Origin: Micavibrio sp. UBA7689
Lineage (GTDB): Bacteria > Pseudomonadota > Alphaproteobacteria > Micavibrionales > Micavibrionaceae
DNA length: 64,000 nucleotides
Reading direction: 5' to 3'
NCBI GenBank assembly: GCA_002482805.1
Contig: DLGR01000034.1
Location: 106,208 to 170,207, forward strand
Both the position numbers and the translations under genes were made by a program. Below are positions 1 through 64,000 of this stretch, piece by piece. The stretch's first letter is position 1. Each line of letters opens with the position of its first letter. The notes beneath the pieces were generated by a model. That model made no database searches. It was not told the DNA's origin and worked only from the letters and a program-made list of their open reading frames with translations.

Positions 1-700
1 AGGCATTGCCTGATTGTGAAATCGTGGCAAAACGCGGGTTGGTTTCCATGCGGTCGAGATTGAACGATACAGGAGAAAGCGGATCGAACGCGGAAGATAG
101 ATCCGACAAGGATACCTGCACCATACGCTCGACCAGTTTGGTTTCGATGGTAGTATATGGGCGGCCTTCGACGCGGATCGCGGGTGTACCTTTACGACCA
201 CCGAGCAGAACATCGACGACAGAATAAATCAGAGCAGAGTCGGTCACCATCAAACCGTGGTTGTCCCATTCTTCAGCCTTGAACACCGAAAGCATAGCGG
301 GCAACGGGATAGAGTTCATATAGTCGCCGAAGCGGACCGTGGATACGTTGTCCAAGGATACTTCCACGTTGTCGGACGTCAGGTTACGCAAAGATGTGGA
401 CATCAAACGCACCAGACGGTCGAACACGATGTCCAACATCGGAAGACGTTCGTAATTGACCATCGCGGAATTGATAAGGGCCATAACGCCCGAAGTTTCG
501 GAGCCGCCGGCCAGATCGTCATCGAAACCGAGAAGAGAGTCGATTTCATCTTGGTTCAGAATGCGCGTCGCCGTATCACCGCTCATTGCGGCGGCCATGT
601 CATCACCGCCTGCGGCCGCACCTTCGGTCTCGGCGCCCCACTGGTCCGCCATAGCCTTTTCTTCGTCCGTCATATTGGCGGTTTCGGTTGTGTCGCTCAT
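1..700 (-). CDS. fliM: flagellar motor switch protein FliM, N-terminal ~233 aa (3' end runs off the window)
   Basis: Absent from the ORF track because it is truncated. Reverse translation from ATG at 700-698 gives MSDTTETANMTDEEKAMADQWG...ILNQDEIDSLLGFDD...ERLPMLDIVFDRLVRLMSTSLRNLTSDNVEVSL, a typical FliM N-terminus. It lies directly downstream of fliL. Confidence 0.85.
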   Translation of the reverse strand, partial: MSDTTETANMTDEEKAMADQWGAETEGAAAGGDDMAAAMSGDTATRILNQDEIDSLLGFDDDLAGGSETSGVMALINSAMVNYERLPMLDIVFDRLVRLMSTSLRNLTSDNVEVSLDNVSTVRFGDYMNSIPLPAMLSVFKAEEWDNHGLMVTDSALIYSVVDVLLGGRKGTPAIRVEGRPYTTIETKLVERMVQVSLSDLSSAFDPLSPVSFNLDRMETNPRFATISQSGNA

Positions 701-751
701 ATCTTCAACTTCGCAAGAATCATGCCGAGATTTGGCCGTTTGGTTTCCATA

Positions 752-1369
752 CTATTGTATCAGGATTTCCTGAAAGAGGACATCCTGCACTTCTATGGGG
801 TAAGCGGCTTGGTTCACGCGGGCCAAAAGCTCGATCTGCAGGCGGTAAATACCTGCCGAACCTCGTAAATCCTTTACCCGCAATTCGCGCAAATACGTTT
901 GGAACTGGTCGATCACGCGGGGCATCACCTGCTCCACCGCCGCCATGTCCGCCGCGCTCTTGAACTCCAACTGCACGGCCAGGCGTAGATAGCGAGGCGT
1001 GCCGTCTTCGGAGTTCAGGTTCACGATCATATCGGGAATTTTCAAAAACTTCGCACCGGCAGGGCCGCAAACTTCTTTGCCGTCAGCGCCTTTCACGCAT
1101 TCAGTCGCGGCTTCACCGTGCTCGCCAGCTGCGGCATGCTCCGCGCCTTCGGTCGCGGCCGGTGTCTTGCCGATAAATTTATCGAGCATACCGGTGAAAT
1201 ATGCAGCCGCACCGCCACCGCCGATCAGCAGAACGGCAATCAAGGCAACGATGATAAGCATCTTCTTGCTTTTGCCGCCGCTTTCGCCCTCGCCGTCACC
1301 GGCCGGAGCTTCATCATCCAGCGATGCGTTTACCGGTTCTTTGTCGTCTTTTTTCGGTGGCTGGGCCAT
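752..1369 (-). CDS. fliL: flagellar basal body-associated protein FliL
   Basis: 205 aa with a charged N-terminus, one TM helix (LIIVALIAVLLIGGGG), and a C-terminal FliL-like region (FLKIPDMIVNLNSEDGTPRYLRLAVQLEF). Sits upstream of fliM. Confidence 0.85.
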   Translation of the reverse strand: MAQPPKKDDKEPVNASLDDEAPAGDGEGESGGKSKKMLIIVALIAVLLIGGGGAAAYFTGMLDKFIGKTPAATEGAEHAAAGEHGEAATECVKGADGKEVCGPAGAKFLKIPDMIVNLNSEDGTPRYLRLAVQLEFKSAADMAAVEQVMPRVIDQFQTYLRELRVKDLRGSAGIYRLQIELLARVNQAAYPIEVQDVLFQEILIQ

Positions 1370-1487
1370 GGGGTCGCCTTTGGTGAATTTGGAACAGTCG
1401 GAAGATTATAAATCAGATTAACACATTTCCAACAGGCCGTTTGTGTTTTTCGCCCACAACCCTCTGCCCCGCAAGGCAAAAACGGCA

Positions 1488-1500
1488 GGCAAAAATTTCC
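1488..1500. promoter_or_regulatory. candidate FlbD/NtrC-type enhancer half-palindrome GGCAAAAATTTCC, preceded by a second GGCAAAAA at 1475-1482
   Basis: Near-copy of the perfect palindromes at 7020-7032 and 15373-15385. Lies ~100 bp upstream of the sigma54 promoter at 1600. Confidence 0.4.
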
Positions 1501-1599
1501 CCCCGACTCGGATCCGCACTATCGAAATTACCTGAAGGAATGGCGCTATCGTGCTGTGGATAAATCCATAACGTCTTTTATTCCCTCGGTTTTCCGCTC

Positions 1600-1615
1600 T
1601 GGCACAACATTCGCA
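1600..1615 (+). promoter_or_regulatory. sigma54 (-24/-12) promoter TGGCACaacatTCGCA for the flgF operon
   Basis: GG at 1601-1602 and GC at 1613-1614 have the canonical spacing. 33 bp upstream of the flgF ATG. Confidence 0.7.
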
Positions 1616-1647
1616 ACGGTTTACGGGAATGAGGATGTGAAGAAACC

Positions 1648-2370
1648 ATGGAAAATTCACTCTACGTAGGTTTATCGGGCCAAGTGGCTCTCGAAGAAAA
1701 AATGGCCCTGATCGCCAATAACGTGGCGAATCTGAACACGCCCGGCTATCGCGGGCAGAACGCCGTTTTCAAGGAATTTATCTCCGATCAGCGCCGTATG
1801 AAAGAAGACGTGTCGCTGACTTACAGCTATGGACAATACCAGATCACCGACCCCGGCCCCATCAAATTGACGGGCAACCCGCTGGACGTCGCGCTGGTCG
1901 GACCCGGTTTTATGGGCGTGCAGACACCCGATGGTGTTCAATATACCCGCGCCGGAAACTTCTCTCTTTCCTCCAAGGGAGAATTGATTACCTCGACGGG
2001 CATGCTGGTCGCGGATCAGGGCGGCGGAACCATAGCCATTCCTTCCGAAGCCAAATACGTCACGATCGATGAAAAAGGCGTGATTTCCACGGATCAAGGG
2101 GCGGTTTCGAATCTGATGATTGCGGAATTCGACGACTATCAAAAACTCGAACCCACGGGCAACGGCAACTACAAAACCGATCAAGCCGCGAAACCCGCAA
2201 CCGAAACGCGCGCCCTACAAGGCAAGATCGAAGGCGCGAACGTTCAACCCGTTGTCGAAATGACACGCATGGTGGACGTATTGCGCGAATACCAAGCCGT
2301 ACAACGCATGATGCAATCCGAACATGAACGCCAGCGCACCGTTATCCAGCGGCTCACGGGCAGAAGCTAA
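1648..2370 (+). CDS. flgF: flagellar basal-body rod protein FlgF
   Basis: 240 aa. N-terminal rod motif (LYVGLSGQVALEEKMALIANNVANLNTPGYRG) and C-terminal VQPVVEMTRMVDVLREYQAVQRMM. Precedes flgG. Confidence 0.85.
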   Translation: MENSLYVGLSGQVALEEKMALIANNVANLNTPGYRGQNAVFKEFISDQRRMKEDVSLTYSYGQYQITDPGPIKLTGNPLDVALVGPGFMGVQTPDGVQYTRAGNFSLSSKGELITSTGMLVADQGGGTIAIPSEAKYVTIDEKGVISTDQGAVSNLMIAEFDDYQKLEPTGNGNYKTDQAAKPATETRALQGKIEGANVQPVVEMTRMVDVLREYQAVQRMMQSEHERQRTVIQRLTGRS

Positions 2371-2397
2371 TTTTAGGTAAGAAGGAAGACTAAAACC

Positions 2398-3186
2398 ATG
2401 ATGAGATCACTTGATATCGGCGCGACAGGAATGCTGGCACAGCAGCTGAATGTGGATGTTATATCGAACAACATCGCCAACTCGACGACAAGCGGCTTTA
2501 AACGCCAGCGCGCAGAGTTCCATGATTTGATCTATCAAAACAAGCAACGCCCCGGCGCCACCTCTTCCGATGCAGGCACGACCGTGCCGACCGGTATGCA
2601 ATTCGGTCTTGGCGTTTCCATTGGCTCCGTCTACCGCCTGCATGAACAAGGCACGATCAAAATGACGGAAAACCCACTCGATCTCGCCATCACGGGTGAA
2701 GGTTATTTCCAAATCGATTTGCCTTCGGGCGATACCGCCTATACGCGTTCGGGCGTGTTCCAGTTGAACGAAGACGGTGAAATAGTTACGGCGCAAGGTT
2801 ACACGGTGCAGCCCGGCATCACCGTTCCCGACGATGCTATCGATGTCGTTGTCAACGGCAGCGGTGAGGTGCTGGTAAAACTGCCCAACACGGTTGCGAT
2901 GCAAAACGTGGGTCAGCTTGAAATTTCCACTTTCGTGAACCCAGCCGGCCTCGAAGGTATCGGCGACACCCTCTTCTTGGAAACCGAAGCTTCGGGCGCC
3001 GCGACTGCAGGCGTACCGGACACGGAAAATTTCGGTGAAATCCGCCAAGGCGCATTGGAAAACTCCAACGTCAACATCGTGGAAGAAATCACCAACCTGA
3101 TTTCCGCGCAGCGCGCCTATGAAATGAACTCGAACGTCATAACGACGTCCGATGAAATGCTTCAGACGGTTACACAGCTTAGGTAA
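2398..3186 (+). CDS. flgG: flagellar distal rod protein FlgG
   Basis: 262 aa. MMRSLDIGATGMLAQQLNVDVISNNIANSTTSGFKRQRAEFHDL and C-terminal LENSNVNIVEEITNLISAQRAYEMNSNVITTSDEMLQ. Confidence 0.92.
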   Translation: MMRSLDIGATGMLAQQLNVDVISNNIANSTTSGFKRQRAEFHDLIYQNKQRPGATSSDAGTTVPTGMQFGLGVSIGSVYRLHEQGTIKMTENPLDLAITGEGYFQIDLPSGDTAYTRSGVFQLNEDGEIVTAQGYTVQPGITVPDDAIDVVVNGSGEVLVKLPNTVAMQNVGQLEISTFVNPAGLEGIGDTLFLETEASGAATAGVPDTENFGEIRQGALENSNVNIVEEITNLISAQRAYEMNSNVITTSDEMLQTVTQLR

Positions 3187-3211
3187 CCACTGAGATAAAA
3201 GGAGTACGATC

Positions 3212-4174
3212 ATGAGCAAACAAGTATTGATAGGATTGGATATCGCAGCGCGCATTATGCTGCTGATCTTTACTATCACGTTTGGCATGATCGTCATTCT
3301 GATCGGATCGAAGGAAGCGCTCGCCGCTTCCCTTCGCCCGGACGTTGTTATCACGGGTGATTATATCAAGCTCGGCGATATCTTCGATGGCACGGAAAAC
3401 GCGGAATATGTTCTTGGCCCTGCGCCCGCGCCTGGCAAAGACATGGTTTTGAACGCACGCACGCTTTACAAAATCGCCAGCGCGCTCGATGTTGAATGGA
3501 AACCCGCCACCTCCGCAGAGCAAATCATTCTGCGCCGTGAAGCCGTTGTCATTCCGCAAGACGATATCACTTCCGCTTTGGAAGAAAAAATCCGCGATGA
3601 TGTGAAGGAAAGCTTTTCTATTTCCTACATGACGAAACCTTCGGAAATGGTTATGCCTGCCGGCACGGATGAAGGCTTTGAAATCACGGCCTTCCATTAT
3701 GATGTGCAAAAAGACACGTTTAATGCCTCAATCGTCGCCCCTTCCGCTGAAAACCCGATTAAACGCACCAATGTTTCGGGACGCGTCGAGCGTCTTGTTT
3801 CTGTTCCGGTTTTGAAGAATTCTTTGAAAAATGGCGATATCATCGGCGCTCTGGACATCGACTATATTGAACTGCCGAAAAACAAAATCGCTTCGGGAGT
3901 GGTGATGGAGGAATCAGATCTCGTCAATATGACACCGCGCCGCACGATGGCTTCGGGCAAACCCATTTCCTTAAATGATCTGGAATCCCCAAAAATGGTC
4001 GATCGCGGCGACCTCATCACGCTCGTGTTCGATGATGGAGTCATGTACCTGACGACCAAAGGCAAAGCCTTGCAGGCAGGCGCCATGGGCGACACCGTGC
4101 GCGTATCCAATTCGGACAGCAATAAGAATTTACAAGGCGTCATCACGGGCCACCGTGAAGTGACGATCCGCTAA
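3212..4174 (+). CDS. flgA: flagellar P-ring assembly chaperone FlgA
   Basis: 320 aa with an N-terminal signal/TM segment. C-terminal FlgA-type motif GDLITLVFDDGVMYLTTKGKALQAGAMGDTVRVSNSDSNKNLQGVITG. Lies between flgG and flgH. Confidence 0.8.
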   Translation: MSKQVLIGLDIAARIMLLIFTITFGMIVILIGSKEALAASLRPDVVITGDYIKLGDIFDGTENAEYVLGPAPAPGKDMVLNARTLYKIASALDVEWKPATSAEQIILRREAVVIPQDDITSALEEKIRDDVKESFSISYMTKPSEMVMPAGTDEGFEITAFHYDVQKDTFNASIVAPSAENPIKRTNVSGRVERLVSVPVLKNSLKNGDIIGALDIDYIELPKNKIASGVVMEESDLVNMTPRRTMASGKPISLNDLESPKMVDRGDLITLVFDDGVMYLTTKGKALQAGAMGDTVRVSNSDSNKNLQGVITGHREVTIR

Positions 4175-4217
4175 ACCACTTTTTGGAAAGCTTTTGGAAA
4201 GTAAGAGTAAGGGAGTA

Positions 4218-4979
4218 ATGAAAATGATTAAATCGAAACGCACATGGATGGTTATCGGGCTTGCCCTAGCCTCCACCGCGCTGACGGCTTGTTCTGCGGG
4301 TGAACGTCTGGCCGAAGTGGGCCGCGCGCCCGCCATGGCAGGAATCGAAAACCCCACAACGGACCCTAACTACCGCGCCGTGTCGATGCCGATGCCAGCA
4401 CCTGAAATCGTCAGAAAAGAAAAGAACTCGCTCTGGGCATCCAACCGCCAGACCTTTTTCGAAGATCAGCGTGCGGACAATATCGGGGACATCCTGACCG
4501 TTATGATCGACATCAAGGACAAAGCCGAACTGGACAATGAAACGGAACGCACACGCGAAGCAGACGAAGGTGCAGGGCTGAACGCCCTTCTCGGTTATGA
4601 AGCTTCACTCGCCGAAGTTTTGCCGGAAAACGTAAACAGCGGCGCACTCGTCGGCGCGACGTCTGAATCCGGTCATAAAGGTTCGGGCAAAATCGACCGC
4701 GAAGAAAAAATACAGATGAAACTTGCCGCCACGGTCACGCAGATATTGCCTAACGGCAATCTGGTTATCCAGGGCCGTCAGGAAGTGCGCGTCAATTTTG
4801 AAAAACGCATTCTTGAATTGGCAGGTGTGATCCGCCCCGAAGATATCGGCATCGACAACGCTATCTCCTATGACAAGGTCGCCGAGGCCCGCGTCTCATA
4901 CGGCGGCAAAGGCCAGATCACCGACGTGCAGCAGCCACGCTACGGTCAACAAGTTTACGACGTCCTCTTCCCGTTCTAG
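4218..4979 (+). CDS. flgH: flagellar L-ring lipoprotein FlgH
   Basis: The ORF opens at 4194. The ATG at 4218 follows a GGGAG Shine-Dalgarno (4211-4215). Lipobox LTAC. Conserved GDILTVMIDI, NGNLVIQGRQEVRVN and ISYGGKGQ motifs. Confidence 0.9.
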   Translation: MKMIKSKRTWMVIGLALASTALTACSAGERLAEVGRAPAMAGIENPTTDPNYRAVSMPMPAPEIVRKEKNSLWASNRQTFFEDQRADNIGDILTVMIDIKDKAELDNETERTREADEGAGLNALLGYEASLAEVLPENVNSGALVGATSESGHKGSGKIDREEKIQMKLAATVTQILPNGNLVIQGRQEVRVNFEKRILELAGVIRPEDIGIDNAISYDKVAEARVSYGGKGQITDVQQPRYGQQVYDVLFPF

Positions 4980-5047
4980 GGCTAGAAAGCTCTGCTTGAA
5001 AGGACTGGGATTGGGGCGGCGTAAAACCACCCTTACTCCAAAAGAAA

Positions 5048-5075
5048 AGTCGGCACAGGATGTGCCGGCTTTTTC
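5048..5075. terminator. bidirectional rho-independent terminator
   Basis: 9-bp stem AGTCGGCAC/GTGCCGGCT with loop AGGAT and T-runs on both strands. Lies between flgH (+) and the convergent 108-aa gene (-). Confidence 0.7.
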
Positions 5076-5077
5076 CT

Positions 5078-5404
5078 TTATTGTAATGTTGCAAGCGTGA
5101 TGACGGCGGAGATATAAATCCCCCCCATGATTAGCGGGCCGTAGATCAGTTTCTTTGCAGGTTTGCCGCGCCACAATCTCCACTGTCCGTTGATAAGCGC
5201 AATGAAAGCGATGAATACGAAGAAAGAGCTCAGATAAGCGAGCGTCATAGATTCCACATCGAACCCGAAAATCTTGTACGGCTTTTCATCGGACGGATAA
5301 GCAAAGAAAAAATAACCCGCCAGCACGACGACTAGGCCCAACAGCGAAGCCAGAAATCCCGCGATGGCAGTCAGTGCTTTCTTCATGACACATCCTTTCA
5401 ACAA
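5078..5404 (-). CDS. hypothetical small membrane protein (about 3 TM helices)
   Basis: 108-aa ORF with hydrophobic segments. No recognisable family. Confidence 0.5.
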   Translation of the reverse strand: MLKGCVMKKALTAIAGFLASLLGLVVVLAGYFFFAYPSDEKPYKIFGFDVESMTLAYLSSFFVFIAFIALINGQWRLWRGKPAKKLIYGPLIMGGIYISAVITLATLQ

Positions 5405-5407
5405 AAA

Positions 5408-5436
5408 AAGCCTTTCATAGTGGTGAAAGGCTTTTT
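5408..5436 (-). terminator. rho-independent terminator downstream of the SRPBCC gene
   Basis: 10-bp stem AAGCCTTTCA/TGAAAGGCTT flanked by A/T runs. Confidence 0.7.
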
Positions 5437-5459
5437 AAACTTTATGCGTGAACCGCGTT

Positions 5460-6005
5460 TTAGCCTTCGAGCTCGGTCTTCAGGTCTTTCAAACCTTTAT
5501 CGAACACATGGTTCATGTAGGGCGTCATGAAAACGGTGAGCGCGCTGCAAGGCAATTGCTTCTCACCAGTAAAACCCCACGTCACTTTGGTTTTGTTTTT
5601 CTCGCCTTCAACGGGCTCGGTTACGAACCATGTTTGCGATGTGCCTTCCATCGGGCGGGAAAAGCGCAATTCTGAATCAATGCGCTCGTTCTTTTTGATG
5701 GCTTTGATTTCCTGTTCGCCGGCGCCGAGGTCATCGTTGCCGTCCCATGTGGAAACAGCGCCGACGCGGGCATCGCCTTTGTATTTTATTTTGGCTTCAG
5801 GATCCATTTTCAGCCATGGGCTCCATTTCTCCTGATTTCTCATGCTCAGAAGATAATTGAAAACCTGAGCTTCGGATTTATCGATGACGATCGAGCGTTC
5901 AACCTTCATCGGAGGGCCGAAAATGCCAATGGCAACCAGAAGCACGATCAATGCTACGAGGCCTAAGATTACTTTCTTGGGTGTGCTCAAATTTTTAAGG
6001 CTCAT
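5460..6005 (-). CDS. SRPBCC (START/polyketide-cyclase-like) family protein with N-terminal membrane anchor
   Basis: 181 aa with a TM helix followed by a pattern typical of SRPBCC-fold proteins (VERSIVIDKSEAQVFNYLLSMRNQEKWSPW...). Family call is from memory of this fold. Confidence 0.6.
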   Translation of the reverse strand: MSLKNLSTPKKVILGLVALIVLLVAIGIFGPPMKVERSIVIDKSEAQVFNYLLSMRNQEKWSPWLKMDPEAKIKYKGDARVGAVSTWDGNDDLGAGEQEIKAIKKNERIDSELRFSRPMEGTSQTWFVTEPVEGEKNKTKVTWGFTGEKQLPCSALTVFMTPYMNHVFDKGLKDLKTELEG

Positions 6006-6025
6006 ATCTCTCTCCTTTGCCGCGA

Positions 6026-6460
6026 TTAATCGTCGCGATGGGTTTTTTCCATTTTCTCGTGACGCTCCTGCGCCTCGAGGGAAAGCGTTGCAACGGGGCG
6101 CGCTTCCAGACGTGCAACGCCGATCGGCTCGCCCGTTTCTTCACAAAAACCATATTCGTTCTGGTCGATGCGGATAAGCGCTTCGTTGATCTTGGAAATC
6201 AGTTTGCGTTCGCGGTCACGGGTGCGTAGTTCGAGCGCGTGATCGGTTTCAGCCGATGCGCGATCTGCGAGGTCAGGTTGCTGGAGTTCAGTTTCCTGCA
6301 ACGTGTGATGGATAGTATCCGTCGATTCACGGATCAGCTCGGAACGCCACATGATCAACTTCAGCCGGAAATATTCCAGCATGATCGGATTCATGTACCC
6401 TTTTTTGTCTTTTTCCGGCTTGTAATCAGGGGGAACTATAACGCTTTTTTCTGTAGGCAT
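6026..6460 (-). CDS. dksA: RNA polymerase-binding regulator DksA (single-Cys, non-zinc-finger variant)
   Basis: 144 aa. Coiled-coil tip motif DLADRA (DxxDxA). C-terminal YGFCEETGEPIGVARLEARPVATLS, where the canonical CxxC-N17-CxxC is reduced to one Cys. Confidence 0.88.
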   Translation of the reverse strand: MPTEKSVIVPPDYKPEKDKKGYMNPIMLEYFRLKLIMWRSELIRESTDTIHHTLQETELQQPDLADRASAETDHALELRTRDRERKLISKINEALIRIDQNEYGFCEETGEPIGVARLEARPVATLSLEAQERHEKMEKTHRDD

Positions 6461-6546
6461 AATTGGTCCTTGTAAAACTACACAATGCTGAAAAGCGAGG
6501 AGAATATAGGGACTTAGCCCTTCTCTGGCAAGGGGCTAGGGTGTGA

Positions 6547-7011
6547 TTAGTGGGTGGTTTCCATGGCTTTTCTGACCTTGGCGATTTCAATCTGCGCGCG
6601 CAGGTCGATTTCGTCGAGGATAGCGGTCAGGCGCGGATCGGCCACTTTTTCACGGTGAGAGGCCACTACGTCCGCAATATCAATGACTTGACCCAGCGTC
6701 ATGGTGCCGGTCAGAAGGCTTATTTTGAGCCGGTCGAGTTCTTGGAGAATATCCTCGCCGCGGGCATGCATACGCTTGCGGGCGGCGCGTTCAGTCGGGC
6801 TTTCAGCCCCCTGTACGCTCAAAAGAGCATCAACGCGGGCGATGGAATTTGTGGGCGCGGCGCCCGTAGCACCCTTGGGCGCATACGAGATGAAATCCTC
6901 AAAACTGCCGTCAGAATCCACCTTGCCGGATTTTTTGGTTCCGCCTGCGCCTTGTGTCTTGGATGGGCCTTCGATCTTCATAGGTTCATTATACCCCTTC
7001 TCACCCCACAT
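6547..7011 (-). CDS. fliX: flagellar assembly regulator FliX (trans-acting partner of FlbD)
   Basis: 154 aa (144 aa if it starts at the ATG at 6981, MKIEGPSK...). Divergent from flgI as in Caulobacter. The Gly/Lys-rich N-terminus and conserved C-terminal helix region fit FliX. Confidence 0.7.
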   Translation of the reverse strand: MWGEKGYNEPMKIEGPSKTQGAGGTKKSGKVDSDGSFEDFISYAPKGATGAAPTNSIARVDALLSVQGAESPTERAARKRMHARGEDILQELDRLKISLLTGTMTLGQVIDIADVVASHREKVADPRLTAILDEIDLRAQIEIAKVRKAMETTH

Positions 7012-7019
7012 ATATAAGA

Positions 7020-7032
7020 GGCAAATTTTGCC
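7020..7032. promoter_or_regulatory. perfect palindrome GGCAAA-T-TTTGCC, candidate FlbD (ftr-like) enhancer
   Basis: Exact reverse complement of the site at 15373-15385. Lies 114 bp upstream of the flgI sigma54 promoter, in the fliX-flgI divergent region. Confidence 0.5.
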
Positions 7033-7145
7033 GAGTTGGTTAAGGCAAAGATAAAGCAGGATATTTTTTCCGGGCGGTTTTGTGTGCGCAAGGCGATTTT
7101 CAAACTAAGCGACTGATTTACTTCTCAAAATATATCCACACGCTC

Positions 7146-7161
7146 TGGCACGGTCTTCGCA
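7146..7161 (+). promoter_or_regulatory. sigma54 promoter TGGCACggtctTCGCA for the flgI-flgE operon
   Basis: GG at 7147-7148 and GC at 7159-7160 have canonical spacing. About 40 bp upstream of the flgI ATG at 7200. Confidence 0.7.
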
Positions 7162-7199
7162 AGGTTTCTTTCGAATTTATGCAGGGTGAAGACCGAATT

Positions 7200-8363
7200 A
7201 TGTTTAACAAAAAACAAAAACAGCGCGGATCGATGATCGAAATGGCCCTTCTCGCCACGTTTGTCATGGGCGTTCTGATTCTGACACTTGCCGGATTTGC
7301 AGGAACCGCAGACGCAAAAACAACGCGCATCAAAGACATCGTCGCCTTCGAAGGCGTGCGTGAAAACCAGTTGGTCGGTTACGGTTTGGTTGTCGGCTTG
7401 AACGGCACGGGTGACTCGCTGAACAATTCTCCCTTCACCGAACAATCCTTGATCGCCATGTTGGAACGCCTTGGCGTCAACGTGCGCGATCAAAACCTCA
7501 ACACGGGCAACGTCGCCGCCGTGATGGTAACGGCAACCCTACCCCCCTTTACAAACCAGGGTACGACCATTGATGTAAACATTTCCTCGCTCGGTGATTC
7601 CGAATCCCTGCAAGGCGGGACGCTTCTGGTCACGCCTTTGATGGCGGCTGATGGCGAAGTGTATGCAGTAGCCCAAGGCTCCGTGAACATCTCCGGCTTC
7701 TCCGCCGCAGGTGATGCAACCTCCGTCACACAAAACACACCGACCGCCGCGCGCATTCCCGGCGGTGCGATTGTGGAGCGCGAATTAAACTTCCGTCTCG
7801 AAGATCTGGATACCGTAAAACTTTCCTTGCGTAACCCTGACTTCACCACCGCTCGCCGCATCGCGCAGGCCATCAATGGCTTCTCCGCTTCCAACATCGC
7901 CACGGCTGAAAACCCTGCGAGCGTGGTTTTGAAACGCCCCAGCATGTATGCAGGTACGATTGTCGATTTGATTACAGATGTCGAACAACTGCCCGTTGAA
8001 CCCGATCAAATCGCGCGCGTTGTAATCGATGAACGTTCTGGCGTTATAGTCATGGGTTCCGATGTGAAAATTAGCACTGTTGCGATTGCGCAAGCCAACC
8101 TGACCATCAAGATCACCGAAACACCGCAAGTATCCCAGCCCAACCCCTTTGCCGAAGAAGGCGAAACGATTGTCGTTCCGCGCACAGATTTGGAAGTCAA
8201 TAACGGGCCCAATGCGAAACTCGCCGTCATGGAAACGGGCGTAACGCTGGAAGATCTCGTCACCGGTTTGAACCGCCTCGGCGTTCCCCCGCGTGATGTG
8301 ATTACGATTTTGCAAGCCATCAAAGCCGCAGGCGCACTGCAGGCAGAAATCACGACGATGTAG
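7200..8363 (+). CDS. flgI: flagellar P-ring protein FlgI
   Basis: The ORF track starts at 7080, but that extension overlaps the sigma54 promoter. The ATG at 7200 gives a signal peptide ...LAGFAGTADA/KTTRIKDIV. Conserved GYGLVVGLNGTGD and LQAIKAAGALQAEI. Confidence 0.9.
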   Translation: MFNKKQKQRGSMIEMALLATFVMGVLILTLAGFAGTADAKTTRIKDIVAFEGVRENQLVGYGLVVGLNGTGDSLNNSPFTEQSLIAMLERLGVNVRDQNLNTGNVAAVMVTATLPPFTNQGTTIDVNISSLGDSESLQGGTLLVTPLMAADGEVYAVAQGSVNISGFSAAGDATSVTQNTPTAARIPGGAIVERELNFRLEDLDTVKLSLRNPDFTTARRIAQAINGFSASNIATAENPASVVLKRPSMYAGTIVDLITDVEQLPVEPDQIARVVIDERSGVIVMGSDVKISTVAIAQANLTIKITETPQVSQPNPFAEEGETIVVPRTDLEVNNGPNAKLAVMETGVTLEDLVTGLNRLGVPPRDVITILQAIKAAGALQAEITTM

Positions 8364-8741
8364 GTGCATGATATGAAACTCGATACCGCACCTTTGATGA
8401 ACCAATTCGCGATGGACCAAGGTCTCAACGCCGCCAAAATGGCGCGCATCGACGAAACGGCGAAAGATTTCGAAGCGATGTTTGTTACCGAAATGATGCG
8501 CCCGATGTTCGACACGATCGAAGTGAATGAAACTTTCGGCGGTGGCAAAGGCGAAGAAATCTTCCGCGGCTTCATGCTCGATGAATACGGGAAGAACATG
8601 GCGGCTTCGGGTGGTCTCGGCATCGCCGATCTCGTAAAAGCCCAGTTGATAGAAATGCAAAGCGCGGCCGATAAACCCGCGATGGCACAGAATATGCATA
8701 AAAATCCCTTAGAAGATGGAGCGACAGACGATGCAAGCTAA
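8364..8741 (+). CDS. flgJ: rod-binding protein FlgJ/CheL-like (rod-binding domain only, no muramidase domain)
   Basis: 125 aa with AKDFEAMFVTEMMRPMF...GEEIFRGFMLDEYGKNMAASGGLGIADLV. An alternative ATG is at 8373. Confidence 0.8.
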   Translation: MHDMKLDTAPLMNQFAMDQGLNAAKMARIDETAKDFEAMFVTEMMRPMFDTIEVNETFGGGKGEEIFRGFMLDEYGKNMAASGGLGIADLVKAQLIEMQSAADKPAMAQNMHKNPLEDGATDDAS

Positions 8742-9210
8742 TCAGGACTTAGTCCTAGCCAAGAATTACCGCGTGCCGGGTGATATCAATGTCGCCCTGC
8801 TTCACACTATCATTGCTGTGACCGCCCTGCGCGACGTCCTTTTGAAGGAAATCGACGCCCTTAAGCACAACAAGACCGGCATGTTTATGGATCTGCAGGA
8901 AGAAAAGGTCGAAGTCGCCCGCCGCTATGAACTGCTTATCGGTAATCTTATGGAGCGCGGCCCTGAAATCAAAAATGCCGACAAGAAATTGAAAGAACAG
9001 CTGCACCGCCTGCAAAATGATTTCGGCACGGTGGCCGAAACCAACCGTACACAGATCGAACGCATGAGTAACGCCACCAAGAAACTGGGCGAACTTATTA
9101 TGCGTTCCGCCCGCAAATCCGCGGAAAACGCAACGCAATTCGCCTACGGCTCCTCGGGCAAAATGGCCCGCGGCAATAAAGCCACCATCGGCGTCAACGA
9201 ACGGGCATAA
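8716..9210 (+). CDS. flagellar locus protein, FlbY/FlgN-like by position (coiled-coil)
   Basis: 164-aa helical protein between flgJ and fliK. The ATG at 8731 is preceded by GGAG. The assignment rests on position only. Confidence 0.4.
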   Translation: MERQTMQANQDLVLAKNYRVPGDINVALLHTIIAVTALRDVLLKEIDALKHNKTGMFMDLQEEKVEVARRYELLIGNLMERGPEIKNADKKLKEQLHRLQNDFGTVAETNRTQIERMSNATKKLGELIMRSARKSAENATQFAYGSSGKMARGNKATIGVNERA

Positions 9211-9225
9211 GGACACATATATATA

Positions 9226-10737
9226 ATGAGTAATATTAACCCTATCGCCACCACGAAAGTTGCCAATGCTCAAGGCACGCCGTCTACCAACGGCGGCTCT
9301 ACGTCGGGCGTGTTTGCGAACGGCAATTTCTGGGACACTATCTTGGCGCAACTTAACTTCTCCGGCGAAGCGCAAGCCGCAACAGTTACACCACCCGCTG
9401 ATGCTGCCAAAAAACCTGTCCCCGCAAACAGCAATCCGCTTGCAATGCTGCAAGTAGCATTGGCTTCGCAAACGGTAGATGCGAACGGCAACATCATCGT
9501 CGATGCCAAAGGCGAAAAGCTGCAAACCCAGCTCGGCCTGACCAACAAAATTATCGACTTCATCAAGGGCGTAACACCTGATTCCGCCGAACAAAAAGGT
9601 CTTCTGAACACACTGTTGTCCAAACTGCAGACAAAATCCGATACTTTGCAGGCATCGATCGCGGCACTGGAATCCGGTGTTATTAACAAAGATACACCTG
9701 TGGAAGATATTCCATTCCCCATGCTTATTGCGCTGGGCCTCTCACCTTCTGAAATTTCCCAAGTAACCGACCGCATTCAGGATCTGGAGAAAAAACTCGG
9801 CCGTGAGATCACGGTTGAAGATTTGATCGCCGGTGTCGGCGGCTTGTTACCTGCCCAAAACAACGCAGTTGTTACCGTCAGCGTTAAAAAAGACGGTTCT
9901 GTTGTTCTTGATGGCATCGATAAAAATACGGCTCCTACGGACGATCTCGCCGCACAATTAAACGCGATGGATGTCGGCGGTGAAGAAGCTACTGACGATG
10001 AAGCAAAAAGAGGTCTGAAGGGCAATGTGGATATCGAAATGCCCAAATTGGATGTTAAGGCGGATGTGAAAGCCGATACGAAGACTCAATCGTTCAAAGA
10101 TAATCTCGTTAACATGTTCAATGACATGAAAACGCAGGCCGGCGAAATGATATTCCCCATTACTTATTTTGATGGCGGTATGGATGGCGCTCTCACCCAA
10201 CCTTACGGCATGACGGCAGCTTCTTCCCTGTCCTTTGGTTCGACTGCGCAAGCCGCGAACATGGTTTCGGCGAACGTAGTGGCCGGTCAACCACATCCCG
10301 CCACGCAAACGGTTGCGGCGAACATCATGAAGAACGCCAAAGACGGCATTGAAACGATGACACTGCGCCTCGACCCTCCTGAACTCGGCAACGTCAATGT
10401 CCGCTTGCAATTCGGCAAAGATAAAATGGTCAAAGCCCATATCGTCGTGGAAAAACCTGAGACCTACATGATGCTTCAACGCGACGCGCAATCGCTTGAG
10501 CGCGCGTTGCAAACCGCAGGACTCGACACAAGCGCGGGCGAAGCGATTAGCTTCGAACTCGCACAGGACAATTCCGCGTTCGGCCATGACAACAATGGGC
10601 AAGGTGCGGAAAATAATTTTGGTGGTGGTGCTTCCGGCTCTCAGAATGTGGGCATGGACGGCGAAATCCTTCAATCCAGCATGACATGGAACGTCGATCC
10701 TTCGACTGGCCATGTTCGCTATAACATTTTTGTTTGA
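9226..10737 (+). CDS. fliK: flagellar hook-length control protein FliK
   Basis: 503 aa. C-terminal Flg_hook/T3S4-type motif LRLDPPELGNVNVRLQFGKDKMVKAHIVVEKPETYMMLQRDAQSLERALQTAGLD. Lies upstream of flgD-flgE. Confidence 0.85.
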   Translation: MSNINPIATTKVANAQGTPSTNGGSTSGVFANGNFWDTILAQLNFSGEAQAATVTPPADAAKKPVPANSNPLAMLQVALASQTVDANGNIIVDAKGEKLQTQLGLTNKIIDFIKGVTPDSAEQKGLLNTLLSKLQTKSDTLQASIAALESGVINKDTPVEDIPFPMLIALGLSPSEISQVTDRIQDLEKKLGREITVEDLIAGVGGLLPAQNNAVVTVSVKKDGSVVLDGIDKNTAPTDDLAAQLNAMDVGGEEATDDEAKRGLKGNVDIEMPKLDVKADVKADTKTQSFKDNLVNMFNDMKTQAGEMIFPITYFDGGMDGALTQPYGMTAASSLSFGSTAQAANMVSANVVAGQPHPATQTVAANIMKNAKDGIETMTLRLDPPELGNVNVRLQFGKDKMVKAHIVVEKPETYMMLQRDAQSLERALQTAGLDTSAGEAISFELAQDNSAFGHDNNGQGAENNFGGGASGSQNVGMDGEILQSSMTWNVDPSTGHVRYNIFV

Positions 10738-10748
10738 GGTAAAGAACC

Positions 10749-11441
10749 ATGACCATATCACCAGTAACAAGCACCGGCTTAGCTACAGATGCCAGCAAAA
10801 CAAACAGCTCCGTCACGGGTCTTGCTGAAGATTTCTCTCAGTTTCTTCAGCTGTTGACGACACAACTGCAAAACCAGGACCCGCTCTCTCCGATGGATTC
10901 CACCGAATTCACGAACCAGTTGGTTCAGTTCTCGCAGGTTGAACAAGCCATCAACTCCAACCAGAAACTGGATTCGCTGCTTTCGCTGCAACTCGCAAGC
11001 ATTTCGTCGGTTGCGCTCGGCTATGTAGGCATGGATATTTCCTATATCAGCGCAGACCTGAACTTCGATGGTTCCAAGCCTGTTGATATCAACTATGCCC
11101 TTGGCAAAGATGCCGTGACCTGCAAGGTCAACATTTTCGACGAAGAAGGCGATCTGGTTTATTCCGGCAACGCACCCAAAGATGTAGGCACCAACAAATT
11201 CACGTGGGATGGAAAAGATTCCAATGGAAATGCCGTAGAGGCAGGAACCTACACCGTCAAAGTTGCCGCTCTGGATAAAGACAACAAAGAAATCGAAAAT
11301 TCTACTGTTGTATCCGGTCACGTAAAAGGCATCGAAACACAAAACGGCATTGTTTACGTTCTGGTCGGTGATCGCGCGGTCGCGATTTCCTCCATCGTCA
11401 ATGCAACCGAAAAACCCGCAACAACAACGCCCACTGCATAA
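10749..11441 (+). CDS. flgD: flagellar hook capping/assembly protein FlgD
   Basis: 230 aa with DFSQFLQLLTTQLQNQDPLSPMDSTEFTNQLVQFSQVEQ and a C-terminal FlgD Ig-like region (GTNKFTWDGKDSNGNAVEAGTYTV). Confidence 0.92.
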   Translation: MTISPVTSTGLATDASKTNSSVTGLAEDFSQFLQLLTTQLQNQDPLSPMDSTEFTNQLVQFSQVEQAINSNQKLDSLLSLQLASISSVALGYVGMDISYISADLNFDGSKPVDINYALGKDAVTCKVNIFDEEGDLVYSGNAPKDVGTNKFTWDGKDSNGNAVEAGTYTVKVAALDKDNKEIENSTVVSGHVKGIETQNGIVYVLVGDRAVAISSIVNATEKPATTTPTA

Positions 11442-11465
11442 CGCTATTTAGCAAAGGAGACTGCC

Positions 11466-13202
11466 ATGAGTTTGTTTGGATCATTATATACGGGAGTGTC
11501 CGGTCTTTCTGCCCAGTCGCAGTCGACCGCGATGATTTCCAACAACATCGCGAACGTGAACACGGTGGGCTTTAAACGCTCCGAAGCTGCGTTCTATTCG
11601 CTAGTGACAACTGAAGGCCGCGCATCGCGCTACTCGCCCGGTACGGTCTCCGTGAACCGTATTCAGCGCGTCGACCAGCAAGGTCCGATCCAGCAATCGA
11701 TCTCGTCTACCGATACATCGATTTCCGGAAACGGTTTCTACGCCGTCAAACGCGATAACGACTCTTCCGGTTTATCCCAATATCTCTACACAAGAAACGG
11801 CCAATTCTCCGAAGATGCAGAAGGCTTCTTGCGCAACACGGCAGGCTTCTACCTGTTTGGCTGGCCGCTCGATGTGGATGGCAACCTGCCTTCCAACCAA
11901 GGCGACTTGACCTCGTTGGTGCCGGTAGATGTGGCGTTCCTCGGCGGCTTGACCCGTCCGACGACAACGGCGGAACTCGCACTGAACCTTGACTCCGATG
12001 AAGTTGACAGCACGTTGGTAGGTGCGTTGACAGCTCCGCCGAACTTTACACGCTCCATCACAATGTATGACTCGCTTGGTAACGACCAACCTGTGACGTT
12101 TGAATTCGTAAAAACATATGGCCCGCAAGGTACCGCCGCCTCCAACGTCGGCGATACATCTGCTACGACGAACCTCGTGTCGGACATGGGCGTTACCAAC
12201 TTAAGCAGCTTTACGGTAGCCATCGACGGAGGCGCGGTGCTCGCAACCATCCGTATCAACAATACCGGTGCTGTTGCTATTCCTGGCGTTACCGATGTCC
12301 AGACGATGGGCGAACTCATCAACGCAGTGGATGCCATTGCCGGTGTTTCCGCTTTTCTCGGCAATGATGGCGAACTGGTTATCCAGCGCGATGAATTCCG
12401 GGTTGTCGGTAACGCACTCAACCTTGCCAACGGCGTTCCCGCTGCACTGGCTGGTCTCGGTCTAACGGCAGGAGCCTTTGCTTCGAACACTTTGAACAGC
12501 GCCACTTACGCAAACGGCGGTCCTGCTGACGCACCTCCGTACAGCTCCGAAGCGTTCCCCGCTCCGCAATTCTTCCCCGGTGATGCAAACTATAATGCTC
12601 GCGGCTGGTGGCAGGTGCGCGTGATCGACCCGAACAACAACGTGCTTACTCAAGGTTTGATGAACTTCACACCGTCCGGAACGATCAACGCCCTGCCCGA
12701 TACCGATGGCAATATCGATATCGAATTGGCCGGTATCGATTGGGGCAACGGCTCCGCCTTGCAAACGATCGAAGTTGACGTCGAACGCTTCTCGCAGTTC
12801 GCCGGTAACTACACGGTTCTGTTTGCTGACCAGAACGGCGCCGAGCTTGGTTTGAGAACGGGCGTGGATATCGACCGCGAAGGTTTCGTGATCGCACAAT
12901 TCTCTAACGGCGCATCTTCGAGACTGTACAAACTCCCGCTCGTAACCTTCTCTAACCCGAACGGTTTGCAGGAAGTGTCCGGAACGGCCTATTCCGAAAC
13001 CGATGAATCGGGCGAGGAGAACCTGCGTGAAGCAGGATCGGGCGGCGCAGGCTTTATCGAACCCGCGACTCTGGAGATGTCCAACGTCGATTTGGCGGAC
13101 GAATTTGCCAAACTGATCATCTCCCAGCGCGCCTACTCGGCCAACACCAAGGTCATCACCACTGTCGACCAGATGACCGAGGAATTGCTGAGACTTCGCT
13201 AA
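11466..13202 (+). CDS. flgE: flagellar hook protein FlgE
   Basis: 578 aa. MSLFGSLYTGVSGLSAQSQSTAMISNNIANVNTVGFKRSEA and C-terminal LEMSNVDLADEFAKLIISQRAYSANTKVITTVDQM. Confidence 0.92.
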   Translation: MSLFGSLYTGVSGLSAQSQSTAMISNNIANVNTVGFKRSEAAFYSLVTTEGRASRYSPGTVSVNRIQRVDQQGPIQQSISSTDTSISGNGFYAVKRDNDSSGLSQYLYTRNGQFSEDAEGFLRNTAGFYLFGWPLDVDGNLPSNQGDLTSLVPVDVAFLGGLTRPTTTAELALNLDSDEVDSTLVGALTAPPNFTRSITMYDSLGNDQPVTFEFVKTYGPQGTAASNVGDTSATTNLVSDMGVTNLSSFTVAIDGGAVLATIRINNTGAVAIPGVTDVQTMGELINAVDAIAGVSAFLGNDGELVIQRDEFRVVGNALNLANGVPAALAGLGLTAGAFASNTLNSATYANGGPADAPPYSSEAFPAPQFFPGDANYNARGWWQVRVIDPNNNVLTQGLMNFTPSGTINALPDTDGNIDIELAGIDWGNGSALQTIEVDVERFSQFAGNYTVLFADQNGAELGLRTGVDIDREGFVIAQFSNGASSRLYKLPLVTFSNPNGLQEVSGTAYSETDESGEENLREAGSGGAGFIEPATLEMSNVDLADEFAKLIISQRAYSANTKVITTVDQMTEELLRLR

Positions 13203-13224
13203 TACATAAGCCTCCTTCAATAAG

Positions 13225-13255
13225 CGCCCCGCCCACTCCTTCGGCGGGGCGTTTT
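13225..13255 (+). terminator. rho-independent terminator ending the flgI-flgE operon
   Basis: 9-bp GC stem CGCCCCGCC/GGCGGGGCG followed by TTTT. Confidence 0.8.
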
Positions 13256-13455
13256 CGTATAATTTGAGGCCTTATATGAAGACAAGCAGATAAGATTCTG
13301 GTTTTTAAAAATAATTCTAAAATTTTAGGAATGTTATCTACCTAATAGTTAACAAAGCGGCTTTCCCGAATCATTGATTATTGATAACGTTATGAAAATA
13401 CTGAGTTTTTGCGGGGAAAAACATTAACTAACTGCGATTCCTGCTGTTTTTGCCG

Positions 13456-13470
13456 TTAACACCCTGTTAA
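13456..13470. promoter_or_regulatory. perfect CtrA box TTAAcaccctgTTAA, within a putative promoter TTAACA-N18-TATAGT
   Basis: Exact TTAA-N7-TTAA lying 87-101 bp upstream of the flagellin ATG. A TATAGT -10 candidate is at 13480-13485. Confidence 0.6.
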
Positions 13471-13556
13471 TTTGTATGTTATAGTATTGAAAATGTCGTC
13501 CAGTATGGGCGGCGAAGAAAATATGCCAAAGACAACCCTAGGAAAGGATTTTTACA

Positions 13557-15272
13557 ATGGCTAACGATATCGTATTGGGTTCGGCCCTCCGCTCGAACCT
13601 TTTGACCCTCCAGCAAACGCAGAGATCTATCGACATTACGCAGTTGCGTCTCGCAACAGGTAAAAAGGTCAACTCCGCTCTGGATAACCCGCAAAACTTC
13701 TTCACGTCGCAAGCTCTGAGCAACCGTGCATCGGACCTTACCCGTCTTCTGGACGGTATCGGTCAATCGATCAAAACGATTCAGGAAGCTGACAAAGGCG
13801 TAACCGCTCTTACGTCGCTCGTCGAGCAAGCAGATTCTATCGTGTCTTCGGCACGTGACGAACTGGCTGCTTCCGCAGGCGAAGCCCGCGTTGTCGGTAA
13901 CGTCGACCTTCGCAACATCACCGACTTGGTAGCTTCTTTCTCCGGTTCGGGTATCGCAAACAACGACATCATTCGTATTGTTACAACGAACGATGCCGGC
14001 ACACAAATTGCGCAGAACGTCACGATCAACACGGGTGACACGGGCTACTCGCTCGCCGCTAAAATCACCGATGCTTTTGCTGACAACTTTGCTGGCGAAA
14101 TCTCGGCCCGTCTCAACACGACAACAGGCTTCCTTGAAATCTCGAGCACAAACGGTCGTTCGTTTAAAATCGGCGATACCACGACTGCAGCCAACAACGT
14201 TACGCTCGCTGGTTACACGGCCTTGGGTATCGGACGCTACTTCGAAGACGAACTGCGTATGCCCGCAGGTAGCACCACGGCGCAAGCTACCATCATTGCT
14301 GGTAACAGAGTAAGCACCATTTCCATGTATGAATCTGCCGGTAACCTGGTGGATGCAGGGGATGTCATCAACGGATCTACCCTGACCAATGCTAGCGGTA
14401 CGACGGTAGTTGGCGGTCTTACGGGTACAAACGTCTTGAACTTCCAGGTCAACAACACCACAGCCACCCAATCCGGTAACATTACCTTGGCTACCAACAC
14501 CACATGGCAGGACGTTGTCGACCAAATCAACCAAACGCCGGCAATCAACACGTTGGTACGTGCAAGCTTCAACAGCGATACGGGTTCGATCGAACTGACG
14601 TCCCTGGCCGACTCTGTTGAAAACATATCCATCAACTTGACCACGACGGGCGGCGCCACCGCAGGTACGTTCAACCTGGGTTGGGGCGATAGTTCTGGTG
14701 CTCTTGACCGTCTCTCCGCTGTTGGTGCTATTACCGCTGGCGGTACATACGAAACGGTTCTTGCTTTCAACAGCAGTACGCAAGCGTTGGATCAATTCGC
14801 TGCCGACTTCAACACGGTTCGCGAACAGATCAACGACCTCGTTCTGGATGCCAACTACCGCGGCGTTAACTTGCTCCGTGGCGACAACCTGACGACCTTC
14901 TTCAACGAAGACAACACCAGCACGTTGGTTACACAAGGTGCGACGTTTACTTCGGATGGTTTGGGTCTGGTTGTGGCTAACTTCTCAAGCTCCGCTGCTA
15001 TCGAACGATTCTCTTCGATTACGAGGGCGGCATTGAATGAAGTACGTAGCTTCGGATCTTCGCTGGCCAACAACCTGTCGATCATCCAGACGCGTCAAAC
15101 GTTCACGCAAGAGACGATCAATGTTCTGAAAGCCGGCTCGGCCGACTTGACAGACGCTGATCCGAACGAAGAAGGTGCAAACCTGCTCGCTCTGCAAACG
15201 AGACAACAGTTGGGCGTTACGGCTCTGTCGCTGGCTTCTCAGTCCCAGCAGTCCGTACTCAGACTGTTCTAA
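13557..15272 (+). CDS. flagellin (large, 571 aa)
   Basis: N-terminal LRSNLLTLQQTQRSIDITQLRLATGKKVNSALDNPQNFF and C-terminal EGANLLALQTRQQLGVTALSLASQSQQSVLRLF. Long Thr/Ser/Asn/Gly-rich central domain. Confidence 0.92.
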   Translation: MANDIVLGSALRSNLLTLQQTQRSIDITQLRLATGKKVNSALDNPQNFFTSQALSNRASDLTRLLDGIGQSIKTIQEADKGVTALTSLVEQADSIVSSARDELAASAGEARVVGNVDLRNITDLVASFSGSGIANNDIIRIVTTNDAGTQIAQNVTINTGDTGYSLAAKITDAFADNFAGEISARLNTTTGFLEISSTNGRSFKIGDTTTAANNVTLAGYTALGIGRYFEDELRMPAGSTTAQATIIAGNRVSTISMYESAGNLVDAGDVINGSTLTNASGTTVVGGLTGTNVLNFQVNNTTATQSGNITLATNTTWQDVVDQINQTPAINTLVRASFNSDTGSIELTSLADSVENISINLTTTGGATAGTFNLGWGDSSGALDRLSAVGAITAGGTYETVLAFNSSTQALDQFAADFNTVREQINDLVLDANYRGVNLLRGDNLTTFFNEDNTSTLVTQGATFTSDGLGLVVANFSSSAAIERFSSITRAALNEVRSFGSSLANNLSIIQTRQTFTQETINVLKAGSADLTDADPNEEGANLLALQTRQQLGVTALSLASQSQQSVLRLF

Positions 15273-15321
15273 TAATTGTCTTTCGCGGCCCAGGAGGGGC
15301 GGCAAAAAGATTGAAAACAAA

Positions 15322-15352
15322 AACCGGCGGAAGAATCCGCCGGTTTTCTTTT
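15322..15352 (+). terminator. rho-independent terminator after the flagellin gene
   Basis: Stem AACCGGCGG/CCGCCGGTT followed by TTCTTTT. Confidence 0.8.
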
Positions 15353-15372
15353 GTGCGGTTTTTATTTTGGTG

Positions 15373-15385
15373 GGCAAAATTTGCC
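15373..15385. promoter_or_regulatory. perfect palindrome GGCAAA-A-TTTGCC, candidate FlbD enhancer upstream of flbT
   Basis: Reverse complement of the 7020-7032 site. Lies ~85 bp upstream of a weak GG-N10-GC element (aGGAAGaactccTGCc, 15455-15470). Confidence 0.4.
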
Positions 15386-15493
15386 GATGGATTCCTTCAA
15401 ATAATTTTGATTTTTAATGTTTTGGTCATCGAATTTTGATATAATGAATATAGTAGGAAGAACTCCTGCCATGACAAGAAAGGAAGAAATCCC

Positions 15494-15898
15494 ATGGCCC
15501 TTGTAATCGATTTAAAACCCGGCGAAAAAATTCTGATAGGCACAGCGGTCATCACCAATGATTCGCAGCGCACGCGTTTACACATATCCGGCGAAGCCGC
15601 GATCTTGCGCGAAAAAGACGTTATGCAGGAACAAGATGCTAATACACCCTGCAAGAAAGTCTATTTTTTGATTCAGTGCATGTATATTTCGCCCGATCCG
15701 AAACAGTATTTCCAAAAATATTTCGGATTACTGAAAGAAATCCAACACGCCGCTCCTACTTTGTCGTTCGTGTTTTTGGCCATCAACGAAAAAATCATGG
15801 AAGGCCATTACTATAAGGCGATGCGCGATGCGCGTGAATTGATCAAATTGGAAGAGGAGTTGATTGGCCATGCCACCCAAGCACAGCCAGCCGCATAA
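15494..15898 (+). CDS. flbT: flagellin synthesis post-transcriptional regulator FlbT
   Basis: 134 aa. MALVIDLKPGEKILIGTAVITNDSQRTRLHISGEAAILREKDVM is the FlbT signature N-terminus. Confidence 0.88.
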   Translation: MALVIDLKPGEKILIGTAVITNDSQRTRLHISGEAAILREKDVMQEQDANTPCKKVYFLIQCMYISPDPKQYFQKYFGLLKEIQHAAPTLSFVFLAINEKIMEGHYYKAMRDARELIKLEEELIGHATQAQPAA

Positions 15899-16397
15899 CC
15901 CCCATGCGTCCGCCGCGGGCGCCTACGGGATGAACGCACAGAAACACAGCGAAGATCCGCGTGAAATAGAGGCGCGCGCGCTATTGAAATCCGCGCAGTT
16001 CCTGCAGGATCTGCAGAATAATTGGGACGCGGCGGACAGCGAAATCATCCAGGAAACGCTTAAATACAACCGCGATATCTGGATGATGTTCTACGACACG
16101 GCCGTGGAAAATCCCGACGACGAACGTCCGCAAGATTTGCGTAACAATATATACAATCTCGCTAACTTTATCTTCAAGCGCGAGGTAGACATTCTGGCAA
16201 AGCCGGAAAAGAAAAAATTCGACATCCTTATAAGCATCAACCGCGATATCGCCGCTGGCTTGCTCGACGGTATCAAGAATGAACGTGCTGCAGCTGCCAA
16301 AGCAGCGCCCGCAGCGCCTTCTGCAACCGGCGCACCCGCCGCGGCAGACGCAGACACAAAAAAACCGCCCTCAGGCGGCTGGAATTCTTCCGCTTAA
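15870..16397 (+). CDS. flaF: flagellar biosynthesis regulator FlaF with Ala/Pro-rich C-terminal tail
   Basis: The ATG at 15870 is preceded by GGAAGAGGAG. EIEARALLKSAQFLQDLQNNW...LKYNRDIWMMF is FlaF-like. The gene overlaps the flbT 3' end by 29 nt. Confidence 0.8.
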   Translation: MPPKHSQPHNPHASAAGAYGMNAQKHSEDPREIEARALLKSAQFLQDLQNNWDAADSEIIQETLKYNRDIWMMFYDTAVENPDDERPQDLRNNIYNLANFIFKREVDILAKPEKKKFDILISINRDIAAGLLDGIKNERAAAAKAAPAAPSATGAPAAADADTKKPPSGGWNSSA

Positions 16398-16403
16398 AAT
16401 ACC

Positions 16404-16850
16404 TTAAGCTTGCGTATCGATGGAAACCGGTGCGCTCGTCGTTACAGGCGCGGAGGTTACTGCAGGTGCAGAAACCTCAGACGTGGAAACTTCAGGCGCC
16501 GCTGTTTCGGCAACGCGTGGCTCATACGCAGTAGCGGTAGTGGTTTGCACTTCGGTATCTTCATAAGAAATCTTCGGCGCCACTACAGCCTGCGAGCGTT
16601 TATAAGCTTCGAGTTGCGCTTCGGAAGGAATCTGGCGGACAACATCACCCGTGTCGCGGTCGCGTTGCAGGAGAAGTGCTTTGTCGAAATTCACATCGAC
16701 CTTGATGTAGAGAGAAATATATGGAGCTTGCAACGAAGCTTGTTGAACGCGCGCGGGGTTCGCGGCGAACGAATTTGCTACACTCTGCTGATCTGCGATC
16801 GCTTTTGTGTAGGCGGCGTTTGATAAAACTGAATTCACTGCTTCAAGCAT
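16404..16850 (-). CDS. FlaG-like flagellar protein with Thr/Ser/Ala/Pro-rich C-terminal tail
   Basis: 148 aa. Core LLLQRDRDTGDVVRQIPSEAQLEAY resembles the FlaG family motif (..D.etgEvIRQIP.ee.l). Confidence 0.5.
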   Translation of the reverse strand: MLEAVNSVLSNAAYTKAIADQQSVANSFAANPARVQQASLQAPYISLYIKVDVNFDKALLLQRDRDTGDVVRQIPSEAQLEAYKRSQAVVAPKISYEDTEVQTTTATAYEPRVAETAAPEVSTSEVSAPAVTSAPVTTSAPVSIDTQA

Positions 16851-17254
16851 GAATTTCCAAACCCTTATACTTCCAAAAAAGTGTACGGAAAAAATCGCAC
16901 ACTACCCTACTATCATATTACTGGAAAACAGGCACAAAGTCAATTTTTTTCGTTGTTTTCTTCAAATATTCGTGTAGTGAACATACCCGTGTATTAGAAG
17001 TAAGGAATTTTTAATTCTTTAGATTCCTCCCAATACATTCAAATTATTATAATAAATAAAAAATTATTACTTTATTTATTTGCTTTATACTTACTATTCT
17101 TTATCAACAAAAATAATATCTACAATAAAACTCTTTAATATCAGTTGCTTCGTCTGCGTTGTTCTTATACGTAGTCGCGCCAGTTCTTCTTAGCGATATT
17201 TTAACCGAAACCACCCCATAATATTTTCATATTACAAAATTATGGGTACGATTC

Positions 17255-17536
17255 ATGTCTGACAATATTCACACTTATAGCGCCGAAATAACGCTCCTCC
17301 CCCCACCGACTACACAAAGATGGGTAAAATCCAGAAAGCTGGCCGTTATCAAGGCGATAGAAGGCGGCATCCTTTCCGACGAACAGGCCTGCCAGCGCTA
17401 TTCATTGTCACAGGAAGAGCTGGATTCTTGGAAGCGCGCCCTGAATCGCTTCGGCCCTGGTGCCTTGCGCACGACCCATATCAATCGCTACCGCCGCAAC
17501 GATCCGGCAAAACAGCCGCCTTCCCAACAAAGCTAG
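17255..17536 (+). CDS. sciP: DUF1153 / SciP-like small CtrA-inhibitor-type HTH protein
   Basis: 93 aa. TTQRWVKSRKLAVIKAIEGGILSDEQACQRYSLSQEELDSWKRALNRFGPGALRTT matches my recollection of Caulobacter SciP in both size and motif. Confidence 0.7.
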   Translation: MSDNIHTYSAEITLLPPPTTQRWVKSRKLAVIKAIEGGILSDEQACQRYSLSQEELDSWKRALNRFGPGALRTTHINRYRRNDPAKQPPSQQS

Positions 17537-17578
17537 GAAATTCCTCGTTTTTAAGCTGTATGTGTGTCAACTAACCGT

Positions 17579-17607
17579 TTGACACCACCTGTATACTTCT
17601 TTAGATT
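17579..17607 (+). promoter_or_regulatory. sigma70-type promoter TTGACA-N17-TAGATT abutting the start codon
   Basis: Consensus -35 and exact 17-nt spacer. The -10 ends 1 nt before the ATG at 17608, and a second in-frame ATG is at 17617. Confidence 0.5.
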
Positions 17608-18366
17608 ATGAAAATTATGATTACAGTTTCAAAAGTCAGTATCGCCAGCGCCATGATGCTGAGCGTCGCAGCCCTTGGCTCGGCCGACGATGCCTTCGCG
17701 CAATCGCAGCAAAAGGCCCCCACTTCCGCGCGCAATATAGATGGCGTTATAGCCGATCTCGCGTTGCCCGTCGGGCACACAGCTTCCTATTTCAACGCTG
17801 CCACCAAAACCGCCGTACGCGAGTCTTGCGTGAAAAATGAAAACAACAATTCCGTTACCTGCACCGATGATGTAATCAGCGTGAGGGCGCAAATGCGTGT
17901 GAGAAACACGTTCACCGTAACGTTAGGAAGTGACGGCCAGATAAGCATTTCTGCACGCAACGGCACGTCACAAGAATGGAATTCCGCAACAAACAGACTT
18001 TTCAATACGACGATGGGGGAAGCTTCCAAAGTAACCTGGAGCAAATCCGCGCCTCTAGGCACCATGGCGTCCAACGGCACACATGTTTTGCAAAATGATG
18101 TTCTTCAATTGAACAAAACGGGTGAAGCCTCGGTAACCGGCCTGTCGATTATTCCGGTATCTCCCAATCGCGGCATTGCCGTTTCTTTGGGTTTTGACCG
18201 CAGCGCCGCCACCGTCACTTTAGGCACCATGCAGATCATTAAACCCGGCGAAATAGATCCGAATTTCGGGGTTCCCCGCGCTTTTAACGCGTATGACAGC
18301 GATTATTACAAGCTGGACAAGGCCGACCTGGGCGGACGTGATCGGGCTTACGCATTGAGACCATAG
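17608..18366 (+). CDS. hypothetical secreted protein (signal peptide)
   Basis: 252 aa with signal peptide ...AALGSADDAFA/QSQ. No recognisable domain. Lies between sciP and fliF. Confidence 0.55.
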   Translation: MKIMITVSKVSIASAMMLSVAALGSADDAFAQSQQKAPTSARNIDGVIADLALPVGHTASYFNAATKTAVRESCVKNENNNSVTCTDDVISVRAQMRVRNTFTVTLGSDGQISISARNGTSQEWNSATNRLFNTTMGEASKVTWSKSAPLGTMASNGTHVLQNDVLQLNKTGEASVTGLSIIPVSPNRGIAVSLGFDRSAATVTLGTMQIIKPGEIDPNFGVPRAFNAYDSDYYKLDKADLGGRDRAYALRP

Positions 18367-18587
18367 GCATTTTTGCCGTTTTTTCGTAAAATCACCCCTT
18401 GCCCTCATTAAGATGGGCGGTGGAAAAGCTCTTCAAAAGTGTTTATAATAGTTAATGAAACGCCCCCCGATTCGTGACACGGCACGAAGCCGGCCAAGGC
18501 GGTTAAATCTTGTTCACGCCCCTGTCCTCTCGGGGGTTTCTTCGTGGGCAGGAGATCCAAAGAACAATAAAACGGGTATAAAGATAC

Positions 18588-20240
18588 GTGAATAGTTTTC
18601 TGGAAACATTGAAGCAGCTTGGCCCCGCCCGCCTCGCCATTATGGGTTCTGTCCTGATGGGGCTGATGATCTTTTTCATCTTCGTATCCCTCCGGGTGTC
18701 TTCCACCGAAATGAATTTGCTCTACAGCGATCTTTCCACAATCGATTCCGGCGCGATGGCCGCGAAACTCGAAGAAGTACAAATCCCCTACGAAGTTTCT
18801 ACCGACGGCACGCGCATCATGGTGCCTGACACCGAAGTCGGCAAAGCGCGCATGCTTTTGGCGGAAGCCGGTTTACCGAACGGCGGATCGATGGGCTACG
18901 AACTCTTCGATAAAGAAAGCGGTTTTGGTACGACCAACGCTGTGCAGAATATCAACGCGATGCGCGCCCTTGAAGGCGAGCTCGCCAGAACAATTTCCTC
19001 GCTCGAGCCCGTACGCAGCGCGCGTGTCCACCTTGTGTTGCCGCAACGTGAATTGTTCGCACGCGAATCCCGTCCCGCTTCCGCATCCGTCGCAATCCAG
19101 CTTCGTCCCGGAAAACGTTTGGAAGGCGAACAAATCGCTTCCATTCAATCCTTGGTGGCCTCTGCCGTTCCTGAATTGAAAATGGAATCTGTATCCATTA
19201 TCGATTCAAACGGCACGCTTCTGGCCCGCGGAGGCGAAGCATCCGAAACACAAGCTGCGATGAAGGCCGAGGAACTGCGCCTGAAGCAAGAACAGCGTTT
19301 GATCCAGACCATTGAAGACCTGGTCGGCCGCACAGTCGGCTACGGCAAAGTGCGCGCATCTGTTTCTGCGGAAATGAACCATGACCGCATTCAAACGGCG
19401 GAAGAATTGTACAACCCCGAACAACAGGTCGCCCGCTCTACGCAAACCGTAGAAGAAGCCGCGCAGGAACAAGAAGCTGGTGAAGAAAACGTCACGATGG
19501 AAAACAACCTTCCGGGTGTTGGCGAAAACATTCTGGGAACGAACGGTCCGCAATCGAATTCCAACCGCACTGAAGAAACAACCAACTATGAAATCAGCAA
19601 AACGGTGCGCAATACCGTGCGCGAAGGCGGCGAAATCAAACGCATGTCCATCGCCGTTCTGGTGGATGGTACTTACAAAACCGAAAAGAACGCCGAGGGC
19701 GAGGAAACCAAAACCTATCTGCCGCGCTCCGAGGATGAGCTCGGCCAGATTGAAGCTCTCGTAAAATCCGCGATCGGTTTCAGCGAAGAGCGCGGCGATA
19801 CGATCGAAGTCGTCAACATGCCCTTCGCCGAAGTGGATGTATCCGAAGACCTGCCCGACAACACCATTCTCGGCTTTGACAAAAACAAACTTCTCGATGT
19901 TGCGGAAGTCGTCACCGTCGCCGTCATGATCATTCTCGTCATCCTGCTGGTTCTCCAGCCGATGGTGGGTCGCCTGCTCGCGGCTGAAGGCGGTACGGGC
20001 CTTGATGAAGAGACGGAAAAAGATTTGATAGGTTTGCGCCCCCCCGCACCCGCACTCGAAGGACCTTCACAGGAATTCGAACCTGCGGACCTGCTGGAGG
20101 AGGATGCGTCCAATATGATCGACGTCCAAAAGGTCGAGGGCAAAGTCAAAGCGTCTTCGGTCAAGAAGGTCGAAGACATCGTTGATGCCTACCCCACCGA
20201 AACGGTTTCCGTTATCCGTAGCTGGATGACGCAAGATTAA
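18588..20240 (+). CDS. fliF: flagellar MS-ring protein FliF
   Basis: 550 aa with a GTG start. N-terminal TM helix followed by LLYSDLSTIDSGAMAAKLEEVQIPYEVSTDGTRIMVP, and a second TM helix near the C-terminus. Confidence 0.92.
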   Translation: MNSFLETLKQLGPARLAIMGSVLMGLMIFFIFVSLRVSSTEMNLLYSDLSTIDSGAMAAKLEEVQIPYEVSTDGTRIMVPDTEVGKARMLLAEAGLPNGGSMGYELFDKESGFGTTNAVQNINAMRALEGELARTISSLEPVRSARVHLVLPQRELFARESRPASASVAIQLRPGKRLEGEQIASIQSLVASAVPELKMESVSIIDSNGTLLARGGEASETQAAMKAEELRLKQEQRLIQTIEDLVGRTVGYGKVRASVSAEMNHDRIQTAEELYNPEQQVARSTQTVEEAAQEQEAGEENVTMENNLPGVGENILGTNGPQSNSNRTEETTNYEISKTVRNTVREGGEIKRMSIAVLVDGTYKTEKNAEGEETKTYLPRSEDELGQIEALVKSAIGFSEERGDTIEVVNMPFAEVDVSEDLPDNTILGFDKNKLLDVAEVVTVAVMIILVILLVLQPMVGRLLAAEGGTGLDEETEKDLIGLRPPAPALEGPSQEFEPADLLEEDASNMIDVQKVEGKVKASSVKKVEDIVDAYPTETVSVIRSWMTQD

Positions 20241-20259
20241 GCATAAGGTCAGATAGAGT

Positions 20260-21279
20260 ATGCGGATCAGGGAAGACTATAGAACACTTACCGGCACCGA
20301 AAAGGCGGCCATCTTTATGCTCGCGCTCGGCGAGGATTACACCGCCAAGATTTTCGAACATATGGATGACGAGGAAATCCTTGAACTCTCCCAAGTCATG
20401 GCCACACTGGGTAAAGTCAACGCGAACGTCGTGGAACGCCTGTTCGTAGACTTCGCGGAACAAATGAGCTCTTCCGGTACGCTTGTTGGCTCTCAGGAAT
20501 CCACGGAACGCCTGCTCTCTAAAGCGGGGATGAGCAAAGATAAGATCGACCAGATCATGGAAGAGATCCGCGGTCCCGCGGGTCGTACCATGTGGGAAAA
20601 ACTCGCCAACGTGAACGAGGAAATCCTCGCAAACTTCCTGCAAAAAGAATATCCGCAGACCGTTGCGGTCGTTATGTCGAAAATCACTACGGACCACGCG
20701 GGTAAAGTGCTCGCCCTGCTTCCCGAAAGCTTTGCGATGGAAGTCATTCACCGCATGCTCCGGATGGAAGCCGTGCAAAAAGAAGTGCTCGATGACGTTG
20801 AAAAAACGCTGCGGCAGGAATTCATGTCGAACCTTGCCAGAACACAGCGCCGCGATTCCCACGAACATATGGCGGAAATCTTCAACAATTTGGACCGCGC
20901 CGCAGAATCCAAATTCATGGACGCGCTGGAAAAAACCGTACCCGAGAGCGCGGAAAAAATCCGCTCTCTCATGTTCACCTTTGAAGATCTGCAGAAAATC
21001 ACGCCTGCGGGTATTCAGGCCATCATTCGTGCCTGCGACAAGGAAAAACTCCCCACTGCTCTCAAAGGCGCTACCGAAACATTGCGCGATTTGTTCTTCT
21101 CGAACATGTCCGAGCGTGCTGCAAAAATCATGAAAGAAGATATGGCCGCCATGGGGCCTGTGCGCTTGAAGGACGTGGAAGAAGCGCAGTTGCATGTCGT
21201 AGCCGTCGCGAAAGACCTCGAATCCCGCGGAGAGATCACCATTGCCACCGGCAACGAGGAAGACGAACTCATTTACTAG
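20260..21279 (+). CDS. fliG: flagellar motor switch protein FliG
   Basis: 339 aa. [31 protein letters not shown]...MFTFEDL...[28 protein letters not shown]. Confidence 0.95.
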
Positions 21280-21300
21280 AGAAGTATGCTATACTGACCA

Positions 21301-22008
21301 ATGGAACCGGACAAAAAATTCCTCTTTGACGTTAATGTCTTCGACGCACCGCCGAAGGAGGAGATCGTCGAGGACTTACCGCCTCCGCCCCCCGTATTCT
21401 CCGAAGAAGAGCTTGCCGCCGCCAAGGATATAGCTTTTGAAAAAGGCCGCCAGCAGGGCCAGAAGGAACAGGTTGAATCCCGCGAGCAGTTCGTGGCCCA
21501 GACATTGGCCACCATAGCGGAAAACTTCTCCAAACTCTTTGCAGCCGAAACGGTGCGCGAAAGCATCTTTGAAAAAGAAGCACTTAAAATCGCTATCGCC
21601 TCGCTCGATGTCCTATTCCCTTCGCTGAACGATAAGATCGGGCGCGAGGAAGTATTGAAAGTGGTTGAAAAAACACTCTCAGACCATAGAAAAACCAAGG
21701 AAATATCCATATCTGTACCTGTAGGCATGAAGGGCGAGATCGAAACTCTTATCACGCGCATCAGGGCTAACGAGCATGACGAGGTACTATGGCGGGTGTC
21801 CGAAGACCCCGCTCTGGCCCAAGGCGATTGCGACCTTGAATGGAGCGACGGCGGCGCGGTGCGGGATTCAGGCCGTGCGGCCCGCGATATCCGCCGGAAT
21901 CTCGAGGGTTTGCTGGGTCATCCGGTCGCCTTATTGGGCGATAGTGAACCGGCGCAGAGTGATGTATTATCTAAAGAGAATACCGAATCGGCAGGAGACA
22001 AGTCATGA
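21301..22008 (+). CDS. fliH: flagellar export apparatus protein FliH (FlbE-position)
   Basis: 235 aa, acidic and helical, between fliG and fliN. The call is based on position and composition. Confidence 0.55.
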   Translation: MEPDKKFLFDVNVFDAPPKEEIVEDLPPPPPVFSEEELAAAKDIAFEKGRQQGQKEQVESREQFVAQTLATIAENFSKLFAAETVRESIFEKEALKIAIASLDVLFPSLNDKIGREEVLKVVEKTLSDHRKTKEISISVPVGMKGEIETLITRIRANEHDEVLWRVSEDPALAQGDCDLEWSDGGAVRDSGRAARDIRRNLEGLLGHPVALLGDSEPAQSDVLSKENTESAGDKS

Positions 22009-22355
22009 GCGACGAAACCCAAGAAAACAAGGATCTGTCCTATAACCAGATTCAAGAAGCCGAAGGCGCGCGCGAAGCCGAACGCGAATGGCCGATCGGC
22101 GAACCGATGGCTAACGATGTTTCCGCCATCTACGACATCCCTGTCCAGATTTCCGCCGTGCTCGGCCGCTCCACCATGCAGGTCAGCCAACTTTTGAAAC
22201 TCGGACGCGGTGCCGTTGTAGAACTCGACCGCAAAGTGGGCGAAGCCATCGACATCTACGTCAACAACCGTCTTGTCGCGCGCGGTGAAGTCGTGGTCGT
22301 GGAAGACAAGCTCGGCGTTACGATGACCGAGATTGTTAAATCCGACCGCAGCTAG
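22005..22355 (+). CDS. fliN: flagellar motor switch protein FliN
   Basis: 116 aa. IYDIPVQISAVLGRSTMQVSQLLKLGRGAVVELDRKVGEAIDIYVNNRLVARGEVVVVEDKLGVTMTEI. Confidence 0.95.
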   Translation: MSDETQENKDLSYNQIQEAEGAREAEREWPIGEPMANDVSAIYDIPVQISAVLGRSTMQVSQLLKLGRGAVVELDRKVGEAIDIYVNNRLVARGEVVVVEDKLGVTMTEIVKSDRS

Positions 22356-22370
22356 GTAATCCCTTTCGCA

Positions 22371-22751
22371 ATGACAGCTTCCGATAACACAGATTTGTAT
22401 CAGGCGGCCATTGCAGCGTTCACACTGGTAGCCAACGCTGACGGCCAAGTGCATGTCGCGGAGCTGATGAAGCTGGTGAATGTCTTTAAATCGCACGGTG
22501 TCTTCAAGGATGTGGGCCCCGATCAAATGCAAAAAGACATTTTCGATCTTGTGAAGGAACTGAACGAGGATTTTGAAAAGGAGAAGCCGAGAATGCTCTC
22601 CGTCATTGGCAGGGTAAAGGATGATGCCAGAGCCTGTGACCTGATAGTAAAAATTGCACGGCTGACCTTACTCGCGGATGACCGCGTGATGGAAAGCGAA
22701 GAGAAAATAGTGGCCGATATACACCGCACACTGGGTGTTTCGGAACAATAA
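22371..22751 (+). CDS. TerB-like (tellurite-resistance TerB/DjlA-N fold) small protein inside the fliF-flbD operon
   Basis: 126 aa. Two-part pattern AAIAAFTLVANADGQVHVAELMKL... and ...IARLTLLADDRVMESEEKIVADIHRTLGV resembles the TerB domain. 15-nt gaps to both neighbours. Confidence 0.5.
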   Translation: MTASDNTDLYQAAIAAFTLVANADGQVHVAELMKLVNVFKSHGVFKDVGPDQMQKDIFDLVKELNEDFEKEKPRMLSVIGRVKDDARACDLIVKIARLTLLADDRVMESEEKIVADIHRTLGVSEQ

Positions 22752-22766
22752 AGAGAGAACTGAACT

Positions 22767-24164
22767 ATGCGTTTAATGATCGTCGGACATCTTGAAGGTT
22801 ATATCTCCGTTGCCGGAAAAATCGCGCTCCAAAAAGGCGCGAAGGTTATTCATTGCGAAGACACCGAAGAGGCCTTGGGCGCTTTGCTGAACGGCAAAGG
22901 CGCCGATGTCGTTATGTGCGACATCAAACAAAAAATCGGGCCGTTCGTCAAAGCGCTAGAAGAAAACCGCATCGTCATCCCCGTCGTCGCTTGCGGAATC
23001 GGCAATGATGCGCGCACGGCCGTGAAGGCCATTCAGGACGGCGCGAAAGAATACGTTCCTCTTCCGCCCGATGCGGAACTAATCGCGGCTGTATTGGAAG
23101 CCGTCACGGAAGAACCCTCATCCATCATCGCCAACGACATCGCGATGCAGAATGTTTTGAAACTCGCCGACAAAATAGCCCCTTCCGAAGCCACTGTCCT
23201 TATTACGGGCGAAAGCGGCACGGGCAAGGAAATCATGTCGCGCTACATGCACAAGAAATCCAAACGCAAAGACGGCCCGTTCATCGCCGTCAACTGCGCC
23301 GCCATCCCCGAAAATCTTTTGGAATCCGAATTGTTCGGACATGAAAAAGGCGCATTCACGGGTGCAAATGGCCGCCGCATCGGCAAATTCGAAGAATCTA
23401 ATGGTGGCACGTTGCTGCTCGACGAAGTATCGGAAATGCACCCATTGTTGCAAGCCAAACTGCTCCGCGCCATTCAGGAAAAAGAAATCACACGTATCGG
23501 CTCCAACGACGCCGTAAAGGTGGATGTGCGCATTCTGGCAACATCGAACCGCGATCTGGAACAATCCGTCCAAAAAGGTGAATTCAGGGAAGATTTATAT
23601 TTCCGTTTGAATGTCGTGAATATCCGCCTGCCCGCCCTGCGCGAACGCCCGGGTGACATTTTGCCGCTCGCACAATTCTTCACGGACAAATACGCCGAAG
23701 CGAACGGCGTTGCCAAAAAGAAACTGTCCAAAGAATCCCAAAAGAAACTCAGCGCCTATAACTGGCGCGGCAACATACGCGAACTTGAAAACACGATGCA
23801 CCGCGCGATTTTGATGAGTCTTGAAAATGAAATCGAACCCGACGCAATCCATATTTCAGATACCGCTTTTTCCACGGGCATCGGGTCAAGCGCCGCGACA
23901 CCGAACAACGCACCCAGCGCTTCTGGCGTCGGCAAAGTATCGTCCGCTCCCGTCAAGAATGCGGGTGTGGTCGAAGGCATGATCGGCCGTACTATTGCCG
24001 ACGTAGAACGCGACATGATCATTAACACGCTGGATCATTGCTTGGGCAACCGCACGCACGCGGCAAATATTCTGGGTATTTCCATCCGCACGCTGAGAAA
24101 TAAGCTCGCCCAATACAAAGACGAAGGCGTGGAAGTACCGCCTGCGGTCGGCGGCGGCCTCTAA
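22767..24164 (+). CDS. flbD: sigma54-dependent flagellar transcriptional activator FlbD
   Basis: 465 aa. AAA+ core GESGTGKE...GAFTGA...ESELFGHEKGAFTG and a C-terminal Fis-type HTH (NRTHAANILGISIRTLRNKL). The receiver domain lacks the N-terminal acidic DD pair. Confidence 0.88.
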   Translation: MRLMIVGHLEGYISVAGKIALQKGAKVIHCEDTEEALGALLNGKGADVVMCDIKQKIGPFVKALEENRIVIPVVACGIGNDARTAVKAIQDGAKEYVPLPPDAELIAAVLEAVTEEPSSIIANDIAMQNVLKLADKIAPSEATVLITGESGTGKEIMSRYMHKKSKRKDGPFIAVNCAAIPENLLESELFGHEKGAFTGANGRRIGKFEESNGGTLLLDEVSEMHPLLQAKLLRAIQEKEITRIGSNDAVKVDVRILATSNRDLEQSVQKGEFREDLYFRLNVVNIRLPALRERPGDILPLAQFFTDKYAEANGVAKKKLSKESQKKLSAYNWRGNIRELENTMHRAILMSLENEIEPDAIHISDTAFSTGIGSSAATPNNAPSASGVGKVSSAPVKNAGVVEGMIGRTIADVERDMIINTLDHCLGNRTHAANILGISIRTLRNKLAQYKDEGVEVPPAVGGGL

Positions 24165-24175
24165 ATCAAACTATA

Positions 24176-24520
24176 TTAGAATGAATATCCGGGAATTGCT
24201 TCCTGCTGGGCGGCGATTTCGTTATTCTCGCGGATCTGGTCGGCCATCTTTTCTTCCAGATCGTCCATCATGGCATCAAAGCCTTTGCCCCAAGCCGAGA
24301 ACTTGCTCGTATCCATTCCGCCCGGCACGATCGGCGTTCTTTGAAAACGGCTGATCTTGCCTTCTTTGTATCCGACATTCGTTGCAGGGGTGGTTTGTTC
24401 GAACGCGAAAGTTTGCGTGGGCAGAACATACACGCTCGAATTTTCGACGCCGGTGTTTTCGGCTTCGTGCGCGCAGGCAGCCAGCGTGAGGGACAAAATT
24501 AAAAGGGAAACAAAGCGCAT
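24176..24520 (-). CDS. hypothetical lipoprotein
   Basis: The ORF extends to 24601, but MRFVSLLILSLTLAAC (lipobox) begins at 24520. Confidence 0.5.
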   Translation of the reverse strand: MRFVSLLILSLTLAACAHEAENTGVENSSVYVLPTQTFAFEQTTPATNVGYKEGKISRFQRTPIVPGGMDTSKFSAWGKGFDAMMDDLEEKMADQIRENNEIAAQQEAIPGYSF

Positions 24521-24601
24521 GGGAATTCCGAGAAGATTAACGTAGGAAGATTCTAGCATCCCCGAATCGGCATTTCCACCACCCCATACAAAACTATGCA
24601 C

Positions 24602-24634
24602 AAAAAAGCCCGCCTCTGCACGGCGGGCTTTTTC
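24602..24634. terminator. bidirectional rho-independent terminator
   Basis: Stem AGCCCGCC/GGCGGGCT flanked by an A-run and a T-run. Confidence 0.75.
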
Positions 24635-24653
24635 AGGAGGTCTCTCTCTTAAA

Positions 24654-25580
24654 CTATTGTACTTGTACCGGCGTTACGGGAACAAATTCCGGTTGCGGCG
24701 CGATCAGCGTAACTTCCACTTTGCGGTTTTCAACGCCTGCGGGCATCGCGGTGGCCGGCGAAGAAATGAAGGGTTTCAGTTTGGCTTCGGTAACGCCTTT
24801 GGCAACCAGAGCGTCACGCACCGCGGCGACGCGGGCATTGACAAGGTTGGTGGCGAATTCACCCTGCGTCGTGGCAAAGCCTGTGAGCGATGCCGTGTAA
24901 GATGCGTTTTCCGGTGCTTTCAAAAACTGTGCGATATACTCGATCGTGTTTGCTGAAGCGGGATCGGGAATATTGCTGTTCTGGGCGAACTCTACATTGT
25001 AAGCCTGCGGCATCGCCGTGGCGGCAACACCGGCGGCAGGCATCATCAAGGATGCGATTGATTGCTCGAACGTGCCTTTGCATTCAGCATAATGTGCTTC
25101 GTCCACGGCTTCTTCGGCGCGTTCCAGCCAGCAATCAAAGCTCGTTTGTGCTTTTGCAAGCGCTTGCTGGTTTTCAGGAGATTTTTGTTCTTTCAATGCG
25201 GCGATCAGTTCGGAGCGTGCTTTGTTCAATTCGGCCGCCTGCTCTTCCGTAACATCGAAGTTGGAAACTTTGGAAGGCACGACAATTGTACCCTTGGAAG
25301 CGGTCAGCGCTTTTTGCGTGTACATTTTTGCGGCTTTGTAATCGAAAGCTTTGTCGTTTTCGTAGCGCGCCATTTCGTAATAGTCGCGGGCGAGGTAATC
25401 ATTAAGAGGTGCCGCAATACCTGCGGCGGGCTGGATATCCTGTGGTTGCGTGTACGCGGCCACGGTGGTGTTTTTGGATTTCATCGCTCCATCAAGCGCA
25501 GCCATGTCGTCGCTGTAATGGCCACAAGCGCCAAGTGCGAGAGCCAGAGTGATAACGGCAAATGTCGAAATGTTTTTCAT
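24654..25580 (-). CDS. OmpA-C-like peptidoglycan-binding lipoprotein
   Basis: 308 aa with lipobox LALGAC. C-terminus ...NLVNARVAAVRDALVAKGV...ENRKVEVTLI matches the OmpA_C pattern (LS..RA.aV...L...G..., NRRVEI). Confidence 0.65.
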   Translation of the reverse strand: MKNISTFAVITLALALGACGHYSDDMAALDGAMKSKNTTVAAYTQPQDIQPAAGIAAPLNDYLARDYYEMARYENDKAFDYKAAKMYTQKALTASKGTIVVPSKVSNFDVTEEQAAELNKARSELIAALKEQKSPENQQALAKAQTSFDCWLERAEEAVDEAHYAECKGTFEQSIASLMMPAAGVAATAMPQAYNVEFAQNSNIPDPASANTIEYIAQFLKAPENASYTASLTGFATTQGEFATNLVNARVAAVRDALVAKGVTEAKLKPFISSPATAMPAGVENRKVEVTLIAPQPEFVPVTPVQVQ

Positions 25581-25838
25581 CGGTAACAGACCCCTTGGAA
25601 AAATTATTTGCTATAACTACGCCATATTATTGAAAATGGCAAGCATTCTTATAGGTAAATAGTAAGCCGATTTGCATCTCTTGCCTAGAGTTTCCCAAAT
25701 AGACAGGAATTTCAAAGGCTAACGCCTAGCGCGCAAAACGCTGATTTCCCTATACAAATCGCCACGTTGGGCCTTAAAATGGGAGGAATTAACGTTCTCC
25801 GTCTTAACCTGAAGTTCCTTAATAAGTTAACGCACCCT

Positions 25839-27968
25839 ATGGCCCTACCCGCCCCAGCCCCTCAGCCGGCCGCCAATCCCAACAGCGGTATGAACCAAGC
25901 ACGCAGTGCCATGGGCGGAGTCTTGCGCGGGGATGTTTTGCTCGCGCTCGGCATCGTCATCATTTTGGTGTTCATGCTGATCCCCATTCCCAAATTCCTA
26001 TTGGACATGGGTTTGGCATTATCGATTCTGTTTTCGATTTTCATTTTGATGCTGACGCTCGCTATCCGAAAGCCGCTAGAATTTTCCACCTTCCCCACCG
26101 TACTTCTGATTTCTACGGCACTGCGTCTCGGTTTGAACATCGCGGCGACGCGTTTGATTTTAGCACACGGACATGAAGGAACGGATTCCGCAGGCGCAAT
26201 CATTCAAGCCTTCGGCGGATTGATTATTTCGGGAAGCTATATCGTCGGCGGTATCGTCTTCGCCATTCTGGTCATCGTAAACTTCGTCGTTATCACCAAA
26301 GGTTCGGGCCGTATCGCGGAAGTCGCGGCGCGTTTCTCCTTGGATGCCATGCCCGGCAAACAAATGGCGATCGATTCCGATTTGTCGTCGGGTTTGATTA
26401 CGGAAGAAGAGGCGAAAACACGCCGCAAAGAACTGGAACAGGAAAGCGGATTCTTCGGGGCCATGGACGGTGCGGCAAAATTCGTGCGCGGTGATGCCAT
26501 CGCCGCCCTGCTCATCGTGTTCATCAACATCATCGGCGGCATTATCATCGGCACGGTCCAAGAAGGCATGCCGATCGGTGAAGCTGCGCAAACCTATACC
26601 GTTCTGACCATCGGTGAAGGTCTTGTATCGCAAATCCCCGCGCTGATCGTTTCCATCTCCGCCGGTCTTTTGGTTTCGAAGGCCAATGTCGAAGGCACCG
26701 CGGACCAAGCGTTGCTTGACCAGTTCCAGCGCCATCCGAAAGCGATGGCCATGTCGGCAGGTTTGATGCTGGTCATCGCCCTCGTCCCCGCCGTTCCGTT
26801 TACGCCCTTCGCGTTTCTTGCGGCCGTGTTCGGCGGACTTGCTTATGTTTCATGGCAACGCCAAGTGGTCGAAAAAGAAACACAGGCGCAGGCCCTGCTT
26901 CCAAAACCCGGAACACCAGGCGCCCGTCCTGCGGAAGAACCGATCTCGAAGGCACTCGCGATGGATATCATCCGTCTCGAACTCGGTTACGGGTTGTTGT
27001 CGTTGGTCCAAGGCGAAGGCGGCAACAAACTGACCGACCAGATCAAGGGCCTACGCCGTCAATTGGCCGAAGATATGGGATATGTTCTTCCCGCCGTGCG
27101 CATTCAGGATAACCTGCAACTTCCTGCCAATGCCTATGTCGTGAAGGTAAAAGAAATCGAAGCAGGCCGCGGCGAGGTGCGCGCAGGGATGTTGATGGCA
27201 ATGGACCCGACGGGTTCACCCATCACACTTCCCGGTGAAAACACCGTGGAACCGACATTCGGTTTGCCTGCCATGTGGATCGACGAACAATACCGCGAAG
27301 AAGCGCATTTTAAAGGCTACACGGTTGTCGATGCGCCGACCGTCATCACCACACACATCACAGAACTCGTCAAAGACAACATGGCGGATCTTTTGTCTTA
27401 CGCCGAAACACAAAAACTGCTCGACGAACTACCCAAGGAATATCAAAAACTGGTTGCCGATGTTATTCCCGCGCACATGACCGTGGGCGGACTCCAACGC
27501 ATCTTGCAAAATCTTGTTTCCGAGCGTGTGTCGGTGCGCGATCTTCCCACTATTCTCGAAGGCATTTCCGAAGCGGGCGCATACACAAAGAACATCGCCT
27601 ATATCACAGAACATGTGCGCACACGCCTCGCCCGCCAGATATGCGATATGAACACCAGCCAGGCAGGATTTCTGCCTCTGCTCACACTTTCGCCGGAATG
27701 GGAACAGGCCTTCAGTGAATCCCTGCTTGGTGACGGCGAAGACCGCCAGCTCGCCATGGCGCCGACACAACTGCAAAACTTTATCTCGAGCGTACGCGAT
27801 GCTTATGAGAAATTTTTGCAGATGGGTGAAACACCCGTGTTGCTCACCTCGCCTACGATACGCCCGTTCGTACGCTCGGTGATTGAACGCTTCCGCCCCC
27901 AAACAATCGTAATGTCACAAAACGAAATCCATCCCAAAGCGAAAATCAGAACGCTGGGCCAGGTATAA
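25839..27968 (+). CDS. flhA: flagellar export apparatus protein FlhA
   Basis: The ORF track starts at 25767 and the true start is uncertain. Conserved FlhA core present: RFSLDAMPGKQMAIDSDL, FVRGDAIA, LTIGEGLVSQIPALIVS. Confidence 0.92.
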   Translation: MALPAPAPQPAANPNSGMNQARSAMGGVLRGDVLLALGIVIILVFMLIPIPKFLLDMGLALSILFSIFILMLTLAIRKPLEFSTFPTVLLISTALRLGLNIAATRLILAHGHEGTDSAGAIIQAFGGLIISGSYIVGGIVFAILVIVNFVVITKGSGRIAEVAARFSLDAMPGKQMAIDSDLSSGLITEEEAKTRRKELEQESGFFGAMDGAAKFVRGDAIAALLIVFINIIGGIIIGTVQEGMPIGEAAQTYTVLTIGEGLVSQIPALIVSISAGLLVSKANVEGTADQALLDQFQRHPKAMAMSAGLMLVIALVPAVPFTPFAFLAAVFGGLAYVSWQRQVVEKETQAQALLPKPGTPGARPAEEPISKALAMDIIRLELGYGLLSLVQGEGGNKLTDQIKGLRRQLAEDMGYVLPAVRIQDNLQLPANAYVVKVKEIEAGRGEVRAGMLMAMDPTGSPITLPGENTVEPTFGLPAMWIDEQYREEAHFKGYTVVDAPTVITTHITELVKDNMADLLSYAETQKLLDELPKEYQKLVADVIPAHMTVGGLQRILQNLVSERVSVRDLPTILEGISEAGAYTKNIAYITEHVRTRLARQICDMNTSQAGFLPLLTLSPEWEQAFSESLLGDGEDRQLAMAPTQLQNFISSVRDAYEKFLQMGETPVLLTSPTIRPFVRSVIERFRPQTIVMSQNEIHPKAKIRTLGQV

Positions 27969-27980
27969 AGGAGTTACGCC

Positions 27981-28322
27981 ATGAAAATACTCGTGCATTG
28001 GTTCTTATCCGCTGTTGCGGTTTGGCTTGTATCGGAAATCGTTCCGGGCTTCATGGTTGCGAGCCTTGGCTCTGCGCTTATTGCCGCAGCCGTCATCGGT
28101 CTGGTTAATGCCACGCTGGGTTTGGTGTTAAAGGTTCTTACCTTCCCCTTCACGATCATGACGCTCGGGCTCATCTGGCTTATCATCAACGGGCTTATGT
28201 TGCTGGTAGCGGCCCAACTGGTTCCGGGTTTTGCCATCACAGGCTTCCTCGCCGCGTTCTTGGGTGCCATTGTGCTCAGCATCGTAAACGCCATCCTGCG
28301 GACATTGTTTGAAAAAGACTAG
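27981..28322 (+). CDS. phage-holin-family-4-like (YvlD/DUF360) 4-TM membrane protein
   Basis: 113 aa. WFLSAVAVWLVSEIVPGFMV...LIAAAVIGLVNATLGLVLKVLTFPFTIMTLGLIWLIINGLMLLVAAQLVPGFAI is the pattern of this family. Confidence 0.7.
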   Translation: MKILVHWFLSAVAVWLVSEIVPGFMVASLGSALIAAAVIGLVNATLGLVLKVLTFPFTIMTLGLIWLIINGLMLLVAAQLVPGFAITGFLAAFLGAIVLSIVNAILRTLFEKD

Positions 28323-28390
28323 AGCGCTATAAAATCAAACGCTTACAGAAAAAATTTGGTTAAAATCCTGCGCCCGTATACAACACGCGC

Positions 28391-29128
28391 ATGAGTAGGC
28401 TTTCTTCGAAACCTTATACCAGTTCTTTACTGAATGTCCTTTTGCGCTCCGAACTTTCGGATGTCGAGAAGCCCGATATTTCGACTATCGGGGTTGTGGG
28501 GGCGTTGTTCGATAAGGATTACAATCTGTTTAGGGACGATGAAGTCACCATCAAGCGCACCGTCGCCGTTTTAAAGCGCGCCGGGATTACCGTCGCTAAC
28601 ATCCCTTCGTTCCAGTTTTACAATCTGCTTCCGCCCATCAAGAACGATTTTTTTCAGGCAACCCTGCCCGGGTCTGATGCTCCGCAGGCCGACTTGTTGA
28701 TAGTCTGCGCTGTCTGCAACATCCAGGCAGACTATCTCACTATCGATAAAATGCACCCTTTGCAAAGAGGCCGCGCGTACGAAAATTTTGGCGAAGCGTA
28801 CCACGATCTTTACAAGGGATATAATTTCAACCGCGAGGTCAGTATCAGCCCTTATTACAAAGTGCCAAACGCATGGGCCACAGGTGCACACAATGCCGGC
28901 GCCAAAATCGTCGTAACGCGCGGCGGCGAACATGACGAAATCCACAGCGGCGATTTCCTGCGCGGAGACTATTATGTTGCCGCCATGCCGACATCAGAAA
29001 GATTTGAAAGAATTTCCGCAACCGTTTCAGGCTCATTAGGTGTAGTGGTTCACCGCGATGCCGTAGCCGGCTTTAAAACAACTGCCGATGCACAAGATCT
29101 GCTGGGCCAGAGGATTTTGGCACTCTGA
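28391..29128 (+). CDS. hypothetical protein
   Basis: 245-aa ORF with no recognisable motif. Confidence 0.45.
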   Translation: MSRLSSKPYTSSLLNVLLRSELSDVEKPDISTIGVVGALFDKDYNLFRDDEVTIKRTVAVLKRAGITVANIPSFQFYNLLPPIKNDFFQATLPGSDAPQADLLIVCAVCNIQADYLTIDKMHPLQRGRAYENFGEAYHDLYKGYNFNREVSISPYYKVPNAWATGAHNAGAKIVVTRGGEHDEIHSGDFLRGDYYVAAMPTSERFERISATVSGSLGVVVHRDAVAGFKTTADAQDLLGQRILAL

Positions 29129-29509
29129 TCAAGGTTGCGCGCTCCATTCGCTCGCACGCGGCTCGGGCTGTTTATCCCAACCCCATGAATGAGCGGCAAC
29201 CATCAGCAAAGCGGGAATGGCCGCGGCACTTGCGAAGTTTGTAATCAGTTTTTTCTCAGTGAAGGCATTGCGCACACGTTCCAGGAAAGTACGCCCCGTA
29301 CTGCGCGCCAATTCCATGCCGTTAAACATGACAGAGCCGCCCAAAAAGCCTGCAGTGCAGAAATAAAATCCGGCATTCTTGATATCGATTGAGGAAGCGA
29401 CCATAGCGGGAGCCAAAGGGGCAACGCCGCCTGCAAGACTCGCCAAACGGAATGTCTGGCGCAAGACCCATGGGAATCTTTTCTGGTCTGGTTCGTTTGT
29501 ATCGGACAT
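29129..29509 (-). CDS. hypothetical membrane protein
   Basis: 126-aa ORF with hydrophobic segments. Its stop abuts the stop of the convergent gene (TGA|TCA). Confidence 0.4.
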   Translation of the reverse strand: MSDTNEPDQKRFPWVLRQTFRLASLAGGVAPLAPAMVASSIDIKNAGFYFCTAGFLGGSVMFNGMELARSTGRTFLERVRNAFTEKKLITNFASAAAIPALLMVAAHSWGWDKQPEPRASEWSAQP

Positions 29510-29693
29510 ATCACACTCTTATTACCTTCAGCCTTCTTACGCTATCACTGGGAAAACTGACAAGAAAAACCGCTAAATCCCGCCGTATACAAGCCTTTTT
29601 GGCGGTATAGACATAACTTCAAATTGTCTTTACGCTGGGCTATACTGATTCCCAAGACGTACGTTTCATCGAACTTTAGGTATAATTTCTGCC

Positions 29694-30713
29694 ATGCGGC
29701 TAAAATCGTTCACGGCCAACACTATGAAAGATGCCATGCAAATGATCCGCGAAACGCTCGGCGAAGACGCCATCATTGTCTCGACGCAAGAGATGGTGGG
29801 AGGCAAAGGCGTGCGCGTGACTGCCGCTATCGACAAAGACACCGAAGCCACCATGCCCAAACAGGCTTCCGATGCCGCGCTTCAGGATTGGCAATATCAA
29901 GATGACGATGACGAAGCCACGGTGGTCGAAGAAATCACCGAAGTCATGCTCCGCCATGCAGTCCCTGATGAAGTTCTGGATTCCGTCGTCGGTGCCGTCA
30001 ACATTATGGGACTTACAGAGTCTCGGAATGCACTGTTTGCAGCCTTGCAGAATTTGTTCGTGTTCAAACCACTTCCTACAAAATCCTACGGCCACCCGCT
30101 TTTGTTGGTCGGGCCTCCCGGTGCGGGCAAAACACTCTGTGCCGCCAAGATCGCCGCACGCGGTGCCCTGAACGGAATCAAAATGGCCGTGATCACCACA
30201 GACACGGTGCGCGCAGGCGGTGTCGAACAACTCGAAGCCTTCACACGTTTGATGAAGATTGATTTGAAGAAAGCCGCCTCGCCTAAAGAGCTGCGTGAGC
30301 GCATCGCCGAAGCGCAAGCCGCAGGCGCGGACCAGATCGTCATCGACACGGCAGGCATCAATCCCTTCGAACCTGAATCCGTGAAAGTCATCGCCCGTTT
30401 GATCGGCGCAGCGGATTGCGATCCTATTTTGGTGATACCCGCAGGTATCGACGCCGATGAATCAGGTGAAATCGCCCGCGTGTTCGCAACCATAGGCGCA
30501 AAGGCCATGATTCCTACCCGCGTGGACGTGGCCCGCCGCCTCGGATCGGTGCTTTCGGCTGCACACTATGGTGGCCTCGTTCTTGCAGAAGTATCCAATA
30601 CAGCCAAGGTGGCAGACGGGCTTTCCCCGCTGTCCGCCAAACGTATGACCCAATTGTTGATGCCGCGGGCAGAAGCCGCCGAGGCTCTCGCCAACGCCAG
30701 AAAAGCAGGTTAG
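29694..30713 (+). CDS. flhF: flagellar biosynthesis SRP-type GTPase FlhF
   Basis: 339 aa. MRLKSFTANTMKDAMQMIRETLGEDAIIVST, followed by GPPGAGKT and DTAG. Confidence 0.88.
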   Translation: MRLKSFTANTMKDAMQMIRETLGEDAIIVSTQEMVGGKGVRVTAAIDKDTEATMPKQASDAALQDWQYQDDDDEATVVEEITEVMLRHAVPDEVLDSVVGAVNIMGLTESRNALFAALQNLFVFKPLPTKSYGHPLLLVGPPGAGKTLCAAKIAARGALNGIKMAVITTDTVRAGGVEQLEAFTRLMKIDLKKAASPKELRERIAEAQAAGADQIVIDTAGINPFEPESVKVIARLIGAADCDPILVIPAGIDADESGEIARVFATIGAKAMIPTRVDVARRLGSVLSAAHYGGLVLAEVSNTAKVADGLSPLSAKRMTQLLMPRAEAAEALANARKAG

Positions 30714-30718
30714 AATCC

Positions 30719-31558
30719 ATGTCAGACATGACACTAGACACGAAACCAAACGATCCGCAGACCGCCCCGCCCATCTTCCGCCGGGGGACAAACATCGTGG
30801 CCGTTGCTTCGGGCAAAGGCGGCGTAGGCAAAACTTGGTTTTCGATAACATTGTCACATGCTCTCGCCAAGGCAGGCAAAAAAGTCCTGCTGTTCGATGG
30901 TGATCTTGGCTTGGCCAATGTGGACGTCCAGCTCGGCCTGATGCCCAAACGCGATTTGAACGATGTCATTCGTGGCCGCCTCGGTCTGGATAAAGTTACC
31001 CAAAGATATGAAGAAGGCGGTTTCGATATCGTTGCCGGACGCTCGGGACAAGCCTCCCTCTCCGCACTTCCTTCACAACGTTTGACTCTGCTCCGCGATC
31101 AATTGCTCGAAGTCGCAAATTCCTACGATGTCGTCATTCTCGATCTCGGCGCGGGTGTTGATCGTACCGTGCGCATGTTCTCCGCAACCGCGACAAAAAC
31201 ATTGCTGGTTGCGACAGATGAACCGACCTCTTTGACCGATGCTTACGCGTTTATCAAACTCGGTTCCGCCGCGGGCATGTCCAAACATATTTCGATCGTC
31301 ATTAATCAGGCATCTTCGATCACCGAAGGAGAACGCACATATAAAACACTCCTCAAGGCATGCGAAAACTTCCTGCGTTTGACGCCCCCGCTCGCGGGTA
31401 TGATCCGTCATGACAGCCGTGTTAAGGATTCCATCCGTCACCAGACGCCGATCCTGATCCGCTCACCCAATGCCGATGCCGCAGAAGACGTGCAGAAAAT
31501 TGCCCAAAACGTGCTGGCGGAACTGGCCGTTGAAGCCAAAAAGACCGCCGCCGCTTAA
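30719..31558 (+). CDS. flhG: MinD/ParA-type flagellar number regulator FlhG (FleN/MotR-like)
   Basis: 279 aa with deviant Walker A VASGKGGVGKT. Immediately downstream of flhF. Confidence 0.82.
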   Translation: MSDMTLDTKPNDPQTAPPIFRRGTNIVAVASGKGGVGKTWFSITLSHALAKAGKKVLLFDGDLGLANVDVQLGLMPKRDLNDVIRGRLGLDKVTQRYEEGGFDIVAGRSGQASLSALPSQRLTLLRDQLLEVANSYDVVILDLGAGVDRTVRMFSATATKTLLVATDEPTSLTDAYAFIKLGSAAGMSKHISIVINQASSITEGERTYKTLLKACENFLRLTPPLAGMIRHDSRVKDSIRHQTPILIRSPNADAAEDVQKIAQNVLAELAVEAKKTAAA

Positions 31559-31615
31559 TTTCCTTCCCTTTTTTCGGGTTTTTTCCTACTCTTACCGCAA
31601 CAAGAAACGGTCAGA

Positions 31616-32242
31616 GTGAGTGGTGTTGTGGAGTTAAACGAAAATTTCGAGGAACAAGTGCGTCCGCGCCGACACCGTCCGCAGATTGCGGTGCGTTTCA
31701 ATCCTCATGCATGGCGACCCATTTTCGACAACGTCAGCGGCTACGCTTATGCCTTGAACATACCGCAAGCGGGCGATGTCAGACCCGGTGAACTTTTACA
31801 AAAACCCGGACTTGAAGGAATCGTCGAGCGCCGCCCATCGACCAGCCCGTCCGATCTTCAGGCAAGATTGAGAGCGGACGGCCTGAATCTTTTCGACTTT
31901 CCCATAGCAGGCAATGGCCATGTCATTGCGATTTTTTCAAATGGTAAAAAGGAGCGCGCTTTCCGTCAGGATTCAAACGGGTTCTGGTCCTACCTCCCCG
32001 AGGGTGAACGCATGCGCTGTGGCAAACCTTTTTTGCCCAGACAATATGATGAATCCCAAAAGCCCATGAAAGATATCTTCAAAGCGAATTTGGGAGATTA
32101 CAAACAATTCGTGACCTTTGCCTCCACTCCCTATGCCGGCGTTTCTTACTACAAGCGCCTAACCCTGACCAACGAGGCTTTGCAGCCTTTTTGCCGAGCA
32201 ACCCCTGCCGAAATCAAGCTGGCCCGCCACCTTACCTATTAA
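31616..32242 (+). CDS. hypothetical protein downstream of flhG
   Basis: 208-aa ORF with a GTG start. No recognisable motif. Confidence 0.4.
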   Translation: MSGVVELNENFEEQVRPRRHRPQIAVRFNPHAWRPIFDNVSGYAYALNIPQAGDVRPGELLQKPGLEGIVERRPSTSPSDLQARLRADGLNLFDFPIAGNGHVIAIFSNGKKERAFRQDSNGFWSYLPEGERMRCGKPFLPRQYDESQKPMKDIFKANLGDYKQFVTFASTPYAGVSYYKRLTLTNEALQPFCRATPAEIKLARHLTY

Positions 32243-32285
32243 ACTCCTTATTTCGCTTTAAGGATTTCGGTCATATAATATAAGT

Positions 32286-34136
32286 ATGGCCCCGCCCAAC
32301 AACATACCGCCCGTTACCCCTGCACCTGCAAAACCTGCGGGGCAATCGGGTCAGGTGTTGCAGGTCGTCACCCTTCCCGAGGGTTTGAAAAACAACGCGC
32401 GCGCGATACGACTCGAAGGCGAAGTCATCGGCCAGAACAAAGACGGCTCCACGCGCATCAAAACCGCTGAAGGCAATATCGATGTCACGTTCCGTGGCAA
32501 ACAACCGCAAGTCGGAACAAAACTGGAAGTGGAAGTACCTGCGGGTAATCCTCCGCGCAACATAACTGTGCGACCCGCGCCCGTCGTGCCGCAACCTTTG
32601 CCGACCATTCCGACATTGCCGCAAACGCCAACAACGCAAACACCTATGCCTCTTCCGACGGCTCCCTCGCCGCAACCCATCACGCCCGATAAACCGACAC
32701 AGCCGACCACACAGCAACCTGCGCCGACGCAACCTACAACCAAGCCCGCACCTTTGCCATCGCTGCCGCCGCTGACAACTGGCGACATTGTGGAGATGGT
32801 GCCGTTACCCGAAGTGTTTGCACAAACGAAGACCGCACTGATACCCAATGCACCGTTGCCTCAACCGCCTGCCCAGGACAACAATGCGCCCAAACCAATT
32901 GTCAACGCGGGAGCGCCAATCGAAGACGACATCGTTCAAAAACCGCAATCGGGAATCGTGAATGCGCTTTTGCAATCCTTGAAAGCGAGTCTGCCCAATC
33001 TTTTGCCGCCGCCGAACTTGAACCCGCAAACGGGCCAGACGACCATGCCGCTTCCTGCGAACACAGTTACGGCAACGAGCATAACCCTTTTGCCTACCAG
33101 TGCCGCAACAACGCAGATTGTTATTCCCGATTTGCCGCAAACCGCGCCGTTGATTGCCAAAATCATGGCGATCACGTCGCCGACGGGACAGACGATGTAT
33201 GCGCCGCCCGAACCCGTTGTGACTCAGACAGGAAATTCGATAGTCCCGCAAACACCTGTTCAAAATGTAACTGTTACGGTCACGTCCCTGACGCCGCAAA
33301 ACCAACCCGTCGTTCCTTTGCCGCTCAACATAAACGGCGCGGTGCAGAATTTCGTCATTCAAACACCGCCTGGAACACTGCCGGTCGGAACGCAGATCAC
33401 TTTCATGCCAATACCGCAGCAAACCGCAACGGGCATTCCTTCGGTGGTGCCGCAGGCATGGCGCGGCTTTTTACCGTTCCTGCAGGCGTCTTCCACATGG
33501 CCGATCATGGACGATATTTTTCAAAGCTTTTATCAAGCGACGCCGCAAGCCGCGCAAGTTCTTGGCCGCGTTGTTCCGTCACCTGCCAACGCACAAAATC
33601 TGGGCTCTGCTATCATGCTGTTTGCTGCCGCCGCGCGGGCGGGTGAATTGCAGAACTGGCTTGGTGACAAGAAATTAGAGATGATTCACAAACTCGGGAA
33701 AGACTCGCTCATCTCGCGTTTATCCGCCGAAACAGCTTCGCTTTCCAACAACAACGATTTGCCTGCAACGGAATGGAAAAGCCTTCCCATTCCCATGCTG
33801 TGGCAGAATGAAATTTCCAAGGTAATGTTCCATGTGCGTCAGGAGCCGAACGAGGGAAGCAAACAGGATAAAGACGGCAACACGCGTTTTATTCTCGATC
33901 TGTCCCTGCCACGCATGGGGGAAGTGCAACTCGATGGTATAGTGAATGGCAAACGTCTCGATCTGATCGTCCGCACGCAAATGCCGGTGAGCTATCCTAT
34001 GCAAGAAGCGATGAAAGTTGCCTATGCGGGCGCGCTCGAAGGTTCAGACGTGTTCGGAGAATTGTCGTTCCAAGGCGATCTGAAACAATGGATGCATGTC
34101 ATCAAGGGTGACGAGAACTTTACAGCCTCGATCTAA
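32286..34136 (+). CDS. Pro/Thr/Gln-rich protein with FliK-like C-terminal (Flg_hook-type) domain
   Basis: 616 aa. Long PxP-rich linker (aa ~100-330). C-terminus TRFILDLSLPRMGEVQLDGIVNGKRLDLIVRTQMPVSYPMQEAMKVAYAGALEG parallels LRLDPPELGNVNVRLQF...KAHIVV of the fliK at 9226. Confidence 0.5.
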   Translation: MAPPNNIPPVTPAPAKPAGQSGQVLQVVTLPEGLKNNARAIRLEGEVIGQNKDGSTRIKTAEGNIDVTFRGKQPQVGTKLEVEVPAGNPPRNITVRPAPVVPQPLPTIPTLPQTPTTQTPMPLPTAPSPQPITPDKPTQPTTQQPAPTQPTTKPAPLPSLPPLTTGDIVEMVPLPEVFAQTKTALIPNAPLPQPPAQDNNAPKPIVNAGAPIEDDIVQKPQSGIVNALLQSLKASLPNLLPPPNLNPQTGQTTMPLPANTVTATSITLLPTSAATTQIVIPDLPQTAPLIAKIMAITSPTGQTMYAPPEPVVTQTGNSIVPQTPVQNVTVTVTSLTPQNQPVVPLPLNINGAVQNFVIQTPPGTLPVGTQITFMPIPQQTATGIPSVVPQAWRGFLPFLQASSTWPIMDDIFQSFYQATPQAAQVLGRVVPSPANAQNLGSAIMLFAAAARAGELQNWLGDKKLEMIHKLGKDSLISRLSAETASLSNNNDLPATEWKSLPIPMLWQNEISKVMFHVRQEPNEGSKQDKDGNTRFILDLSLPRMGEVQLDGIVNGKRLDLIVRTQMPVSYPMQEAMKVAYAGALEGSDVFGELSFQGDLKQWMHVIKGDENFTASI

Positions 34137-34561
34137 ACTTCTTCTTCCTTGCGCCGGAACGCTTCTATGCCAAGATCATCCATCTCGCGCGTTTCCTTGT
34201 CTTCCGCTTCTTTCTTATCGGCCTTTTCGCGCTCTGACTGCACAATCTCGATGCGTTTCATGTTGGCGAAGGCTTCGCGCACGTCTTCCTGTGCAATTTG
34301 AATGCGCAGTTCCAGTTTTTGTTTTTCAACGTTCATGCGCTCCAAAGACCGATGAATGTTTTGGGAAAAGCGCCCGAAATATGCATACATTTCCAGCGTG
34401 CCGTTTTGGTCGAGCACTTCGCGTTCCGTGCGCAGGCGTTCTATCAGGATATTCTTGTTTTCCTCGATCATCTCAACCTGGCGGTATAATTCAGCAAGCA
34501 TCTTCTGCTTCTCATCGACCGTGTGACGGCGCAATTTGATAAGGGAGAGCAGATTGGCCAT
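34133..34561 (-). CDS. fliJ: flagellar export chaperone/stalk protein FliJ
   Basis: 142-aa coiled-coil protein immediately downstream of fliI. MANLLSLIKLRRHTVDEKQKMLAELY... Confidence 0.7.
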   Translation of the reverse strand: MANLLSLIKLRRHTVDEKQKMLAELYRQVEMIEENKNILIERLRTEREVLDQNGTLEMYAYFGRFSQNIHRSLERMNVEKQKLELRIQIAQEDVREAFANMKRIEIVQSEREKADKKEAEDKETREMDDLGIEAFRRKEEEV

Positions 34562-34564
34562 TTA

Positions 34565-35968
34565 TCAGATCTTCTTGCGCGGCGGCACAGGGAATCCCTT
34601 CTGGAATTCCTGTGATTGTTGCGAAGGCTGGTCCCCACCATAGGGAAGACCCAAAATCGCTGCGAGTTTGGAGAACGATTCATCGATCGTGTTGGATTCT
34701 TCCTTGTTCTGACGCAGAAAATCTTCCAGTGCGGGATAACGGGCGATGGCTTCGTCCACTTCGCGGTCAGTTCCTTTGCGGTAAGCGCCAAGACGGATCA
34801 ATTCCGCCATGTCTTCGTAACGCGAGATAAGTTGCTTGGCGCGTGTGACAATCATGTTCTGCTCTTGGCTCAAACATTTCGGCATGGCGCGGGAAATGGA
34901 TTTCAAAACATTGATGGCGGGATAACGTCCGCGCGTGGCTATCGCCCGTTCCATGACGATGTGCCCGTCCACGATACCGCGCACTGCATCGGATATAGGT
35001 TCGTTCGTATCATCACCTTCGACCAGAACGGTGAACAAGCCCGTAATAGAACCCTCGCCCTGCACGCCGGGGCCCGCACGTTCCAACAAACGTGATAATT
35101 CACCGAACGTCGTGGGTGGATAGCCTTTCGATGTCGGCGGTTCACCTGCGGACAATCCGATTTCACGCTGCGCCATCGCAAAACGCGTAACGGAATCAAT
35201 CAGACACAAAACTTCCTTGCCCTGCATGCGGAAATATTCCGCAATCGCCAGCGTCATATACGCGGCTTGTCTGCGCATCAACGCGGGCTCGTCGCCCGTG
35301 GACACAATGACGACGGAACGGGCCAGACCGTCCTCACCCAAATCGTCTTCCAGAAATTCCTGCACCTCGCGGCCACGTTCGCCGACCAGGCCGATCACGG
35401 AAACATCGGCTTCGGTGTAGCGCGCCATCATCGAGAGTAAAACGGATTTACCCACGCCGGACCCCGAAAAAATCCCCATACGCTGGCCGTGGCACGTGGA
35501 TAGAAATGTATTCACCGCGCGCACGCCCAGATCGAGCTTTTCACCGATGCGCTGCCTAGCATGCGGCAAGGGCGCTTTGTTCTTGAGTGGAATGGGATGT
35601 GCCCCTTGCATCATCGGGCCCTTGCCGTCGATAGGCTGGCCCAATGCGTTTATCACGCGGCCCAGCCAGCGGTCATCGGGCGCGACCACGGCTTCTGTCC
35701 TTTGAATGACGGCAGGACAGCCGAGGCCCACACCTTCCAATGTGCCGAAAGGCATCAACAGCGCGCGGTTCTCACGAAAACCGATGACCTCGCACGGAAT
35801 GTCTTTGTCAGGTTTGGGACGCAAATGAACTATGGAGCCAATCGAAAGCTCCTTGCCGAAACCCGATATTTCGACCAGCAGGCCAAGCACTTTCACAACC
35901 GTTCCGTGAAGTTCGAAACTGGGGATGGGTTTTATCGATGCGAGGGCTTTTTCCGAGAGGCGTTCCAT
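34565..35968 (-). CDS. fliI: flagellum-specific ATPase FliI
   Basis: 467 aa. Walker A GSGVGKS, LIGERGREV, and the F1/T3SS ATPase core. Confidence 0.95.
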
Positions 35969-36041
35969 CCTCTCAGTTTAAGGCTTTATCGGCTTTCTGT
36001 CATCTTTTCTATCGCCCAATAGGCGCAGAAAATCCCTGCAA

Positions 36042-36869
36042 TCAGTCGAAATCCTTGCGCGGAGGCAGAATGGTTCCGGGATATTTTTCATGCTTTTTGA
36101 TGACGCGCTCTAAAGTCCCCGTCCACAAGAGAGAGTCGATGGCCACATCCAGCATGCGTTTAAGCGAATACTCATCATGCGGAAGAATGAGGGCCGCGCC
36201 ATCGGCACGCCATGTGGTTTTGCCGATCTGCTTTATCTTGCCGGGATTGGCCTTCATATAGGCTTCAGCGATGGCGGCTTCGGTAAATGTCACATCGGCT
36301 TTGCCCGATATGACGTTCTCGAAACGGTCGGTCGCGGGAGTCAAACCGGACAGTCCGAGCGGTGTTGCCTTGGAAAACTGTTCGTTGATTACGGCCTGCC
36401 ACATTTCCCCATCGTTAAAGACGATCTTCACGCCTTCTTTGTTCACGTCATCGAATGTATTGAATCTTTTTTCATCGATGCGCACATACATGTTGGATGG
36501 CAGAAACATAAAAGGTTTGGAAAAATCCCCGCCGAACGTGCGTGCGGGCGTCTGGAAATATCCCGTGCAGTTCGCGTCATACCGTGTGCCTAGACCTTGG
36601 AACAGCGTGTCCGTACCCACTTCTTCGGTCCATTCGATTTTGATGTTAAGCGCCTTGCCCAGTTCTTCCATGAAATCATACGAAATTCCCGAATATTTTC
36701 CCGTGTTGGGGTCTTTTTCAAAATAAGTCGGATAGATCGTGTAGGCGCATTTGAGTGTCATGGTTTTGACAACGCGTTTGTAAACCTCGTTGGGCACCGC
36801 ATCGGATGCATAGGAGGGAAACGCTAGAACCAAAGCTGAAAAAATTAAAAATCCGGAAATCAGTTTCAT
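36042..36869 (-). CDS. ABC transporter substrate-binding protein, family 3 (polar amino acid type)
   Basis: 275 aa with a signal peptide and a type-3 SBP pattern. Confidence 0.65.
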   Translation of the reverse strand: MKLISGFLIFSALVLAFPSYASDAVPNEVYKRVVKTMTLKCAYTIYPTYFEKDPNTGKYSGISYDFMEELGKALNIKIEWTEEVGTDTLFQGLGTRYDANCTGYFQTPARTFGGDFSKPFMFLPSNMYVRIDEKRFNTFDDVNKEGVKIVFNDGEMWQAVINEQFSKATPLGLSGLTPATDRFENVISGKADVTFTEAAIAEAYMKANPGKIKQIGKTTWRADGAALILPHDEYSLKRMLDVAIDSLLWTGTLERVIKKHEKYPGTILPPRKDFD

Positions 36870-37091
36870 GAAACTTTCCTATAAATGCATGAATTCCGCC
36901 GAGGATAGCATATGTCCTAACTGCCAAAAAACGTCAAAAACCTTAACATTATGAAAATAAAGAAAAAATTGCCGATAATTTCACAATTTTTGTTAACCTT
37001 TTTAAAAGTATGTTAATATTTTTATTAATAAAGTTTAACGGTAACCACCGACATAAACGGCTAACGCAATTTTTAGACAAAGGGGTCAACA

Positions 37092-37808
37092 ATGCGGGTT
37101 CTATTGGTAGAAGACGATAGCTCGACGGCCAAAAGTATCGAACTGATGCTTAAAAGCGAAGGATATGTCGTAGATACCACCGATCTGGGCGAGGATGGCA
37201 TGGATCTGGGGAAAATCTACGATTACGACATCATAATTCTGGATCTTATGCTGCCCGACATGGACGGCTACGACGTGCTCAAAAACCTGCGCGCCGCGAA
37301 GATCGAAACACCCATTCTCATTCTTTCCGGTCTTGCCGAACTTGATAACAAGATCAAGGGCCTCGGCTTCGGCGCGGATGATTACTTAACGAAACCTTTC
37401 GACAAACGCGAACTGATTGCCCGTATTCAGGCGATCGTGCGTCGCTCCCAAGGTCATTCGCAATCCAAAATCATCACGGGCCGCGTCGTCGTCAACCTCG
37501 ACACGCGCACGGTGGAAGTGGATAACAAAACCCTTCACCTCACGGGCAAGGAATACGGCATCATGGAATTGCTTTCCTTGCGTAAGGGTACGACCCTGAC
37601 CAAGGAAATGTTCCTTAACCACCTTTACGGCGGCATGGACGAACCCGAAGTGAAAATCATCGACGTGTTCATCTGCAAACTGCGCAAAAAGGTCGAACAA
37701 GCCACAGGTGGCGATTCCTATATCGAAACCGTCTGGGGCCGCGGATATGTTCTGCGCGACCCTGCCGAAGGCGCAAGCACCGGCACTGCGAAAAAAGCCA
37801 CGGCTTAA
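37092..37808 (+). CDS. ctrA: cell-cycle master response regulator CtrA
   Basis: 238 aa, near-identical in blocks to Caulobacter/Brucella CtrA: [25 protein letters not shown]...[20 protein letters not shown]...[53 protein letters not shown]...[14 protein letters not shown]. Confidence 0.95.
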
Positions 37809-37822
37809 CATCAATTACAAAG

Positions 37823-37851
37823 AAACCCCTGCTTTAAGCGGGGGTTTTTTT
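37823..37851 (+). terminator. rho-independent terminator after ctrA
   Basis: Stem AAACCCCTGC/GCGGGGTTT followed by a T-run. Confidence 0.8.
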
Positions 37852-37869
37852 ATGCTTTAAATAACCCCC

Positions 37870-39264
37870 ATGGGGAAATACTTCCAAAATATGTCCGTAC
37901 ATATCCTGCTGACTTTTGTGGCCGCGCTTGCCATCCTGTTTTTCCAAACGAAAGACCGCTGGCAGGAAGCGCCCTACGCCGATGAAGTCACGTATATGGC
38001 CATCGCCCTTCCCCTTTTTGATACGGGTATCTATCAGGACGGAAATTTCCGCAATGTCAGCGGCAAAGAAGGTAAAAACGGTGAAGGCATGTTTTTCGCC
38101 CCGCTCTATCCGGCTTTTCTGACTGGCTTGATGAAACTCTCGACGCCCTTTGCGGATACCGTGCGTTGTTCCGTTAAAAATGCCACGCCCGAAGATATCG
38201 CCGAAAAATGCGCGCCCCTCAACCTAGAAATTCTGATCGTCATACAAATCATATTGATGTCGCTGGGCGCGGTATGTGCCTTTGCGGCAGCGTGTATCCT
38301 GACAAATAACAAAATCGTTTCATGGATAGCCTTCGCGTTTTTATTCACAGGCAAGGATTATGCGGAACTCGCGACTGTTTCCATGAATGAGAGCCTGCTG
38401 CTTCCCCTATTCAGTTTTTCCATGCTGGCGTTTTTGCTGGCTTGGAAAAAACAAAGCTTACCGTGGACTGTACTGTGCGGTGTCAGTTTCGGTTTGCTCA
38501 GCCTAACCAAACCGTCTTTCGTTTACATGCTTATCTTTGCCGTGCCGTTTTTCACTCTGGTTTCGCTCTGGAACCCGTCTGTCAAAAAACCGCTCACCCA
38601 GATTTTGCTGTTCACACTTATATGCGCTGCTGTCATCGCGCCGTGGGTGTATCGCAACGGCACAAAGATCGGTGTCTGGGATATTTCCTACGGCATGGCG
38701 CCGTTCACCTTCGCGCAACGCGCCGCGTTCAATGATATGAACTGGACGGAATGGACGGTGTCGTTCGTCTATGGCCTGCCCTCGTTCGGCGACAACCTCT
38801 CCGAAAAAATATTCCCGAAAGAATTTTATGCGCGCCATGATTTCTCCGATCCGGATGGCTTCTATCAATACGGCAACCGCGTGCTGCGTCCCGAAACGTT
38901 AAAAGAAGCTGGAAGTTACGATGAACAATTTCCGCACCTTCTCAAACATTACCTATTTAACCAGCCTTTCAAACACGTGATGGTGACCTTCTCGCTCGTG
39001 TGGCGCGGCATGTGGACAGGCGGCAAGCTGGGCCTTATCGCCATACCCGCTCTGGCGGTGTTTGCTATTGCCGCCATCCGTCGAAAACGCTGGGATTTTG
39101 TGTTTTATGCGGGAATCCCGCTGTTCATGCTCGGATTTCATGCCTTTACCACCGTCAATGTGGCGCGATACAATCTGATCCTGCTGCCCTCCATGGGGAT
39201 CGCCTTTGCTTGGGCGGTTTTGTGGGCATGGGAACGCTGGAAACCAAAAGGTAAAACCGCATGA
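37870..39264 (+). CDS. GT-C fold glycosyltransferase (family 39/83, ArnT/PMT-like)
   Basis: 464 aa and polytopic. N-terminal loop motif YADEVTY (DE..Y), as in polyprenyl-phosphate-sugar-dependent transferases. Confidence 0.55.
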   Translation: MGKYFQNMSVHILLTFVAALAILFFQTKDRWQEAPYADEVTYMAIALPLFDTGIYQDGNFRNVSGKEGKNGEGMFFAPLYPAFLTGLMKLSTPFADTVRCSVKNATPEDIAEKCAPLNLEILIVIQIILMSLGAVCAFAAACILTNNKIVSWIAFAFLFTGKDYAELATVSMNESLLLPLFSFSMLAFLLAWKKQSLPWTVLCGVSFGLLSLTKPSFVYMLIFAVPFFTLVSLWNPSVKKPLTQILLFTLICAAVIAPWVYRNGTKIGVWDISYGMAPFTFAQRAAFNDMNWTEWTVSFVYGLPSFGDNLSEKIFPKEFYARHDFSDPDGFYQYGNRVLRPETLKEAGSYDEQFPHLLKHYLFNQPFKHVMVTFSLVWRGMWTGGKLGLIAIPALAVFAIAAIRRKRWDFVFYAGIPLFMLGFHAFTTVNVARYNLILLPSMGIAFAWAVLWAWERWKPKGKTA

Positions 39265-39629
39265 CGGCCCAGATTATAGGATTGCTGACCTTGTTCTCGC
39301 TGATGCTCGCATCGGGCCAAACCGTTTTCAAAATGGCTGCGCGTACGGCGGATTCCCTTTCCAGCGTCTCGGGTTTTATGAGCCTTGCTTCCAATGCATG
39401 GTTCTGGCTGGCGCTCGCTCTTTATGGCGGCGCAACGCTGTTGTGGATTTATATCCTGCAAAAAATCAACCTGGTTCAGGCCTATCCGTTCGTCGCTCTC
39501 GGCTTCATCATTGTACCAATTGCGGCCTATTTCTTTTTGGGCGAAAGGGTCAACATCGTCTATTACGCAGGCGGCGTCGCGTTAATATTGGCGGGGCTGT
39601 GGCTCATCACGGTCAAGGCAGGCGTATAA
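39261..39629 (+). CDS. small EamA/SMR-like 4-TM transporter (ArnE/ArnF-like flippase subunit)
   Basis: 122 aa with 4 TM helices. Overlaps the GT-C gene stop by 4 nt. Confidence 0.5.
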   Translation: MTAQIIGLLTLFSLMLASGQTVFKMAARTADSLSSVSGFMSLASNAWFWLALALYGGATLLWIYILQKINLVQAYPFVALGFIIVPIAAYFFLGERVNIVYYAGGVALILAGLWLITVKAGV

Positions 39630-39630
39630 C

Positions 39631-40599
39631 ATGAAAATTGCCGTTGTCATTCCCTGCTACAAAGTCACCGCGCATGTAGGCGGTTTAATCCCGCGCATCG
39701 GACCCGAAGTCGATGCCATCTTTTGCGTGGATGATGCCTGCCCTGATGAGAGCGGCAGATATATTCAGAACAATGTCAGCGATCCGCGCGTAAAAGTTAT
39801 CTTCCACGACAAAAACCAGGGCGTCGGTGGCGCGATGGTGACGGGTTACAAGGCCGCACTTGCGGACAAAGCCGATATCATCGTTAAACTGGACGGCGAC
39901 GGGCAAATGAACCCCGCGATGATCAAGGCCTTCACCGCCCCGATTGCCGAAGGTCTGTGCGATTACACCAAGGGCAACCGTTTCCACCGCCCCGATGATC
40001 TCGCCGGAATGCCGTTTATAAGGCTTGTCGGCAATGCGCTGTTATCGTTCCTTACAAAAATATCGTCCGGTTACTGGCATGTGTTCGATCCTACCAATGG
40101 TTACACCGCCGTGCACGCCGCCGTGCTGGCCGAAGTGCCGCTCGAAAAAATCAGCCAAGGTTATTTCTTCGAAAGCGATATGCTCTTCCGCCTCAACATC
40201 GCGCAGGCGGTGGTCCGCGATATTCCCATGACCGCCGTGTATGAAGACGAACAAAGCAATTTGAAGATAGGCGCGGTCATTCCCTCGTTCCTCTGCTCAC
40301 ACGCCAAAAATTTCTACAAACGCATCGTTTATAATTATTTCTTGCGGGATTTCAGCGTGGCGTCACTGGAACTGGTGGCAGGCACGGCATTCCTGTTATT
40401 CGGTTTGATCTTTGGTTGCATCAAATGGAACGAGGCGGCCGACATGGGAGTCACCGCCAGCGCGGGCACCGTTATGCTCTCGGCGCTACCTGTCTTGGTC
40501 GGCGTGCAGATGTTGCTCTCCTTCCTGCAATTCGATATGCAGGCACGGGCGCGCCCCCCGATTCACAAGGATTTGGTACGGATTTCACAGGCCCACTAA
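39631..40599 (+). CDS. family 2 glycosyltransferase, polyprenyl-phosphate sugar synthase type (ArnC/GtrB-like)
   Basis: 322 aa. MKIAVVIPCYKV...VDDACPDESG...KLDGDGQM (DxD), with two C-terminal TM helices. Confidence 0.8.
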   Translation: MKIAVVIPCYKVTAHVGGLIPRIGPEVDAIFCVDDACPDESGRYIQNNVSDPRVKVIFHDKNQGVGGAMVTGYKAALADKADIIVKLDGDGQMNPAMIKAFTAPIAEGLCDYTKGNRFHRPDDLAGMPFIRLVGNALLSFLTKISSGYWHVFDPTNGYTAVHAAVLAEVPLEKISQGYFFESDMLFRLNIAQAVVRDIPMTAVYEDEQSNLKIGAVIPSFLCSHAKNFYKRIVYNYFLRDFSVASLELVAGTAFLLFGLIFGCIKWNEAADMGVTASAGTVMLSALPVLVGVQMLLSFLQFDMQARARPPIHKDLVRISQAH

Positions 40600-40653
40600 T
40601 TTTTCTTGGCAATATCAGTATTTTCATATATGCCATAACTCATAGAGGGCTTT

Positions 40654-41400
40654 ATGAGTGATATACCAAGGAACGATTTTCCGCCCGTAATTACCGGCAG
40701 ACAAGATCATTTGCCTGACAGCCGCACGCGGCTGCGAAAAATAGAATTTTATTTTAACGAAGTCGGTTTCGAAAACAAACGTTCGATCCTCGCCGGTGAA
40801 GTCCTTGCCATTTCCCGCGAACTTAACCACACTTTAACAACACCTTTTATAGGCAGAAAAACAGCCCTGCGTCTTCCCTTCGGCAAAGATGTTACCCAAA
40901 GACTCAAGGGTAAAATACTGACACTCTCGGAAACATTTGCTTTCGAATCTTACTCATCCACCTATCAGCATGCAGAACCAACAGAGATCCATTTAAGACG
41001 TACTGCAGTTTTTATTAAGTCTGTAAATTACGTGGAATCCAAACAAGCTACGCTGATCGAGGGTATCATTGCGGATGTGGGCGAAAGAAACAGCGTGCTT
41101 GCAAAAATGGCCGAAGGTCGCTCCGTACGCTTTACCTCATTCACACCCATAGATAGAATTTTTGTAGGCAAGACGTATAATTTCGACCATTTGTATATCA
41201 GCCTCAGAGCTGCGGACGCGGAATGCACGTTGCATGGCGTAGACAGACGCATTCGCGAAGACGTCCCATATACACCCGAAAATATCGAGGCATTTCATCA
41301 AGCAACCATAAGAGCAGCCGAAGCATCCCAGCGCACGACACGAAAAAAAGGCGAAACGGACCTCCTACCACCCGAGACGGGCGAAGCTGGCCCAACTTAG
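40654..41400 (+). CDS. hypothetical protein
   Basis: 248-aa ORF with no recognisable motif. Confidence 0.45.
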   Translation: MSDIPRNDFPPVITGRQDHLPDSRTRLRKIEFYFNEVGFENKRSILAGEVLAISRELNHTLTTPFIGRKTALRLPFGKDVTQRLKGKILTLSETFAFESYSSTYQHAEPTEIHLRRTAVFIKSVNYVESKQATLIEGIIADVGERNSVLAKMAEGRSVRFTSFTPIDRIFVGKTYNFDHLYISLRAADAECTLHGVDRRIREDVPYTPENIEAFHQATIRAAEASQRTTRKKGETDLLPPETGEAGPT

Positions 41401-41477
41401 GGAAATCCGCCCTTAATAACTCGCTTTTTGGCTCTAATCGGCTGGAATTCCGCGCCGTATCTTGCTAATTCTGAAGC

Positions 41478-42074
41478 ATGCTCCGCCAATTGCCCAACAT
41501 ACTTACTATTTCGCGCGTCGCGCTGCTGCCCGTATTGATCGGATTGTTCTTTATCGAGGGCAACACGGCAGCTTGGACCGCGTTGTGGATTTACGTTTTC
41601 TGCGCGGTCACGGATTTTTTCGACGGCTATCTGGCACGCAAATTCGGGACGACCTCGAACTTTGGTACGTTTCTTGATCCCATCTCCGATAAAATCATGG
41701 TGGCATCCCTTCTGGTCGCGCTGGCCACATTCGATCGTCTTGATGGTTTGTGGATGATCCCCGCTATCGTCATCCTGATGCGTGAATTCCTGATTGCGGG
41801 CTTGCGTGAATTTCTGGGTCCGCAAAACGTCAAGGTTCCGGTTTCCAAACTCGCCAAATGGAAAACGGGATTCCAGATGACGGCGCTAGGCTTCCTCGTG
41901 ATCGGCGATTACGGCGACCAAGCCATGCAAAATGTCTTCGGCTTTCTGGTCATAGGAGACGGACAGGTTATCGGCGCCCTTCTGACAGGCCAGATACTTC
42001 TGGCAATCGCGGCAGTCATCACCATTTTCACGGGCTGGAATTATTTAAAGGTCGGCTTCAAACATATAGGTTAG
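41478..42074 (+). CDS. pgsA: CDP-diacylglycerol--glycerol-3-phosphate 3-phosphatidyltransferase
   Basis: 198 aa with the CDP-alcohol phosphatidyltransferase motif DFFDGYLARKFGTTSNFGTFLDPISDK. Confidence 0.88.
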   Translation: MLRQLPNILTISRVALLPVLIGLFFIEGNTAAWTALWIYVFCAVTDFFDGYLARKFGTTSNFGTFLDPISDKIMVASLLVALATFDRLDGLWMIPAIVILMREFLIAGLREFLGPQNVKVPVSKLAKWKTGFQMTALGFLVIGDYGDQAMQNVFGFLVIGDGQVIGALLTGQILLAIAAVITIFTGWNYLKVGFKHIG

Positions 42075-42078
42075 GCTA

Positions 42079-42429
42079 ATGGCGAAACATACGGGCAGCT
42101 GCCATTGCGGCAATGTTAAATTCGAAGTTGAAACCGATTTGGAAGGCACCATCGCCTGTAACTGTTCCGTGTGCACCAAGCGCGGCTCGCTTTTGAATTT
42201 TGTACCTGCCGAAAAATTCAAACTTATCTCGGGCGAAGATAAACTCACCGACTATCTCTGGAACAAACGCATCATCCATCATTTGTTTTGCAAAAATTGC
42301 GGTATCCTTCCTTTCGGCAAAGGCGTCGACCCGAACGGCAACGAAACGGTTGCCATCAATATTCGCTGTCTTGACGATGTGGATATCGATTCCGTCAAAA
42401 TAACCCCTTTCGATGGACGCTCGATGTGA
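42079..42429 (+). CDS. GFA/CENP-V family (glutathione-dependent formaldehyde-activating-like) zinc protein
   Basis: 116 aa. GSCHCGNVKFEV...CNCSVCTKRG...FCKNCG. Confidence 0.8.
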   Translation: MAKHTGSCHCGNVKFEVETDLEGTIACNCSVCTKRGSLLNFVPAEKFKLISGEDKLTDYLWNKRIIHHLFCKNCGILPFGKGVDPNGNETVAINIRCLDDVDIDSVKITPFDGRSM

Positions 42430-43505
42430 TGGCCAAACTGCTTTTCCAAATCGCGAAGCCCTTCCTGCACAAGATGGATCCCGAATCCGCGCACCATATG
42501 ACGTTGAAGGCTTTGAAAACGGGCGTCCTGCCGTGCCCGTCGCATGTGAACGATCCGCGCCTGCGTGTGACATTGTGGAACCGCAAATTCCCGAACCCAG
42601 TCGGCTTGGCCGCCGGCTTTGATAAAAATGCCGATGTCGTCGCCCAGATGTTCGCGATGGGTTTCGGCTTTGTCGAGGCGGGCACCGTGACGCCAAAGGC
42701 GCAGGAAGGCAATCCCCGCCCACGCGTGTTCCGCGAACCCACAAATGAGGCCGTCATAAACCGCATGGGCTTTCCCAATGGCGGCGCGGAAAATTTCCGT
42801 CGCAACATCGAAAAATTTCTGGAACACAAACCGCGCCCCGCCGGCATAGTCGGTATCAATATCGGTATGAACAAAGGTGTCGAAGATCCCGCAAAAGATT
42901 ATTGCACGCTGGTGCGACTTCTGGGGAATTATGCAGATTACCTTACCGTGAATATTTCCTCGCCCAACACGCCGGGGCTGCGCAATTTGCAGGCGCGGGA
43001 AAATCTTATGCCGCTTCTGGCCCGCATCATGGAAGAACGCAATAAATCATGCGGCAAAGATGATGCTCCACCGTTGCTCGTAAAACTCGCGCCCGATTTG
43101 AACGACGAACAGATCAAAGATGTCGCAGCCTGTCTGATTGAGGCGAAGGTGGATGGCGTTATCCTCGGCAACACAACGCTGGACCGTCCCGAATATCTCC
43201 CCGCAAATTTCTATGAACAGCAAGGCGGACTTTCAGGCAGACCTCTCACTCAGAAATCCACCGATGTAATCCGCAAATTCTACAACCACACAGAAGGCAA
43301 ACTTCCCATCATCGGCGCAGGGGGCATATCGTCCGCACAAGACGCCTATGCCAAAATCCGCGCGGGCGCATCCCTTGTGCAAATTTATACCGCCCTTGTC
43401 TTCCAAGGGCCACAATTGGTTCATGATCTCTTGATAGGCTTGGCACAGTGCCTTGAAAAGGACGGTATCGACCACATTTCCAAAGCAACAGGAAAAGACA
43501 CATGA
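42426..43505 (+). CDS. pyrD: dihydroorotate dehydrogenase (quinone)
   Basis: 359 aa with class 2 DHODH motifs: GLAAGFDKNA, GFVEAGTVTP, NRMGFPN, VNISSPNTPGLR, GGLSG. Its start overlaps the GFA stop. Confidence 0.92.
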   Translation: MMAKLLFQIAKPFLHKMDPESAHHMTLKALKTGVLPCPSHVNDPRLRVTLWNRKFPNPVGLAAGFDKNADVVAQMFAMGFGFVEAGTVTPKAQEGNPRPRVFREPTNEAVINRMGFPNGGAENFRRNIEKFLEHKPRPAGIVGINIGMNKGVEDPAKDYCTLVRLLGNYADYLTVNISSPNTPGLRNLQARENLMPLLARIMEERNKSCGKDDAPPLLVKLAPDLNDEQIKDVAACLIEAKVDGVILGNTTLDRPEYLPANFYEQQGGLSGRPLTQKSTDVIRKFYNHTEGKLPIIGAGGISSAQDAYAKIRAGASLVQIYTALVFQGPQLVHDLLIGLAQCLEKDGIDHISKATGKDT

Positions 43506-45322
43506 AAACAAAAACGCTTTTGATTATCCTTGCTCTCCTGAGCGTCTGCCTTGCTTTGCCTGCTCTTGGACAGGAAGCCACGCCGCAAGCCTCTATTGCG
43601 ATGCATGGCGATGTGAAATACAAAGACGGCTGGACGCATATGGACTATGTGAATCCCGACGCGCCCAAAGGCGGCACGTTTAAATCCCACACGATCGGTA
43701 CGTTTGATTCCCTGAACCCTTTCATCATCAAAGGCTCCCCCGCCGCGGGCATGACGTATCTGGGACAAAGCCTTATCTATGACTCGCTGATGGAACAATC
43801 CCTTGATGAACCGTTCTCCATGTACGGGCTTCTGGCCGAAACCATCGAACGCCCGAAAGACAATTCGTGGGTCGCATTCAATCTGCGCAAGGAAGCCAAA
43901 TGGGCGGATGGCCAGCCTGTGACGGCGGATGATGTCGTGTGGACCTTCAACACCATGCTGGAAAAAGGCGCGCCGTTCTTTAAGGCTTATTACGGCGATG
44001 TGACGAAAGTGGAAGCCACCTCGCCCACGCGCGTAAAATTCACGTTTGCTCACAATGACAACAGCGAATTGCCGCTAATCATCTCGCAGCTTACCATTTT
44101 GCCCAAACATTACTGGACAACCGAAGGCCGTGATATCGGCAATACCACCTTGACACCCCCGCTCGGTAACGGTGCCTATAAAGTCGGCGCTATCGCCCCC
44201 GGCCGTTCCATAGAATATGTACGCGATCCGAATTACTGGGGCAAAGATCTTGCCATCAACAAAGGCAAAAACAATTTCGACAAACAAGTGATCGATTACT
44301 ACAAGGACAACAATGTTGCATTGGAAGCCTTCTTCGCGGGTGAATATGATTACCGCCTCGAAAACACCGCCAAGCTCTGGCACACCGCTTATGACGCGCC
44401 CGCTGTCAAAGACGGACGCATCATAAAGGAAGAAGTGAAACACAACCGCCCTGCCGGCATGCAGGGATTCCTTTATAATATGCGCCGCCCGTTGTTTGCG
44501 GATGTCGCGGTGCGCAAAGCCCTCGCCTACGCATTCGATTTCGAATGGTCGAACAAGCAATTCGCTTATGGCGGATACACGCGCACCGACAGCTATTTTG
44601 AAAACTCCGACCTCGCGGCACTCGATGGCCCACCCACGGGCAAAGAACTGGAAATTCTTGAAAAATATCGCGGACAAATTCCCGAAGAAGCCTTCACCAC
44701 GCGCTATTCGCCGCCAAAAACCGACGGATCGGGCAACATGCGTGAAAACCTGCGTGCCGCCGCACAAATTTTGGACACTGCGGGATGGAAGCTGGGCAAG
44801 GACGGTATCCGTGCCAACGCATCTGGCCAAAAACTTAAATTCGAAATTATCGACGCCAACCCGATGTTCGAAAGATGGGTCCTGCCCTTTATCGCGAATT
44901 TGAAGAAAATCGGGGTTGCGGCGAACTTCCGCGTGCTCGACCCCGCGCAATATCAAAATCGTATGAATGAATTCGATTACGACATGACGGTGGGGGTCAT
45001 AGCCCAGTCAGATTCACCGGGCAACGAACAAGTTGATTTCTGGGGTTCCGAGAAGGCCGATACACCCGGTTCGCGCAACTATATCGGCATTAAAAGCAAG
45101 CCTATAGACGATATTATCATGCAGATCATCCGTGCAAAATCGCGCGAAGATCTTGTGGCCTATTGCCGCGCGCTGGACCGTATTTTGCTATCCGGCTATT
45201 ACGTTATCCCGCAATGGCACACAGATCACTTCAATCTGGCTTACTGGAAAAAACTGCAACGGCCCACAACACTCTCGCCTTTGACACCGTCAGTCAGCGA
45301 TACATGGTGGGCCGCGCAATAA
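43502..45322 (+). CDS. yejA: peptide/microcin-C-type ABC transporter substrate-binding protein YejA
   Basis: 606 aa, family 5 SBP with a signal peptide. Size and sequence resemble YejA. ATGA overlap with pyrD. Confidence 0.75.
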   Translation: MKTKTLLIILALLSVCLALPALGQEATPQASIAMHGDVKYKDGWTHMDYVNPDAPKGGTFKSHTIGTFDSLNPFIIKGSPAAGMTYLGQSLIYDSLMEQSLDEPFSMYGLLAETIERPKDNSWVAFNLRKEAKWADGQPVTADDVVWTFNTMLEKGAPFFKAYYGDVTKVEATSPTRVKFTFAHNDNSELPLIISQLTILPKHYWTTEGRDIGNTTLTPPLGNGAYKVGAIAPGRSIEYVRDPNYWGKDLAINKGKNNFDKQVIDYYKDNNVALEAFFAGEYDYRLENTAKLWHTAYDAPAVKDGRIIKEEVKHNRPAGMQGFLYNMRRPLFADVAVRKALAYAFDFEWSNKQFAYGGYTRTDSYFENSDLAALDGPPTGKELEILEKYRGQIPEEAFTTRYSPPKTDGSGNMRENLRAAAQILDTAGWKLGKDGIRANASGQKLKFEIIDANPMFERWVLPFIANLKKIGVAANFRVLDPAQYQNRMNEFDYDMTVGVIAQSDSPGNEQVDFWGSEKADTPGSRNYIGIKSKPIDDIIMQIIRAKSREDLVAYCRALDRILLSGYYVIPQWHTDHFNLAYWKKLQRPTTLSPLTPSVSDTWWAAQ

Positions 45323-45336
45323 GATTTGGCTAACGA

Positions 45337-45837
45337 TTAAGCAGCAGCTTTATAGGCTTTTTGATTGATCGTTTTGGAAAGCTCGGTCAGTTTTTCATCT
45401 GTCGCAACTTCCTGTTCTTGGATTTCGCGCAGAATCTTGATTGCATCGGCATAATCCAATTTTTCTGCCAAGGCGCACAAAGATCCATAACCGGAAATCT
45501 CGTAGTGCTCTACTTTTTGGGCAGCGATAATCAAAGCACAGTCTAGAACAGCGCCTTTTTCAAATTCTTCCCAAGCCTCGCCGCCTTCTTTAACGAGGCC
45601 TTTCATCGCTTCGCACGTGACGGATTTGAATTTGATGTCGCACAGCTTGGCAACCTCTTCCAGTTTGGAAATCTGGTCTTCGGTTTCTGCCAAATGATTC
45701 TCGAAGCCGGCTTTGAGTTTTGCATCCGTGGCGTGTTTTGCCATTTTCGGCAGGGCTTTGGTCAGTTGTTTTTCGGCATTATAAATGTCCGAAATTTCCA
45801 TTACGAACAGGTCGTGCAGATTGTCTACTTTGGACAT
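45337..45837 (-). CDS. ferritin-like DUF892 (YciE/YciF) family protein
   Basis: 166 aa. LHDLFVMEISDIYNAEKQLTKALPKMAKHATDAKLKAGFENHLAETEDQ. Confidence 0.85.
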   Translation of the reverse strand: MSKVDNLHDLFVMEISDIYNAEKQLTKALPKMAKHATDAKLKAGFENHLAETEDQISKLEEVAKLCDIKFKSVTCEAMKGLVKEGGEAWEEFEKGAVLDCALIIAAQKVEHYEISGYGSLCALAEKLDYADAIKILREIQEQEVATDEKLTELSKTINQKAYKAAA

Positions 45838-45934
45838 ATTTTATCTCCTTCAGGGGTTTAAATTGGTCATGGGGCCAACGCCGACAGCCAAAAACAGTTC
45901 CGTTTTTGACTAAAGTTAGGTAAAGTCGGCCCCT

Positions 45935-46738
45935 ATGAAGACCGCGATCATTATTCCCGCCCGTTACGGCTCCTCCCGCTTCCCCGGAAAACCGCTCGTC
46001 AAACTCGGCGGGCAAAGCATGCTTTCGCGGGTCGTGGACATCGCGCAAAAAGCCGCCGGTTCGCTCAAGAACGTCACCGTCGCTGTTGCAACGGAAGACG
46101 AACGCATCCAAAAACATTGCGACGAGATCGGCGTTCAATGCGTCATGACTTCCGAAGCCTGCAAGACGGGTTCGGACCGCGTGCTCGAAGCCGCGCAAAT
46201 ACTGGATGGCGATTTTGAATTCGTGGTGGGATTGCAGGGTGACGCGCCTTTCACACCGGTCGAAGCCCCGTTCAAAATGATTCAGGCTTTTGTTTCCGAC
46301 CCTAAGCTCGAAGTGGTAACACCCGTTGCCAGATTGCGCTGGAATGAACTCGACGCCCTTCGTGAATCCAAAAAGAAAACGCCGTTTTCGGGCACGACTT
46401 GCGTGATGGATGCAAAAGGCAAAGCCCTGTGGTTTTCCAAATCGATTCTTCCTGCCATCCGCAAAGAAGATGAATTGCGCAAAGAAGAATTCTCCCCCGT
46501 TCACCAGCATATCGGGCTGTATGGATTTCGTTTCGATGTGCTGAAAAAATTCGTCTCGCTACCCGAAGGTTTTTATGAACGGCTCGAAGGACTGGAACAA
46601 CTCCGCCTTCTTGAAAACGGCATTTCCATTCAAACCGTCACGCTCGATGTAGCGGCGGGCATGGCACAAGCGGGAATCGATTCCCCCGAAGATGTGGAAC
46701 GCGCCGAAAAGCTTCTCGCGAAACTCGCCGCCGCTTAA
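45935..46738 (+). CDS. kdsB: 3-deoxy-manno-octulosonate cytidylyltransferase (CMP-KDO synthetase)
   Basis: 267 aa. IIPARYGSSRFPGKPL...QGDAPF...HIGLYGFR. Confidence 0.88.
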   Translation: MKTAIIIPARYGSSRFPGKPLVKLGGQSMLSRVVDIAQKAAGSLKNVTVAVATEDERIQKHCDEIGVQCVMTSEACKTGSDRVLEAAQILDGDFEFVVGLQGDAPFTPVEAPFKMIQAFVSDPKLEVVTPVARLRWNELDALRESKKKTPFSGTTCVMDAKGKALWFSKSILPAIRKEDELRKEEFSPVHQHIGLYGFRFDVLKKFVSLPEGFYERLEGLEQLRLLENGISIQTVTLDVAAGMAQAGIDSPEDVERAEKLLAKLAAA

Positions 46739-47562
46739 GCGGCTTTGTCCCATTTGGGTGCGAAGCCCGGGCTTATCATGCGCCCGTCGGGTTTAGCCAA
46801 CGCATGAATCTGCACCATCTCATCCGCGGTTAATTCGAAATCAAAGATATCGATATTGTTTTTGATGTTTTGAGGTGTGGCGGATTTGGGAATGGCGGCG
46901 ACATTGTCCTGCTGCATGTGCCAGCGCAGCGTCACCTGCCCCGCATTCTTGCTGTATTTCAATCCGATTTCCTGAAGCAACGGTTCCTTGATAGCCTTGC
47001 CGCGCCCGACGGGTGAATAAGACGTCAAAGCCATGTCGTTCTTTCTGACAAAATCCAGAACGGGTTTTTGGGACAGATACGGATGATATTCCACTTGGTT
47101 GCAAAAAATATCAGGCGCAACTTTCAACGCCTCTTCCATCTGTTGGATATTAAAGTTGCTGACTCCGATCAATTTTGTCTTGCCCGCTGCTTTTACCTTG
47201 GCGATATCTTCTACCATTTTTGAAACCGGCTTTTCAGGCCACGGCCAATGGATAAGGAGCAAATCCACATAATCGGTTTTCAGCTTTTTCAAACTTTCAT
47301 CGACTGATTGCATAACCGCGTCATTAACAAAATAATCGCGCCATACTTTGGTGGTCAGGAATATTTTATCGCGTGAGATTTTGGAGCGCTGAATACCATC
47401 CCCCACTTCCGCCTCGTTCTGATAAAACTGAGCCGTGTCTATGTGGGTGTATCCGTTTTGAATGGCCAAATCTACGGCGGCGGCACAATCAGTGCCCATC
47501 AGCTCATATGTCCCGAAGCCGAGAGCAGGCATTTTGGTGCCTTGAACGATAATGTGTTTCAT
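46735..47562 (-). CDS. aldo/keto reductase (2,5-diketo-D-gluconate reductase-like)
   Basis: 275 aa. PALGFGTYEL...GYTHIDTAQFYQNE...LLIHWP...IPKS. Confidence 0.88.
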   Translation of the reverse strand: MKHIIVQGTKMPALGFGTYELMGTDCAAAVDLAIQNGYTHIDTAQFYQNEAEVGDGIQRSKISRDKIFLTTKVWRDYFVNDAVMQSVDESLKKLKTDYVDLLLIHWPWPEKPVSKMVEDIAKVKAAGKTKLIGVSNFNIQQMEEALKVAPDIFCNQVEYHPYLSQKPVLDFVRKNDMALTSYSPVGRGKAIKEPLLQEIGLKYSKNAGQVTLRWHMQQDNVAAIPKSATPQNIKNNIDIFDFELTADEMVQIHALAKPDGRMISPGFAPKWDKAA

Positions 47563-47663
47563 GAAAATTCCTTTTATTAAAAATCAGCTTTTTGGAACCT
47601 AGATCAAAATTCGTGCGTTTGAAGGTCATAAAAGCAATTAATTTTAATGAGGAATATAGAAAA

Positions 47664-47873
47664 ATGGATTGGAAAGCGGAAAAACTTTGTTCCAGTCACG
47701 GGAAATATGATCTTTTGGTGGAACGCTTTAAACACGGCCATCACTGTGAAGACCAAAGCGAAAGCTGGAAATGGCGTGTTATTCATAGCGGCGTGGTTCT
47801 TTCGCAAGGAACCTCCACGGACATGGAAGCCGCCCAAAAAATGGCAGAATCCAATATCCCTATGAACTCATAA
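47664..47873 (+). CDS. hypothetical small protein (69 aa)
   Basis: The ATG at 47664 lies 10 nt after GAGGA. The ORF track extension from 47592 is unlikely to be real. Confidence 0.35.
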   Translation: MDWKAEKLCSSHGKYDLLVERFKHGHHCEDQSESWKWRVIHSGVVLSQGTSTDMEAAQKMAESNIPMNS

Positions 47874-47926
47874 TGAATTCATAGGCGGTTGCCAGGCGGG
47901 CTGAATTCGGGTCTTATGATAATAAG

Positions 47927-48547
47927 ATGACAACCCTGATTATCGCCCGCCACGGCAACACTTTCGAAAAAGACGAAACGCCCCGCCGTGTGGGCGCGCG
48001 AACGGATTTACCTTTAACGGAAACAGGCCGTGCACAGGCGCGCGCGTTGGGCCAATGGCTCAAGACCAACGGCCATTATCCTGAAACAGTACACTCCTCA
48101 CAATTGTCCCGCACAATCGAAACCGCGCAAATCGCGCTCAAGGAAGCCGGATATAAAGAACCCGTATTCCCCTTGGCTATTTTCAACGAGGCCGATTACG
48201 GTCCAGATGAAAACAAAACTGAAGACGAAGTCACCAAACGCGTCGGGCAAAAAGCCATTTCTGATTGGGATGAAAACGGCACCGTGCCTCAGGGCTGGAA
48301 TTTCGATCCCGATCAATGCATCGAAAACTGGAAGAATTTCGCAGGCCATATAGTGGATGACCAGCAAGATTGTGTTTTGGTCGTAACCTCGAACGGCATT
48401 GCCCGCTTTGCCCCTCATATCACGGGGGATTTCGAAGGTTTCCGGGCAAAACACCCATTAAAGATTTCCACAGGCGCGGTTTGTGTCCTAAAATTCGACC
48501 AAGGCCGCTGGACGGTCACGGACTGGAATGTAAAACCCACATGCTGA
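47927..48547 (+). CDS. histidine phosphatase (phosphoglycerate mutase-like) family protein
   Basis: 206 aa with the RHG motif (LIIARHGNT). Its stop overlaps the yejB ATG (ATGCTGA). Confidence 0.82.
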
Positions 48548-49644
48548 ATTATATTTTACGCCGCCTGCTTTTGATGATCCCGACATTGCTCGGCATCATG
48601 TTCATTTCTTTTTGCATCATACAATTTGTTCCGGGCGGCCCTGTCGAGCGCATGATCTCGCAACTCCAAGGTCACAGCGTGGATGCAACCGCGCGGTTCG
48701 GCGGTGGCGGTGGCGGTGATATGGCGGTGGGCGCCGCGGGCGGCGGTGATGGCGCGGTGTCAAAGTACCGCGGCGCGCAGGGTTTGGACCCTGAACTCGT
48801 GGCGGAACTCGAAAAAATGTACGGGTTCGACAAACCCGCGCATGAACGTTTTATCCAGATGGTCAAAAATTATGCGGTTTTCAATCTCGGCGAAAGCTAC
48901 TACCGCGATGTTTCGGTAATTGACCTTGTGCTGGAAAAAATGCCTGTGTCGATATCGCTCGGCCTGTGGTCCACGCTTATTATATATCTGATCTCCATTC
49001 CTTTGGGCATCCGTAAAGCCGTGAAAGACGGACAGGCGTTCGATATATGGACGTCTGCTGCCGTGTTCGTTGGCTATGCCATTCCCTCTTTCATGTTTGC
49101 GATCCTGCTTATCATACTGTTTGCCGGCGGGCGCTATTTCGATCTGTTCCCGATACGCGGCCTTGTTTCCGATAACTGGCAGGATATGAACTGGTGGCAA
49201 GTATCGCTCGATTATATATGGCACATGATTCTCCCCGTCGCGGCCATGGTTATTTCGGGTTTTGCGGGGCTCACCATGCTCACGAAAAACTCGTTCCTTG
49301 ATGAAATCGGCAAACATTATGTTCTGACCGCGCGTGCAAAGGGTCTGGCGGAAAAGGACCTGCTCTACGGTCATGTTTTCCGCAACGCAATGCTCATCGT
49401 AATCGCAGGCTTCCCATCTGCATTCATCGCGATTTTCTTTACAGGTTCGCTGCTGATCGAAGTCATCTTCTCGCTCGACGGACTCGGCCTGCTCAGTTAC
49501 GAAAGTGTCATTAACCGTGATTACCCTGTCGTACTCGGCACGCTTTATATCTTCTCACTCATGGGTCTGATCATGACGTTGGTACGCGATGTGGTTTATG
49601 TGCTGGTCGATCCGCGTATCGACTTCGAAGCCCGCACTGTGTGA
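48541..49644 (+). CDS. yejB: peptide ABC transporter permease YejB
   Basis: [24 protein letters not shown] is the typical DppB/YejB N-terminus. The ORF track extension from 48370 overlaps the preceding gene. Confidence 0.85.
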
Positions 49645-49758
49645 TTTCCCTTTGATTTCAACACACTGTTTTGAGCATCAAAAACGTCTAATATAATAAG
49701 CTTACCTGGCACTCATTCTTTTTGAAAAGAATCGTCCATAACTGCCTAAAAACAGCAA

Positions 49759-49795
49759 TTAACCATTTGACAGAATAAGATCGTTCCTGTAGTTT
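49759..49795 (+). promoter_or_regulatory. candidate promoter TTGACA-N17-TAGTTT abutted by a TTAACCAT CtrA-type half-site
   Basis: TTAACCAT at 49759-49766, TTGACA at 49767-49772, TAGTTT at 49790-49795. About 30 bp upstream of the small ORF. Confidence 0.4.
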
Positions 49796-49822
49796 CCCCT
49801 CACTTTCAACAAGGAAATCGAC

Positions 49823-50092
49823 ATGGAACTGAAGGACATTCAAGAGCGTCTGAAAGAACTCCGCGACCGCATCCGAGCGGAAGGCCGTATTTCGCCTCAC
49901 GCCGAAGAAGAACTGAAGAACCTTTTGAACAGCACTCTTATCACCGCCAACGATGAACTTTCCGCCATCCAAGGCAAAATCCACTATTCCATGATCAAGC
50001 GCGCAGGCAACGATAACGTCCTGACCCCCGAACAAAAGCGCCGCCTCTCCATCATCGAAAAGACCGGCACAGGCTCCCAAGCCGTCCACTAA
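49823..50092 (+). CDS. hypothetical small coiled-coil protein (89 aa) between yejB and yejE
   Basis: ORF with its own candidate promoter. Helical, charged sequence. Confidence 0.4.
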   Translation: MELKDIQERLKELRDRIRAEGRISPHAEEELKNLLNSTLITANDELSAIQGKIHYSMIKRAGNDNVLTPEQKRRLSIIEKTGTGSQAVH

Positions 50093-50130
50093 GCGCTGGT
50101 ATTTTGGCCGATCGCGGCTAAAATAACGCC

Positions 50131-51156
50131 ATGGTTTTGTCCCCCTTGTCCAAACGCCGCCTCGCACAATTCAAAGCGAACAAACGCGGCTATTATTCTT
50201 TCTGGATTTTTCTGGCGCTGCTCGCCGTCTGCCTGTTTGCCGAAGTCATCGCCAACGACAAACCCGTGTTGGTAAAATTCGAAAACGGGTTCTACACGCC
50301 CTTTCTGCAATCCTATCCTGAGACCACCTTCGGCGGGGATTTCGAAACCGAAACCGATTACCGCGATCCGTATGTGCAGGAACTGATCGAAGCCAAAGGC
50401 TGGATCATTTGGCCGCTGATCCGTTTTTCCTACGACACTATTTCCTATGATCTTCCCGAACCAGCGCCGTCCCGTCCCACGGGCAAGAATATTTTCGGCA
50501 CGGATGACCAAGGGCGCGATGTTGCCGCGCGCGTGATTTACGGTTTCCGCATCTCCGTAGTGTTCGGTTTGATACTGACACTGATCAGTTCCATCATTGG
50601 CATTACGGCAGGCGCGTTCCAAGGCTATTACGGCGGAAAACTCGACTTGTTCATGCAGCGCGTGATCGAGGTCTGGTCGTCCCTGCCCTCGCTGTATATT
50701 CTCATCATCTTCTCGGCGATGTTCATTCCGGGATTCTGGACGCTGCTCGCCATTCTTTTGCTGTTCTCACAGGTGTCGCTGGTCGATGTGGTGCGCGCCG
50801 AATTCTTGCGAGCGCGGAATTTTGATTATGTCCGGGCCGCCAACGCACTCGGTGTTTCCAACCACACCATCATGCACCGTCACGTGTTGCCCAACGCCAT
50901 GGTTGCAACTATGTCGATGATGCCGTTCATTCTCACAGGCTCCATCACCGCGCTCACCTCGCTTGATTTCTTGGGATTGGGTTTGCCGCCGGGTTCGCCG
51001 TCCTTGGGTGAATTGCTGTCCCAAGGTAAAAACAATCTGCAGGCGCCATGGCTCGGCATTTCTGCCTTCTTCTCCCTCGCCTTCATGCTTACGCTTTTGA
51101 CCTTTATCGGCGAAGCGGTGCGTGACGCGTTCGATCCGCGGAAAACAACGCTCTGA
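50131..51156 (+). CDS. yejE: peptide ABC transporter permease YejE
   Basis: 341 aa, DppC/YejE-like (GTDDQGRDVAARVIYGFRISV...). Confidence 0.85.
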   Translation: MVLSPLSKRRLAQFKANKRGYYSFWIFLALLAVCLFAEVIANDKPVLVKFENGFYTPFLQSYPETTFGGDFETETDYRDPYVQELIEAKGWIIWPLIRFSYDTISYDLPEPAPSRPTGKNIFGTDDQGRDVAARVIYGFRISVVFGLILTLISSIIGITAGAFQGYYGGKLDLFMQRVIEVWSSLPSLYILIIFSAMFIPGFWTLLAILLLFSQVSLVDVVRAEFLRARNFDYVRAANALGVSNHTIMHRHVLPNAMVATMSMMPFILTGSITALTSLDFLGLGLPPGSPSLGELLSQGKNNLQAPWLGISAFFSLAFMLTLLTFIGEAVRDAFDPRKTTL

Positions 51157-51710
51157 TGCCTTCCCGCATATACAAGGGCTGTTTGATCGCCGCCACGACC
51201 AAAGCCGAAAAGCAAGGCCTGTGGTTCGTCTTCCATGCCGAAGGCAATGATGTGCTGGGCCTTGATCTCACGCAGCAACATCCCGCCATCGAATATAAAA
51301 GTTTTGCGAATGTGCTGCACGCGCCCGACCGTAAAGACGACAAGGACAAAATCGTTTTGATGGGCGGAAGCATGAACCCAGATGATGCACTTTCTATTTT
51401 GCATGAAACATTGCCGCAACCCGAAGATTCCGTCGTTATCGATGAAAGCTTTTCACTCCGCACCTATCGATACGTGCTTATCCCCGGTAAACCGCCTGCC
51501 GTGGTCGGCAATATCAAGGCGGCAGGTACCATCGCGTTTAAAAGCGCAGTCGACTTTCTGATCATCATGGGTTTCAAAGTATGGGAAATGCCTAAGCTCA
51601 TTTTGGATATCAATAACGGCCATTTTAAAGTCGTCCCCGCTACAAAGGACATAGTTTTTGAAACCCCGGCACAAGACAGGCTCACGAAGGCTTTGCACCT
51701 CGTTCATTAA
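51156..51710 (+). CDS. hypothetical protein translationally coupled to yejE
   Basis: 184-aa ORF whose ATG overlaps the yejE TGA (TGATG). No recognisable motif. Confidence 0.45.
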   Translation: MPSRIYKGCLIAATTKAEKQGLWFVFHAEGNDVLGLDLTQQHPAIEYKSFANVLHAPDRKDDKDKIVLMGGSMNPDDALSILHETLPQPEDSVVIDESFSLRTYRYVLIPGKPPAVVGNIKAAGTIAFKSAVDFLIIMGFKVWEMPKLILDINNGHFKVVPATKDIVFETPAQDRLTKALHLVH

Positions 51711-51747
51711 ACATTGAAACCCGCGGGAAAAAGGCTTATCTAAAGTT

Positions 51748-52944
51748 ATGACATTGAGCAACTCCATCGCCGCCATGAAAGAAGAATTCGCCGCTTACCG
51801 CCGTGAATTGCATCAGAATCCGCAAACTTCCTATGAGGAAGTTTTTGCGAGCGATTTCGTTGCCAAAAAACTCACCGAATGGGGCATTCCTCACAAGCGC
51901 GGCATAGCGGTCACGGGCATCGTTGCCACAATCGAAGGAAACAAAAGCGATTCAGGTAAAGCCATAGGTTTGCGCGCCGACATGGACGCACTCAACATGA
52001 CGGAAGAATCCGGCCAGCCTTGGGCTTCCAAAACACCTGGCAAAATGCACGGCTGTGGTCATGACGGGCATACGGCCATGTTGCTCGGCGCCGCAAAATA
52101 TCTTTCCGAAAACCGCAATTTTAACGGCAAGGTCCATTTGATTTTCCAGCCTGCCGAAGAAGGCGGCGCGGGCGCGATCCGCATGATTAAGGAAGGCTTG
52201 TTCAAGGAATTTCCGGTGGATGCCGTGTTCGGCATGCATAACTGGCCGGGCCTCACGATCGGCAAGGTAGGATTGCGAAACGGGCCTATTATGGCCTCAA
52301 CCAACACATTCGACATTGTTATCACCGGCAAAGGCGGACACGCCGCCTTCCCCCATCTTTCGGTAGATCCTATTCCGGCTACCGTGCAAATTGTTTCGGC
52401 CCTGCAAACCATCGTTTCGCGTCAGATCAATCCGCTCGACAATGCCGTTTTGTCGGTCACCAATTTCAACGCGGGATCGGGGGCATCGAACGTCATTCCC
52501 GATACGGCCAAACTGATTGGCACGTTCAGAACATTTACGCCGCAGACGCGCGCCTTTGTTGAAAAACGGATCGGAGAAATCACAAAAGGCATAGCTGCGT
52601 CTTTTGGCTGCACAGCCACGATTGCCATCAGCGACGGATACGATCCGACCATCAACACCCCGGATGAAACTGTATTCTGCACGCAAGTTTTGAAATCACT
52701 TATGGGCGAAAACAATGTCGATAACAATGTTGAACCCTGCATGGGTGCGGAAGATTTCGGCGCCATGCTTCAGGCCGTTCCGGGTTGTTATATATGGATG
52801 GGTCAAGGCGTCGAAGGAAAGCCGGATTCACCGCACAACAAATTCCTGCACAACACAGGCTATGACTTCAACGATGATTTAATTCCGATAGGCATCGAAT
52901 ACTGGGTCAAACTGACTGAAGCTGCCCTGCCCTTATCCAAATAG
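51748..52944 (+). CDS. M20 family amidohydrolase (hippurate hydrolase / N-acyl-L-amino acid amidohydrolase type)
   Basis: 398 aa. LHQNPQTSYEE...RADMDAL...HGCGHDGHTAMLLGAA...FQPAEEGGAGA. Confidence 0.88.
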   Translation: MTLSNSIAAMKEEFAAYRRELHQNPQTSYEEVFASDFVAKKLTEWGIPHKRGIAVTGIVATIEGNKSDSGKAIGLRADMDALNMTEESGQPWASKTPGKMHGCGHDGHTAMLLGAAKYLSENRNFNGKVHLIFQPAEEGGAGAIRMIKEGLFKEFPVDAVFGMHNWPGLTIGKVGLRNGPIMASTNTFDIVITGKGGHAAFPHLSVDPIPATVQIVSALQTIVSRQINPLDNAVLSVTNFNAGSGASNVIPDTAKLIGTFRTFTPQTRAFVEKRIGEITKGIAASFGCTATIAISDGYDPTINTPDETVFCTQVLKSLMGENNVDNNVEPCMGAEDFGAMLQAVPGCYIWMGQGVEGKPDSPHNKFLHNTGYDFNDDLIPIGIEYWVKLTEAALPLSK

Positions 52945-53607
52945 TCAGAGCTTGAGCGGCTCTACGGCCATGCCGCGTTCTTCCTTGGAAATGATCGTGA
53001 AATTGAACGCGATCGATATGCGGTCTTTTTCCGATTGGTGCGGCGTCACCGAATGCCACAAATAGGATGGGAATATAATTCCCATACCGGGGCGCGGGAA
53101 AAACTTCACATAGTTTTTTTCACTGAGCTCGGCCAGCGAAGCGTTGCCGCGCGGATCGTGCAAAATCAAAACACCCGGGTCTAACGCCCAATATCTTTTG
53201 GTGTCTTCCTGCACGAACAAATCCTGTTTTTCATTCACATCGGGAATATCGACATAATAAACGCCAGACACTTGCGCCTGATGGTTATGCGCGGGGACAT
53301 ATGCGCCTTTCTTGCCGTAGTTGGGAAACACATGCGTCTGCACGCCGAATTCGCCTTGGATGCCTTCGGCTTTAAGCCATGAAAGCATCCCATCCCACAT
53401 AAATTCTTTGAGCTTGGTCAGAACGGGATATTGATTGGAATGATCCATCATATCTTCAAGGTCGGCTATTTTTTCGAAATATTTGGAAGAGTATTTCTTT
53501 TCGGCGCGGAACATTTCGCGCAAACCTTCGACCATCACTTCGTCGCCGGAGTGTTTTGTAACAACTCTTGTGGGGAAATAAAGTTTATGATCCCAAGCCG
53601 CTTCCAT
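52945..53607 (-). CDS. putative 2OG-Fe(II) oxygenase superfamily protein (TIGR02466-like)
   Basis: 220 aa. HNHQAQVSGVYYV...FPSYLWHSVTPH fits the HxD/H...H facial triad pattern of this family. Confidence 0.6.
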   Translation of the reverse strand: MEAAWDHKLYFPTRVVTKHSGDEVMVEGLREMFRAEKKYSSKYFEKIADLEDMMDHSNQYPVLTKLKEFMWDGMLSWLKAEGIQGEFGVQTHVFPNYGKKGAYVPAHNHQAQVSGVYYVDIPDVNEKQDLFVQEDTKRYWALDPGVLILHDPRGNASLAELSEKNYVKFFPRPGMGIIFPSYLWHSVTPHQSEKDRISIAFNFTIISKEERGMAVEPLKL

Positions 53608-53650
53608 AGATATTATTAAAACAACAGCTTTTCGGCGGAGTCAATAAAAC

Positions 53651-54592
53651 CTATTGCGGAGCTAAGGCTGGTGCGGCTGAGGGTGCCTGCCCTGCAGCTC
53701 TGCGCAAGAACAGCGTGCCGGCACCTTCATCGGTCAGAAGTTCTTTCTCGATCGCCTGCTTGTCCGCGCCATTCAGTATGACCACACCGCCCACAGCAGG
53801 ATTGGAAGCTACGTCCATCGCGGCCTCGACTTTTAGTTTCATACCGCCGTAAATGGTACCATCGTCGATCCAGTGTCTCCAGTTATCCGTGTAGATATGC
53901 GAAATGCGTTTTTTGCTCTTATCGAGGACGGCATCAACGTTCGTACACAATATCAAACGCTGCGCGCCTAGCGAGATGGCGATTCCTGCCGCAACTTCAT
54001 CTGCATTGACGTTCATGCAAATACCGTCCTGCCCCATACTGATGGGATGAATGATCGGAATACTGTTCGCCGCCGTGAAGTAAGAAAGCTTCGCGCTGTC
54101 CACGTCCGTGAGCGTTCCCGTGCGGGAGTTCTCGAAACGTGGCTTCGCCGTTATCAGTCTGGAATCATTGCCGCCAAGCCCTATCGCATTCACATCCGCT
54201 CCAAGCTTGGCTGCTTCTTCATGAAACAGATTGACGATGCGGCGGTTGAGTTCGTTAAGGCAGCGGTGCGTAACTTCAAGAGTCGCCAGATCCGTAATGC
54301 GGGCATCCGTAACTTTGTCTTTTAACGGTTCTATCCCTGCGCGTTTCAATTCTTCATCGATCTGCGTTCCACCGCCATGAACCAGAACAACGCGCGCACC
54401 GAAATTTTTCAACGTGATCGCCTGTACCATCAGGTTACGAATAACGTCGTCCTGCGCCACCAACTCGCCGCCGAATTTGATGACGATGGTTTTGTCTCGG
54501 TACTTGGCGGCATAGCGCGCCGCTACCGTGTAAAAGTCGGGGGAAATGGTCGGCGGGGCCGCCGATACGCCGTCTGGGGAAGTCATACACAC
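53651..54592 (-). CDS. argB: acetylglutamate kinase
   Basis: 313 aa. IVIKFGGELV...VLVHGGG.QI...NVNADEVAAGIA. Confidence 0.92.
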   Translation of the reverse strand: MCMTSPDGVSAAPPTISPDFYTVAARYAAKYRDKTIVIKFGGELVAQDDVIRNLMVQAITLKNFGARVVLVHGGGTQIDEELKRAGIEPLKDKVTDARITDLATLEVTHRCLNELNRRIVNLFHEEAAKLGADVNAIGLGGNDSRLITAKPRFENSRTGTLTDVDSAKLSYFTAANSIPIIHPISMGQDGICMNVNADEVAAGIAISLGAQRLILCTNVDAVLDKSKKRISHIYTDNWRHWIDDGTIYGGMKLKVEAAMDVASNPAVGGVVILNGADKQAIEKELLTDEGAGTLFLRRAAGQAPSAAPALAPQ

Positions 54593-54655
54593 ACCTTGGT
54601 TTTCTTATTGATGATGTTATGTATAAAAATAATCTGGTTAACGTCAACAAATTAA

Positions 54656-54685
54656 TTGTAAAGGGATGGGTTTTTGCCTTATAAC
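54656..54685 (+). promoter_or_regulatory. candidate sigma70 promoter TTGTAA-N18-TATAAC (leader copy A)
   Basis: Conserved in copy B as TTGTAG-N17-TATAAC. The -10 ends 7 nt before the uORF ATG. Confidence 0.5.
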
Positions 54686-54692
54686 GGCCTCC

Positions 54693-54746
54693 ATGATCGA
54701 CATGGCCCACAGCATAATCTGCTCCCAGCGACGACGTACCGCCTGA
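54693..54746 (+). CDS. candidate 17-aa leader peptide A: MIDMAHSIICSQRRRTA
   Basis: ATG ATC GAC ATG GCC CAC AGC ATA ATC TGC TCC CAG CGA CGA CGT ACC GCC TGA. Same length, frame and stop context as copy B, with 9/17 residues identical. Confidence 0.55.
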   Translation: MIDMAHSIICSQRRRTA

Positions 54747-54826
54747 CCGCCCGGTTGGAATAGGTTCGGACGTGACGCCATTCGTCACATAATAAAAACG
54801 ATAAGCCCCCCACCGTAGCGGTCACC

Positions 54827-54865
54827 GAGACCTTCTCCCTCCCGAGAAAGGCTCCCCTGTTTTTT
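54827..54865 (+). terminator. attenuator terminator hairpin of leader A
   Basis: GAGACCTTCTC / GAGAAAGGCTC (10 bp, two bulges), loop CCTCCC, then CCCTG-TTTTTT. 24 nt upstream of the GNAT-A ORF. Confidence 0.5.
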
Positions 54866-54888
54866 CCTGACAACGCTGAACGATTACG

Positions 54889-55494
54889 GTGAAACCCATG
54901 TTAACGACCAATTTGGCCCTGAAGGCCATCCCTGAAGAGCAACCTCCCGAACCACAGCAGAGTTATCTGCTCATGACCAAGGCGGATATTCCCGCCTTCC
55001 TCGCCCTGCAGGCGAAAGTCATCGCGGCCTTGCCCGAAGACAAGAAGCACTATCTCAAACCCAGAACCGCAGAGGACCTCGAAGCCCATCTTTCGGCCGA
55101 CATGCCTGTCATCGTGGTCAAGGACCATGACGGCAAAATCATCGCGCAGGCGCTGGTCACCTTGTTCAACTCGCCCGCCGCGAAGAATCTCGGCGACTAC
55201 CCCAACATCGGCACGGATCCCAAGGCGGCGGTTCAGGCGGTTCAGGTAGATCCCGACGCGCGTGGCAAGAAGCTTTCGGAAGTGCTTCTAAATGCTGCCA
55301 AAATAGAAGCGGCCAAACTCGGCGCCGCCTCTTTGCTTGCCAAAGTCGCCACCGACAACGACAGCCAGAAGAGCTTTATCAGCACTCACTTCACAAAGGC
55401 GGCGGAGAACGTTTGGGACAAGGCCGGCCGCTACTTCGCGAACTATTTTCAGGTGGCATTGGCCAAGTCAGAGCCTCTTCTGAGGCCGGTTTAG
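54889..55494 (+). CDS. GNAT-family N-acetyltransferase, paralog A
   Basis: 201 aa (an alternative ATG at 54898 follows GGTGA). Motif A-like VQVDPDARGKKLSEVLLNAAKIEAAKLGA. Paralogous to 55795-56448. Confidence 0.65.
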   Translation: MKPMLTTNLALKAIPEEQPPEPQQSYLLMTKADIPAFLALQAKVIAALPEDKKHYLKPRTAEDLEAHLSADMPVIVVKDHDGKIIAQALVTLFNSPAAKNLGDYPNIGTDPKAAVQAVQVDPDARGKKLSEVLLNAAKIEAAKLGAASLLAKVATDNDSQKSFISTHFTKAAENVWDKAGRYFANYFQVALAKSEPLLRPV

Positions 55495-55553
55495 CATGTT
55501 GCAATTGTGTCACACCTGTGGCGGAGATTTTTTGGCCAAGGGGCAATTTATTA

Positions 55554-55582
55554 TTGTAGTGACCGTCACTTAGGCGTATAAC
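55554..55582 (+). promoter_or_regulatory. candidate sigma70 promoter TTGTAG-N17-TATAAC (leader copy B)
   Basis: The -10 ends 6 nt before the uORF ATG at 55589. Confidence 0.5.
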
Positions 55583-55588
55583 AAGGAC

Positions 55589-55642
55589 ATGATTTTGATG
55601 GACCACAACATAATCAATTCGAGAACCCGAAGTACGATCTGA
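55589..55642 (+). CDS. candidate 17-aa leader peptide B: MILMDHNIINSRTRSTI
   Basis: ATG ATT TTG ATG GAC CAC AAC ATA ATC AAT TCG AGA ACC CGA AGT ACG ATC TGA. The stop lies in the conserved cTGACCGCCCG block. Confidence 0.55.
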   Translation: MILMDHNIINSRTRSTI

Positions 55643-55722
55643 CCGCCCGCGTGGTTCAGGATCGGCAGTGGGTACATCTTCGCTGCATTTAAAACGAACA
55701 GCCTTCCACCGCTAGCGGTCAC

Positions 55723-55762
55723 GAGACCCCCTCCCTCCCAGAGAAGGGCTCTTTTGTTTTTT
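55723..55762 (+). terminator. attenuator terminator hairpin of leader B
   Basis: GAGACCCCCTC / GAGAAGGGCTC, loop CCTCCCA, followed immediately by TTTTGTTTTTT. Confidence 0.6.
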
Positions 55763-55794
55763 ACTCACTGCAAAACAAAAGACGTTAGAAAGAA

Positions 55795-56448
55795 GTGGTT
55801 CGCACCATGTTTAAAGCCAATTTCATTGAGAAAGTCGATCCGGACCCTTACCCGCGCGGTAGCGGCTCCTCGGTTGTACTGCTCACCAAAAGAGACATCC
55901 CTGATTTCCTGAATCTGCAACAACAGATTTGGAACGATTTGCCTCTGCGCAAGAAAGACCACTTGAAGGTTTTCTCGGTGCAGGAAATCGTCGACCACAT
56001 GGACGCGGGCATGCCCGTTCTGGCCATCCGCGACTATAATGGCGGCTTGCTGGCGCAGGCAGTTCTCTCCCTGCCCTTCGACAAATACGGTAACCCGTAT
56101 CTTGACGATCACCCCATGCTCGAAGGCTATGATGACGGCATTTCGGTGCTCGAATCGCTTTGCGTGCGTCCCGATGTTGCACACCAGCATCTGGCCGACA
56201 TGCTTTTGGCCTATGCGCAGGGTCTTGCAACGCAGCAAGGATCGCCCAGCATTCTGGCCAAGGTGTCGGACGAGCCCATGCTCGGTGCCGAATCCTTTGA
56301 CCGTTCGGGTTTTGTGCAGACGCTCTGTGAACTGAATATCGACATCGATATCCCCGTTCACTTCTATCAGTGGCTGAAATTCCGCGAGAGCGACGAGAAA
56401 TACATGGATCCGAACAACTATCCGGAATACCTGTACGACATGCACTAG
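55795..56448 (+). CDS. GNAT-fold protein, paralog B (degenerate acetyl-CoA P-loop)
   Basis: 217 aa. LLTKRDIPDFLNLQQQIW..LP..KKDHLK...MPVLAIRDYNGGLLAQAVLSL aligns with paralog A. Motif A reads VRPDVAHQHLADMLL instead of R-G-x-G/A. Confidence 0.55.
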   Translation: MVRTMFKANFIEKVDPDPYPRGSGSSVVLLTKRDIPDFLNLQQQIWNDLPLRKKDHLKVFSVQEIVDHMDAGMPVLAIRDYNGGLLAQAVLSLPFDKYGNPYLDDHPMLEGYDDGISVLESLCVRPDVAHQHLADMLLAYAQGLATQQGSPSILAKVSDEPMLGAESFDRSGFVQTLCELNIDIDIPVHFYQWLKFRESDEKYMDPNNYPEYLYDMH

Positions 56449-56455
56449 ATAAATT

Positions 56456-56514
56456 AACGTTTCTCCCTATATAATAGAAGGACGCAAACCCTTCTAAAAA
56501 ATGGGAGAAACGTT
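56456..56514 (+). repeat. 12-bp perfect inverted repeat AACGTTTCTCCC...GGGAGAAACGTT enclosing a 6-bp inner hairpin; its 3' arm contains the argD Shine-Dalgarno
   Basis: Arms at 56456-56467 and 56503-56514. Inner stem AGAAGG/CCTTCT at 56476-56481/56490-56495. TTT and then the ATG (56518) follow. Confidence 0.7.
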
Positions 56515-56517
56515 TTT

Positions 56518-57711
56518 ATGGCCGACGCCGGTTTCCTAGATCACGCCAACGACATCCTTATAAACGTATACGGCTTCTGGCCTGTCCAGATGGCAAAGGG
56601 CAAAGGCGTCTATCTCTACGACACCGAAGGACACAAATATCTCGATTTCGGCGCGGGCATCGCGGTCAACAATCTCGGTTATGCCCACCCCGTCTATACC
56701 AAGGCTCTCAAGAAACAGATTGATAAGCTCCATATGGGGCTTTGCTACATCGCCGATGAAAAACGCATCGCAGCGGCGGAAACGATTCTGGCGATTTCCG
56801 AATTCGATCAGGTGTTCTTTTGCTCTACGGGCGCGGAAGCCGTCGAAGGCGCGTTAAAGACCGCCCGCAAATGGGCCACCGAAACGCACGGCGCGGACAA
56901 ACATGAATTCGTCTATATGAAGAACTCCTTCCACGGGCGCACGATGGGCGCGCTCTCCGTGATCGGCCAGCAACATTACCGCGACGGCTTCGAACCCTTG
57001 CTTCAGGGCACGCGCATGGCGGAATTCAACAATCTCGACAGCGTGAAAAAACTCGTCTCCGCCAAAACCGCGGCGATCATTCTGGAACCCGTGATGGGCG
57101 AAGGCGGCATCATTCCCGCCACGCCCGAATTTCTCCATGGCCTGCGCGCGCTGTGCGACGAACACGACATTGCGTTGATATTCGATGAAGTCCAGTGCGG
57201 TATGGGCCGCATCGGCGAAATCTTCGCCTATGAACATTACGGCTTAGTACCAGACCTGATCTGTCTGGCCAAAGGTCTTGGCGCGGGCTTCCCCGTCGGC
57301 GCCTATATGGGCAAAAAGAAATTCACCTCGCACATCACGCCCGGCTCTCACGGCTCCACCTATGGCGGCAATCCGCTGGCGACCACGGCGGTCACCACCG
57401 TTATCAAGGAAATGCTCAAACCCGGTTTCATGGATAACGTGAACAAGGTGGGTCAGGTTTTGAAAGACGGGCTGGAAGAGATCGCGCGCGACAGCAATCT
57501 TCTTTCCAACGTGCGAGGTCTGGGTATGCTGCTCGCCGCCGACTATAACGGCGGACCCGTGAAGGATTTTGTGAAGAAGTGCCTCAAGAACGGCTTGATC
57601 GTACTTTCCTGCGGTGAAAACGCGGTCCGCATCGTTCCGCCGCTTATTTTGACGGAAAAACAGGCCAAAGAAGGCCTCGCCATCCTGAAAAAGACGCTGG
57701 CACAGGTTTAA
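56518..57711 (+). CDS. argD: acetylornithine aminotransferase
   Basis: 397 aa, class III PLP aminotransferase. LIFDEVQCGMGRIG...LAKGLGAGFP...THGSTYGGNPLA. Confidence 0.9.
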   Translation: MADAGFLDHANDILINVYGFWPVQMAKGKGVYLYDTEGHKYLDFGAGIAVNNLGYAHPVYTKALKKQIDKLHMGLCYIADEKRIAAAETILAISEFDQVFFCSTGAEAVEGALKTARKWATETHGADKHEFVYMKNSFHGRTMGALSVIGQQHYRDGFEPLLQGTRMAEFNNLDSVKKLVSAKTAAIILEPVMGEGGIIPATPEFLHGLRALCDEHDIALIFDEVQCGMGRIGEIFAYEHYGLVPDLICLAKGLGAGFPVGAYMGKKKFTSHITPGSHGSTYGGNPLATTAVTTVIKEMLKPGFMDNVNKVGQVLKDGLEEIARDSNLLSNVRGLGMLLAADYNGGPVKDFVKKCLKNGLIVLSCGENAVRIVPPLILTEKQAKEGLAILKKTLAQV

Positions 57712-57731
57712 GTTTCCGCTATAAATCTCCT

Positions 57732-58628
57732 ATGACCAACCATTTCCTCGATTTCGCGGATATTCCCGCCGCGACCCTGCGCGCCATTCTCGATGATGCC
57801 CATCGCCAGAAGAAGGAAAAGCGCAACCCCCGTCAGGTGCTCGAAGGTCTCTCGCTCGCGATGATGTTCGACAAGCGCTCCACGCGCACGCGCATCTCAT
57901 TCGAGGTCGCGATGAAACAACTCGGCGGCCACACCATCGTCATGGATATGCAGAACATGCAAATCACGGGCGCCGAAAGCCCCGAAGATACCGCAAAGGT
58001 TCTCTCGCGTTTCGTCGATGCCATCATGATACGCTGCTCTGATCAGGATATACTTCATGAACTTGCAAAATACGCGACCATTCCGATCATCAACGGCATG
58101 ACGGACAAATCCCATCCCTGCCAGATCATGGCGGACCTCATGACCATCGAGGAAAAAATCGGTGATGTGAAAGGCAAGAAGATCGCTTGGTTCGGTGATT
58201 ACAACAATGTCTCGCGTACCTTCGTTCAGGCGTCCAAGAAATTCGGGTTCGATTTCGTCGCCGCCCTGCCGTCGCAACTGCATCTTAAGGCCGACATGGG
58301 CACGCTTGTCACGGACGATCCGAAACTCGCGGCGAAGGATGCCGATGCTTTGGTCACCGACACATGGGTATCTATGGGACAGGAAGGAAAGTCGATCGAT
58401 ATGTTCCGTCCCTATCAGGTAACCAAGGAATTGATGGATCTGGCCAAACCGCACGCTGTCTTCATGCATTGTATGCCTGTGCACAAGGATGAGGAAGTGT
58501 CCGAGGAAGTGCTGCGTGGACCCGCCAATGTCATGTACGACGAGGCCGAAAACCGCCTGCACATACAAAAAGCCATACTGGCATGGTGTCTGTCCGATGC
58601 GGGCGTTAAAATCAGCCGCTCCGCGTAA
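57732..58628 (+). CDS. argF: ornithine carbamoyltransferase
   Basis: 298 aa with STRTR, HPCQ and FMHCMP motifs. Confidence 0.92.
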   Translation: MTNHFLDFADIPAATLRAILDDAHRQKKEKRNPRQVLEGLSLAMMFDKRSTRTRISFEVAMKQLGGHTIVMDMQNMQITGAESPEDTAKVLSRFVDAIMIRCSDQDILHELAKYATIPIINGMTDKSHPCQIMADLMTIEEKIGDVKGKKIAWFGDYNNVSRTFVQASKKFGFDFVAALPSQLHLKADMGTLVTDDPKLAAKDADALVTDTWVSMGQEGKSIDMFRPYQVTKELMDLAKPHAVFMHCMPVHKDEEVSEEVLRGPANVMYDEAENRLHIQKAILAWCLSDAGVKISRSA

Positions 58629-58662
58629 TGAACCTTTGCCCCCTTATATTGGTTTGTGGCTT

Positions 58663-59511
58663 ATGAATTTTAAAGAATTGATGGATAGTCGCGCCGCGCA
58701 GTATTTTCTGCGCCTCTTTCAAAATCTTTCCGAAGATTATATCGGCCTGCTCGCGGCGGGCGTGGCATTTTACTTCTTTCTGGCCGCCTTTCCCGCGATA
58801 GCTTCGGTCATTTCCATCTACGGCATTTTTTCCGATCCAAAATTCGTGACCGCGCAGATAGAAGAACTCGCGCGTTTCATTCCGCCGGAATCTTTTAAAA
58901 TCCTGCACGATCAGGCACAGGAAATCGCCTCCGCCGATCCCGCCGCGCTCGGCCTTGGCGTGCTTGTGGGGATTGGCTTGACGCTCTTTTCCACGGCCAA
59001 GGGTGTCGGTGCATTGATACGCGGTCTCAACATCGCCTACAACACGCGTGAACGCCGTAACATCCTCGTGTTCAACTCGGTTTCGTTCCTTTTGACGTTC
59101 GTCATGCTCGGCTATGTTTTGTTTGCACTCTCGCTGATTGCATTCCTGCCCGCCTTCTTCGCGCTCATCCACATGCCGCAATCGATCACGGATATTTATC
59201 TGTTTTTGCGTTGGCCGCTTTTGATGCTCTCCGCCATGATCGGATTGCAGATGATCTATTTCTACGCGCCGTGCCATACAAAACGCGAATGGAAATGGTT
59301 TTCATGGGGTGCGCTAGTCGCTACCCTCTTCTGGGTCGGCGGTTCGTCCCTGTTCTCGCTCTTTGTCACCAATTTCGGCAAATACAACGAAACTTACGGC
59401 TCGCTGGGCGCGGTTGCTGTCCTACTCCTGTGGTTCTGGCTTTCCGCTTTAACGATTCTGTTAGGGGCGGAAATCAACGCCAGTTTCCGACCAAAACCCG
59501 AGCGTTCCTAA
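58663..59511 (+). CDS. YihY/BrkB (ribonuclease BN-like) family membrane protein
   Basis: The ATG at 58663 gives MNFKELMDSRAAQYFLRLFQNLSEDYIGLLAAGVAFYFFLAAFP. The ORF track extension from 58489 overlaps argF. Confidence 0.82.
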   Translation: MNFKELMDSRAAQYFLRLFQNLSEDYIGLLAAGVAFYFFLAAFPAIASVISIYGIFSDPKFVTAQIEELARFIPPESFKILHDQAQEIASADPAALGLGVLVGIGLTLFSTAKGVGALIRGLNIAYNTRERRNILVFNSVSFLLTFVMLGYVLFALSLIAFLPAFFALIHMPQSITDIYLFLRWPLLMLSAMIGLQMIYFYAPCHTKREWKWFSWGALVATLFWVGGSSLFSLFVTNFGKYNETYGSLGAVAVLLLWFWLSALTILLGAEINASFRPKPERS

Positions 59512-59544
59512 GACTTTACGGTTTTCATAAACTTACAGGAAAAT

Positions 59545-59565
59545 AAATGAGAATAATTCTCATTT
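59545..59565. repeat. perfect palindrome AAATGAGAAT-A-ATTCTCATTT
   Basis: 10-bp arms, 34 nt after the yihY stop. A second hairpin CTTATTC-CCGA-GAATAAG is at 59610-59627. Confidence 0.6.
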
Positions 59566-59672
59566 TAGCCATTGACGGTTTGGTTCCAATCCCGTAATTG
59601 ATAATCATTCTTATTCCCGAGAATAAGTCCCTAAGAATGGACAAACGACATAATAAAAGGTGTGAACGTACA

Positions 59673-59936
59673 ATGACCTCTGCAACCCCCTTATTTACCC
59701 TCGCTACCGAAAAAGCGCTTCCCGAAGTTACGCATCCGTCCAAAGAAGTGATAGGCGGCCGCCTTTATGAAGCTGTGTCGCAATGTGAAAAGCGCGGCGG
59801 TCTTATTCTGAACGATGCCAAATTCGCTATGGAACTTGGCGGCGGTCATGCAGCCCAGCAGACGCTTATCGAAGGTATCAAAAGAGCTGATGCCGAAGGT
59901 TGCGCAGTACAGATCCAAGCCTTCAATCACTCTTAA
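59673..59936 (+). CDS. hypothetical small protein 1 of 3 (87 aa)
   Basis: The ATG at 59673 lies 10 nt after AAGGTG. The ORF track starts at TTG 59598. Confidence 0.4.
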   Translation: MTSATPLFTLATEKALPEVTHPSKEVIGGRLYEAVSQCEKRGGLILNDAKFAMELGGGHAAQQTLIEGIKRADAEGCAVQIQAFNHS

Positions 59937-59951
59937 TTACACGAGAAATTG

Positions 59952-60218
59952 ATGGGAATTGTTTTTTCCGATCAAAGCGTCACTTCCCTGACGGAAGAAA
60001 TGCACAGATTTGTGTATTTCCTTCCGCAAGGTTACAGCATCACGGTCGAAACGGCAGACGTTGAAATCTCCCGCGATATCGGAACCGTTCTCGCCAAAAC
60101 ATTTATGAAAGCGGGACGGGAGACCACGGAGGAGCTTGCAGGGAAACATGTCGTCAAAGGCAGAGAACTAAACTTCCCTATTTCCTGCACCCTTAAACAA
60201 GACGCCACCATTCACTGA
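59952..60218 (+). CDS. hypothetical small protein 2 of 3 (88 aa)
   Basis: The ATG lies 15 nt after the preceding stop. Confidence 0.4.
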   Translation: MGIVFSDQSVTSLTEEMHRFVYFLPQGYSITVETADVEISRDIGTVLAKTFMKAGRETTEELAGKHVVKGRELNFPISCTLKQDATIH

Positions 60219-60225
60219 GTTCGAT

Positions 60226-60522
60226 ATGATCGTTAAAGATATCTTCGGTATTAAAACAACCATCAACGGCTTCGTCCCTGAAGATGATTACACGCACAGA
60301 ACGGATTGCGGGCTTGTCATCACCGTGAATGCGGGTGTTTATCACCAATCAAGAGAAGCCGCACACAGATTGGCCGCCGTGTATGATGCCGCCAACAGCA
60401 CCCCTTTGAAAATGAGGGCCGATTCGGAAGCCAACCGGGCTTTTGCCGCCGAAAGACGTTTTTCCTGCAATGTTTCGCAGGAAATAAAACTGTTACCCGC
60501 CCCCGCGCCTGTGGTTGTTTAG
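60226..60522 (+). CDS. hypothetical small protein 3 of 3 (98 aa)
   Basis: The ATG lies 7 nt after the preceding stop. Confidence 0.4.
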   Translation: MIVKDIFGIKTTINGFVPEDDYTHRTDCGLVITVNAGVYHQSREAAHRLAAVYDAANSTPLKMRADSEANRAFAAERRFSCNVSQEIKLLPAPAPVVV

Positions 60523-60559
60523 GCTTCGCGGCCCCGCCCTTTCCTGCTAAATATGGGGA

Positions 60560-62173
60560 ATGGCTGACAAACTTCTAGACGTCAAAAACCTTTCCGTTGA
60601 TTTCAAAACCACCGATGGCGCGTTCCATGCGGTCAAAAATGTTTCCTTCTCGATAAACAAGGGCGAAACGCTGGCTCTGGTCGGCGAATCCGGCTCGGGC
60701 AAATCCGTTACCGCGCTTTCGATCATGCAGCTTCTCCCGTATCCCCTCGCCTCGCATCCCTCGGGAAGCATCACGTTCGAAGGTCAGGAACTGGTCGGCA
60801 AGAAAGAAACTTTCCTGCGCACAATCCGCGGCTCGCAGATCGGGATGATCTTTCAGGAGCCGATGACAGCGCTGAACCCGCTGCACACGATTGAACGCCA
60901 GATCGGCGAGATTTTGAAACTCCATCAAAAAATGAACGAAGCCGCCGTTAAAAAACGCGTGCTCGAATTGATGGATCTGGTGCAACTCCCGAAATTGAAA
61001 GACCGTCTCAACGCCTACCCGCATGAACTCTCGGGCGGACAGCGCCAGCGCGTGATGATCGCGATGGCCCTCGCCAACAATCCCGAACTTCTGATCGCGG
61101 ACGAGCCTACCACAGCGCTCGATGTCACGGTGCAGGCGGAAATTCTGGAGCTGCTCGAACGTCTGCAAAAAGAACTCAATATGGCGATGCTGATTATCAC
61201 ACATGATCTTTCCATTGTTGAAAAATTCGCGGACCATGTCTGCGTGATGAAAAACGGTGAAATCGTTGAACAAAACGCGACTACCGCTTTGTTTTCCGCC
61301 CCCAAGCAGGAATATACGAAGATGTTGCTGTCATCCCAACCGCGCGGCGTTGCCAAACCCGCCCCCGATATTTCGCCTGTGGTGCTCGAAGCCAAAGATA
61401 TCCGCGTGCATTTCCCCCGTGCCAAAAACTGGTACGGCAAAGTCACGGAAGTGGTGAAAGCCGTGGATGGTTTGAACGTCACTATCAAGCAGGGCCACAC
61501 GGTGGGCGTGGTCGGTGAATCGGGCTCGGGTAAATCCACGCTCGGCTTTGCCCTGCTCCGCCTCGTCAACGGCCAAGGTCAGATCAAATTCAACGGCGCG
61601 GATATCTCCGCCTATAACCGCAAACAAATGACGCCGCTCCGTGAAGACATGCAGATCGTGTTTCAGGATCCGTTCGGCTCATTGTCTCCGCGCATGTCTG
61701 TCGCTGAAATCATCGGTGAAGGATTGAAAGTCCACCGAGCGAATTTAACGCCCGCAGAGCGCGACGAACTGGTGGTAAAAGTCCTCAACGATGTGCATTT
61801 AAACCCCGACACGCGCCATCGCTACCCGCATGAATTTTCGGGCGGCCAGCGCCAGCGTATCGCCATCGCACGCGCCATGGTACTGGAACCCAAATTCGTG
61901 GTGCTGGATGAACCCACGTCCGCGCTTGATGTTTCCGTGCAATCGCAGATCGTCGATCTCTTGCGCGAACTGCAGGAAAAACACAATCTTGCCTATCTGT
62001 TTATATCGCATGACTTACGCGTCGTGCGGGCCATGGCGCATGATCTGATCGTGATGAAGGATGGTGTTGTTGTAGAATCAGGCCCAGCGTCGCAAATCTT
62101 CGCGAACCCTAAACAAAGCTATACCAAAATCTTGATGGAAGCCGCGCTGAATCTTAAAGCACGTGCGGCATAA
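60560..62173 (+). CDS. yejF: peptide ABC transporter ATP-binding protein YejF (two fused ABC domains)
   Basis: 537 aa. Two Walker A motifs (GESGSGKS twice), two LSGGQRQR signatures, two Walker B motifs. Confidence 0.88.
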   Translation: MADKLLDVKNLSVDFKTTDGAFHAVKNVSFSINKGETLALVGESGSGKSVTALSIMQLLPYPLASHPSGSITFEGQELVGKKETFLRTIRGSQIGMIFQEPMTALNPLHTIERQIGEILKLHQKMNEAAVKKRVLELMDLVQLPKLKDRLNAYPHELSGGQRQRVMIAMALANNPELLIADEPTTALDVTVQAEILELLERLQKELNMAMLIITHDLSIVEKFADHVCVMKNGEIVEQNATTALFSAPKQEYTKMLLSSQPRGVAKPAPDISPVVLEAKDIRVHFPRAKNWYGKVTEVVKAVDGLNVTIKQGHTVGVVGESGSGKSTLGFALLRLVNGQGQIKFNGADISAYNRKQMTPLREDMQIVFQDPFGSLSPRMSVAEIIGEGLKVHRANLTPAERDELVVKVLNDVHLNPDTRHRYPHEFSGGQRQRIAIARAMVLEPKFVVLDEPTSALDVSVQSQIVDLLRELQEKHNLAYLFISHDLRVVRAMAHDLIVMKDGVVVESGPASQIFANPKQSYTKILMEAALNLKARAA

Positions 62174-63895
62174 TTATTCGCCCATGGCCGTTCCTTCACG
62201 ACGGGAATCCGCGGCGCCCGTCATCATGCCGTTGGCGAACGATATGGCGGTAATACCGCTGACGAGCCCGAGTACTTTCACGGGATGACCTTTGGCTTTC
62301 AACGATTCCGCCATCACGGCTGCGCCTTCTTCCATTTCGATTTCGCGGCCGCGGTTGATGACATTGGGCGCCGCCAGCGCGGAAACCAGATCCTGTTTCC
62401 AATCGATCATTGCAATTACGCGCTGTAAAATATAACCCGGAATGCCCGAACCGCCCGCCGATCCGATCACGAGAAACGGTTTGCCGTCGGGAGAGAACAC
62501 AATCAAAGGTGCGGCGTCATAGAGCGGACGCTTGCCGCCTTCGGCGCGATTAGCCACGGGCTTGCCGTCGACTTCGGGTACGAAGGAAAATTCCCCGAGT
62601 TGGTTGTTCAACATAAAACCGTTCACCATGATACGTGATCCGAATGTGTCCTGTACGCTCGACGTCATGGAAACGATATTGCCGCGGGCATCGACGATGG
62701 AGATATGCGACGTACCGGGTGGTTTCGGATAAACGGGTTCTCTGGCGGCGGGTTTCAATTTTTCCCATCCCGACGGATTGCCGTACATCACTTTCAGGCT
62801 CGCCGTGTCCGGTGATATCAACGCCGCACGGGTTTTCAGGTAATTCCCATCCAGCAAACGTTCGCCGGGGCTTTGCACGTAATGCGGATCGCCCATGTAA
62901 TAATTTTTATCGGCCAGCGCGAGACGCTCCGCCTCAACAATCAAATTCCACGCGCCCGCATCCATCGCGCCTTTGGAAGCCATATCGAAATTGGCGACAA
63001 CGCCGAGCGCGGACAACACCATCATCCCGCCTGCGGTCGGCTCCCCCGCCGTGCAGATCAGATAACCGCGATAGGTTTTGCAAACCGATTTACGCTCGAT
63101 CGCTTCATAGGAAGCCATGTCCTCGATAGAAAGAAGCCCGGGATTATCACGATCGTCATGCACACGTTTGGCGACCAGTTCTGCATTTGCACCTTTGTAA
63201 AAAGCATCGGGACCATCCAGAGCGATCTTGCGCAGCAGACTGGCGTAGAGGTAATTCTTCAGGCGTCCGCCTTCGTTAATCGGCGTCGCGGCATCGGGAA
63301 AGAAATACAGCAGTGCGTCATTGAAGAATTGCAGATTGCCTTCATCCTTTGCCACCGCCGCCGCAAGGCGTTTGGAAACGGTGAAACCCTCTTCGGCCAA
63401 ACCTATCGTGGGTGAAAACAAATCGCGCCAAGGCCTGCTCCCGAATTTCTTGTGCATCATCTCGAGCGCGCGCAAAGTGCCGGGAACGCCGACCGCGCGA
63501 CCGCCCACTGCGGCATCTTCGAATGACATGGGTTTGCCGTCCTCACCGCGGAACAGATATTGCCCCGCCTCCATCGGCGCGGTTTCGCGGCCATCGAACG
63601 TGTGAACTTGTTTCGTGACCGCATCATAATAGAGAGCAACCGTGCCGCCGCCGATGCCCGATGCCTGCGGCTCCACCAAACCCAATGTGAGCTGGACTGC
63701 CACGGCAGCATCCGCCGCACTGCCCCCGCTTTTAAGGATCTCGTATCCTATGCGCGTTGCTTCGGGGTGGGCCGTTACCACCATGATTTTGCTGCCATAA
63801 GCCGTTTGGGATTGTGCGTGCGCGGGGCCTGAAAAGACCGTCAGAATGCTCAATATTTGTAAAAAAGCCAGATTTTTCATAGAATTAAGGGGCAA
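62174..63895 (-). CDS. ggt: gamma-glutamyltransferase
   Basis: 573 aa with a signal peptide and an autoprocessing site context PPGTSHISIVDARGN. GGT family motifs throughout. Confidence 0.9.
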   Translation of the reverse strand: MPLNSMKNLAFLQILSILTVFSGPAHAQSQTAYGSKIMVVTAHPEATRIGYEILKSGGSAADAAVAVQLTLGLVEPQASGIGGGTVALYYDAVTKQVHTFDGRETAPMEAGQYLFRGEDGKPMSFEDAAVGGRAVGVPGTLRALEMMHKKFGSRPWRDLFSPTIGLAEEGFTVSKRLAAAVAKDEGNLQFFNDALLYFFPDAATPINEGGRLKNYLYASLLRKIALDGPDAFYKGANAELVAKRVHDDRDNPGLLSIEDMASYEAIERKSVCKTYRGYLICTAGEPTAGGMMVLSALGVVANFDMASKGAMDAGAWNLIVEAERLALADKNYYMGDPHYVQSPGERLLDGNYLKTRAALISPDTASLKVMYGNPSGWEKLKPAAREPVYPKPPGTSHISIVDARGNIVSMTSSVQDTFGSRIMVNGFMLNNQLGEFSFVPEVDGKPVANRAEGGKRPLYDAAPLIVFSPDGKPFLVIGSAGGSGIPGYILQRVIAMIDWKQDLVSALAAPNVINRGREIEMEEGAAVMAESLKAKGHPVKVLGLVSGITAISFANGMMTGAADSRREGTAMGE

Positions 63896-64000
63896 CCCGC
63901 CATTGAGACTTGCATTTGCGCCAGTTTGCCGTTAATTAACGGGCCTGCTGACTATGACTTTACTGTCATAAATTTAAAAAGAAAGAGGTGATTTGATTTG

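Follow-up and report, generated by a model that had tools for sequence, protein, structure and literature searches.

Two paralogous leaders, each standing in front of a gene for a GNAT acetyltransferase and both located between argB and argD-argF, are present in the window (the whole stretch of 64 kb that was analyzed). Each consists of a promoter-like sequence, a short upstream open reading frame (uORF) with rare CGA codons, a long irregular hairpin anchored at the uORF stop codon, and a terminator-like hairpin with a U-tract, and this architecture is conserved in relatives. The preferred reading, to which a probability of roughly 0.5 can be assigned, is that of a ribosome-dependent transcription attenuator: a leaderless peptide of 15-18 codons would act as the sensor through its rare CGA codons, the supply of arginine would be the signal, and the targets, on the best reading of the locus, would be a probable N-acetylglutamate synthase, argD, and argF. 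Arginine is suggested as the signal by the gene context and by the codons of the uORF. The elements of the upstream leader (copy A) had been described in a first-pass annotation, and a check against the sequence found all of them placed correctly to the base.

Copy A is divergent from argB, which encodes acetylglutamate kinase on the minus strand (53651-54586) and matches TIGR00761 with 170 bits (cut-off 151). It precedes GNAT gene A (54898-55494, plus strand, 198 aa), whose product matches Acetyltransf_1 (Pfam). Directly 3' of this gene, a terminator scan and the sequence itself reveal a hairpin with a T-run (55508-55533, plus strand), so that gene A would be monocistronic. The second, paralogous leader (copy B) lies 900 nt downstream, before GNAT gene B (55807-56448, plus strand, 213 aa), a paralogue of A with about 30% identity. 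This gene is followed on the same strand by argD (56518-57711) and argF (57732-58628). Matches to argB, argD, and OTCase all lie above the NCBIfam cut-offs, a context that favors the attenuator reading.

The promoter-like sequence of copy A (54656-54685, plus strand) contains a -35-like TTGTAA (54656-61), an 18-nt spacer, and a -10-like TATAAC (54680-85), and that of copy B (55554-55582, plus strand) is formed by TTGTAG, 17 nt, and TATAAC. As the -10 element ends only 7 nt (copy A) or 6 nt (copy B) before the ATG of the uORF, the mRNA is predicted to be leaderless. The same order of TTGnnn, 17-18 nt, a -10-like hexamer, 6-7 nt, and ATG is found in all 13 distinct versions of the leader, and no Shine-Dalgarno sequence precedes the uORF in any of the 13, which speaks for an attenuator. 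Instead of the usual proteobacterial start of a leader peptide, led by a Shine-Dalgarno sequence, the uORF is predicted to have a leaderless variant. A simple scan for sigma-70 promoters and terminators reports neither leader, because the -10 element ends in C and the stems are bulged.

The uORF of copy A (54693-54746, plus strand) comprises 17 codons for MIDMAHSIICSQRRRTA and ends with TGA at 54744-54746, and that of copy B (55589-55642, plus strand), also of 17 codons and ending with TGA, encodes MILMDHNIINSRTRSTI. Its length is 15, 16, 17, or 18 codons in the 13 versions, meaning that indels come in threes only, and this also favors the attenuator reading. The first-pass annotation had staked its uORF on conservation of the frame, and no frame-breaking indel occurs in the 13 versions. 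Synonymous pair differences amount to 117 in frame, versus 40 and 32 in the other two frames. These comparisons support the proposal of a uORF that, in the 13 versions, behaves like a translated ORF on a leaderless mRNA; judging from the sequence signature, a short leader ORF that is probably translated stands before a biosynthetic operon (argB/argD/argF). The peptide of version L002 begins MENAS... The apical loop of the long hairpin (P2), 3' of the stop, takes insertions of 14 and 16 nt, which indicates that coding ends at the uORF stop. Read-through of UGA, or a selenocysteine-type recoding into the hairpin, was ruled out by these same insertions, which show no conserved frame.

In copy A, the Arg codons CGA CGA CGT occupy 54729-54737 (plus strand), positions -5 to -3 relative to the stop, and copy B has CGA at -4 and AGA at -6. 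CGA is found at -4 in 13/13 versions, and the run CGA-CGA-CGN in nine of them, even though this codon is rare: among the Arg codons of the window's 37 long ORFs, 4.1% are CGA. Codons for the amino acid that the operon makes thus form a run, with only one or two Arg codons in the B-type copies. The CGA motif persists in L015 and L006 despite their different downstream RNA, which argues for the attenuator reading. The B-type leaders (RTRS, LERS) argue against it, since with one or two Arg codons they have fully kept the apparatus; these copies retain a single CGA codon. Also counting against it are the peptide residues H (-12), I and I/V (-10/-9), and S (-7), which are conserved via synonymous changes and would not be required by a pure hungry-codon sensor. 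Other short ORFs with an RR tail in the window lack a promoter-like context.

The long irregular hairpin of copy A, or protector, spans 54744-54824 on the plus strand, as indicated by folds, covariation, and a covariance-model match. Its helices, all on this strand, are P1, where 54744-50 (TGACCGC) pairs with 54818-24 (GCGGTCA) and the first pair involves the U of the UGA stop; P1b, where 54752-58 (CGGTTGG) pairs with 54810-15 (CCACCG); P3, formed by GGUUCG (54763-68) with CGA (54799-801) and GCC (54805-07); and the apical P2, where 54772-77 pairs with 54783-88 (GTGACG/CGTCAC, whole hairpin 54772-88). On its 3' side, the internal loop is rich in A. An extension of P1 upstream of UGA, or a pairing of the Arg-codon region with downstream sequence, was discarded, as no conserved complement was seen by eye and free folds vary. 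The segment AGGUUCGG (54762-54769, plus strand) has two alternative partners, P3 inside the long hairpin or CCGAGACCU (54825-54833, plus strand), the latter pairing being the candidate antiterminator. CCGAGACCU comprises the linker and the base of the 5' arm of the terminator, and resembles the P3 partner CGAUAAGCC (54799-54807).

The terminator-like element of copy A (54827-54865, plus strand) is made up of a hairpin with a C-rich loop (54827-54854, GAGACC...GGCTC), the spacer CCCTG, and T6 (54860-65). Because these 5 nt part T6 from the stem, the terminator of copy A is not canonical, and a simple terminator scan does not call the hairpin at 54827-54865. The spacer weighs against the attenuator reading and is peculiar to the lineage of copy A, most relatives having CTC and then directly TTTTGTT. 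The earlier description of a terminator-like hairpin with a U-tract holds for the hairpin, which is present and covaries in relatives, but less well for the U-tract, given that T6 lies 5 nt off the stem.

Copy B repeats this arrangement on the plus strand. Its long hairpin (55640-55721), indicated by folds and a covariance-model match, has a P1 formed by TGACCGC (55640-46) with GCGGTCA (55715-21), and a P2 formed by GCAGTG (55665-70) with CGCTGC (55681-86). The terminator element (55723-55762) consists of a hairpin (55723-55751) directly followed by TTTTGTTTTTT. Further downstream, AAAACAAAAGA (55772-55782, plus strand), found in most relatives, is perfectly complementary to TCTTTTGTTTT (55750-60), a segment of the U-tract.

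The leader precedes every homologous GNAT gene retrieved, in 13 distinct versions that all come from Micavibrio-like contigs. Eleven core versions have a long hairpin starting at the U of UGA and then a hairpin with a U-tract; in most versions, the covarying hairpin is directly followed by UUUUGUU, whereas L002 and L014 have poor U-tracts, a point against the attenuator reading. A covariance model built from five versions, copy A included, finds exactly two matches in the 64 kb, at 54741-54863 (121.6 bits) and 55637-55760 (91.3 bits), and one before each related GNAT gene, and no further copies either elsewhere in the window or across some 130 kb of related contigs. In the resulting alignment, 96% of cells are paired, and two-sided changes affect 13 pairs, versus 2.8 expected and with none of 500 shuffles reaching 13; both figures lean high, since the alignment is fitted to the model and contains one spurious row, a minus-strand match of L015. 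Compensatory changes affect P1, P1b, P2, and the terminator, in favor of an attenuator; examples are TGATCGC/GCGATCA in L001B, and GTGACG/CGTCAC versus GTGATG/CATCAC. The G-U pairs in P1b, P2, and P3 point to a functional RNA on the plus strand. Although the single-sequence fold of leader A is unexceptional (z = -1.15), the comparative data thus indicate a fold beyond chance, and the stop-anchored helix and downstream hairpin of the first-pass annotation prove to be real, conserved, and covarying. Between lineages, the RNA part is 65-94% identical, and the GNAT coding sequences 58-66%, a further point for the attenuator reading. Junction nucleotides are conserved beyond the needs of base pairing, which does not favor the attenuator reading. 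The leader had been regarded as a cis-regulatory element outside the known RNA classes, and Rfam 15 indeed returned no match at E up to 10 for 54000-56600 and none at the gathering score for the whole window.

In the proposed mechanism, the transcript would begin at the AUG or one base before it, and a 70S ribosome would translate the uORF. With no ribosome in the stop-proximal region, the long hairpin would form and lock AGGUUCGG in P3. The terminator hairpin, separated from the long hairpin by a gap of two to three nt, would then be able to form, and transcription would end before the GNAT gene. If a ribosome is instead on the last codons or the stop while RNA polymerase makes the terminator, P1 and P1b would be blocked, and the freed AGGUUCGG would pair with CCGAGACC, at the base of the 5' arm of the terminator, allowing read-through into the GNAT gene and, from copy B, on to argD and argF. 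The slow decoding of CGA would delay the ribosome, so that it would still be stop-proximal at the time of the decision. Scarcity of Arg-tRNA would in this way lead to derepression, the sense expected of a biosynthetic operon, and with ample Arg-tRNA the ribosome would already have terminated and left. A hard stall or a simple arrival logic would give the opposite polarity.

Predictions with a standard ribosome footprint bear on this geometry. When the footprint covers the stop, the terminator drops in predicted probability, from 0.87 to 0.09 for copy A and from 0.70 to 0.04 for copy B, as the attenuator reading would have it. With the A site on Arg -5 or -4, the hairpin and terminator remain untouched (mean terminator probability predicted at 0.89 and 0.91), which counts against this reading. 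On Arg -3 the effect is partial (0.69), and it becomes largest on -1 (0.55) or the stop (0.42). The first-pass annotation had assumed that a ribosome on the Arg codons or the stop masks the 5' strand of the long helix. This would hold from the third Arg codon onward, through the two final sense codons to the stop, the only positions from which P1 is reached, but not for the first two Arg codons. A ribosome there would leave the hairpin alone, so that the textbook logic of a stalled ribosome masking strand 1 does not apply, and an argument based on timing is needed.

The earlier proposal that a G-rich strand pairs with the 5' arm of the terminator is essentially right for copy A, where the best predicted antiterminator joins AGGUUCGG (54762-69) to CCGAGACCU (54825-33). 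The switch predicted for this copy is lost when the G-rich strand is shuffled (1 of 150 shuffles was as low). The potential of AGGUUCGG to pair with CCGAGACC is conserved, with 6-8 bp, and is predicted to be decisive in copy A. The pairing shows no covariation, which counts against the attenuator reading; it is not predicted to win in L002, L010, and L014, is not sequence-specific under strand shuffling in winB, L005, and L010, and is absent from the consensus fold that RNAalifold gives when the 5' strands are masked. As modeled, the antiterminator AGGUUCGG/CCGAGACCU is convincing only in some copies. Two other candidates for the decision element were rejected: a GGUC/GACC mini-hairpin, which is broken by the compensatory change in L001B (GAUC) and missing in L002, and a pairing of the A-rich junction with the U-tract that appears in masked MFE folds, since the U-tract would still be within the RNA-DNA hybrid when the decision falls.

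A tentative alternative is that the uORF encodes a nascent-peptide arrest sensor, whose sequence H-x-I-[IV]-x-S-[QL]-R-R-R-x-x would hold up the ribosome on a weak UGA-C stop or beside it, either intrinsically or upon triggering by a small molecule (arginine, ornithine), as in TnaC, SpeFL, and the fungal arginine attenuator peptide. A ribosome parked there would keep P1 and P1b open and switch the terminator, with Arg acting as a tunnel residue and not as a codon. Such an arrest would suit a helix anchored exactly at the stop and a predicted effect on the terminator that peaks with the A site on -1 or the stop, as well as the invariant spacing of Arg, always at -4, and the non-Arg positions kept through synonymous changes. 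The B-type leaders, which hold R(-4) and the entire apparatus after losing the other Arg codons, point the same way. Ten of the 11 core leaders have their stop in the context UGA-C, which signals termination only weakly in E. coli; L001B has UGA-U. A precedent exists in SpeFL, where two Arg residues form the ligand pocket and the ribosome stalls on the stop (10.1101/604074). However, a constraint at the amino acid level leaves unexplained why the -4 codon is the rare CGA in every version, with no other Arg codon in its place, and an arginine-induced stall predicts read-through at high arginine, the wrong sign for genes linked to argB/argD/argF. The peptide, moreover, has only 15-18 residues, the last two of them variable, lacks the HIRRXXH motif and effector domain of SpeFL, and has no homology to known arrest peptides. 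Somewhat more doubtful is a specific form of this idea, in which the uORF would be the first equivalent in bacteria of the fungal arginine attenuator peptide, and arginine or a pathway intermediate would park the ribosome on UGA-C and flip the terminator. If so, no shorter metabolite-sensing arrest peptide would be known, nor any other that is coupled to the Rho-independent termination of an anabolic operon.

It is unlikely that the long hairpin is itself a ligand- or protein-binding RNA (a riboswitch-like aptamer or operator), in which binding would stabilize P1 and hence the terminator, and an auxiliary uORF might reset the fold or keep the 5' end unstructured. The layout resembles that of an OFF riboswitch, with a closing P1, a terminator within 2-3 nt, and a strand able to pair with the 5' arm of the terminator; the motif CGA-(N)-A/GCC is present twice, and conservation of the RNA, also at its unpaired junctions (GGAC, ACAAUAAAAACGAUAAGCC), far exceeds that of the neighboring coding sequence. 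Yet the fold is one rod-like hairpin, with no multi-helix junction and no Rfam match even at E up to 10, the junction sequences of the B-type leaders and L014 differ considerably, and the uORF is under coding-level selection of its own, persisting in L006 and L015, where this RNA is absent. There is very little to recommend the idea, raised in the first-pass annotation, of an antibiotic-inducible leader, in which macrolide-bound ribosomes would stall at RRR, taken as a +X+ motif, and so induce a drug-modifying acetyltransferase, as in Erm/MsrD. RRR and RTR do contain +X+, the downstream gene encodes a GNAT, and for the MsrD leader, a stall on a short uORF is reported to relieve a terminator (PMC10314930). 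Nevertheless, the GNAT genes keep their synteny with the M20 deacylase, argB, argD, and argF in divergent lineages, the nearest folds are amino-acid N-acetyltransferases of the phosphinothricin/YncA type and not aminoglycoside enzymes, one lineage (LERSTI, in L001B/L009B) lacks the +X+ that most versions have, and with a +X+ stall the A site would be on -3 or -4, positions that hardly affect the hairpin; the leader does not match the macrolide-inducible type of Erm/Msr, with a stalling motif upstream of a resistance determinant. An unregulated 5' UTR, whether an ORF and helices inherited without function or a hairpin and U-tract acting as a leaky constitutive terminator or stabilizer, is equally improbable. 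The unremarkable single-sequence fold (z = -1.15) would fit it, as would the origin of all versions from one narrow clade, where shared ancestry inflates apparent conservation, but it does not account for compensatory changes in four helices, for the in-frame synonymous excess and exclusively 3n indels of the uORF, for a leader more conserved than coding sequence, or for two paralogous copies kept in one genome.

Textbooks present arginine biosynthesis as the model of repressor control, exerted by ArgR, and attenuation by leader peptides has been reported for Trp, His, Leu, Thr, Phe, Ile/Val, and Cys. Like the trp, his, leu, thr, phe, and ilv attenuators of proteobacteria, the leader combines end-product codons in a short ORF with a terminator-like hairpin and alternative pairings, and it would likewise use rare codons as sensors, as the leu leader does with its rare CUA codons. 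Unlike them, it is proposed to sense arginine, is predicted to lie on a leaderless mRNA with no Shine-Dalgarno sequence, and has its regulatory codons upstream of the protector helix, which begins at the stop, and not within it. In addition, a 75-90-nt hairpin stands between the uORF and the terminator, and the antiterminator is weak or uncertain. A search of the literature found no described leader-peptide attenuator for arginine biosynthesis. The earlier statement that arginine leader-peptide attenuators are not known in bacteria was too broad, as uORFs that sense Arg codons do exist (PMC6386406, PMC13009471), but neither serves arginine biosynthesis or acts via an intrinsic terminator.

Leaderless leader peptides are known from Deinococcus deserti (PMC4007540) and, among actinobacteria, from the poly-Cys sORFs of mycobacteria (10.1101/834739). 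In the Deinococcus and mycobacterial systems, as proposed here, the AUG of a short sensory ORF opens the transcript, the relevant amino acid is enriched, and biosynthetic genes lie downstream, with ribosome pausing remodeling the downstream RNA (PMC4007540; 10.1101/834739). They belong to other phyla, however, and sense other amino acids; the mycobacterial system sequesters a ribosome-binding site instead of using an intrinsic terminator, and its peptide is unconserved beyond the Cys run (10.1101/834739). In Salmonella and E. coli, orf34, or SpeFL (speF leader), reports arginine through two consecutive rare Arg codons (PMC6386406; 10.1101/604074). SpeFL shares with the leader a stop-adjacent hairpin, which in SpeFL is opened by ribosome pausing on the stop, the choice of RNA fold by ribosome position (Arg codons versus stop), which is proposed for the leader, and the link to an operon of arginine/ornithine metabolism. 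It differs in its 34 residues, its HIRRXXH sensor, its Phe-rich effector domain, and its Shine-Dalgarno-led start, and also in acting via Rho and RNase G to induce a catabolic decarboxylase, and it has no sequence homology to the uORF. By eye, the uORF has none of the marks of SpeFL/DUF2618 (HIRRXXH at residues 10-16, an effector domain, about 34 aa, a position upstream of speF). Arginine limitation is also sensed through rare Arg codons (RKR motif) and ribosome pausing by rbfL, a small uORF of S. aureus (PMC13009471). [quoted passage not shown] The fungal arginine attenuator peptide, which is eukaryotic and blocks scanning, is an arginine-responsive stall at a uORF stop that controls an arginine-pathway gene. 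TnaC stalls the ribosome on its own UGA stop in response to a free amino acid, acting via Rho to induce catabolism (PMC8450073). Both lack sequence similarity to the uORF, and the likeness lies in a short uORF with a possible stall at the stop. Given that leaderless leader peptides and rare-Arg-codon sensors have already been described, each ingredient of the attenuator reading has a precedent.

An attenuator of this kind would fill the arginine gap among known attenuators and show how the pathway is regulated in Micavibrio-like Alphaproteobacteria, which are obligate predators. The unusual layout, with sensory codons upstream of a helix that is locked onto the stop, a predicted leaderless start, and a peptide conserved beyond its Arg codons, makes the leader a good system in which to ask whether ribosome timing or nascent-chain arrest is at work. 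The diverged paralogous copies in one genome (RRR versus RTRS/LERS) amount to a natural mutant series.

The leader also draws attention to a GNAT family without annotation, whose members are probably the missing N-acetylglutamate synthase of these organisms. GNAT A matches no NCBIfam family and belongs to a family of only 22 proteins; scans of genomes and metagenomes with the GNAT profile gave only 3 further loci. Its predicted structure (pLDDT 87) has YncA, PA4866, and phosphinothricin N-acetyltransferases as closest folds, and the fact that the nearest folds act on glutamate analogues by acetylation favors the attenuator reading. The synteny of the GNAT genes with M20 deacylase, argB, argD, and argF is conserved across divergent lineages. 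GNAT A is, from its modeled fold and its context, probably an N-acetylglutamate synthase of a family that has no name. On the opposite strand, argB is here taken to start with the ATG at 54586, and not with the GTG at 54592 that opens the ORF.

Upstream of GNAT gene A (54898-55494, here leader A), the + strand carries a promoter-like TTGTAA (54656-61), separated by 18 nt from a TATAAC (54680-85) that ends 7 nt before an ATG at 54693. The uORF starting there spans 17 codons (peptide MIDMAHSIICSQRRRTA), includes the Arg codons CGA CGA CGT (54729-37), and stops at a TGA (54744-46). This TGA opens the TGACCGC strand of helix P1, which pairs with GCGGTCA (54818-24), and is followed by P1b (CGGTTGG with CCACCG, 54810-15) and an apical hairpin (54772-88). 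A second hairpin (54827-54) is followed by CCCTG, a 5-nt gap between stem and U-tract, and then by T6. Apart from the 5-nt gap, the first-pass annotation had described all these elements, and each was found exactly where it had placed it. The single-sequence fold of leader A is unremarkable (z = -1.15), and an Rfam scan assigns the leader to no family, even at E up to 10.

A second, paralogous leader, with promoter, uORF, stop-anchored hairpin and terminator, is present on the same strand at 55554-55806, upstream of GNAT gene B (55807-56448). Here the promoter is TTGTAG, 17 nt, and TATAAC, 6 nt from the ATG at 55589; the 17-codon uORF encodes MILMDHNIINSRTRSTI, and of the three consecutive Arg codons it retains one. 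Its TGA at 55640 opens TGACCGC, pairing with GCGGTCA (55715-21), and the second hairpin (55723-51) is directly followed by TTTTGTTTTTT. The leader precedes a GNAT gene in all the related contigs examined, in 13 distinct versions, and the B copy of two of these contigs (L001 and L009) has 18 codons with a single Arg codon. A covariance model trained on five of the 13 versions matches precisely the known copies; elsewhere in the window, and across ~130 kb of related contigs, it gives no further hit. The leader is a conserved, duplicated and real feature, and probably a regulatory one.

All 13 versions hold a TTGnnn/-10-like pair with the -10 ending 6-7 nt upstream of the ATG, and none has a Shine-Dalgarno sequence before the uORF. 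A -10 element ending in C is compatible with the alphaproteobacterial consensus. The uORFs are 15, 16, 17 or 18 codons long, so that their indels come only in steps of three nucleotides, whereas the loop of the apical helix P2, just 3' of the uORF, accepts 14- and 16-nt insertions. Over the last 14 codons, synonymous pair differences number 117 in frame, against 40 and 32 in the other two frames. H(-12), I(-10), I/V(-9) and S(-7), counted back from the stop, are largely conserved via synonymous changes (ATA/ATC, GTC/GTT/GTG, TCC/TCG/TCT). Codon -4 is CGA in 13/13 versions, nine of which have CGA-CGA-CGN and the rest RRP, NRR, RTRS or LERS. In the long ORFs of the window, CGA represents only 4.1% of the Arg codons. 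By these sequence criteria, the uORF behaves like a translated, leaderless ORF. Two divergent leaders, L015 (2831-3000) and L006 (480-640), retain a leaderless uORF ending in (N/Q)RR(R)xx-stop (MRQKLHISLQRRRGG, with a TAA stop, and MRHFSSIFPVPNRRSR, respectively) despite a different downstream RNA, which makes the uORF the core of the device. The L015 RNA has a 9-bp hairpin from the last Arg codon to just beyond the stop, and the GGAGG ribosome-binding site of its GNAT gene pairs with a C-rich segment, which suggests a platform that acts on translation instead of transcription.

Each of the 11 core versions folds, from its stop codon on, into a single long and irregular hairpin, consisting of P1 (7 bp, the first pair involving the U of UGA), P1b, P3 (GGUUCG with CGA..GCC), an A-rich internal loop, and the apical P2. 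A C-rich-looped hairpin lies 2-3 nt beyond, in most versions with the U-tract immediately adjacent. In the model-based alignment 96% of the cells are paired, compared with only 35-53% in slid registers. Pairs changed on both sides amount to 13, against 2.8 in shuffles (0/500 reached 13), in an alignment of related sequences that was fitted to the model and includes one spurious row. Compensation is seen in P1 (TGATCGC/GCGATCA in L001B), in P2 (GTGACG/CGTCAC, GTGATG/CATCAC or GCAGTG/CRCTGC) and in the terminator stem (CG or UA), and the G-U pairs indicate that + is the functional strand. Between lineages, the RNA part of the leader is 65-94% identical, versus 58-66% for the GNAT coding sequences. 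A terminator scan also reported a minus-strand site (54816-54789). It is the leader's A-rich junction read on the opposite strand, where no gene ends, and is probably an artefact of A-rich/C-rich composition.

The effect of a ribosome was modeled by folding transcripts ending at the terminator 3' arm, with the footprint (A-site nucleotide 1 to +12) forced single-stranded. When the A site is placed on the stop, copy A goes from a terminator pair probability of 0.87 to 0.09, and copy B from 0.70 to 0.04; the drop is smaller in L004, L005 and L013, and none occurs in L002, L010 and L014. The replacing structure predicted in copy A joins AGGUUCGG (54762-69) to CCGAGACCU (54825-33), so that the pairing of the G-rich strand with the terminator 5' arm proposed earlier is recovered, in a slightly different register. 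Its partner resembles that of P3 (CGAUAAGCC versus CGAGACC), as expected for strands that would compete. Most versions could form 6-8 bp of this candidate antiterminator, at positions that do not vary and so show no covariation. Shuffling the G-rich strand abolishes the effect in copy A (1/150), gives a weaker result in L001B, L004 and L013 (8-11/150), and has none in copy B, L005 and L010. RNAalifold still returns the terminator with the 5' strands masked. Given these mixed results, a terminator/antiterminator switch is plausible rather than proven.

Across the 11 core leaders, the mean predicted terminator probability is 0.89, 0.91 and 0.69 with the A site on Arg -5, -4 and -3, 0.80 on codon -2, 0.55 on codon -1, and 0.42 on the stop. 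A hard stall on the first Arg codons therefore leaves the hairpin closed, and in these models it is a ribosome at or adjoining the stop which opens it. B-type leaders, which keep CGA(-4) alone, maintain P1 through compensatory change. Ribosome-mediated attenuation reading arginine supply is the favored mechanism, with a probability of about 0.5. In its preferred form, slow decoding of CGA would act as a delay timer, holding the ribosome in the stop-proximal region while the polymerase makes the terminator. Scarce Arg-tRNA would then lead to read-through, which is the sign that a biosynthetic operon calls for. Alternatively, only a ribosome that has passed the Arg codons would open the hairpin and allow read-through at plentiful arginine. 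This parallels the orf34/speF model, where at high arginine a ribosome at the stop codon blocks a stop-adjacent hairpin, and a pause on the Arg codons permits it (PMC6386406), but has the wrong sign for argB/argD/argF. The main rival, a sensor in which nascent-peptide arrest holds the ribosome at the stop, is rather unlikely.

By analogy, the device would work like a variant of the leader-peptide attenuator. Leaderless leader peptides have been described in Deinococcus (PMC4007540) and mycobacteria (10.1101/834739), and Arg-codon-sensing uORFs for speF (PMC6386406; 10.1101/604074) and rbf (PMC13009471). The Micavibrio peptide lacks both the HIRRXXH motif and the effector domain of the SpeFL family, and is hence not a member. 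For arginine biosynthesis, the literature searches turned up no attenuator of the leader-peptide type.

Among the surrounding genes, argB is above its NCBIfam cut-off (170 bits vs 151), and argD and the ornithine carbamoyltransferase are likewise bona fide; no NCBIfam model matches GNATs A and B. Among 5.8 billion proteins, the GNAT family comprises six members by single-sequence search and 22 by profile search; the few named ones are all from Micavibrio MAGs, and the closest genome match is a Micavibrio sp. MAG (92% identity). Among solved folds, the structure model of GNAT A (pLDDT 87) lies closest to N-acetyltransferases of the YncA/PA4866/phosphinothricin type, whose substrates are glutamate analogues, and not to aminoglycoside enzymes. 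Divergent lineages share the order M20 amidohydrolase, (argB), leader, GNAT, argD, (argF), to which the L015 locus adds argC and a second kinase. These folds and this synteny suggest that the organisms probably use the GNAT as their N-acetylglutamate synthase, and that the family is a candidate novel one. Arginine biosynthesis is reported missing from the type strain M. aeruginosavorus ARL-13 (PMC3189940), from which these relatives differ. Since GNAT A has its own terminator-like hairpin and T-run (55508-55533) directly 3' of its stop, leader A would act on gene A only, a single-gene unit flanked by two attenuators, and GNAT B, argD and argF would fall under leader B.

In leader B, the U-tract segment 55750-55760 (TCTTTTGTTTT) is perfectly complementary to 55772-55782 (AAAACAAAAGA), ~10-15 nt downstream and before the GNAT ribosome-binding site. 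The complement recurs in most versions (L004, L005, L007, L010, L013, L016), and is absent from copy A, L002 and L014. It could be an RNA fold of read-through transcripts only or a DNA palindrome for a protein, roles indistinguishable in an invariant sequence. The divergent promoter region between argB and leader A (54593-54655) is very rich in AT (…TGATGATGTTATGTATAAAAATAATCTGGTTAACGTCAACAAATTAA…), with a TGTATAAAAATAATC stretch that loosely resembles an ARG box. Lastly, a 2OG-Fe(II) oxygenase-like gene (52945-53607, - strand; PF13759, TIGR02466 below cut-off) lies between the M20 amidohydrolase and argB only in the lineage of the window; in related contigs, M20 adjoins argB or the leader.

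Follow-up and report, generated by a model that had tools for sequence, protein, structure and literature searches.

The DNA analyzed here, a window of 64,000 nucleotides from a Micavibrio contig, holds two genes for GNAT proteins, A and B, each preceded by a leader with a short open reading frame (ORF), a domain of four helices (P1-P4) and a hairpin with a T run (hairpin T). The question raised by the second leader, copy B, is what such an RNA controls ahead of a GNAT gene that is followed by argD and argF, and by what signal. With somewhat better than even chances, in our estimate, copy B has diverged from a paralogous leader that works as a ribosome-mediated attenuator responding to arginine and that heads the GNAT-argD-argF unit of Micavibrio-like, predatory bacteria. 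In model bacteria arginine biosynthesis is under textbook repressor control by ArgR/AhrC, not attenuation, and no described leader-peptide attenuator of an arginine biosynthetic operon was found in the literature. Most likely, it is through this leader that the ribosome senses the supply of arginine, a mode of control familiar from other amino acids; if this is true, it would be to arginine what trpL and hisL are to their operons.

Table 1. Parts of leader copies A and B and of the genes that follow them; positions are those of the window.
Feature	Position	Strand	Remarks
Copy A leader	54656..54888	+	-35 54656-54661, -10 54680-54685; precedes GNAT A
ORF of copy A, peptide MIDMAHSIICSQRRRTA	54693-54746	+	retains ancestral CGA-CGA-CGT
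P1-P4 of copy A	54744-54824	+	covariance model 97.0 bits
Hairpin T of copy A	54827-54854	+	T run 54860-54865
GNAT A	54898-55494	+	downstream of copy A
Terminator-like hairpin and T run after GNAT A	55508..55532	+	separates unit A from unit B
Promoter of copy B	55554..55582	+	-35 TTGTAG 55554-55559, 17-nt spacer, -10 TATAAC 55577-55582; sequence reading
AT-rich element GCAATTTATTATTG	overlapping -35 of copy B	+	sequence reading
Leader ORF B, 17 codons and TGA, peptide MILMDHNIINSRTRSTI	55589..55642	+	ATG 55589, 6 nt past -10; TGA 55640-55642 forms the first bases of TGACCGC (P1 5' strand)
Arg-codon remnant of copy B, AGA-ACC-CGA (R-T-R)	55622..55630	+	family alignment columns
P1-P4 domain of copy B	55640..55721	+	folding, covariation, covariance model
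P1 of copy B, TGACCGC/GCGGTCA	55640-55646 with 55715-55721	+	
P2 of copy B, GCGTGG/CCACCGC	55649-55654 with 55706-55712	+	
P3 of copy B, GG/CC	55659-55660 with 55702-55703	+	
P4 of copy B, GCAGTG/CGCTGC	55665-55670 with 55681-55686	+	
A-rich strand of P1-P4, copy B	55687-55699	+	
Hairpin T and T run of copy B	55723..55762	+	hairpin 55723-55751, T run TTTTGTTTTTT 55752-55762
Hairpin H5 of copy B	55751..55781	+	CTTTTGTTTT 55751-55760 with AAAACAAAAG 55772-55781
Ribosome-binding region of GNAT B	55781..55809	+	GACGTTAG 55781-55788, purine-rich GAAGTGG 55792-55798, ATG 55807; duplex analysis
GNAT B, first gene of GNAT B-argD-argF unit	55807..56448	+	gene calls, synteny

The coordinates that a preliminary description had given for copy B were all verified in the sequence, together with the architecture that it had seen in both copies, namely a promoter, a 17-codon ORF whose TGA opens P1, the P1-P4 domain and a hairpin with T run; the two peptides indeed share 9 of 17 residues. 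At the DNA level, copies A and B are 63% identical in the ORF, 67% in P1-P4, 61% in the terminator and 64% over the whole leader, as compared with 45% in the GNAT coding sequence (CDS) and 47% in the promoter, and the two GNAT proteins share 35% of their residues. This bears out the earlier claim that the leader is at least as constrained as the genes, and the same relation is found between the window and its relatives: relative to locus L001, leader A is 99.4% identical (CDS 87.5%) and leader B 83% (CDS 72%), the most distant pairs show 64-72% in the leader versus 50-57% in the CDS, and leader conservation exceeds that of the CDS in every comparison made. Neutral decay, under which leader and CDS are expected to be equally alike, is therefore not what the identities indicate. 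Judged from its sequence, copy B is a diverged paralogue in which only the invariant CGA of an ancestral run of Arg codons has been kept, and it is copy B, rather than copy A, that stands ahead of argD-argF. The sequence of the terminator-like hairpin that separates the two units recurs upstream of the B leaders in L001 and L027.

Homologous leaders, the absence of which had been named as a possible refutation, were found as a small and well-defined family of 18 copies in 15 fetched stretches from Micavibrio-like genomes and metagenomes, every copy lying directly ahead of the same rare GNAT gene. The resemblance exceeds chance: the covariance model scores these copies at 79-109 bits (copy B, 87.9 bits) and the next best match at 16.6 bits, and its search for copies before other genes gave none elsewhere in the 64-kb window or the loci. 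The pattern scan of genome contigs had returned 65 stretches, about 55 of which proved on inspection to be chance matches from GC-rich genomes and were dropped, and the metagenome scan for the leader returned one contig only. Rfam 15 gave no meaningful match, either at gathering thresholds over the whole window or at relaxed thresholds over 54500-56000. Wherever the contig is long enough, argD-argF lie downstream of the GNAT gene (leader-GNAT-argD-argF synteny); argD, argF, argB and an M20 amidohydrolase are the neighbors of the leader loci, and in one genome (L052) the GNAT is fused to ArgB. B-type leaders, those resembling copy B, are retained in at least three lineages. At L072, a distant relative, the P1-P4 domain has been lost and MRHFSSIFPVPNRRSR-stop lies ahead of GNAT-argD, with a peptide that ends in N-R-R-S-R-stop.

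Alignment of 14 promoters shows a -35-like (A/C)TTG(C/T)N at constant distance from the ATG and, in most of them, a -10-like hexamer 6-8 nt ahead of it (poor or further off in L052 and L002); a simple consensus promoter scan made no call at the promoter of copy B. The leader starts have no Shine-Dalgarno sequence, and the promoter spacing suggests that the transcript may begin at the start codon of the ORF. Given that no Shine-Dalgarno sequence precedes ATG 55589 and that this ATG follows the -10 so closely, ORF B is probably read from a leaderless start. All 15 distinct leaders have the leader frame open and the +1 frame closed, in 13 of the 15 the ATG precedes the TGA by exactly 51 nt, ORF length varies between 16 and 18 codons across leaders, and the stop in the alignment is always UGA followed by C or U. 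Over codons 6-12 in one clade of five loci (L004, L016, L022, L031 and L032) pS amounts to 0.74 versus a pN of 0.047, the family-wide pN/pS of the leader peptide being 0.62. This excess of synonymous over non-synonymous changes in the one clade indicates that the leader ORF is translated.

The ancestral peptide ends in R-R-R-x-x-stop, written CGA-CGA-CGN. Nearly all A-type copies have CGA-CGA-CGU or CGA-CGA-CGA (CGA-CGA-CCU in L071), and CGA-CGA is invariant in the 12 distinct A-type leaders; among the Arg codons of the window ORFs, CGA accounts for 4.6% and AGA for 7.3%. Copy B belongs to the type (D/N)-I-I-N-S...R-S-T-I and its C-terminal part reads R-T-R-S-T-I, in which CGA 55628-55630 is the family-invariant codon, four codons ahead of the stop in the alignment. 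The R-x-R element formerly noted in both peptides is thus present in each, but the wording understated the case, R-R-R being ancestral and copy B degenerate. It had also been proposed that an arrest peptide was favored over codon starvation by the conservation of His6, Ile8-Ile9 and Ser11. These residues are not kept family-wide, and the peptides of L036 (MAQLIFHTVTPSRRRTI), L060 (MNTVSHDSLSLQRRRIR), L002 (MENASQIITVAQRRRTI) and L052 (MNSCMHHIAATRRRTI) differ at most positions before the Arg run, so that the preference finds no support in this form; the peptide-level selection in one clade may reflect an arrest-peptide component. The near-universal features are instead the use of the rare CGA for Arg codons, their constant spacing to the stop and the position of the stop inside P1. 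Together with L072, in which the Arg-codon ORF occurs without the RNA domain, this pattern points first to codon-level sensing of Arg-tRNA.

Helices P1, P2 and P4 are backed by covariation. In the family alignment 93.7% of cells are paired and five pairs show compensatory changes, with a covariation score of 0.187 versus 0.093 in shuffles (0 of 500 reach it), and slid registers of the alignment reach at most 56% pairing. These statistics support the earlier view that structure is kept while sequence varies. The compensatory differences then claimed between copies A and B are found in P2 and P4 and not in P1, which is identical in both; across the family, the compensatory change in P1 (C-G to U-A) occurs only in L001B and in a near-identical copy in L070. 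RNAfold, with the ORF masked, returned the same nested architecture for each of 15 sequences separately, the single-sequence folding energies being unexceptional (z = -1.5 to -2.0). Paired and unpaired positions of P1-P4 are both strongly conserved, including an almost invariant A-rich unpaired strand, CACAAUAAAAACGAUAAGCC, that spans 20 nt across the family.

Past P1 all leaders checked have a hairpin, whose sequence in L052, L036 and L002 is very different, and a U-rich tail directly follows hairpin T in about 9 of 13 leaders, this tail being weak or displaced in winA, L036 and L002. Most leaders have 1-3 nt between P1 and T, and copy B has 1 nt; in copy B hairpin T is predicted to be weak (about -5 to -8 kcal/mol). 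Most copies also have H5, in which folding pairs the U tract of T with an A tract further downstream, and whose arms change together (UCUUUUU with AAAAAGA in L016 and L031, CUUUUG with CAAAAG in L040). Three further pairings, judged by eye from sequences and folds, were set aside as inconsistent across the family: P1 extended into the base of T, a hairpin joining the Ile-Val to the Arg codons, and a duplex of the A-rich strand and the U tract. No antiterminator sharing sequence with T was found, P1-P4 and T having no overlap, and equilibrium folding with ribosome masks at 11 positions gave no terminator/antiterminator switch, T being favored throughout. The terminator/antiterminator logic presumed earlier received no confirmation.

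How the translating ribosome might set the state of this RNA is suggested by the layout, in which a promoter is followed by an ATG without Shine-Dalgarno sequence 6-8 nt past the -10, an ORF of 16-18 codons whose UGA constitutes the first three bases of P1, hairpin T 1-3 nt past P1, H5 and the GNAT ribosome-binding site (RBS). Counted from the first base of the A-site codon, a ribosome covers about 12 nt of RNA. By this geometry, a ribosome waiting for Arg-tRNA at codons 13-15 would cover RNA to nt 48-54 only, leaving P1, which starts at nt 52, largely free and allowing P1-P4 to fold, while a ribosome at the UGA would cover nt 52 to about 64 and block the 5' strands of P1 and P2. Since stalled and terminating ribosomes would thus expose different strands, P1-P4 would be the low-arginine ON form and the open domain the OFF form. 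When the domain is open, its freed 3' strand (AAGCCUCCCA...GCGGUCA) could pair with the GNAT ribosome-binding region, where a UGACCGC-like mimic of the P1 5' strand precedes the Shine-Dalgarno sequence, so that translation would be off, and hairpin T, with single-stranded RNA on either side, could also end transcription. With P1-P4 closed, the RBS would be free, and T may be harder to complete inside RNA polymerase because of the stable helix 1-3 nt from its base; we know of no precedent for steric hindrance of a terminator by a closed helix of this kind. We infer this output step, from P1-P4 to T or the RBS; no sequence-overlapping antiterminator was found to connect P1-P4 with T. In copy B, where the whole RNA architecture is kept but one or two Arg codons (AGA, CGA) are left, the response would probably be weaker or different.

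The pairing proposed for the OFF form is unevenly distributed. For L004 and L036 the energy is -22 to -24 kcal/mol (z about -3 to -5), and 5 of 12 leaders fall into or below the 5-6% tail of the genomic RBS-like controls. L036, L004 and L031 show the pairing strongly and winA, L040, L052 and L060 moderately, whereas the others do not; half of the sequences, with a pairing that is weak or lacks significance, include copy B, where GACGTTAG is complementary to CTAGCG-G-TC of the P1 3' strand (-14.3 kcal/mol, not significant). Pairing of the ORF 3' end with the RBS, as in the mycobacterial model discussed below, served as negative control and was absent.

Taking the features of an attenuator one by one, the short ORF in the leader of the regulated operon is documented by its frame, ATG position and synonymous changes; the run of codons for the downstream amino acid is present as CGA-CGA-CGN, reduced in copy B to AGA and CGA; the difference in strand exposure between stalled and terminating ribosomes follows from geometry, with a footprint size taken from general knowledge; and a hairpin with U run precedes the first gene. 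Against an attenuator speak the missing mutually exclusive antiterminator, the formation of T at equilibrium whatever part of the leader is masked, the best alternative pairing with T, which has the opposite sign, the uneven pairing with the RBS region, the near-invariant A-rich strand, which the attenuator does not explain, and the conservation of copy B and its orthologues without an Arg run. This last point suggests that the RNA domain or the peptide is valuable beyond the counting of Arg codons.

Several known systems resemble the leader in part. The leaders trpL, hisL, leuL, pheL and thrL likewise have a short ORF with codons for the amino acid of the downstream operon, regulatory codons 3-5 codons before the stop, a hairpin with U run before the first gene, and different strands exposed by stalled and terminating ribosomes; the trpL ORF ends in W-W-R-T-S-stop, so that its regulatory codons have the same spacing to the stop as in the A-type leader (R-R-R-x-x-stop). 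Unlike these, the arginine leader is apparently leaderless and would gate an 80-nt invariant four-helix domain without an overlapping antiterminator. The fungal arginine attenuator peptide (arg-2/CPA1 uORF) also precedes an arginine-biosynthesis gene and acts at the stop, but it is eukaryotic, works through scanning and nonsense-mediated decay, senses free arginine and has a dissimilar peptide. Relatives among leader-peptide attenuators are the cysS-type uORF motifs of alphaproteobacteria (PMC8632094). In mycobacteria, leaderless polycysteine sORFs make use of pausing ribosomes and of RNA structures that hide the RBS (Canestrari et al., bioRxiv 10.1101/834739). As is probable here, the first cistron is a leaderless short ORF, in which codons for one amino acid are repeated ahead of genes for the metabolism of that amino acid; there, however, the paused ribosome blocks the sequestering duplex, whereas here it would permit P1-P4, a terminator-like hairpin is present, and phylum and amino acid differ. 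Arginine is sensed in orf34 (SpeFL) of Salmonella and E. coli, where pausing at consecutive Arg codons remodels the speF leader into alternative folds (PMC6386406); in contrast to the present operon, speF is catabolic and inducible, its output is Rho termination and RNase G decay, the peptide has 34 residues, and neither sequence nor structure is similar to the leader described here. What appears unusual about the latter is the combination of an apparently leaderless start, the rare, wobble-decoded CGA, and the coupling of a ribosome to a large invariant RNA domain without terminator overlap.

The same parts could be arranged otherwise. P1-P4 might be a ribosome-gated cis-acting domain that suppresses the adjacent T without shared sequence, either by docking on the transcribing RNA polymerase or by sterically blocking T, 1-3 nt away; this would explain the near-invariant nucleotides, the short spacing and the absence of an overlapping antiterminator, and we regard it as unlikely. 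A comparable case is the HK022 put RNA (PMC9378689), a conserved nascent RNA that folds directly ahead of a terminator and has no sequence in common with it, and PyrR-type leaders similarly combine a domain, an alternative pairing and a terminator; by layout the leader can be set beside both, no likeness beyond this being seen and put- or PyrR-like action on RNA polymerase or protein binding being pure conjecture. Alternatively, P1-P4 could be a riboswitch that binds a ligand, or could be bound by a protein as PyrR-type anti-antiterminators are, the ORF then being secondary. The conserved, covarying helices, the invariant unpaired positions, the terminator-like hairpin that directly follows and the upkeep of the domain in B-type copies without Arg run all fit this idea, which is nevertheless improbable: the domain belongs to no class described in Rfam 15, the stop of a demonstrably translated ORF lies inside P1, so that translation would unfold the domain in every round, the P1 3' strand does not overlap T as expected of an expression platform, the domain is very narrowly distributed, over one clade and one gene, and L072 keeps the Arg-codon ORF without the domain. 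A logic opposite in sign was also weighed and seems to us no less doubtful than the cis-acting domain. Here P1-P4 would be an anti-antiterminator sequestering GGUUCGG, which otherwise pairs with CCGAGACC at the base of T; a ribosome on codons 16-17 or the stop would open P1/P2, the antiterminator would form and transcription would read through, with arginine acting via timing, as slow passage over CGA delays the ribosome over the stop region when the P1 3' strand emerges. This is the best alternative pairing with T, it forms when P1 is open, and it points to the opposite regulatory sign. When nt 1 to UGA+15 are masked and T still lacks its 3' arm, the minimum-energy folds of winA, L040A, L032 and L036 contain a duplex of AGGUUCGG and CCGAGACCU (8 bp, one bulge), and in L016 and L031 GGUUC pairs with GAACC; GGUUCGG is invariant in A-type copies, a small second pairing of GGUC (P1 3' strand) with GACC (T) points in the same direction, and the slow stop context UGA-C is uncommon in the window (2 of 51). 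However, a ribosome starved at codons 13-14 would leave P1 free, so that strong starvation would turn the operon off and the response would be non-monotonic; L002 and L052 lack the complementarity and every B-type copy interrupts it (GGAUCGG), T is formed at equilibrium in most sequences, and P3 and P4 form ahead of transcription of the target strand.

The peptide itself could be the sensor, H-D-I-V-N-S-Q-R-R-R, alone or together with free arginine or ornithine, stalling the ribosome at or near the UGA and keeping P1 open. The purifying pattern at codons 6-12, the (D/N)-I-I-N-S...R-S-T-I maintained by B-type copies without Arg run, and the constancy of ORF length and stop are in line with this notion, but the family-wide pN/pS and the four divergent peptides are not, the rare CGA-CGA kept at the nucleotide level would be unneeded by an arrest peptide, and an arginine-induced stall at the stop, which would keep P1 open, depends for its right sign on the RBS pairing, itself weakly supported; we judge it rather improbable as the main mechanism. 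The nascent peptide could also add to the action of the cis-acting domain, HDIVNS-RRR then responding to arginine or ornithine within the exit tunnel. The stall envisaged would be akin to that of SpeFL, which also senses ornithine in the exit tunnel, and to those of the arrest peptides that respond to tryptophan (TnaC) and arginine (the fungal arginine attenuator peptide). Copy B might, on the other hand, be a decaying by-product of tandem duplication without function of its own, as the loss of two of three Arg codons, the weak hairpin T and the poor candidate antiterminator and RBS pairings would have it. This is very improbable considering that B-type leaders persist in several lineages and are more conserved than their own gene, that one of them shows the compensatory C-G to U-A in P1, and that copy B, not A, heads argD-argF. 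Least credible of all is an antibiotic-sensing leader in which an erm-type R/K-x-R/K arrest motif induces a GNAT resistance acetyltransferase: R-R-R and R-T-R do fit the +x+ pattern noted in resistance leaders (PMC8632094), and the solved GNATs nearest by sequence include phosphinothricin and aminoglycoside acetyltransferases, but the GNAT gene always occurs in argB/argD/argF synteny, is fused to ArgB in one genome, and has no mobile element or resistance island at it.

Within the arginine-responsive attenuator that we prefer, the leader would also mark the gene that it precedes. The GNAT protein is very rare, with only six relatives among 5.8 billion proteins and one fusion to ArgB, and, as marked by the leader, the GNAT is a candidate new N-acetylglutamate synthase.

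Leader B lies within an arginine-biosynthesis cluster (51748-58628), in which it has its own promoter downstream of a terminator-like hairpin and precedes argD-argF. All coordinates in the preliminary description are correct: those of the promoter hexamers, of the ATG 6 nt past the -10, of the 17-codon ORF whose stop is the TGA of TGACCGC, of helices P1, P2 and P4, and of the hairpin plus T run. As the terminator-like hairpin separates GNAT A from promoter B, the two leaders are predicted to control separate units, leader A acting on GNAT A alone and leader B on GNAT B-argD-argF. This hairpin and its T run are identical in sequence in two of the fetched loci, L001 and L027.

Features of the arginine-biosynthesis cluster and its leaders (window coordinates)
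Feature	Position	Strand	Location or remark
M20 amidohydrolase gene	51748-52944	+	
2OG-Fe(II) oxygenase-like gene (TIGR02466 family)	52945-53607	-	inserted between M20 amidohydrolase gene and argB
argB	53651-54592	-	
TTATGTATA(A/C), then A/T run	~54615-54635		55-65 nt upstream of leader ATG
TCAA-W8-(A/C)TTG	54645-54661; 55543-55559		
Leader A	54656-54888		between argB and GNAT A
A-rich strand	54792-54808; 55687-55703		
GNAT A	54898-55494		
Terminator-like hairpin	55508-55523 (with T run, 55508-55532)		downstream of GNAT A, upstream of promoter B
Leader B	55554-55794		between terminator-like hairpin and GNAT B
H5	55751-55781		
GNAT B	55807-56448		
argD	56518-57711		
argF	57732-58628		

Homologues of the leader were collected from contigs encoding GNAT A relatives, from species-representative genomes scanned with a degenerate DNA pattern, and from a scan of JGI metagenomes. 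In the genome scan, true matches come only from Micavibrio-labelled MAGs, L031 (labelled only Alphaproteobacteria) and L052 (labelled only Pseudomonadota); the other pattern matches, about 55, are chance occurrences in GC-rich genomes. Homologous leaders do exist elsewhere: a covariance model of P1-P4, the domain of nested helices starting at the UGA of the ORF, scores 18 copies at 79-109 bits, the next best match reaching 16.6 bits, and detects no others anywhere in the 64-kb window or the fetched loci. Rfam returned no match to the leader, and no arginine leader-peptide attenuator was found described in the literature searched. In every locus with downstream sequence present the leader lies directly 5' of a GNAT gene, followed by argD and argF wherever the contig extends, with argB and the M20 gene close by.

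The proposal that the leader is at least as constrained as its gene withstands comparison of the two window copies, since leader and coding sequence are not equally similar: the leader parts are 63-67% identical in nucleotides versus 45% for the GNAT coding sequences (promoters 47%, proteins 35%). Leader conservation exceeds gene conservation throughout (for example, 99.4% versus 87.5%, 83% versus 72% and 64-72% versus 50-57%), and copy B is conserved more than its gene in three lineages.

Across 16 aligned sequences, 93.7% of cells are paired in the nested structure P1(P2(P3(P4))) and five pairs show changes on both sides. The covariation score of 0.187, versus 0.093 in shuffles, was reached by none of 500; slid registers are at most 56% paired. 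With the ORF masked, RNAfold recovers the nested architecture for each sequence separately. P2 occurs as CGGU/ACCG, GCG/CGC, GCA/UGC, CG-UU/AA-CG and CG-CU/AG-CG, and P4 alternates between U-A and C-G while tolerating loop insertions (L002, L022). P4 has been built anew from different bases in the B-type copies, the diverged paralogues of the window, L027, L001 and L070; in P1 the one exchange, C-G to U-A, is that of L001B. The compensatory differences first described between copies A and B hold for P2 and P4 but not for P1, which is identical in both. The hairpin T starts 1-3 nt past P1 in most leaders and has a U-rich tail in about 9 of 13, its sequences being unrelated in L052, L036 and L002; in copy B it is present with its T run, as described, but is thermodynamically weak. 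In H5 the U tract of T can pair with an A tract lying 10-20 nt further on (CUUUUGUUUU with AAAACAAAAG), with equivalents in L004, L016, L022, L031, L032, L040, L060 and L071 and arms that co-vary in some lineages. H5 would stack on T, placing the ribosome-binding region beside the P1 3' strand.

The leader reading frame is open, and the +1 frame closed, in all 15 distinct leaders, 13 of which have the ATG exactly 51 nt 5' of the TGA. In most copies this ATG lies 6-8 nt past a -10-like hexamer, and no copy has a Shine-Dalgarno sequence before it, which suggests a leaderless start. Most A-type peptides, those with the ancestral Arg-codon run, end in R-R-R-x-x-stop (MIDMAHSIICSQRRRTA; MILMCHDIVNSQRRRMI; MSTLSHDIVNSQRRRTT; MIELSHDIVNSLRRRIS; MAQLIFHTVTPSRRRTI; MENASQIITVAQRRRTI; MNSCMHHIAATRRRTI; MNTVSHDSLSLQRRRIR), while L071 has R-R-P-T-R. 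Their Arg run invariably opens with CGA-CGA, although in ORFs of the window CGA makes up just 36 of 776 Arg codons (4.6%). Upstream of GNAT-argD in the distant, GC-rich locus L072 (L072:481-640), a 16-codon ORF ends in N-R-R-S-R-UGA-CC (MRHFSSIFPVPNRRSR-stop, last part CGCUGACC); there P1-P4 are not recognisable, the leader structure is different and the U-run terminator is absent.

B-type peptides carry R-T-R-S-T-I or L-E-R-S-T-I, and their ORFs retain only the invariant CGA, four codons ahead of the stop. The R-x-R element noted in both window peptides is, in copy B, a degenerate form of the ancestral R-R-R. Copy B has lost two of three Arg codons, and its candidate alternative pairings are weak. 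It is best read as a functional but diverged paralogue that probably senses arginine less strongly or in a changed way. Taken together, the observation in the preliminary description is confirmed and its interpretation supported in part.

A ribosome covers about 12 nt counted from the first base of its A-site codon. Waiting at codons 13-15, it would cover RNA up to nt 48-54 and P1-P4, with P1 starting at nt 52, could still fold; at the UGA it would cover nt 52 to about 64, blocking P1 and P2 on their 5' sides. On the premise that the Arg codons act as the sensor, this geometry makes P1-P4 the low-arginine conformer, in which expression would be expected to be ON; the spacing from Arg codons to stop equals that of trpL. 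We give slightly better than even chances to a ribosome-mediated, arginine-responsive attenuator with P1-P4 as the ON conformer. Once P1 opens, the freed 3' strand (AAGCC...GCGGUCA) may pair with the GNAT ribosome-binding region, where a UGACCGC-like mimic precedes the Shine-Dalgarno sequence. Such pairing is predicted to be strong in L036 (-23.8 kcal/mol), L004 and L031, moderate in four other sequences and insignificant in the rest, copy B included; a control strand does not pair with the region. The sign of regulation is as expected, and the reading matches the mycobacterial leaderless polycysteine attenuators (bioRxiv 10.1101/834739). No antiterminator overlapping T was found, and at equilibrium T remains formed under every mask used. 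The fixed 1-3-nt P1-T spacing and the invariant unpaired bases leave room for folded P1-P4 to suppress T, either by steric hindrance or through an effect on RNA polymerase like that of HK022 put RNA (PMC9378689).

This attenuator has three rivals. One is a reversed, timing-based version of the same logic; with P1 open, a second pairing becomes possible, of GGUUCGG with the CCGAGACC of T's base; it would form an antiterminator of opposite sign and is absent from L002, L052 and the B-type copies. Another is an arrest peptide: in codons 6-12 (HDIVNSQ) of the clade L004, L016, L022, L031 and L032, pS is 0.74 versus a pN of 0.047, which argues that the ORF is translated and the peptide itself constrained in that clade, the family-wide pN/pS being 0.62. 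The third is a riboswitch. No model considered here accounts for the A-rich strand left unpaired, which reads CACAAUAAAAACGAUAAGCC in the A-type leaders. This strand is nearly invariant, even across lineages with saturated synonymous sites, and its AAN repeats resemble Hfq or S1 binding sites or RNase E targets.

A search of 5.8 billion proteins gave only six relatives of GNAT A, including one from a Micavibrio MAG, and the neighbours are always argB, argD and argF. At L052:5838-7256 (-) an ArgB domain carries the GNAT fused to its N-terminus, which argues that the GNAT is the missing N-acetylglutamate synthase and the unit biosynthetic. The family is thereby a candidate for a new, short type of this enzyme; among solved GNATs, the closest are phosphinothricin/methionine-sulfoximine-type acetyltransferases. 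Arginine biosynthesis has been reported missing in M. aeruginosavorus ARL-13 (PMC3189940), unlike the Micavibrio-labelled MAGs here, which have argB, argD, argF, the M20 deacylase and the GNAT. Only the lineage of the window, L001 and L070 was seen to carry the oxygenase gene insertion.

Two elements lie near the leader promoters. The conserved AT-rich TCAA-W8-(A/C)TTG overlaps the -35 of most of them, at equivalent positions in L004, L022, L027, L032 and L060, and could be an UP element or an ARG-box-like operator. The motif TTATGTATA(A/C), whose left half is similar to the ARG box (TNTGAAT), could alternatively be the argB promoter; it recurs at equal distance in L022, L032, L040 and L060, loci with divergently transcribed argB.
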